Source: the human T2T-CHM13v2.0 reference genome, Homo sapiens. From it: DNA of 64,000 nucleotides. Below are positions 1 through 64,000 of this stretch, one piece after another. The position numbers and the translations under genes are program-made. The stretch lies in the NCBI RefSeq assembly GCF_009914755.1, contig NC_060947.1. One strand, 5' to 3'. Position 1 is the stretch's first letter, and each line of letters begins with the position of its first letter. The notes beneath the pieces were generated by a model. The model saw nothing but the letters and a program-made list of their open reading frames with translations. It did no database searches and was not told the origin of the DNA.

Positions 1-76
1 TGTGTATTCTGAACTGGATGAGTGGACTGTTCTAAAATAGTTAGATGGAGTCAGTTGATAGTAGTATTCATTTTTT

Positions 77-549
77 ATTCCTGTTGTAACAAGTTGCCAC
101 AAACTTAGTGGCTTAAAACGACACATATTTGTTATCATATAGTTCTGGAGGTCAGAAGTTTGCAATAGGTCTCACTGGGTGAGGGGAAGATGTTGACAAG
201 GCTGCATTCTTTTCTGGGTGCTCTAGGGGATTTTCTTGCAATTTCAGCTTCTACAAGCTGCCCCGAATTCCTTGGCTTATGGTCTCCTTCCATCTTCAAA
301 GTCAGCAATAGGTTGCTTATGTCGTTCTCACATTACATCACTCCGACATTCACTCTTCTGCCTCCCTCTTTCACTTCTAAGGACCCTTGTGATGACATTG
401 GGCCCACCCAGATAATCCAGGACAATCCTTCCGCCTTGAGATCTTTAACTTAATCACATCTGCAAAGTCTCTTTTATCATGTAAGATAACGTACTCACAA
501 GTTGTGGAGATTAGGATGTGGATATTTTGGAGGGACTATGTCTACTACA
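77..549 (-). mobile_element. MaLR solo LTR (MLT1 family)
   Basis: Typical MLT1 reverse-strand text: acaaacttagtggcttaaaac...ttctggaggtcagaagt...gggcccacccagataatccaggacaat...tctactaca. Confidence 0.8.
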
Positions 550-576
550 ATAGTGTTGTTCAAATTTTCTCTCTAT

Positions 577-700
577 GCCAGGCACAGTGTTACATGCCTG
601 TAGTCCCAGCTACTCCGGACGCTGAAGCGGGAGGATCACTTGAGTCCAGGAGCTTCAGACCAGCCTGGGCAACATATTGAAACTCTGTCTTTTTAAAAAA
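577..700 (+). mobile_element. Alu monomer (FLAM-like)
   Basis: gccaggcacagtg...tgtagtcccagctact...cagcctgggcaacata followed by an A-tail; single arm. Confidence 0.8.
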
Positions 701-1494
701 AACTTTTAAAAAAGTTTTCTTCTTAAACAAAAAGTTTTCTTTTCACTCTGTTATCAAGAATGAGGTATTGTAATCTTTGCCTATTATTGCTGATTGTCTC
801 TTTCCCCTTTGAATTCTTTCACTTTTTGCTTCATGTATTCTGAGGCTCTCATTAGGTATATATCAGTGTATAATTGTTATATCTTCCTGATGTATTGAAC
901 CTTTTATCAACATGAAATGTACCTCTTTGTCTTTAGTAATATTTCTTATCTTAAAGACCATTTTGTCTGATTTTGCTGTATACACAGTCTCAGCCAGGAA
1001 TGTGCTTGCTGCAACCACAATGGCAACCCCAGACTAAGAGAGATGTATATCATCCCCTCCCACCCTTTGCTGAGATCGTCACTTCCTCTGACTGTGCTAC
1101 TGTGCATGGACATTACCCACTGTTCCCAAGTGAGTGAGACCACTTTGACTATGGCAGCAAAGCTGCCAACCTCACAGCCAACCCAGCCTTAGCAGAACTT
1201 TCACGCTAAGGGAGCTGGAATCTGGGAGAGGCCCCAGGGAAGAACACTGCAGACTCCCACTCTTCTTGCACAAAGTTCAGCAATTTTTCAGGCATGACCA
1301 CTTCTCAGATCATTGTACAATTGTTTTTGTCAATTTTGTCCATCTTTATAGTTACTTTTCTGGAAGAGGATTTGTCTTCCATCTTCACTGGAAGTCCTGC
1401 CTCTACTACAGTGTTGTTTTTAAAATAGATTTCTTTTTCCAGATTAAGGACATTTCCTTTTAATTCTAATTCTCTTAGAAGTTTTTCATTTAAA

Positions 1495-2745
<1,251 letters not shown>

Positions 2746-3584
2746 GTTATTTTATTTAGAAGTTTTGCATGCATGTTAATAAGTGAGATTGGTCTAAAAC
2801 ATTATTTTTTAACACAGTTTTGTGAATTTGATATTAAGTTTGTATTAGCTCGTAATATGGGCTGAGTAAATTTCCCACTCTTTCTGTTTTCTGAAATATG
2901 TTATTTCAGAATTATTTAATATGGAGAGATTATCTTTCCTTTGAAGGTTTGGTAAGACTTTTTAGTAAAACTGTGTGGGCTTCATATTTCTTATCGTGAG
3001 AGATACTTGATTATCAGTTCCTATTTTGGTAATCTGTATTTTTCTTGAAATCTTTCCATCGTGTCTTGGTTTTCAAATGTCCTGGGACAAGGTTGTTCAC
3101 AGTGTTCTCATATGTTATTAAAAATCTCTACTGTTATCATTTGTTATATTTCCTTTCTGTTCCTATTATTGTTTATTTTCTCTCTTCTCACTCCTTTCTG
3201 ATGATCAGACTTGCTGGAATTTTTTCCTTTTTCTTTTTTAAATTAGAGATGGTGTCTAACTCTGTCGCCTAGTCTAGGGTACAGTGGCAGGATCATAACT
3301 CACTGTAGCCTTGAACTCCTGAGCTCAAGTGATCCTCCTGCCTCAGGATCCTGAGTAACTGGGTTTATAGGCGACAGCCACTGTGCCCAACAATTTTTTC
3401 TATTTTAGTAGTTTTGTCAGAGAACAAGATTTTGGTTGCACTGATTGCCTTTTTCTTTCCTTTCTGTCATTAATTTCTGCTCTTATAGACTTTATACCCA
3501 TCTTTCTACTTCTTTGGGGTTTACTTTTTTCAGTCTAAGATCCTGAATTGAATATATAACTCACTTATTTTCAGTCTTTTCTAT

Positions 3585-5516
<1,932 letters not shown>

Positions 5517-5799
5517 TAAACTTACCCTTTTAAAATATATAGTTCAGTGGTTCTTAGTATATTCCCAAAGTTATGCAACCACCACCACGATCTAATTCTG
5601 AAACATGAAACCCCATATCCATTAGGCAGCCATCCCAGCACTACCTCAAACACACACCCAGCCCCTGGCACACCCTAATCTACTTTCTGTCTCTATGGAT
5701 TTGCCTATTCTAGACACTTTTATTATGGATTCATATAATATGTGGCCTTTTCTGCCTGGTTTCTTTCATTTTGCCAAACGTTTTCAAGGTTCATCCATG

Positions 5800-6552
<753 letters not shown>

Positions 6553-6554
6553 AG

Positions 6555-8545
<1,991 letters not shown>

Positions 8546-8894
8546 GTCCAGGTGCAGTGGTTCACACCTGTAATCCCAGCACTTTGGGAGGCTGAGGTAG
8601 GTGAATCACCTGAGGTCAGGAGTTCGAGACCAACCTGACCAACATGGAGAGACCCCATCTGTACTAAAAATACAAAAATTAGCCGGTCGTGGTGGCTCAT
8701 GCCTGTAATCCCAGCTACTCCGGAGGCTGAGGCACGAGAATTGCTTGAACCCCGGGAGGCGGAGGTTACAGTGGCAAAATGTTGATTTTCTAATTCTCTC
8801 ATTCTTTCTGTACTTTTTTATCTGGAATTCTTCTATGGAGACAAAGTATTCCCCATTAATTACTTGGTGACCTTGGGGTTCTGCCTGGGGACAG
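8546..8894 (+). repeat. 3'-truncated Alu fused to a 121-bp old L1 3' fragment; copy 1 of a local duplication
   Basis: Alu ends at GTTACAGTG (8773); 8774-8894 matches 11402-11522 with 3 mismatches. Confidence 0.9.
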
Positions 8895-9205
8895 AAATGC
8901 CATGATAAATGTTTAATTCTTTCCATTTATCAGTTTGCAGAGTTATGAGATGGTGCTTTAGCATGGTGAGGGTTATTAAAATTATCTCTGTGGGCTCACA
9001 TACATATTTTACATACTTCAATCAATTACACTCATTATTGTTTATGATGCTCAAATTATTTCTTGTTTGGCCAGTGGGAGCCCCTTCAAGGTGACTCCTG
9101 TGCCTTCCTGTTAGTATCCTGGCAAGCTGTCCCAGGTTTGTGTTATAAATTTCCTGTCTCAGATGTGGAATCAGCCATTTGGGGGCTTTTCTTTTTTAAA
9201 ACTTA

Positions 9206-9934
<729 letters not shown>

Positions 9935-10235
9935 TAATTTTTATTTTGATTTACTCTTTTTAAAAAACAGTTTTATTGGGATGTAATTTACATACTATAC
10001 AACTCACTGATTTAAAGTGTACAATTCAATGGTTTTTAGTATATTACCAGATATATGCCACCATCGTGACAGTTGGGACATTTGAATCACTTCAGAAGGA
10101 AACCCTTCAGTAAGCTGGGGACACAACAAAGAAATACAAAAGTAAAACAAGAAAAGGAGAATGAAGAAAATCAATTTCTTAAAAAAAGAAAAAAAAGAAA
10201 CCATATCCTTTAGTTATCATTCCCTCATCCCTCAT

Positions 10236-10278
10236 CCTCCCAACCTCCCAACCTCCCAACCTCCCAACCTCCCAACCT
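10236..10278 (+). repeat. (CCTCCCAA)5 tandem repeat
   Basis: Five exact 8-mers plus CCT. Confidence 0.95.
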
Positions 10279-10596
10279 TAATAACCACAAATCTACTTTC
10301 TGTCTCTATAGGTTTTTCGATACTAGACATTTTTTTCTTTTTCTTTTTTTTTGAGACAGGGTCTGGCTCTGTCACCCAGGCTGGAGTGCAATGGTGATCT
10401 TGGCTCACTGCCACCTGCGCCTCCTGGGCTCAAGTGATCCTCCCCCCTCAGCTTCCCACATAGTTGGGATGACAGACATGAGATACTGCACCTGGCTGCT
10501 ATTCTGGACTTTCATAGAGTGGAATAATATAATATGTGGTCATGTCTTTGAAGTTCATCCATGTTATAGCATGAGTTCATTCCTTTTTATTTTTAA

Positions 10597-10965
<369 letters not shown>

Positions 10966-11173
10966 TGATCTGCCTGCATCAGCCTCCGAAAGTGCTGGAT
11001 TACAGGGGTGAGCCACCGAACCTGGCCCCATTCCTTTTTTAAAAACAGCTTTATTGAGATATAATGTACACAGCACACAATTAACTCATTTAAAGTGTAG
11101 AATTCAATGGCCATTAGTGTATTTATAAAATTGTGCAACCATCACCATAGTCAATGTTAGAACCTTTTTATCC

Positions 11174-11821
<648 letters not shown>

Positions 11822-11836
11822 AGAACCTTTTTATCC

Positions 11837-14020
<2,184 letters not shown>

Positions 14021-14023
14021 CCT

Positions 14024-15906
<1,883 letters not shown>

Positions 15907-15914
15907 CCAGTATA

Positions 15915-16131
15915 TTTTTTTAGGTGTGATTAACATTTAAATCAGTGGACTTCGAGTAGAGTATATTATCCTCTATAATGTGAGTAAGCCTCATGTAATC
16001 AGTGGGAGTCTGTAGAAGTAAAGAGGAAGAAAGAATTCTGCCTCCAGACTGCTTTCAGAATCAAGATTGTAGCATGCACTTTTCCCTGGGTCTCCAGCCT
16101 GCTGGCCTGCCTTACAGAACTTGGACTTGCC

Positions 16132-16163
<32 letters not shown>

Positions 16164-16222
16164 CACACACACACATATGTCCTATTGGTTCTGTTCCTCT
16201 GGAGAACCCTGACTAATATACA
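15915..16222 (+). mobile_element. MLT2 (ERVL) LTR 3' portion with internal (TA)(GA)(CA) microsatellite
   Basis: gattaacatttaaatcagtggact...cctattggttctgttcctctggagaaccctgactaata. Confidence 0.8.
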
Positions 16223-16308
16223 TGTATTTCTGCTATTGAGCCCATGTAGTGAGCTTTTAATTTGATATATTGTATTCTTATTATTTTTAGTGCATTGGTA
16301 TTTTGTAG

Positions 16309-20630
<4,322 letters not shown>

Positions 20631-20654
20631 TAAAGCCATCTCATGGATCTTTTG

Positions 20655-20795
20655 TCTCCTTCCTTCCTTCCTTCCTTCTTCCTTTCCTCCTTCCTTCCTT
20701 CTTTCCTTCCTTCCCTCCTTCCTTCTTTTCTTCCTTTCTTCCTTCTTCCCTCCTTCCTTCTTTTTTTCCTTTCTTCCTTCTCCCCTCTGTCCCTC
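20655..20795 (+). repeat. (CCTT)n-type polypyrimidine microsatellite
   Basis: About 140 bp of imperfect CCTT/CTTT repeats. Confidence 0.95.
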
Positions 20796-20915
20796 TAATT
20801 ATCCAGTCATTTACTTAACATTAATTGAATTAATATGCCAGGTTCTATACTAGGTCCAGGGTTAGAGAGAGAAATAAAACTCAGACCCTTTCCTCAGGAT
20901 TCCTCAGCCTCTTCA

Positions 20916-21395
<480 letters not shown>

Positions 21396-21931
21396 ATCCA
21401 GAGAAAACAATTTCATGACATAGAGCAGAACTGTAAAGAACTTGTGAAGTTGTGCTAGAAAAGTCTTTGATTTAAGTTAATCTATTGGCCAGGCACGGAG
21501 CTCATACCTGTAATTCTAACACTTTGGGAGGCCGAGCCGGGAGGATCATTTGAGTCCAGCAGTTAGAAACCAGCCTGGGGAATATGGTGAAACCCCGTCT
21601 CTACAAAAAATCAGGCCAGGCTCAGTGGCTCACGCCTTAATCCCAGCACTTTGTGGGGCAAAGGTGAGCAGATCACTTGAGGTCAGGAGTTCGAGACCAG
21701 CCTGGCCAACATGGTGAAACCCTGTCTCTACTAAAAATACAAAAATTAGCTGGGTGTGGTGCGGGCTGCCTCTAATCCCAGCTACTTGGGAGGCTGAGGC
21801 AGGAGAATCGCTTGAACCTTGGAGGTAGAGGTTGCAGTGAACCGAGAACGCACACTCCAGCCTGTGTGACAGAGCAAAATTCCTTCTCAAACAAAAACAA
21901 AAACAAAAAAACAACAGCAACAAAAAACACA

Positions 21932-22430
21932 AGACACTTTTATTATCTCACACTGTCAGTGAGTCAGGAGATTGAGCATGGTTTAGCTAGATGTTCTGCT
22001 TATGGCTCACAGAGCTTCAATCAAGGTGTTGGAGGGACTGCAGTTTCATCTGCTTGCAAGCTCACGTGGTTGTTGGCAACCTTTAGTTTCTAGCAGGCTG
22101 CTGCACTGATGTCCTCAGTTTCTCGCTGGCTGTTAGCCAGAGGCTGCCCTCAGCTCCTTGCCATATGGCCCTCTCCATACACAGCTTGCTTCTTTTATGC
22201 CAACAAGGAGAGAGTGTCTTTGCAAGAGGGGCATTACAATCATCATGTAATCATTCTGAACGTAATGTACTCATGTATATGTAACCATGTACATCCTGTC
22301 ACCTTAGACATATATTACTGATCAGAAGCAAGTCATGGTTCCTCCCACTTTCAAGAGGAGGGGATCACACGGGAGCATGAACAGCAGGAGGCAGGGATCA
22401 TGAGTGCCACTCTAGAGTCTGTGTGTCATA
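21932..22430 (-). mobile_element. MLT1 LTR fragment
   Basis: ttattatctcacac...gagtcaggagattgagcatggtttagct...agaagcaagtca...ttcaagaggagggga. Confidence 0.7.
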
Positions 22431-22667
22431 AATATGTATACATTTTTTTTCTAGCTGTGTCCATTGAAGTAGCCTAAAAGCAACTTCACTCTGTAATAAT
22501 GAACATCTCTAGTGCTCAGGTTGTGGTCCTTAAAAACCATTCCCCCGGCCTGGCGCAGTGACTCACACCTGTAATCCTAGCACTTTTGGAGGCCGAGGGG
22601 GGCGGATCACCTGCGGTCGGGAGTTTGAGACCAGCCTGACCAACATGGAGAAACCCCGTCTCTACTA

Positions 22668-22943
<276 letters not shown>

Positions 22944-23374
22944 CTATTTGATTGTGCTAGAAATCAGTCAAATTCTCAAGTATCATTTGGGTCATATACC
23001 ATTGGTCACAGTCATGACATTTAGAACATTATAAAGGCTAATGGTGGAAACAGACGGAATCTATGAAAGTCCATGATTTTTTTTCTTTTTTGAGACAAGG
23101 TCTTGCTCTGTTGCCCAGGCTGGAGTGCGGTGGTGCGATCCCAGCTCACTGCAGCCATGACCTCCTGGGTTCAAACAGTCCTCCCACCTCAGCCTCCCGG
23201 GTAGCTGGAACAACAGGCTCCTGGCTAATTTTTCTTTTTTCTTTTTTTGTAGAGATGAGGTCTCACTATGTTGCCCAAGCTGGTTTCAAAATCCTGGCCT
23301 CAAGTGATCCTCTCGCCTCGGCCTCCCAAAGCACTAGGATTACAGGCATGAGCCACTGCACCGGGTCCACTTCC

Positions 23375-23545
23375 CTTTTATAAGGATCTTTGAGATTACG
23401 TTGGCCCTGCTTGGATAATCTTGGATAATCTCCCCATCCCAAGATCCTTAATTTAGTGACATCTGCATAGTCCCTTTTGCCATGTAAAAGATTCCAGAAA
23501 CTAGATTATGGATATCTTTAAGGGGCCATTATTCTGTCTACTACA
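23375..23545 (-). mobile_element. MLT1 LTR fragment adjoining an antisense AluJ-like element (~23077-23368)
   Basis: ggataatctccccatcccaagatccttaattt...ggggccattattctgtctactaca. Confidence 0.8.
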
Positions 23546-23669
23546 GAATGTGGGTTTTAGTTTTTAGTTTTGTGTTTGCATTTTCTAATTTTATGTAATG
23601 TGCATGAATTACTTAAAGTGCATATGTTAAAAATAGAACAATGTTATAGTTTATTTTCAAGTGACATGA

Positions 23670-24102
<433 letters not shown>

Positions 24103-24381
24103 TAGCTAGGTCAGAAACTTCTGTGTGTTGGATGGAACAGGGACCCACAAATTGAGAAGTCATTTCTTCCATTTAGTGGGCAGGAGCCAAGAATGTCATA
24201 TGTCCTTCAATGCATGTGACATTCCTGCAAGGAAGAATTTTCCTACGTCTAACATAATTTTCAAATGTCTCCCTAGACATTTGTGTATATGAAAACCTAT
24301 TTGTGATTATCTGAGCCTAAACTTAACCTTGTTTTACCTGTAAACTCAAAGTACTACTTTTTTATGAAATTTATTTTTTTT

Positions 24382-24506
24382 AAAATATGAAATGCTTTCA
24401 CAAATGTGCATGTCATCTAGCAGGATGTCATCTAGCACAGGGGCCATACTTATTTTCTTAGTATCAATATAATTCCAATGTTAGTATATTGCTGCTAAAG
24501 CAAGCA
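24382..24506 (-). pseudogene. U6 snRNA retropseudogene, full length, degenerate
   Basis: Colinear with the reverse complement of U6 (AAAATATGGAACGCTTCACG...GTCATCCTTGCGCAGGGGCCATGC...TTCCAATTTTAGTATATGTGCTGCCGAAGCGAGCAC); T-rich tail on the left; AACTCAAAG direct repeats on both flanks. Confidence 0.9.
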
Positions 24507-24669
24507 ATAACTCAAAGGATTTTCTGCACGGTTTTAATATATGTGGAATTTTCCAGGAACGGAACTACTATGTAAATTGAAAGGAGTGTGTGTTGTTTTG
24601 TTTGGAACTTTTCCAAGAATAGCTTAATGTTTTAGAAAATCACACCAATGACATAAATGTCATTTATGG

Positions 24670-25230
24670 GCTGTGCTGGATATCTTCCATTTGCCTTTCC
24701 AGATTCACTCCACCCTTCTTTACCTACTCTGTGCCCAGCAAAGGGGCTGTAGCAACAGGTTTCCTTGCCTTCCAGCTTCTGGGTGGGTTCACTCAGTGGG
24801 AAGCATTGGCAGGAGATCTGGAAGGTGGGAGGAGAGTGAGGTGTGCCATTTGAAATGACCATCAAGGCTAGGTTGAATGTGCAAAGCCATATTCCATTAG
24901 AAAATGAAAACGTAATATATAAGTTTGGGTCCAAGCTGGTTGGAAGGCACAAGTAAACTGCATGAAGAGGTGGTTCAGACCCTCACGATGCTTGCTGCTA
25001 CTGGTTTACTTCTCCTTTAACCCAGATCTGCGACTTCCTGGAGAGTTCCCTATGACTGGATAACAGAGAAAGAGCAAGGTTTATGATGCACAGTTTCCCA
25101 GCACAACCTAAAAGTGGGTGGTAGCTGCATTCTAGCCCCTGAAAGACAGTGGTGAAGGGGCAACACTTTGGGCAGTACTTCTTGTTGTCCCTTTCATGTG
25201 GAAGGAGAGATGGCCTATTTTCTCTACGGG
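24670..25230 (+). mobile_element. ERVL remnants: LTR-like segment followed by a pol (RNase H region) fragment
   Basis: gaaggcacaagtaaactgcatgaagaggtgg (GTSKLHEEV) and ctgaaagacagtggtgaaggg resemble HERVL/ERVL pol. Confidence 0.6.
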
Positions 25231-26322
25231 CATATTGTTGGGAGAGGTGATCCCCCATGGCCCAGAGAGTTCCTGCTTGTTCTTGCTGGGCATGCCAAAA
25301 ATGCAAGGTCCTGACTGCTCTTTAGCTGGGCCGTTTATCAGGGCTCTATTGCCAGGAGCTGCCTTGGGGGATGAGGTGATATCTCCTTCTGGGACAAAGA
25401 GCAGGCTTGCTTTCCCCAAGGCTGGTATTCCTTGGCTGTGAGGCAAACCTGCACTGTGTACACAGTGTATCCACCTGGGCCCCTTCGCAAGGTCCTGTGG
25501 GACTTGGAGACTTAGGGAACTGCATGATCCCATGTGAGACTTAGAGAACTGACACAAATATGCTGATGCTCATGCTGCTAGCTCGTGTTGCTGACATCCG
25601 TGAAATGGATATGTGGATCCACAAAAGGCTAACGTGTAAATAGGGGGAAATCCCAGACCCTGGCAAATATTCGTTAGAAACATTGCAGTTGGTTTTACAA
25701 GCTTTTGGACATCATGTGACTTGTATGTGATTTCGCATTGGAGGGTACAACTCAATTATTTCTCTGTAGTTTTGGTCCCTAAGGGAAAAACTTTGTCACT
25801 TTTGTGTTTGAATGATTTTTTTTTGTTGTTGTTATTCAGGCAAAACTCCACTGGCAAAGGTATCACTGCACATCTGTTGGAAAAAACAGGTCACTTTTAA
25901 TAACTTCATGAACGTGTTTGACAGAGTTTCATAGCAAACAGTACTAAGGACTAAGGGCAACTGGATTGCCGATATAATAAACCAGAAATTTAAATATTGT
26001 CATTTTTTTCTATTCATCCTATAGATGGATAACATCACATGCCTCAAATTCCAATTGTTTATAATATTATTTTGCCCCTTTCTTTTCCATAGTAGCTTTT
26101 AAGCTTCTCAGATCTGTCTTTACTTTTTTCAGTTCTAAATAATGGAATTCCAGCATTTCATCTGCAACACCACAGGCCCTCCTGACTGCTGGTATAAGAA
26201 ATCCTAGCAACGGAATAAGGAAAAAGTTATTTTTCTGGTCTCTTAAAATACCCTTGAAAATGTTATTTCTAACAAAGGGCTCTTGTAAGACATCTAGAAC
26301 TCTGAGCTTGTGACTTGATCTA

Positions 26323-29008
<2,686 letters not shown>

Positions 29009-29224
29009 AAGACTGAAAATAGATCAGTGGTTGTCAGGGGTAGGGGAGAAGGAAGGGTTGAGTACATGAGGTTGGTGGTGGATATACGACTCTACAATTG
29101 TCAAAACCTGTGGAATGGTACAACCCCAAGAGTGAACATTACTGTGTGCAAATTGAAAAAAAGAATCAACCTGGTTTTCAGTGATTCCAGGATGAAATGC
29201 AGAGGATGACAAAATAAATTAATT

Positions 29225-29990
<766 letters not shown>

Positions 29991-30089
29991 TTAATTTTAT
30001 GAAAAATATATGACATTACTGAAGATGGTGGAGAAGAAGTTGCTGATTAAGCAACGTTTGCTAAAAAGTGTTTTGATAGTGTAAGGCTA

Positions 30090-30438
<349 letters not shown>

Positions 30439-30449
30439 TTAGTTGGGAG

Positions 30450-31189
<740 letters not shown>

Positions 31190-32368
31190 TAAGGCATTTT
31201 AATAGCAAGAAAGTTATCAACAATTGCTAGGTTCCCGTCTAAAGGACTAAGGAGCCAACTTAAAGAAGTTCCTACTAGCCAAAATTAAAATAATTTGAGT
31301 ATCAACAGAAATAATTGCAGTTGATTGAAACACATCAAATAAGTTTGAGCCCATTAATATATAATATTACTAAACAAACTTATTTTTACCTTTAAAAAAA
31401 CCTGATTGAGGTAGAGGACTTCCAAAATAGTGGGATGAGGAGATCAGTAGATATACTCCCAAATGGAACAAACTTTAACTGGTGAAAATTATTATTGTTT
31501 TTTTCTTTTTGTCTTCATTTTTTTGGGGGGGAACAGGATCTTGCTCTGTCACCCAGGGCAGAGTGCAGTGGCATGATCATGGTTCACTGCAGCCTCAACC
31601 TCGCAGGCTGGTCTTGAACTCCTCAAGTGGAGAAACTTATTCAAGAAAATCTACCTACTAAACCTTGGGAAGAACAATGGGAGTCTGTGGCTTTTGAACC
31701 CCAAAATGCTTCCTGTCCTCTCACCTCAAGCTCAGTGTGTTAGAAGCTCTACTCTGGGAAGACACAGCCAAGAAGATGGGGCACCCTTTCTTCCCAGATC
31801 CCAGAGTAGGGCTATGGTTTTACTCTAGGAAGGGCATGCCATCAGCATCGCATCACCACCAGTTCTGTCTTACAGAAGTTGTATTCCAGGCAACTGCAGG
31901 GCAGAGGATTGGAGCTCCCTCCTCCTTCCAGCCTCCACCTTAGAGCAGAAGTTCTACTACATGGAGGCAGGCTGCAGTACTTTGCCTTGCTTATTCACAG
32001 GGTAGAGTTTCCACACCAGGAGGAGGGAGATGAGAAGACCAGGGGATACTATCTTTGCCCAGTGCCCCTCTTGAAGAGCAAGTGTGTCATTCTGGGAAAA
32101 GCAGGCCACCATCTTCCTCCCCCGGCCAGCTCAGGAGTAGTGGTACAGAGGTTCTGTCCAACAGGAGAGGCAAACCAAAAGAACAGATTGCTGGCTGGGT
32201 GTGGTGGCTCACGCCTGTAATTCCAGCACTTTGGGAGGCCAAGGCGGGCGGATCATTTGAGGTCAGGAGTTTGAGACCAGCCTGGCCAACATGGGGAAAC
32301 CTTGTCTCTACTAAAAATACAAAAATTAGCCGAGCGTGTTGGTGGGCACCTGTAATCCCAGCTAGTCA

Positions 32369-32512
<144 letters not shown>

Positions 32513-32983
32513 CTAGAAATTAGAAGAGGCTAAGTGGGTGTGAAGTAGACCAGCCAAAAGCTTAACAGTTCATCAGGGAAATAGATAGAGAGCCTAGAGT
32601 CAGTCATCCCTGGTGGTCATGGAGACTGTGTGTGCCCAAGGCTGTGGCCTCTGAGGAAGACACCAGCGGCTCCACATTGCATGGGTACCTGGACTTCACC
32701 GAACTAGTCCAATCAAGTCACTAAACAAATAACAAGCAAATACAACAGGTCCTGGAGGTAGGTAAGGGGGAATCAGTATCCAGAGTTGCTACCATAGTCT
32801 CTAAAATGTCATTTTCAACAACAAAAAAATTACAAGACATGCAAGAAAAAGGAAAGTGTGACCAATACATAAGGAAAAAGCACACAATAGAAATTGCTTT
32901 TGAGGGGTCAATGGGTTGAACTTAGCAAAACTTCAAAGCAGCTATTACAAATATATTCAAAAAACCAGGCGAAACCATGTTTA

Positions 32984-33331
<348 letters not shown>

Positions 33332-33375
33332 TTACCCTCTGGGACAGCTGTCCCTTAAAAAAAAAAAAAGAATCA

Positions 33376-33507
33376 CTTGCACCTAAACCCAAAGAATCAC
33401 TGTTTCTTGAAGTGGTGGTTTAAACAAGGTGCAAACAGCAAGCGAATCTCATTACTTTTGGTGGCTGTGGCCATGCTCCTTAAAGTGAACTTAGAGGCTC
33501 TACATCC
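33376..33507 (+). ncRNA. SNORA68: SNORA68 (U68) box H/ACA snoRNA retrocopy, expression unknown (probably the locus annotated SNORA68B)
   Basis: Matches recalled SNORA68 (TTGCACCTAAACCCAAGAATCACTGTTTCTT...GGTGGTTTAAAC..AGGTGCAAACAGCAAGC); basal stem TTGCACCT 33377-84 / AGGTGCAA 33427-34; H box ACAGCA 33435-40; ACA 33502-04. Confidence 0.88.
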
Positions 33508-33911
33508 CTGGTGGCCAGTGCCTGCTGGGACCAGAGGCTGTGGCCATCTGGCCCCCCAGTCAGCCCCAAGTCATCGCCCCCAGGCAATGGCTGTGCCTGA
33601 CAGAATGTACCAGGTCACTGGACAGGCACTCGATAGGAGGTTTGCCAAATGCCTAGAGTCCAGGAAATGCGGTTACCCTGCTCCCTCCCCCTTTTTAGAG
33701 ACCTAGACATGGGTGCCCAGCACCACACCCTGGCCCACTGGAGGAGATTACAGCCAGCAAGTGCAGTTCCACAAATCCATCAAGTTCCTGCTGCTCCACC
33801 GCGTCCTGCACCATCAGCACAAGCCATGCTTCACTACCAAGAGGACCAACACCTTCTGCTAGTTGCAGGGGCCTCTCACCCCAGTGTGCCCCATATAAAC
33901 TCGGGTACGCC
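33508..33911 (+). pseudogene. RPL18A: RPL18A semi-processed retrocopy: retained intron 3' part (33508-33700) plus spliced terminal exons and 3'UTR
   Basis: [41 protein letters not shown] (33782-33862) vs RPL18A [26 protein letters not shown]; polypyrimidine tract + AG at 33680-33700; TATAAA 33894-99; A-rich tail 33912-33968. Confidence 0.9.
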
Positions 33912-34239
33912 AAGAAAGAAAAAAAGAAAGGAAGGAAGGAAGAGAGAGACAGAAAGAAAGAAAGAAAGAAACAATCAGTAAATTTGAAGATCAATAGAGA
34001 TTATGCAATCTTAAGAACAGAGTGAGAAAAAGAATGAAGAAAAATTAGAAGCTTCACAGAAATCTGGGACACCATTAACCACACACCAATATACATGTAA
34101 TGGGAATACTAGAAAAAGAAAAGGAGAAAGGAGAAGAGAAAATATTTGAAGAAAGAATGACTGAAAACCACAAAACATTGCTGAAATAAATTAAAGAAGG
34201 CTTAAATAAAAGGAGACATCCCATATTCTGAGATCAGAG

Positions 34240-34710
34240 AAGTTTACAGCATGAGCTCAGAAGATCAGACTGCCTAGGCTCAATCCTGACTCTTAGGTAA
34301 GTTACCTAACTTCTTTGGGCTTTGGTTTTCTCATTTGTGAAATGAGGATAAGAAGTCCTATATTATAGAGTTGTTCATGGAGTGAATGGCTCAATATACA
34401 TATAAAGCACTTAGAACAGTGCCTGTCACATGGTGTGTGTTTAAATGCTTTTTAGCTATCCTGAAATTGTGAAAGACAATTTGGCAGAGTGTATGAATCT
34501 TCAGTTACAATCTTTTTCTCCAGAAAGTCCAGCTGTTGCTCCATTTTCTTCTGAAAGCTAATGTTGCAGAGAATTCTGAAACCAAAGAGGCTTTGTTTCC
34601 TTAGAGCAGGGTGGTTAAGAGTCTGGGGTTGGACTGCCTTGGTATGAGTCCTGGCTCTCCCATTTACTGGATGTGTGACCTTGGACAAGTTGATCTCTCC
34701 TGTAATGTGG
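34240..34710 (+). mobile_element. MIR fragments (~34240-34450 and ~34605-34710)
   Basis: gtaagttacctaacttct...gttttctcatttgtgaaatgaggata...taaagcacttagaacagtgcctg; tgtgaccttggacaagtt. Confidence 0.8.
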
Positions 34711-34769
34711 GGCAACTCATAGACCCTCCCTTTCGTGGACCCTTTGCATTTGTTGGCCAAACCATCCTT

Positions 34770-35150
34770 CCTCCCTTTTAGTTGTTTGGGTTTTTTTCAC
34801 TCCAACCTTTTGATTCAGGTGGGACTTGCATTCATAGCAGCTTCACCCCCTTGCCAATATCTCACTGAATTCTGTTGGCCACTGTGCTGGATCTAAGTGT
34901 TGAGCATGTACCCTGAAGACAACAGGAGTCCTTCTATGGGCAAACCAGGAGGGAGACTCTTTCTTCCTTCTGGGGTTCCTGAGCTAGGATTACGTGAACC
35001 TGGAGCTGCCTGGGCCTCACCTGGAAGCCTGTCTGCAGTAGGAGAGGCTCAGGCTACCACAAGAACCAACCGGAGCTGAGCAGCTGGAGAGCAGAGGCAC
35101 CCCGACAACATGGGTTGAGTTCCTGCATCCAGCCAACGTCCAGGCTGGCG
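34770..35150 (+). mobile_element. Old ERVL LTR fragment (LTR16-like)
   Basis: gaacctggagctgcc...gagagcagag...gagttcctgcatccagcc resembles the LTR16 family. Confidence 0.5.
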
Positions 35151-35327
35151 CCGCCACTTTATTGGGATGCTGTGTGGTTTAAATAAGAGAATTCGTGTAA
35201 AGCGCCAAGTATGTGTCAGACACAAGGCAAGTCCTCAAGAAAAGATGATCTGTCTCCTCCTGTCATAATGAGTGTAGGAGTTTTTTTCCTTGTAGTTAAA
35301 AATTGTTGGGCCTGGAGCAGTGGCTCA

Positions 35328-35674
<347 letters not shown>

Positions 35675-36149
35675 TCAGTCTGCAGATACTGATCTTTCTT
35701 AAGCTTAGGAAAATTGTTTCCAAAGCTCTTTCATGATTGCATCTCTTGGCCAGGAACGGTAACTATCTGTGTGTTGGTGCCGCATTCTCTGTTCTCCGTA
35801 TCTGTCATCTCTCTCATAATTTTCTCTCTCCTCCACCTCCGAATGTGGGAATTCCTCAGGGCTTGGCCTTGGTGAAAGTATTAATTATGAGAGCAGTTGA
35901 CTCCTTGTTCCACCCCAACCTTCCATCCAAGGGCCGTCCAAGGGACAGAGGAGGAATCTTAAGCCACCTCCTGCCTCGAGCCCAGCTCCTTCCCACAGGC
36001 CACCAGGGGAAATGAGTTTCTGCCTCGTCTGGGTCCCCCATTGTCTTTCTAGCAGTGGTGCTGGCAGGTGTGGGTGATATAGGACTTGGTGACACAGACT
36101 TTCTGCAAAGCCAGTGGGAAATGCAACAGCTCTGCAGGATCCCAGAGAC

Positions 36150-36300
36150 CCCTGCTGTGCAGCCCAGCAGCTCCAAAGGCCGCACTGAGAGCCTGTTGGA
36201 AACGCAGACTCTCGTGCCTTATCCTGGACCCCTGAATCAGAACGAGTATTTCCACAACATCCGTGGGTGATTCGTGTGCACATTAAAGTTTGCGAAGCTC
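36150..36300. mobile_element. MER5A-like hAT MITE
   Basis: gaaacgcagactctc...cctgaatcagaa...gtgattcgtgtgcacattaaagtttgcgaagc. Confidence 0.7.
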
Positions 36301-37379
36301 AGCTCCAGGGTGCAGGCTCAGTTTAACCCTTTTTTCATAATCCATTTTTTGTCTACCCACAAAGTCATTCTTTACGGTGAAAACCCCCAACTCCTCACCA
36401 GATGAGATCATATAATACTGACTCTCTTTACTATTAATACCTACTTCGTTTTTGTGTGATATTTTCCCTCAATATAATGATTTTATTTTATTATTTTTTA
36501 TTTTTTCAAACTCAGAAATTCTTAAGAACAATGTAATGTTATTGCCATAAAGTGGGAGCTCTGTTGCCAGGGCACTTTGAAGTTTTGTATGCACAATTCA
36601 GACTTCATTGAAACTTTAATTTTACTGTGTCCTTGGCTTGCCTTACCTTTTCGAGAATTACAAAACTTTCCACAGTTCTGCCAGCTGCTTCTTCCTGTTT
36701 TGTTCTCAATTTGGGATGTTTATTTCTTTTGCTTGATGTCTGTATGCTAAAAGAAATAAATAAGCAGAACACATTGCGGCTCATTGAAGCACAGGGCACG
36801 ATCCAAATTCGTTCCATATGATAGTCTCTGACTAGGAATTCTTATGTCCTATAATTGGTGAGTATATTTTTGCATTAAGCTGTAATGTTGAATTATCACT
36901 TCTTTTAGCATATTTATTTAAATATATGTTGGGGGTGAAAAGTCACTATGTCATTAAAAAAAGGAGTCTTTGTTCAAAAGGTGATATAAGTTTCGAGAGC
37001 TGCTTTGGCAAATGTTAACTGAAGGGTCATTATGTAAGGTAGTTGTGTATTATATGTTATATATATTGTAGAAACCCCAGTGCCATTACAAATATAGTTT
37101 GTAGAGCGGTGTCAGTCAGTGAACTCTTTGTTACCCATCTGTGATGAGATAAATACAGAAATTGAGAGTGTTTAGAAACTTTTATAACATATTTTTATGT
37201 CTGCTGCCTTTAACAGTAAAACTTTGGCTTTGTATTTTATACATCATTTTAAAATTTTATTTTTCTAGTGATTTATTTTTATTATATCTTACAGAAATAT
37301 CAGTGTGCAATAGATGGGAAAATTTTTTAAAATTGGTTTTTCACTGCAGATGGTTTGAACAGCACTGATATAGAGCATA

Positions 37380-42100
<4,721 letters not shown>

Positions 42101-42102
42101 TC

Positions 42103-43041
<939 letters not shown>

Positions 43042-43617
43042 TTAAGATGTGCAACTAGAAAAACTACCTTAGACAAAATTAGTTAAAAGACAAGCAGCAG
43101 ACAAGGAAATGATATTTGTAACATACATAATTAGCAAAGAAGTATATTCAGAATGTAGAAAGTATTTCTACAAATGAATAAGAACAATAGAAAAACAGAC
43201 AAAGGTTATTCCAAGGCAATTTTCAGATGAGGAAAACTATAGCTAATAAAGAGTGAAAGATACCTTGAACTTACTTGTTATCAAGGAAATGTCAATTAAA
43301 ACAATTTTACCATTTCTCACTTATTAGATTGTGAAAAAGTATGAGCACATCAAGAGTTACGAAGGAGTAGGGAATTGGGAATTCTCATATTCTGCTGGAG
43401 GGAATGTTTATTAGGATAGTCATTTTGGAGAGTAATATTGAAAATGTGCCATATTCTGAAATTTTACTTGTTTATACTCCAAGAAAAACTCTTATACATG
43501 TGGGCAAGAGGCATTTACAAGGATGTACTAATATTTCTTAAAGTGTTATTGGTGTGTGGATGACTTGTCTGTGTATCACCAAGACTCCTGGTTAAACTGG
43601 CCCTATCCCATACCTAC

Positions 43618-43927
43618 TGTATCAGTCAGGGTTCTCCAGAGAGAAACAGAGTCAATAAGATATATACATAGATATATAAGAGGAGATTTATTATGAGAAT
43701 TGTCTTATGTGATTATGGAGGCCAAGCAGTCTTACAGTCTGCCTTATGCAAGCTGGAGAACAAGGCAAACTGGTGGTGTAATTTGATCTGAGTCCAAAGG
43801 CCTGAAAACCAGGAGCTCCAATGTCCCAGGGCAGCTCAAGAAGAGAATTCACCTTTCCTCTGAATTTTTGTTCTATTTAGGCCCTCAATGGATTGGACGA
43901 TGTTCACCCGCGTTGGTAACGGCAGAT
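43618..43927 (-). mobile_element. MLT2 LTR fragment
   Basis: tgtatcagtcagggttctccagagagaaacaga...gtgattatggaggccaag...ccctcaatggattggacga. Confidence 0.85.
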
Positions 43928-43928
43928 C

Positions 43929-45023
<1,095 letters not shown>

Positions 45024-47980
45024 TCATACACTGCCATTGATGAACATGTCTTTTAAGTCTTTTCTAATCTATTGATTCCCCTCCTATTTTTTTCTAATAA
45101 GTTGTTTGTTGAAGAAATGTATTTGTTAAATGTTGAATTTTTCTTATAATTTGTTTTCTTATAATTTATTTGTTTATTCTTATCTTTCATTTGTCCTTTA
45201 GAGTTTCTCATCAACTGGATTTTGTCGACCGCATCCCTGTGGTTTCATTGATATGTTTCTCTGTTTCCTGTATTTCCTGTAAACTGGTAGTTAGAGCTAG
45301 AAGGTTGATCAAACTCAGGTTCGATTTTTTTTTTTTTTTTTTTTGTCTAGTAGCATTTTGTCCTTCCATCTTGAGGCATATTTCTGGTTTTCTCTCTGCT
45401 TAGCAGCCACTGATGATCATTGCCAAGGTCCATTAATTCATTAGATGTTGCAAAATGGTGATATTTTGCAGTCGACAAAATCCAAAATGGTGATATTCTA
45501 ATTTCATCAGGACTTCTTCATGTATTAGTTGGAATACTTCTATTAAAAGGAAGGTCCCTTCGTCAACTATTTGGTTACTCTGAGGAGTAGATCTTACAGG
45601 CTTCATCTCTTTTCCTTCACTAGTTTTCAAAATATTGAGTTGGTTCCCTAGCATTCTCCAAAAGTGATCACTTAAAAAATTGAAATATGACTCTTATACT
45701 ATCAAATTCACCCTTTTAAAGCATACATACGTCACTAATTTCTAGTACATTTACAAAGTTGTGCAACCATCACCACTAGTTGATCATTTTTAAAGTCTCA
45801 TAAATTCATTAACATATCCACTATGTTTCACTCCATAGCAATTTTTTTTGACATCCAAATTTTCTTAATGTTAGACAACCTAGTAAGCTTGGACACTTTC
45901 TTCTTTTGCTTTCTGCTATAAGGAGATGTTCCTGGCTTATCTTATACTTTCCTGCTCCAGCCCTGGAATCAATCACTTCTCCCTTTCCTTTGGTGGGAAA
46001 CTGTAGAGGCCCCAACTTGGACACCAGGGGTGCTCACTGCTACTGCTCATTGTTTCTAGGCCTCTATATTGATTTTTTTATCTCTTTAGTGGAGCTAGTT
46101 TGTTTGCTGTGCCCTGTGATTTATAATCCATGAAGAATTTGGCTATTATTTTCAGGAATTAAACAATGTCTTGTTCGACTAATGACTCATGTAAAAAGCA
46201 CTGCTTGAAAATCACCTATTTGCCAGTCATTGTTTATTTTAAAATTATTCTCCTTGGGGAGAGTGTGTGGCTTAAGGGCTCAGATGAAAAATTCTTACTT
46301 GGCATTAATTATGGCCAACTGAATTCCAACAGAAGATGCAACTTGCTCACGCTAAGTATAACCTAAGTATCAGGTGTCAGATAAATGGTTAATTTTTGTA
46401 GGGCATGCTTAGTTCAATAAAACTAGGGCCTTTCTAGGGGAAGATAAATATTTTTTAATGTTTGGGATACAAAAAAAAAAAAAGAATTACCACAACTTTA
46501 TTCAAGAAGGTCTACATTTTCTCATAAGCCAATAATGTATTGCTTCTTATTTGAATTCCCATCAGTCTCCGATGTGGAGTGAAAATCAACAGCTTCTTTT
46601 CTGACTAATCTTTCTCTGGAAAAATGATTGAAAGGCCTTCTATCGTTTCTGGCTCAAGGACCTATAAACATGTCAGAGATTTTTAGTTAATTTATTAAAA
46701 CACTGTCAAAACCTTGAGTAAATGCTTTTAACTATCTGATGTACATTAACAGCTCTGAAGGAACAAATACATTTTAGCACGTAATCAAAATTCCTTTTAC
46801 TGCTTTGAAACCAGCTATTTTGTATTCATAGCATTCTCTTTTGAAATGTTCTGCTCTCGACCTCCCTAGATAAAATTTCCTTTTATTATGTTTACTTAAG
46901 TGAGAAAATGAAAGTACTTAGGAATGTTTTTATTTTGCCTTACACAGCCTCCTTATTCGAGTTCCCCAAGGGCAAGCACATCTTTGTTACTTCCTGTGCC
47001 CAGAATTCTAAAGGTCCCTAATACGAAAACAATTATCAAGGCAAGATAGGCTGCAGTAGGTCCTTTAAGTGCAAGATGTCTGGTGCTTAATTACCAAATG
47101 CTTTCAAGGATCTTAGGTGTCCTCAAGGTCCTATTGTGAGTACTTTCATAAAATGCATTTTGTATTTTGTCACATCAAACAATTTCTGATCTCTGCTGTT
47201 TACACTTCCTTTTCATCTTCACTTTATCATGAGTATAATACTAAGTGTACTTCTAGTGAAATGATTTTTACCATTGTTCTTTTACCAGTTAAACAATGTT
47301 CTTTACAGACTTCCATAAATGGGCTTAAAGTACAACTTTACCTTTTTTTTAACTAAAAAAAATATAGTTGACCTTATCTGTATAGTCATCTATAAAATAA
47401 CTGGACTTTATAAAGTTTGCTGGACTTTAATAAAGGTTTATCTAATCTAATAGAACTAGGCCATCCTTTCTTTGTTTCCCACCAAAGTTAACAGTCTCTT
47501 CCTGTATGAAAAGTAATGACAAAGGGCTCTTTGAAAGTATCAATCCCTAAACTACTTGTGATCTTTTAAACTGAGAAAACTTCTTTTTCTTTCATGCTCC
47601 TTGGACACTGTTTTCTTAAGTGCTTTACACTGGTGGATGTATAAGTATTTTTGATGGTAATTATGGAAAAACTAACAAGAATGGTGACATTAGGTTTTTC
47701 TGTCTTGAACATGCTGCTTACAGTTGCATGGATGAAGTGAGGCTCTATTCTTCTTCTTTTTTTTTTTTTTTAATAGAGACGAGGTCTCACCATGTTACCC
47801 AGGCTAGTCTTGAACTCCTGGGCTCAAGTGATCCTCTCGCCTCGGCCTCCCAAAGTGCTGTGATTACAGGACTGAACCAGGGAACCTGGCCTCCATTCTT
47901 GCCATACCGTAGCATCACACTGAGGCCCTTGGAAAGTACTTAAACGCTGATTATCAATGTTTTGAAATATTAATGTGGGC

Positions 47981-48248
47981 GGCCGGGCACGGTGGCTCAC
48001 GCCTGTAATCCCAGCACTTTGGGAGGCCGAGGCGGGTGGATTACCTGAGGTCAGGAGTTGGAGACCAGCCTGGCCAACATGGTGAAACCCCATCTCTACT
48101 AAAAAAATAGAAAAATTAGCCAGGCGTGGTGGCAAGTGCCTGTAATCCCAGCTACTCGGGAGGCTGAGGCAGGAGAATCGCTTGAACCCCGAAGGCAGAG
48201 GTTCAGTGAGCCAAGATCACGCCATTGCACTCCAGTCTGGGAGTGCAA
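47981..48248 (+). mobile_element. Tail-less Alu with an intact 17-bp TSD
   Basis: GAAATATTAATGTGGGC at 47964-47980 and 48249-48265; no poly(A). Confidence 0.9.
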
Positions 48249-49389
48249 GAAATATTAATGTGGGCACACAAGCTATTTCTCATTTTTTTTGATTGAAACA
48301 ACATTGCTTAGTTTCATTTACCTTTCTGTGAAATGTCTTTCTGTGAAAGTCTATCACAGCCTGATGTAATTTTTATAAACAATGAATACATGCTGTTACT
48401 ATTTTTGAAAGGAAATTTAATCGCTTGGAAAAATTCAGACTAAAGCCCCGAGAGGAAAATTATCATCCAGTGCATGCTCAGAGATTTCTTCTTACTCTAC
48501 TTTTGTTTTTCCTTTTTGAAAGCATTTGTGATTGAGAGATGTCTGAGGGAAGGGACAAATTGCATTCTGGGAGTTTTAAAGAGTTATGTCAGGCAACTAA
48601 AATACGTGGCCTCTGTATTTAAAGAGATTTCACACCAGTATACTATTTGCTTTATAATTTTTGTGTTTCTTATTGTTTAAAAATGCCTTTAACATTTAGT
48701 GCTGTGTTAAAGGATAGCATGCCAGATTCCAGATTAATGTAAAGACTCCACTATTTAACTTTTCCCTAGTAACTTTAAAACAGAGTTTGGGTTCCAAGTT
48801 CAGCATGGAAAGATAGCATAAACATTTAAACTAAGTAAAGTGCGAAATACACATTTTTGAAGTTGGTAAGTGCTGTTTAATCATTTTCCCCTTCTCTCCC
48901 AAGTCTTTTGAAACTTCAAAAGGCTTGTTTAAGCAGTGTGTTTAAAAAAAAAAAAATCCATACCCAATTGGGCTCCTCTCTATTAAGGAATGTGGAAAAT
49001 TCATGATTTATGAAACGATGACACCAGTCTTACATTTCACAGGCTCCCAAGCTCTGAAACACGGGTACATAGGAAAATACACAGAAAATTCCTGTTCTTT
49101 GCAACGTGCGAAACGTTTCAAAATGCAACTTTGCTCATCTCCCTCCCCCGTACAAACTAATAAAATCAGTTTGGCTCTGACTGCTTATTTTTAAAAAGTA
49201 GACGGCCTGGTAGGTGCTCTAGGGATAACCCTTCTCCCCCCACTCCACCCCCCTTCCCGCACACCCATTTAGACTGGCAAGCCCGTTTTCATTTTATTTC
49301 AAAGATTTTTTTTTTTTTAAGCGAAGGCAGGGGACGGCGGGGGTTGCTAAATTTATCTTCCTCCCCAGCCACGGGGATGAAGAAAACAC

Positions 49390-49465
49390 ATTTACTGCGG
49401 GCGGGGGTCTGAGGGCCTGCAAACAACTCGAGCTGGAGCCTCGGCCAGGACCGGCGCGAGAGGCG
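49390..49465 (+). other. ZFX: Candidate upstream alternative first exon (non-coding)
   Basis: Donor GCG|GTAGGT at 49466; start position is a guess. Confidence 0.45.
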
Positions 49466-49826
49466 GTAGGTCTCCAGGGAGGCCCCCGGGGGGCGGCCGC
49501 GGCCCACGGGACATGGTGGGGGGCGGCCGGGCCGCCTGCCTCTCCGCGGGGTCGGCCGACCGCGGCCCCGCGCGGGCTTTACGGCCGAGGCGGCGGCGGC
49601 AGCGGCGCGTGTGTGGCGGCGGCGGGCGGGAGCGCGGAGGAGGTGGAAAGAAGGGGGGCGCTGTCACGGAGACTCCGGCCGCCGGAGACCCCGCCGCAGC
49701 GAGGCCACTGGGCTCCCCGGTCGCGGGGCGGGAGCGGCGCCGACACGGGGTGCCAGGAGGACCCACCGGGCGGAGGAGGGGGCCTGTCTACCCTTCCGCA
49801 TTTTCCTGGGTCTCTCTCCCGGGCGG

Positions 49827-49844
49827 TGACGTGACGTGCTGACG
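49827..49844. promoter_or_regulatory. Triple CRE/ATF half-site cluster next to a GC box
   Basis: GGGCGG-TGACG-TGACG-TGC-TGACG; TGACG at 49827, 49832 and 49840. Confidence 0.7.
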
Positions 49845-49857
49845 GCGGGCCCGTGCC

Positions 49858-50006
49858 GGGGAGCTGGGCCGCTTTTTGTCAGCTCCGAGCTCGGCCCCTC
49901 CTCCCTCCCTCCGCCCGCCCCACCAGCCGGAGCCCGGCCCAGTGCTCCAGAGAAAGGCCGGCCTGCAGCACCCGCCACCGTCGCCGGCCGCCCGCACGTC
50001 CGTCCG
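49858..50006 (+). other. ZFX: ZFX non-coding exon 1 (TSS approximate)
   Basis: Strong donor CCG|GTGAGT at 50007; ...gcccgcacgtccgtccg recalled as the ZFX mRNA leader. Confidence 0.75.
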
Positions 50007-50414
50007 GTGAGTCCCGGGTGCCGCCGCGGCCGCGGGGCCTAGTGCGCGCACAGCGGCCTGGTCTCGGCCTGGTCGGCGGCCCGCAAGGCGCCCTCCCGCG
50101 CTAGGCCGGGCGGCGTGGCGCGCGGCGCCGAGCAGGCCCCGAGGAGGCCGCAGTTAGGCCCGGGGAGGAGCCCGGCTGCCCCGAGCGGCGGCGGAGGCGC
50201 GCTCCGTAAGCGGGCGGGGGTTGGGGGAGGGTCGCCCGGTTGTGCCGGAGGCGGTCGAGGGGCCCCGGGTCGGCTCCGCGGCCGACCTGGGGCACCGCGC
50301 CGGGGTGAGGCCTGGCGAGGAGGCGAAGGCTGCAGGCGTGAGGTGAAGGCCGCAGGCCGGCCGGGCCGATTTTCGCTATGTAAATATCGGTGAGGGGGGG
50401 GGAGGGACGGGGGA

Positions 50415-50488
50415 CAAGATGGCGGCGGCTCGGCGCCTGCTGCAGGGGACGATAGAGGGGGTTGCCGGGAGGGGGAGCCGCCATCTTG
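50415..50488. promoter_or_regulatory. Inverted pair of consensus YY1 sites
   Basis: CAAGATGGCGGC (50415-26) and its exact reverse complement GCCGCCATCTTG (50477-88). Confidence 0.8.
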
Positions 50489-51902
50489 GAGGCGGTGTCT
50501 GGAGAGAAAATTCCGCTACAGCCCGTGAGGGGGGGTGGGAGAGCGGGCGGCGGCGGCAGCGGCGCCGGTGACGGGCCCCGGAGGCCCGGCGCGGCGGCGT
50601 GTGCGCGCGGAGGGGCGTGCTCGCTCCCCGTGGCGGCCATTGCCCTTGCCGCCATGATGAGCGCTCGGGCTCCAGGCGCTCGGCGGCAGCGCCACCTTCC
50701 TGCCTTGCCTCCCGCAGCCCCGTGACTGGCTGCAGTTTCCGCTGCGTTTCAGCTGAGCTGCCGCAGGCGGCCACCGCCGCCGCCCGGACGCCGGGACCGT
50801 TTCACCCTCAGCGCCCCTGGCCCTGCGCCTTCCCCCGCGCCTGTAGCCACCCGAGGGCAGTCGGGGCAGGTGGCATTCCGGACACCTGGGCTTACCAGGG
50901 CATACGGGACCCCAGGAAATGTTATTTTTGCTTAAGTCAAATCATATGTGGCTGCTAAGGTGCTTTCGATGCAGTTGTTTTTCCAACAATCTTTGCCGCC
51001 CCGAGTATCTGAATAAAGGAAGAAAAATAAAGATTGATGGGAAAGTTTTTGCCATTCTTTTGTCCTATAGGGAAAAAAATTGCACAACACGAGAGCGGAG
51101 GAATAAAATTTTGAATCATTCGTACTCATTTATGTGGAAACAACTTTCTTGAAAAACGATTTAAGTAGTGATCTGTTGGTGGTATTTTTTTAAATCGAGG
51201 AATAAGGGCAGACTTTTTTATTTTCTTATTGGAGGACAACTTAGTGTGGTGCATATTTATTGTGCATTTGCCTGTCATGGTATTTCGATTTTTCATTTGT
51301 GAAGTTTTAAGGCGGAGTTTCATCCCCTAACGTACTTTTTTGATTGCACACTGTGCAACTTTCTTGATAAACTCGGAGCCTACTGTTAGCGATGCACCGT
51401 GCTAGATGCTAAGAAACATTAAAAAGGTTCTTGTAATGCAGACGGTGGCTGCAAGAAGTCTCATGTTTAGAGGTAGGTGGGGCAAGGTGAAATGCAGTAA
51501 AGTGAGAGGTACAACTAATTACTGGGATTTCCGAGGGAAGCAAGGTTGCCATTGGAGGATCAGGGAGGGACGGGTTCCTGAAGTATTAATAGGTGGCATT
51601 TTGAGAAGGTTACCGAGGGATGGGTAGGACTTTGTTAGGTAGAGGTGGAGGTGGAGAAAGGACGTTTCAAGGGTGAAGCTTCTTCAGTAAACAGTAAGTA
51701 TTTACAGTTTGGCAAAAGTGGATGGTATAGGTAGGGGAGTGGTGGGAATTCAGGCTAGAAAAGTTAGATTGCAGAAGGGCTTGCTTGCCAGGTGGAGGGG
51801 CTTATACTCAATGGGGTAGGCAGCGGGGGTGCCCTCAACTAGAAGAGTGATGGCACACCTGAGCTGCACCTTGTTATTTACTTATTTTTTATTTTGAGAC
51901 AG

Positions 51903-52012
51903 GTTCTTGCTATATTGCCCCAGGCTGGTCTCGAACTCCTGGGCTCAAGCCGTTCTCCCGCCTCCCACTGCCCGCCTGTCACTGCCGTCTGTTCCCTGAG
52001 CTGTGCTTTACG
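51903..52012 (+). other. ZFX: ZFX 5'UTR exon derived from an antisense Alu monomer (110 nt)
   Basis: Acceptor ttttattttgagacAG|GTT, donor ACG|GTACTT; the first ~60 nt are antisense Alu; recalled in the ZFX mRNA leader. Confidence 0.75.
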
Positions 52013-52252
52013 GTACTTAGTAGTTCCATTGGACTAGGAAAAGTTTCAAAGTTGAAAAATAATGAGAGTAGTAAGTTGATCAGTGTTTTCATTATCAGAA
52101 CGATTACAAGAATGTTCAGAAGTTAAGCAAATTTTGCTACTTTTGGAACGATGCGTCTCTATTAAGACAGCTGCTCCTTTTTTCTATCCTGATTTCTCAT
52201 CCGAAATAATCTTTTGCTCAGAGTTGTCAGAATTTCTATGGTACACAAATAG

Positions 52253-52651
<399 letters not shown>

Positions 52652-52931
52652 TAGAATTTTATGATGGAAACCTTTAGGTGGCATAGATACCCATTTTCAG
52701 TTTTTCCGTTTTTCTAGACTGTAACAGGTCATGAGCAGCGGTGCTCCATGAAAGGGCTGGAGGGAATGAGAGTCTCATGTTTATTATAAAGGGCTATGGT
52801 TTAGAAAAGTTCGAGAAACAGTGCATTGCATGAGGCTGACTAGAAGCAAGTTGAGAAGGCGGGCTGTGGTTGTTGAGGTGTTAAGGGTAAACATAAACTT
52901 AGAAGAACCAGGTGCTTTTATATTTTGACAG

Positions 52932-53042
52932 CTGGGAAAGACATAGAAGAACTATTAAGAAGATAGAATTGTTTTGCTGCGCAGTACAGCAACAGTGGAT
53001 GTTCAAGATTAAGATTAGAGTCAAGTTGTGTGATTAAGACAG
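52932..53042 (+). other. ZFX: ZFX 5'UTR exon (111 nt) containing a 12-aa uORF
   Basis: Acceptor tattttgacAG|CTG, perfect donor CAG|GTAAGT; sequence recalled as the ZFX leader preceding the ATG exon. Confidence 0.85.
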
Positions 53043-54695
53043 GTAAGTGTGTAGTTTAGTTTCAATTAGAAATGGTTAAATATAAAATTATTTTTGCCTG
53101 AAAGGGTAGACCTTGAAACTTTGGAAAACTGACTGGTGGAACACCTTCGAACCCAACCACCCTGGATGAATAAGGTGTTAGTTTTTAATTTCTGTGTATT
53201 TTTCAGATAGATGCAGATTTCTTTTTTTAAAAAAACATGCTCACGAATGTGTTACAAATTTTTTTTTCCACATTGCTTTTTGTAAATGCTTACTCTCATT
53301 GCAAATGCTTACTCTCACTTAACCCATTTAGACTGATTCTGTCACTGATAATCTTCTTTGTATTATTTGTTCTTGTGTACACTGGCAATTCCAAACTTTT
53401 TTTCACTCTTAAAACTACTCAACGGGTCCTTGAAATCTCTCATCTTCAGCAAAGATTACCCAGTCTTTCACTTCACTGAGAAGGGTAGATGGCCATCTGA
53501 TAAAGAGCCAAGTCTCCCCTCCCTTCCCCTTCATGCCTTTCCTGTCTTCACCTAGGCCTTCCTCCTTTTGCCGCAGGGGAGGTTGCAGGAGGGATTGCTG
53601 TCTCACAAGCCCCACTGCTGCTCTGAGCCTGCTCTTCACCCTGGCTGCCTCCTTAGGGACCAAGCTCTGTGCGTGATGCCGTCTCTTGCATCATTAACCT
53701 CTCTTTACAAATATTCCTAGGTTTGCTCATCTTACAAAAGCCTCACCTGTCTTCACTTTCTTTGCACCCCACTTATTCTTAAATCCAGTATTACCCAAAT
53801 TGGGAAACTTGCACAGCATGTTAACAGGTGTGTTATATAAAAGTGCTCTGTGTTTCAGAAACTCTCTGTGCCTTCTCTGTCTTCTATGGTGGGATTCCCC
53901 TTAATTTATCATTTAATGTATTATATTTGAACTGTGTGTTTATATTTTTTCCTTCTACACTGTGAATATAGAGACAAGTTCTGATTTATCTTTGTCTCCA
54001 AGCAGTACCTGGCATATGGACCATTATCTCTCAAAGCAATAATTTCGGTTACTGGGTACAGAGAATTCTACGTAGTTAATAGTTTTCAGCTGTTCAAAAA
54101 TCAGGTATCCAGTCAGTGTGTTTTTTGACTCAGGGACATACATATTAAGGCACACTTATTAGGGCACCAGGTCAAGGAGTAACCCCTCCCACCACCCCTT
54201 ATCTGATTGGAATATGGCCAGCCTATTCTTATTCCTGCCAAGTTATTTTTCCAGACAACATTTTATAAAACCCAGGTATCTTGTAATTGTATTTTACTCA
54301 AAGGAAGTATACTCTAAGGAAATTGTGTGGCCTTGAGGTACACAGCCATTAGGCATTTAAAAAATATATTTAAAAAGTTTTATGGAATATTTTTAAATTA
54401 CTGAAAATCAGAATCACCCAGATTTAAGAGATCTTAATATTTTGCTACATATTTGATTCATATCTTTTTGTTGTTTAAAGAAATAAAATCTCACAGATTC
54501 AAAGGGTCCCTCCCCATCCCCTTCCTGTCTTCTTTTCTCCAGAAGTAACCACCTGTCCCAATATGTATGTACCAAAACAATATCAGGTATTGCTTGTGTG
54601 TTTAACTTTACATAAACAGTATCATAACCATACCTTATATATTATTTTTACTTAACAGTGTGTTTTTGAGATTTATCCATGTAATGTGTTTAGTC

Positions 54696-55592
54696 CAGCA
54701 GTTTTCAAAGTGTGCTGCAGGGATTCCTGGGGATCCCTAAGATTCTTTCAGGGGGTCCATGAGGTCAAAACTATTTTCATAATACTTTTTATTTGCTCTT
54801 TTCACCCACATTTTCCTGTACACTATAGGAATACTGTACAGAGGCTGCATGACATATGATGTCATAATAGATAGAATGCAGAAACACTTACGGGAATCCA
54901 GCCGGTTTCTATTAAGCCAGACATGAAAGAGATTTGCAAAAATGTAAAACAGTGCCACTTGTTTTACTATTTTTTTTTGTTTAGAAAAATAGTTATTTTA
55001 AAATAAATACGCAGCCATAAAAAAGAACGAGGTCGTGTCTTTTGCGGAAACATGGATGGAGCTGGAGGCTATTATCCTTAGCAAACTAACGCAGGAACAG
55101 AAAACCAAATACCGAATATTCTCACATACAGGTGGGAGCTAACTGATGAACACAAAGAAGGAAACGAGACACTGGGGGTCTACTAGAGGGTGAAGGGAGG
55201 GAGGAGAGAGAGGATCAGAAGAGATAACTATTGGGTACTGGGCTTAAATACCTGGGTGATGAAATAATCTGTACAATAAACCCCCGTGACAGAAGTTTAC
55301 CCATGTGACAAACCTGCACATGTACTCCCGAACCTAAAATAAGAGTTTTAAAAAAATCTCAACAAAAGGGAAAAAAGGAATAAAGAAAAAAAGTATTTTT
55401 ATGGGTTAATAAGTGCTTTTAAATATCTCAGTTTTAATTTCTAGTATGATAAACATCTATAGATACGACCCACGTAAAAACTCTTTGTGGTTCTTAATTT
55501 TTGTTTTTTGTTTTGTTTTTTAAATTTTATTGTGATCCTTAATTTTTAAGAGTGCAAAGGAGTCCTGAGACCACGAAGTTTGAAAACTACTG
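54696..55592. mobile_element. hAT-Charlie-type DNA transposon remnant interrupted by an L1P 3' end (+, ~55008-55350)
   Basis: TIRs CAGCAGTTTTCAAA / TTTGAAAACTACTG; insert gcagccataaaaaagaacgagg...ccttagcaaactaacgcaggaacagaaaaccaaatacc is L1PA/PB 3'UTR. Confidence 0.75.
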
Positions 55593-55599
55593 ATTCCAT

Positions 55600-57560
<1,961 letters not shown>

Positions 57561-57565
57561 TCGCA

Positions 57566-58480
<915 letters not shown>

Positions 58481-58495
58481 GTAATAACAGTTCAT

Positions 58496-60819
<2,324 letters not shown>

Positions 60820-61271
60820 GAAATACACGTATTTATGGGGTAGAGTGATTATGTACATGTATACAATGTGTAATGGTCAAATCAGGGTAATTAGCATATC
60901 TGTCACACCAGCATTTATCATTTCTCTGTGTTGGGAACGTTCAGAATCCTTTCTTCTAGATATTTGAAAATACATAATGAATTATTTTTAACTATAATCA
61001 CCCTACAGTGCTATAGAACACTAGAACTTATTCCCCCTATTTAGCTATAATTTGTATCTGTTAACCAAACTGTCCCTATCTCTGGATACTATGATTTTTG
61101 ACATGAATTGGTTTTTATTATTTAGTTCTAAATATATTGTGATCTTCATAATTTTCCTGTTGCCCATTAAAATTATTTAGAACTTTGTATTTACAGGATT
61201 TTCTTTTTGTATTACTGTTATCTCTGTGATATTTATTTCTAATTTTATTGTATTATACTTGGGGAACATTG

Positions 61272-61830
61272 AGATGCAAAAATCAACTCTGTTTCTCTAT
61301 ACCAGCAGCAAACAATTTGAAAATCAAATTTGAAAACTAATATAATTTATAATAAGGTCAAAAAACATCTGATACCTTGAAATAAATCCAACAAAGCATA
61401 CCAAGACCTTCAGTAAAAACCTTACTAAGAGAAATGAAAGAAGACCTAAATTAATGGCAAGAGATAACCATGTTCATTGGATTGGAAGTGTCAGTATTGT
61501 AAAGATGTCAGTTCTCTCTAAATTGATACATACAGAAATTCAGTGCAATCGCAATAAATATCTCAATAGGGCTGTTGCTGCTGCCACTGCTGCTTTTTTT
61601 TCTTTTGGATAGGCTAGTTCTCAAATTTACATGGAAAGGCACAGGGCCAAGAATGGCAAAGGCAATCTTGAGAAAAAGTTGGAAGACTTAACACTAACAT
61701 ATATCAACACTTATTATAAAGCTACAGTGATTAAATTAGTGGGCGCAAAGCCAGATTGACCAGTGGCACAGGATAGAGTCCAAAAGTTGACCTACACATA
61801 CAAGGTCAGTTGATTTAAAGAAAGGTGTAT
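61272..61830 (+). mobile_element. L1M ORF2 fragment
   Basis: caaaaatcaactctgtttctctataccagc...ccatgttcattggattggaag...cacttattataaagctacagtgatta. Confidence 0.85.
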
Positions 61831-61894
61831 TGGGATTTTGATTGAATGTAGAGGTTAATTAAGGGAGAAGTGATACTACTAATCTAACATATTC

Positions 61895-62480
<586 letters not shown>

Positions 62481-63583
62481 TTAATTACTCTTATCAGTGG
62501 GATTTTTTCATTCTTAGGTGTTTACATGAGAAAGCTTTTGTCTTCAAGTATATTAATTTTGTACCAGCACACCTTATGAATTCATACCGATAATAGTTTT
62601 TCAGTCGATTCTCTTGTATTTCCTAGATATAGCATATGCAAATAAGTTTAATTTCCTTCAAGTAATAATTATATCTTCTATTTCATCATCTTACCTAATT
62701 ACACTGGCTGGCATTTGTCACACAATCCTATAATAATAGTATTAATGGCCATTCTTAATTTTGACTTTAGAGAGAATACTTCTAATGTTTTACCTTAGGT
62801 TTAATAGATGTCTTTTTGTTATAAAGTGATAACTGACATCATTCTCATATCCCAAAACACATGTTCTGACATGAACTGGTTTAAGATTGCATATACTTGA
62901 GTATTTTTTAAACAGCTTTATTGAGATAAAGCTATTATTAAATCTACCCTTTAAAATGTACATTTCAGTGGTTTTTTAGTAGATTCAGAGTTCTGTAACT
63001 ATTATCACTAATTAGAACATTTTCGTCACCCCAAAAAGAAACCCTACACCTACTGGTAATCACTCTCCTCTCCCCGCTTCCTTCATCCCCTAGCAACCAC
63101 TAATCTACCTTCTGTCTGTGTGGATTTGCTTGTTCCTGACGTTTCATATAAATGGAATCCTATAACGTGGTCTTTCGTGTCTGGCTCCTTTCACTTAGCA
63201 TATTGTTTTCAAGGTCATCCATGTTTTAGCGTGTATCCTATTTATTTAATTTGTTAACTGTTAAAATATCTATCCCAATTTGACTCAAAAGTTTGCTTTA
63301 AATCAAAAGTAGGCGTTCAGTTTCAACTTTTCAGCATCTGTTGAGAATATCAGGCGTTTTTTTTTTTGACCTATTAATTTGGGCCATTATTTGGCTCCAT
63401 CCTTGAATTCTAGAGTACCCATACTGTGCCAAGGTCTGTGGTGTGTGTGTGTGTGTGTGTGTACATGTACATGGATGTGCTTTTTTTTTTTTTTTTTTTA
63501 CATGACGGATCATATTTGCGGATACTTGACTTGGGATTCATAATTAACCAAGTTTGTAATTTGGTTAAATTATTTTTGTTAGG

Positions 63584-64000
<417 letters not shown>

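What the first reader, a model, noticed from the sequence alone, without database searches (positions are those of the whole stretch)
33367..33977. Fossil of a snoRNA-led, intron-retaining, polyadenylated RPL18A transcript (SNORA68-intron-spliced exons-polyA retrocopy)
Seen: TSD-like AAAGAATCA (33367-75) / AAACAATCA (33969-77) within an L1M ORF1 remnant. The insert begins at the next base with an H/ACA snoRNA (33376-33507), continues with ~193 nt of intron-like sequence ending in a pyrimidine tract and AG (33700), then RPL18A 3' coding sequence with no further intron, a 3'UTR and an A-rich tail. Knowledge: SNORA68 is hosted in an RPL18A intron; snoRNA retroposons carrying downstream host intron and exons are a described class, as are snoRNA-capped polyadenylated RNAs. 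Inference: a 5' end coinciding with the mature snoRNA 5' end means the template was a stable RNA trimmed back to the snoRNP, with the host intron unspliced but the last intron spliced, rather than a randomly truncated mRNA. It predicts such an RNA existed in the germline and may still be made from RPL18A.
Basis: partly seen in the sequence, partly recalled or inferred. Interest (0 to 1): 0.8.

Follow-up and report, generated by a model that had tools for sequence, protein, structure and literature searches.

The report
Known snoRNA retrocopy from RPL18A
This is an old, dead, reverse-transcribed copy of an RNA that began at the SNORA68 snoRNA and ran through unspliced intron and spliced exons of RPL18A to a polyA tail, a kind of element described in 2006 and, at this very site, already listed in 2007.

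Summary
Window 33376-33507 is a SNORA68 copy (Rfam 106.7 bits). 33508-33700 is colinear with the part of RPL18A intron 3 downstream of SNORA68. Exon 4 (33701-33772) is joined to exon 5 (33773-33911) with intron 4 absent. An A-rich tail and a target-site duplication follow, inside an old dispersed repeat that has one copy of the site in 11 of 11 paralogs.

The interpretation also holds: the template was an RNA trimmed to the snoRNA 5' end. No genomic match carries the intron upstream of SNORA68, and all four retrocopies with a readable snoRNA 5' part start at nt 1-2.

None of this is new. It matches the "Type-3 snoRT" of Weber 2006, who proposed the same mechanism. The locus appears to be "U68d" in Luo and Li 2007.

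- Three more RPL18A/SNORA68 copies of the same design, on chromosomes 17, 13 and 8, each older than this one.
- A published cytoplasmic dyskerin RIP-seq table in which an RPL18A retained-intron transcript is strongly enriched today.

The snoRNA copy looks decayed. Interest is low.

The parts
33355..33375 (+). Upstream target site. TT at 33355-56 is followed by an A run (33357-33369) and GAATCA, which reads as an L1-endonuclease-like TT|AAAA site. The clear 5' TSD copy is AAAGAATCA at 33367-33375.
   Evidence: Sequence read. 11 of 11 repeat paralogs have one copy of the site. Pattern frequency.
33376..33507 (+). SNORA68 (U68) H/ACA snoRNA copy, full length from nt 1 (or nt 2; the first base differs from the parent). 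The H box (ACAGCA) and the ACA box are still readable. The 3' hairpin is decayed.
   Evidence: Rfam 106.7 bits, model 1-133, four non-standard pairs marked. 84.7% identity to the parent over 131 nt. Fold -31.2 kcal/mol, z -0.27, against -49 kcal/mol, z -3.04 for the parent.
33508..33700 (+). Retained 3' part of RPL18A intron 3, from the snoRNA 3' end to the acceptor. It ends in a pyrimidine tract and AG at 33699-33700.
   Evidence: Colinear alignment to L016 4308-4504, 72.5% over 189 columns.
33701..33772 (+). RPL18A exon 4 remnant, with two 19-nt deletions that shift the frame.
   Evidence: Alignment to L016 4505-4614.
33773..33911 (+). RPL18A exon 5, joined directly to exon 4 with intron 4 absent. 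Stop codon TAG at 33860-62. 3'UTR follows. The polyA-signal remnant (TATAAA in place of the parent's AATAAA) is at 33894-99. The match ends at the normal mRNA 3' end.
   Evidence: Alignment to L016 4758-4897, exons 86.1% identical over 209 columns. Processed pseudogenes end at L016 4893-4903.
33912..33968 (+). A-rich tail, decayed into GAAA/GGAA-type repeats.
   Evidence: Sequence read. Many microsatellite-type genome matches to this stretch (query 570-639).
33969..33977 (+). 3' TSD copy AAACAATCA (8 of 9 identical to the 5' copy). The host repeat continues after it.

Best explanation
Window 33376-33911, with its tail and TSD, is a Type-3 snoRNA retroposon (snoRT) of SNORA68/RPL18A. It is a fossil, not a working gene.

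Shown here:
- The insert is colinear with the RPL18A locus from SNORA68 nt 1-2 through the rest of intron 3 into exon 4.
- It lacks intron 4.
- It ends at the mRNA polyA site, followed by an A-rich tail.
- It is bracketed by a target-site duplication at a TT|AAAA-like site inside an older dispersed repeat.

Inferred, following Weber 2006:
1. A polyadenylated RPL18A transcript kept intron 3 unspliced while intron 4 was spliced.
2. It was cut upstream of the snoRNA and chewed 5'->3' until the assembled H/ACA snoRNP blocked the exonuclease.
3. The resulting snoRNP-capped, polyA-tailed RNA was reverse-transcribed and inserted by the L1 machinery.

The same thing happened to RPL18A at least three more times, at different dates (copies on C17, C13 and C8). 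The copy in the window is intergenic, its coding part is broken by deletions, and its snoRNA 3' hairpin has decayed. It most likely does nothing now.
For: Anatomy:
- Rfam full-length SNORA68 at 33376-33507.
- Colinear match to L016 4176-4543, 4562-4587 and 4767-4897. The exon 4/5 junction is at 33772/33773 and intron 4 (L016 4615-4757) is absent.
- TSD and single-copy empty site in 11 of 11 paralogs of the host repeat.

5' end set by the snoRNA rather than by chance:
- 0 of 22 non-self matches to L016 3811-4614 reach upstream of query position 366, where the snoRNA starts at 365.
- The C17 copy has the same design and starts at snoRNA nt 1-2 next to its own TSD, AGGACATG / AGGACGTG.
- Both snoRNA-only copies (C19, C5) also start at nt 1-2 with their own TSDs.

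Independence of the copies:
- Their flanks share only Alu matches.
- In the exons each copy is closer to the parent (75-86%) than to the other copies (72-75.5%).
- No further copies were found with two other queries.

Literature:
- Weber 2006 (PMC1687206; passages and Discussion part 1) defines Type-3 snoRTs exactly so. It attributes them to endonucleolytic cleavage of the host pre-mRNA followed by exonucleolytic degradation up to the snoRNA 5' end.
- Luo and Li 2007 (PMC1802619; Table 1 passages) list U68d on chrX as a retrogene at 84.5% identity. I measure 84.7%.
- In a supplement table that I take to be the cytoplasmic dyskerin RIP-seq of PMC9394076 (only rows were seen), ENST00000600238, an RPL18A retained-intron transcript, shows values that fit log2 enrichment 5.28 and adjusted p 2.6e-11. 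A second supplement file flags it as snoRNA-retaining.
Against: - The first base of the insert (C at 33376) differs from the parent's first snoRNA base (A). The start is therefore nt 1 with a substitution, an untemplated base, or nt 2. This ambiguity of one base cannot be resolved from the sequence.
- Only 2 of the 4 intron-retaining copies show the snoRNA 5' end clearly. In the C13 copy the first 45-47 nt match nothing, although Rfam still scores it at 50.4 bits. The C8 copy starts about 10 nt after the snoRNA.
- The cleavage-and-trimming steps are inferred and cannot be seen in DNA.
- For EIF4A1, 5'-RACE put the 5' end of the dyskerin-bound RNA at the end of the preceding exon, not at the snoRNA (PMC9394076 passage). 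Today's dyskerin-bound species need not be identical to the retroposed one.
- The identity of this locus with 'U68d' rests on chromosome, percent identity and its being the only SNORA68-like sequence found on contig C23. I could not lift coordinates between assemblies.
Confidence: 0.95

Rival explanations
1. An ordinary retrocopy of a full-length intron-3-retaining RPL18A mRNA whose reverse transcription happened to stop at the snoRNA 5' end (random 5' truncation).
For: 5' truncation is common in L1-mediated copies. The C8 copy is truncated about 10 nt after the snoRNA, and Luo and Li report 19% of H/ACA retrogenes as 5'-shortened (passage).
Against: About 1,070 nt of such an mRNA would lie upstream of exon 4 (my sum from the exon bounds). 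Two independent copies (X and C17) ending within 1-2 nt of the same position is very unlikely by chance (my arithmetic: of the order of 1e-4 or less). In addition, 0 of 22 non-self matches carry any upstream intron.
Confidence: 0.02
2. The template was a capped transcript that initiated at an internal start site coinciding with the snoRNA 5' end, not a trimmed decay or processing product.
For: Sequence alone cannot tell a 5' end made by initiation from one made by trimming. No 5'-end data could be consulted.
Against: The same rule, start at the mature snoRNA 5' end, is reported for many snoRNAs in many host genes (Weber 2006 passages). It also holds for the two snoRNA-only SNORA68 copies, which are processing products. 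A start site fixed to that base in all of these is far less economical.
Confidence: 0.02
3. DNA-level duplication of part of the RPL18A locus, or a template-switch chimera of a mature snoRNA and an RPL18A mRNA.
For: None specific. These are the generic alternatives for a gene fragment found elsewhere.
Against: Against DNA duplication: intron 4 is cleanly absent at the exon junction, the match ends at the mRNA polyA site with an A-rich tail, and a TSD brackets it. Against a chimera of two mature RNAs: the snoRNA is joined to exon 4 through 193 nt of colinear intron.
Confidence: 0.01

Closest known systems
Type-3 snoRNA retroposons (snoRTs) of Weber 2006, PLoS Genet 2:e205. The best-documented example is U70/RPL10, for which 30 of 42 human RPL10 processed pseudogenes are reported to be of this type.
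   Same: It starts at the mature snoRNA 5' end. It carries the whole downstream intron, the processed downstream exons and a polyA tail. It has a TSD at a ttAAAA-like site. The host is a ribosomal protein gene with the snoRNA in its penultimate intron.
   Different: Nothing in kind. U68/RPL18A is not named in that paper's main text (0 occurrences), and its supplementary figures could not be read. The share is lower than for RPL10: 4 intron-retaining copies against 16 matches that begin at exon 4 (lower bounds).
H/ACA retrogene 'U68d' of Luo and Li 2007, Nucleic Acids Res 35:559 (Table 1). Their classes of Figure 1D and E are retrogenes made from partially processed, exon-containing RNAs.
   Same: Apparently this very locus: chromosome X, intergenic, 84.5% identity (84.7% here), called a retrogene with hairpin-hinge-hairpin-tail structure. 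U68b (chr19) and U68c (chr5) match the two snoRNA-only copies found here.
   Different: The passages I saw give no anatomy for U68d, and its row lacks the polyA-tail mark. The searches for 'U68' and 'ACA68' in the main text returned no rows for chromosomes 17, 13 or 8. Those copies are 78% identical or less in the snoRNA, or lack it, which is below that study's 80% cut-off.
5' snoRNA-capped, 3' polyadenylated RNAs: SPA lncRNAs, the cytoplasmic cSPA of NOP56, and the dyskerin-bound 'snoRNA-retaining transcripts'.
   Same: The inferred template has the same architecture: a snoRNP at the 5' end and a polyA tail at the 3' end. An RPL18A retained-intron transcript is dyskerin-bound in the cytoplasm. 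A review describes snoRNA protection of SPA 5' ends from XRN2.
   Different: The window holds DNA, not the RNA. For EIF4A1 the mapped 5' end lay at the preceding exon, not at the snoRNA. The 5' end of the present-day RPL18A species is not known to me.
Classical RPL18A processed pseudogenes
   Same: Spliced exon 4-exon 5 junction, the same polyA site, and L1-type insertion.
   Different: They contain exons 1 or 2 through 5 with all introns removed and no snoRNA (8 of 8 loci checked). This element lacks exons 1-3 and keeps part of intron 3.

Membership tests
Type-3 snoRT (Weber 2006) | [quoted passage not shown] | tested here: met
   The insert starts at 33376/33377, which is Rfam model position 1/2 and L016 4175/4176. 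The bases before it are the TSD.
Type-3 snoRT (Weber 2006) | Contains the entire intron sequence downstream of the snoRNA from the parental host gene | tested here: met
   33508-33700 is colinear with L016 4308-4504 up to the acceptor AG, 72.5% over 189 columns.
Type-3 snoRT (Weber 2006) | Followed by the processed (spliced) 3' exons | tested here: met
   Exon 4 is joined to exon 5 at 33772/33773. The 143-nt intron 4 is absent.
Type-3 snoRT (Weber 2006) | PolyA tail at the mRNA 3' end | tested here: met
   The match to the parent ends at 33911, where processed pseudogenes also end. An A-rich tail spans 33912-33968.
Type-3 snoRT (Weber 2006) | TSD whose end coincides with the insertion point, at an L1-endonuclease-type site | tested here: met
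   AAAGAATCA / AAACAATCA directly abut the insert and the tail. TT|AAAA lies at 33355-60. There is a single-copy site in 11 of 11 repeat paralogs.
SNORA68 (Rfam RF00263) as a working H/ACA snoRNA gene | Sequence and structure score above the family threshold | tested here: met
   106.7 bits against a gathering score of 43.
SNORA68 (Rfam RF00263) as a working H/ACA snoRNA gene | Stable two-hairpin fold, and location in a transcribed host intron so that it can be processed | tested here: inconclusive
   The fold is no better than shuffles (z -0.27; parent z -3.04), and Rfam marks four non-standard pairs in the 3' hairpin. The hub's gene table shows no host gene over it. Expression was not testable here.
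SPA / cSPA-type RNA (as the template) | 5' end protected by an assembled snoRNP, produced by 5'->3' exonuclease trimming | not testable with these tools
   Inferred only from the position of the 5' end and its recurrence in other copies.

The most novel reading that the evidence does not exclude
RPL18A may have made the same snoRNP-capped, intron-3-retaining, polyadenylated RNA for well over 100 million years, and may still make it.

- The four retrocopies, with exon K2P distances from the parent of 0.155, 0.243, 0.269 and 0.318, would be a dated fossil series of one RNA species.
- Its modern counterpart would be the dyskerin-bound cytoplasmic RPL18A retained-intron transcript.
- This would also answer a puzzle Weber raised: how strictly nuclear snoRNAs meet the L1 machinery.
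- Such persistence would hint at a conserved role, for example feedback between H/ACA snoRNP supply and RPL18A output, as described for NOP56 and its C/D snoRNA.

I found no paper that joins the fossil record to these RNAs. One search returned 46 papers, of which 12 were listed by title and abstract start and none joined them. The dyskerin paper and a 2023 snoRNA maturation review have 0 mentions of retroposition. This is a thin search, not proof of absence.
Probability: 0.12. Interest if true: 0.45.

Novelty: already known. Interest (0 to 1): 0.15.

Why it matters
It matters little on its own, because it is a textbook example of a class described twenty years ago, at a locus already catalogued.

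It has two minor uses:
- RefSeq lists 33376-33507 as a snoRNA gene (LOC124900492, found by cmsearch). The context shows it is the head of a retroposed, decayed pseudogene, so that entry should not be read as a second functional SNORA68.
- The RPL18A series of four copies, together with the published dyskerin RIP-seq row, gives a concrete and cheap test case. The question is whether Type-3 snoRT fossils record the same RNAs now studied as cSPA or snoRNA-retaining transcripts.

Tried and rejected
**DNA-level duplication.** Rejected because intron 4 is absent and a tail and TSD are present.

**Shared origin of the four copies by segmental duplication.** Rejected. The 1-kb flanks share only Alu-type matches, in mixed orientations (the Alus are seen as Metazoa_SRP hits). 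Each of X, C17 and C8 has its own TSD.

**More copies.** Searches with the window copy, the parent intron plus exon 4, the C17 copy and the C13 copy found the same set each time. The tool scores only the best candidates, so the counts are lower bounds.

**'L1M ORF1' label.**
- A 36-aa open piece gave 0 Pfam families.
- The label therefore rests on my recollection of L1 ORF1 only. What is shown is that the flank is an old, highly repeated element.

**C13 5' end and TSD.** I could not settle these by eye.

**Literature.**
[quoted passage not shown] - None of the 7 papers holding both 'SNORA68' and 'RPL18A' concerned retrocopies, judging by titles and abstract starts.
- The paper reader closed before I could search the supplements of Weber 2006 and Luo and Li 2007. 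Those files may show this locus or the other copies in detail.

**Empty site in other mammals.** No non-human mammalian genome was available.

Full report
**What is in the sequence**

Rfam's SNORA68 model (RF00263) matches window 33376-33507 on the + strand over its whole length, at 106.7 bits against a gathering score of 43. The other hits nearby fall below their thresholds and lie on Alu elements.

A search of the window's own assembly with 33340-34000 found the parent on contig C19, in two colinear pieces separated by a gap. It also found several further loci. I fetched 7 kb of the parent as L016.

Eight processed pseudogenes aligned to L016 give the exon bounds:
- exon 3 ends at 3810;
- exon 4 is 4505-4614;
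- intron 4 is 4615-4757;
- exon 5 runs from 4758 to about 4900.

SNORA68 lies in intron 3 at L016 4175-4307, at 150.2 bits. One near-identical processed copy has a 176-aa open frame that matches Pfam Ribosomal_L18A at E 4.6e-25. The parent is therefore RPL18A.

**Alignment of the window copy to the parent**

- The match starts at 33377 = L016 4176. The base before it, 33376, sits at model position 1 but differs from the parent.
- It runs without a break through the snoRNA and the 197 nt of intron behind it. The acceptor AG is at 33699-33700 and exon 4 begins at 33701.
- Exon 4 is joined to exon 5 at 33772/33773, and the 143-nt intron 4 is absent.
- The match ends at 33911, where the processed pseudogenes also end.
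- Identity to the parent is 84.7% in the snoRNA (131 columns), 72.5% in the intron (189 columns) and 86.1% in the exons (209 columns).
- Exon 4 has two 19-nt deletions and exon 5 a 3-nt deletion, so the coding part is dead.
- 33912-33968 is an A-rich tail, now mostly GAAA/GGAA repeats.

**Insertion site**

AAAGAATCA (33367-75) abuts the insert and AAACAATCA (33969-77) abuts the tail. Upstream of the first copy lie an A run and TT at 33355-56, which gives a TT|AAAA-like site.

The 9-mer with up to one mismatch occurs 44 times on both strands of the 64-kb window, against 35 expected from shuffles. A copy exactly behind the tail is therefore not expected by chance.

The downstream flank is an old dispersed repeat. 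It gave 696 first-look candidates, and the 39 scored non-self matches are 71-77% identical. I removed the insert and one TSD copy in a script and aligned the result with 11 paralogs. All 11 have one copy of the site and run straight on into the downstream flank. This serves as an empty-site test by paralogy.

The 'ORF1 of L1M' label could not be confirmed with a tool.

**Is the 5' end set by the snoRNA?**

I searched the genome with L016 3811-4614, which is all of intron 3 plus exon 4. Of the 22 non-self matches, none covers any of the 364 nt of intron upstream of the snoRNA. The lowest query start is 366, and the snoRNA starts at 365. The 22 matches divide as follows:
- 16 begin at or after the exon 4 boundary; these are processed pseudogenes;
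- 2 are snoRNA-only copies;
- 4 retain the intron: the window copy and copies on C17, C13 and C8.

All four intron-retaining copies have the exon 4/exon 5 junction and end at the same polyA site. Their 5' ends differ:
- **C17.** Rfam finds a full-length SNORA68 at 94 bits. The copy starts at snoRNA nt 1-2 next to its own TSD, AGGACATG / AGGACGTG.
- **C8.** It starts about 10 nt after the snoRNA, with its own TSD-like pair, so it is 5'-truncated.
- **C13.** Rfam still scores it at 50.4 bits, but its first 45-47 nt match nothing else. Its 5' end is unclear.

The two snoRNA-only copies (C19 and C5) also start at nt 1-2. Both end 6 nt behind the ACA-plus-three end, followed by a polyA tail, and both have their own TSDs.

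In sum, 4 of 4 copies with a readable 5' part begin at the snoRNA 5' end, and none reaches upstream. Searches with the C17 and C13 copies as queries found no further members. The tool warns that such counts are lower bounds.

**Independence and age**

The 1-kb flanks of the four intron-retaining copies share only Alu-type matches.

In the exons each copy is closer to the parent (75-86%) than to any other copy (72-75.5%). In the intron the reverse holds: copy-to-copy identity is 67-78% and copy-to-parent 58-72.5%. In 36 of 180 intron columns at least three copies agree on a base that the human parent no longer has.

This pattern fits separate retropositions from one evolving parent, with the copies preserving older states of its intron. 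C17 and C8 share a 12-column gap in the intron part that the other two copies and the parent lack, which fits an earlier date for those two.

| Copy | Exon K2P distance to parent |
|---|---|
| X (window) | 0.155 |
| C17 | 0.243 |
| C13 | 0.269 |
| C8 | 0.318 |

Without parent CpG sites, the X copy stands at 0.108 over snoRNA plus exons. With a recalled mammalian neutral rate of about 2e-9 per site per year, the X copy is of the order of 50-90 million years old and the others older. This is a rough inference, not a measurement.

**State of the snoRNA copy**

The H and ACA boxes are readable. Rfam marks four non-standard pairs in the 3' hairpin. The copy folds no better than shuffled sequence: -31.2 kcal/mol, z -0.27. 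The parent reaches -49 kcal/mol, z -3.04. The hub's gene table shows no host gene over it. I read it as a pseudogene, although RefSeq lists it as a snoRNA gene found by cmsearch.

**What is known**

*Weber 2006* (PMC1687206). I read search passages and the first part of the Discussion.
- It reports that 30 of 42 human RPL10 processed pseudogenes are of this type.
- It explains them by endonucleolytic cleavage of the host pre-mRNA, followed by exonucleolytic degradation up to the snoRNA 5' end.
- Neither U68 nor RPL18 occurs in its main text.

*Luo and Li 2007* (PMC1802619). I read passages including Table 1 rows and footnotes.
- It lists U68b (chr19, 91.1%), U68c (chr5, 82.2%) and U68d (chrX, 84.5%, retrogene, foldable).
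- It describes retrogenes made from partially processed, exon-containing RNAs.
- U68d must be this locus. It is the only SNORA68-like sequence found on contig C23, and the identity agrees. I could not convert coordinates between assemblies.

*The RNA class in living cells.*
- A 2023 review describes SPA lncRNAs, the cytoplasmic cSPA of NOP56 and dyskerin-bound snoRNA-retaining transcripts (PMC10557570, passage).
- Two supplement files of PMC9394076 bear on RPL18A (passages; only rows were seen, not column headers or titles). In one, which I take to be the cytoplasmic dyskerin RIP-seq table, the RPL18A retained-intron transcript ENST00000600238 is entry 106, with values that fit a mean of 268, log2 enrichment 5.28 and adjusted p 2.6e-11. 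The other flags it as snoRNA-retaining.
- The exact 5' end of that RPL18A transcript is not known to me. For EIF4A1 the mapped end lay at the preceding exon.

**Verdict**

The finding is a known kind at a catalogued site.

- three older sister copies that are not in the Luo and Li table rows I saw;
- the use of paralogs to show the empty site;
- the link to the dyskerin data.

They may already contain some of this.

Noticed in passing
window 33367-33377 and 33391-33401: There is an exact 11-nt direct repeat, AAAGAATCACT. One copy spans the 5' TSD plus the first two bases of the insert. The other lies inside the snoRNA at nt 16-26. The parent snoRNA has AAGAATCACT there, so 8-10 nt of the target site resemble an internal snoRNA stretch. 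I take it as coincidence: microhomology joining at that point would have deleted snoRNA nt 1-15, which are present.
   Followed up: partly
window 33376-33507 (RefSeq LOC124900492): RefSeq annotates this as a SNORA68 snoRNA gene on cmsearch evidence alone. The context shows it is the head of a retroposed pseudogene with a decayed 3' hairpin (fold z -0.27 against -3.04 for the parent).
   Followed up: partly
L011 1523-2055 (C17), L003 2043-1490 minus strand (C13), L015 1918-1488 minus strand (C8): These are three further RPL18A retrocopies with intron 3 retained and intron 4 spliced out. They are older than the window copy. C17 and C8 share a 12-column gap and a TTTTCTGCAG acceptor region that the other copies and the parent lack. 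The set looks like a time series of the parent intron.
   Followed up: partly
L012 1639-1507 minus strand (C19) and L027 about 1497-1631 (C5): The two snoRNA-only SNORA68 retrocopies both end at the same point, 6 nt past the ACA-plus-three end (CTGGTG), before their polyA tails. Two independent events therefore captured the same 3'-extended precursor end.
   Followed up: no
window 32998-33297 and L011 about 1131-1455: In both the X and the C17 copies an Alu sits in the same orientation, 70-90 nt upstream of the snoRNA start, next to the A-rich target site. This is probably Alu preference for A-rich sites. Weber 2006 notes that snoRTs and SINEs often share insertion sites.
   Followed up: no
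alignment, intron columns: In 36 of 180 intron columns at least three retrocopies agree on a base that differs from today's human RPL18A intron. The fossils preserve ancestral intron states better than the living gene does.
   Followed up: partly
window 32194-33280 and 35310-35500: Rfam E-value hits to Metazoa_SRP, mir-1268, mir-3135 and mir-619 all fall below their gathering scores. They lie on Alu elements and are not separate RNA genes.
   Followed up: no
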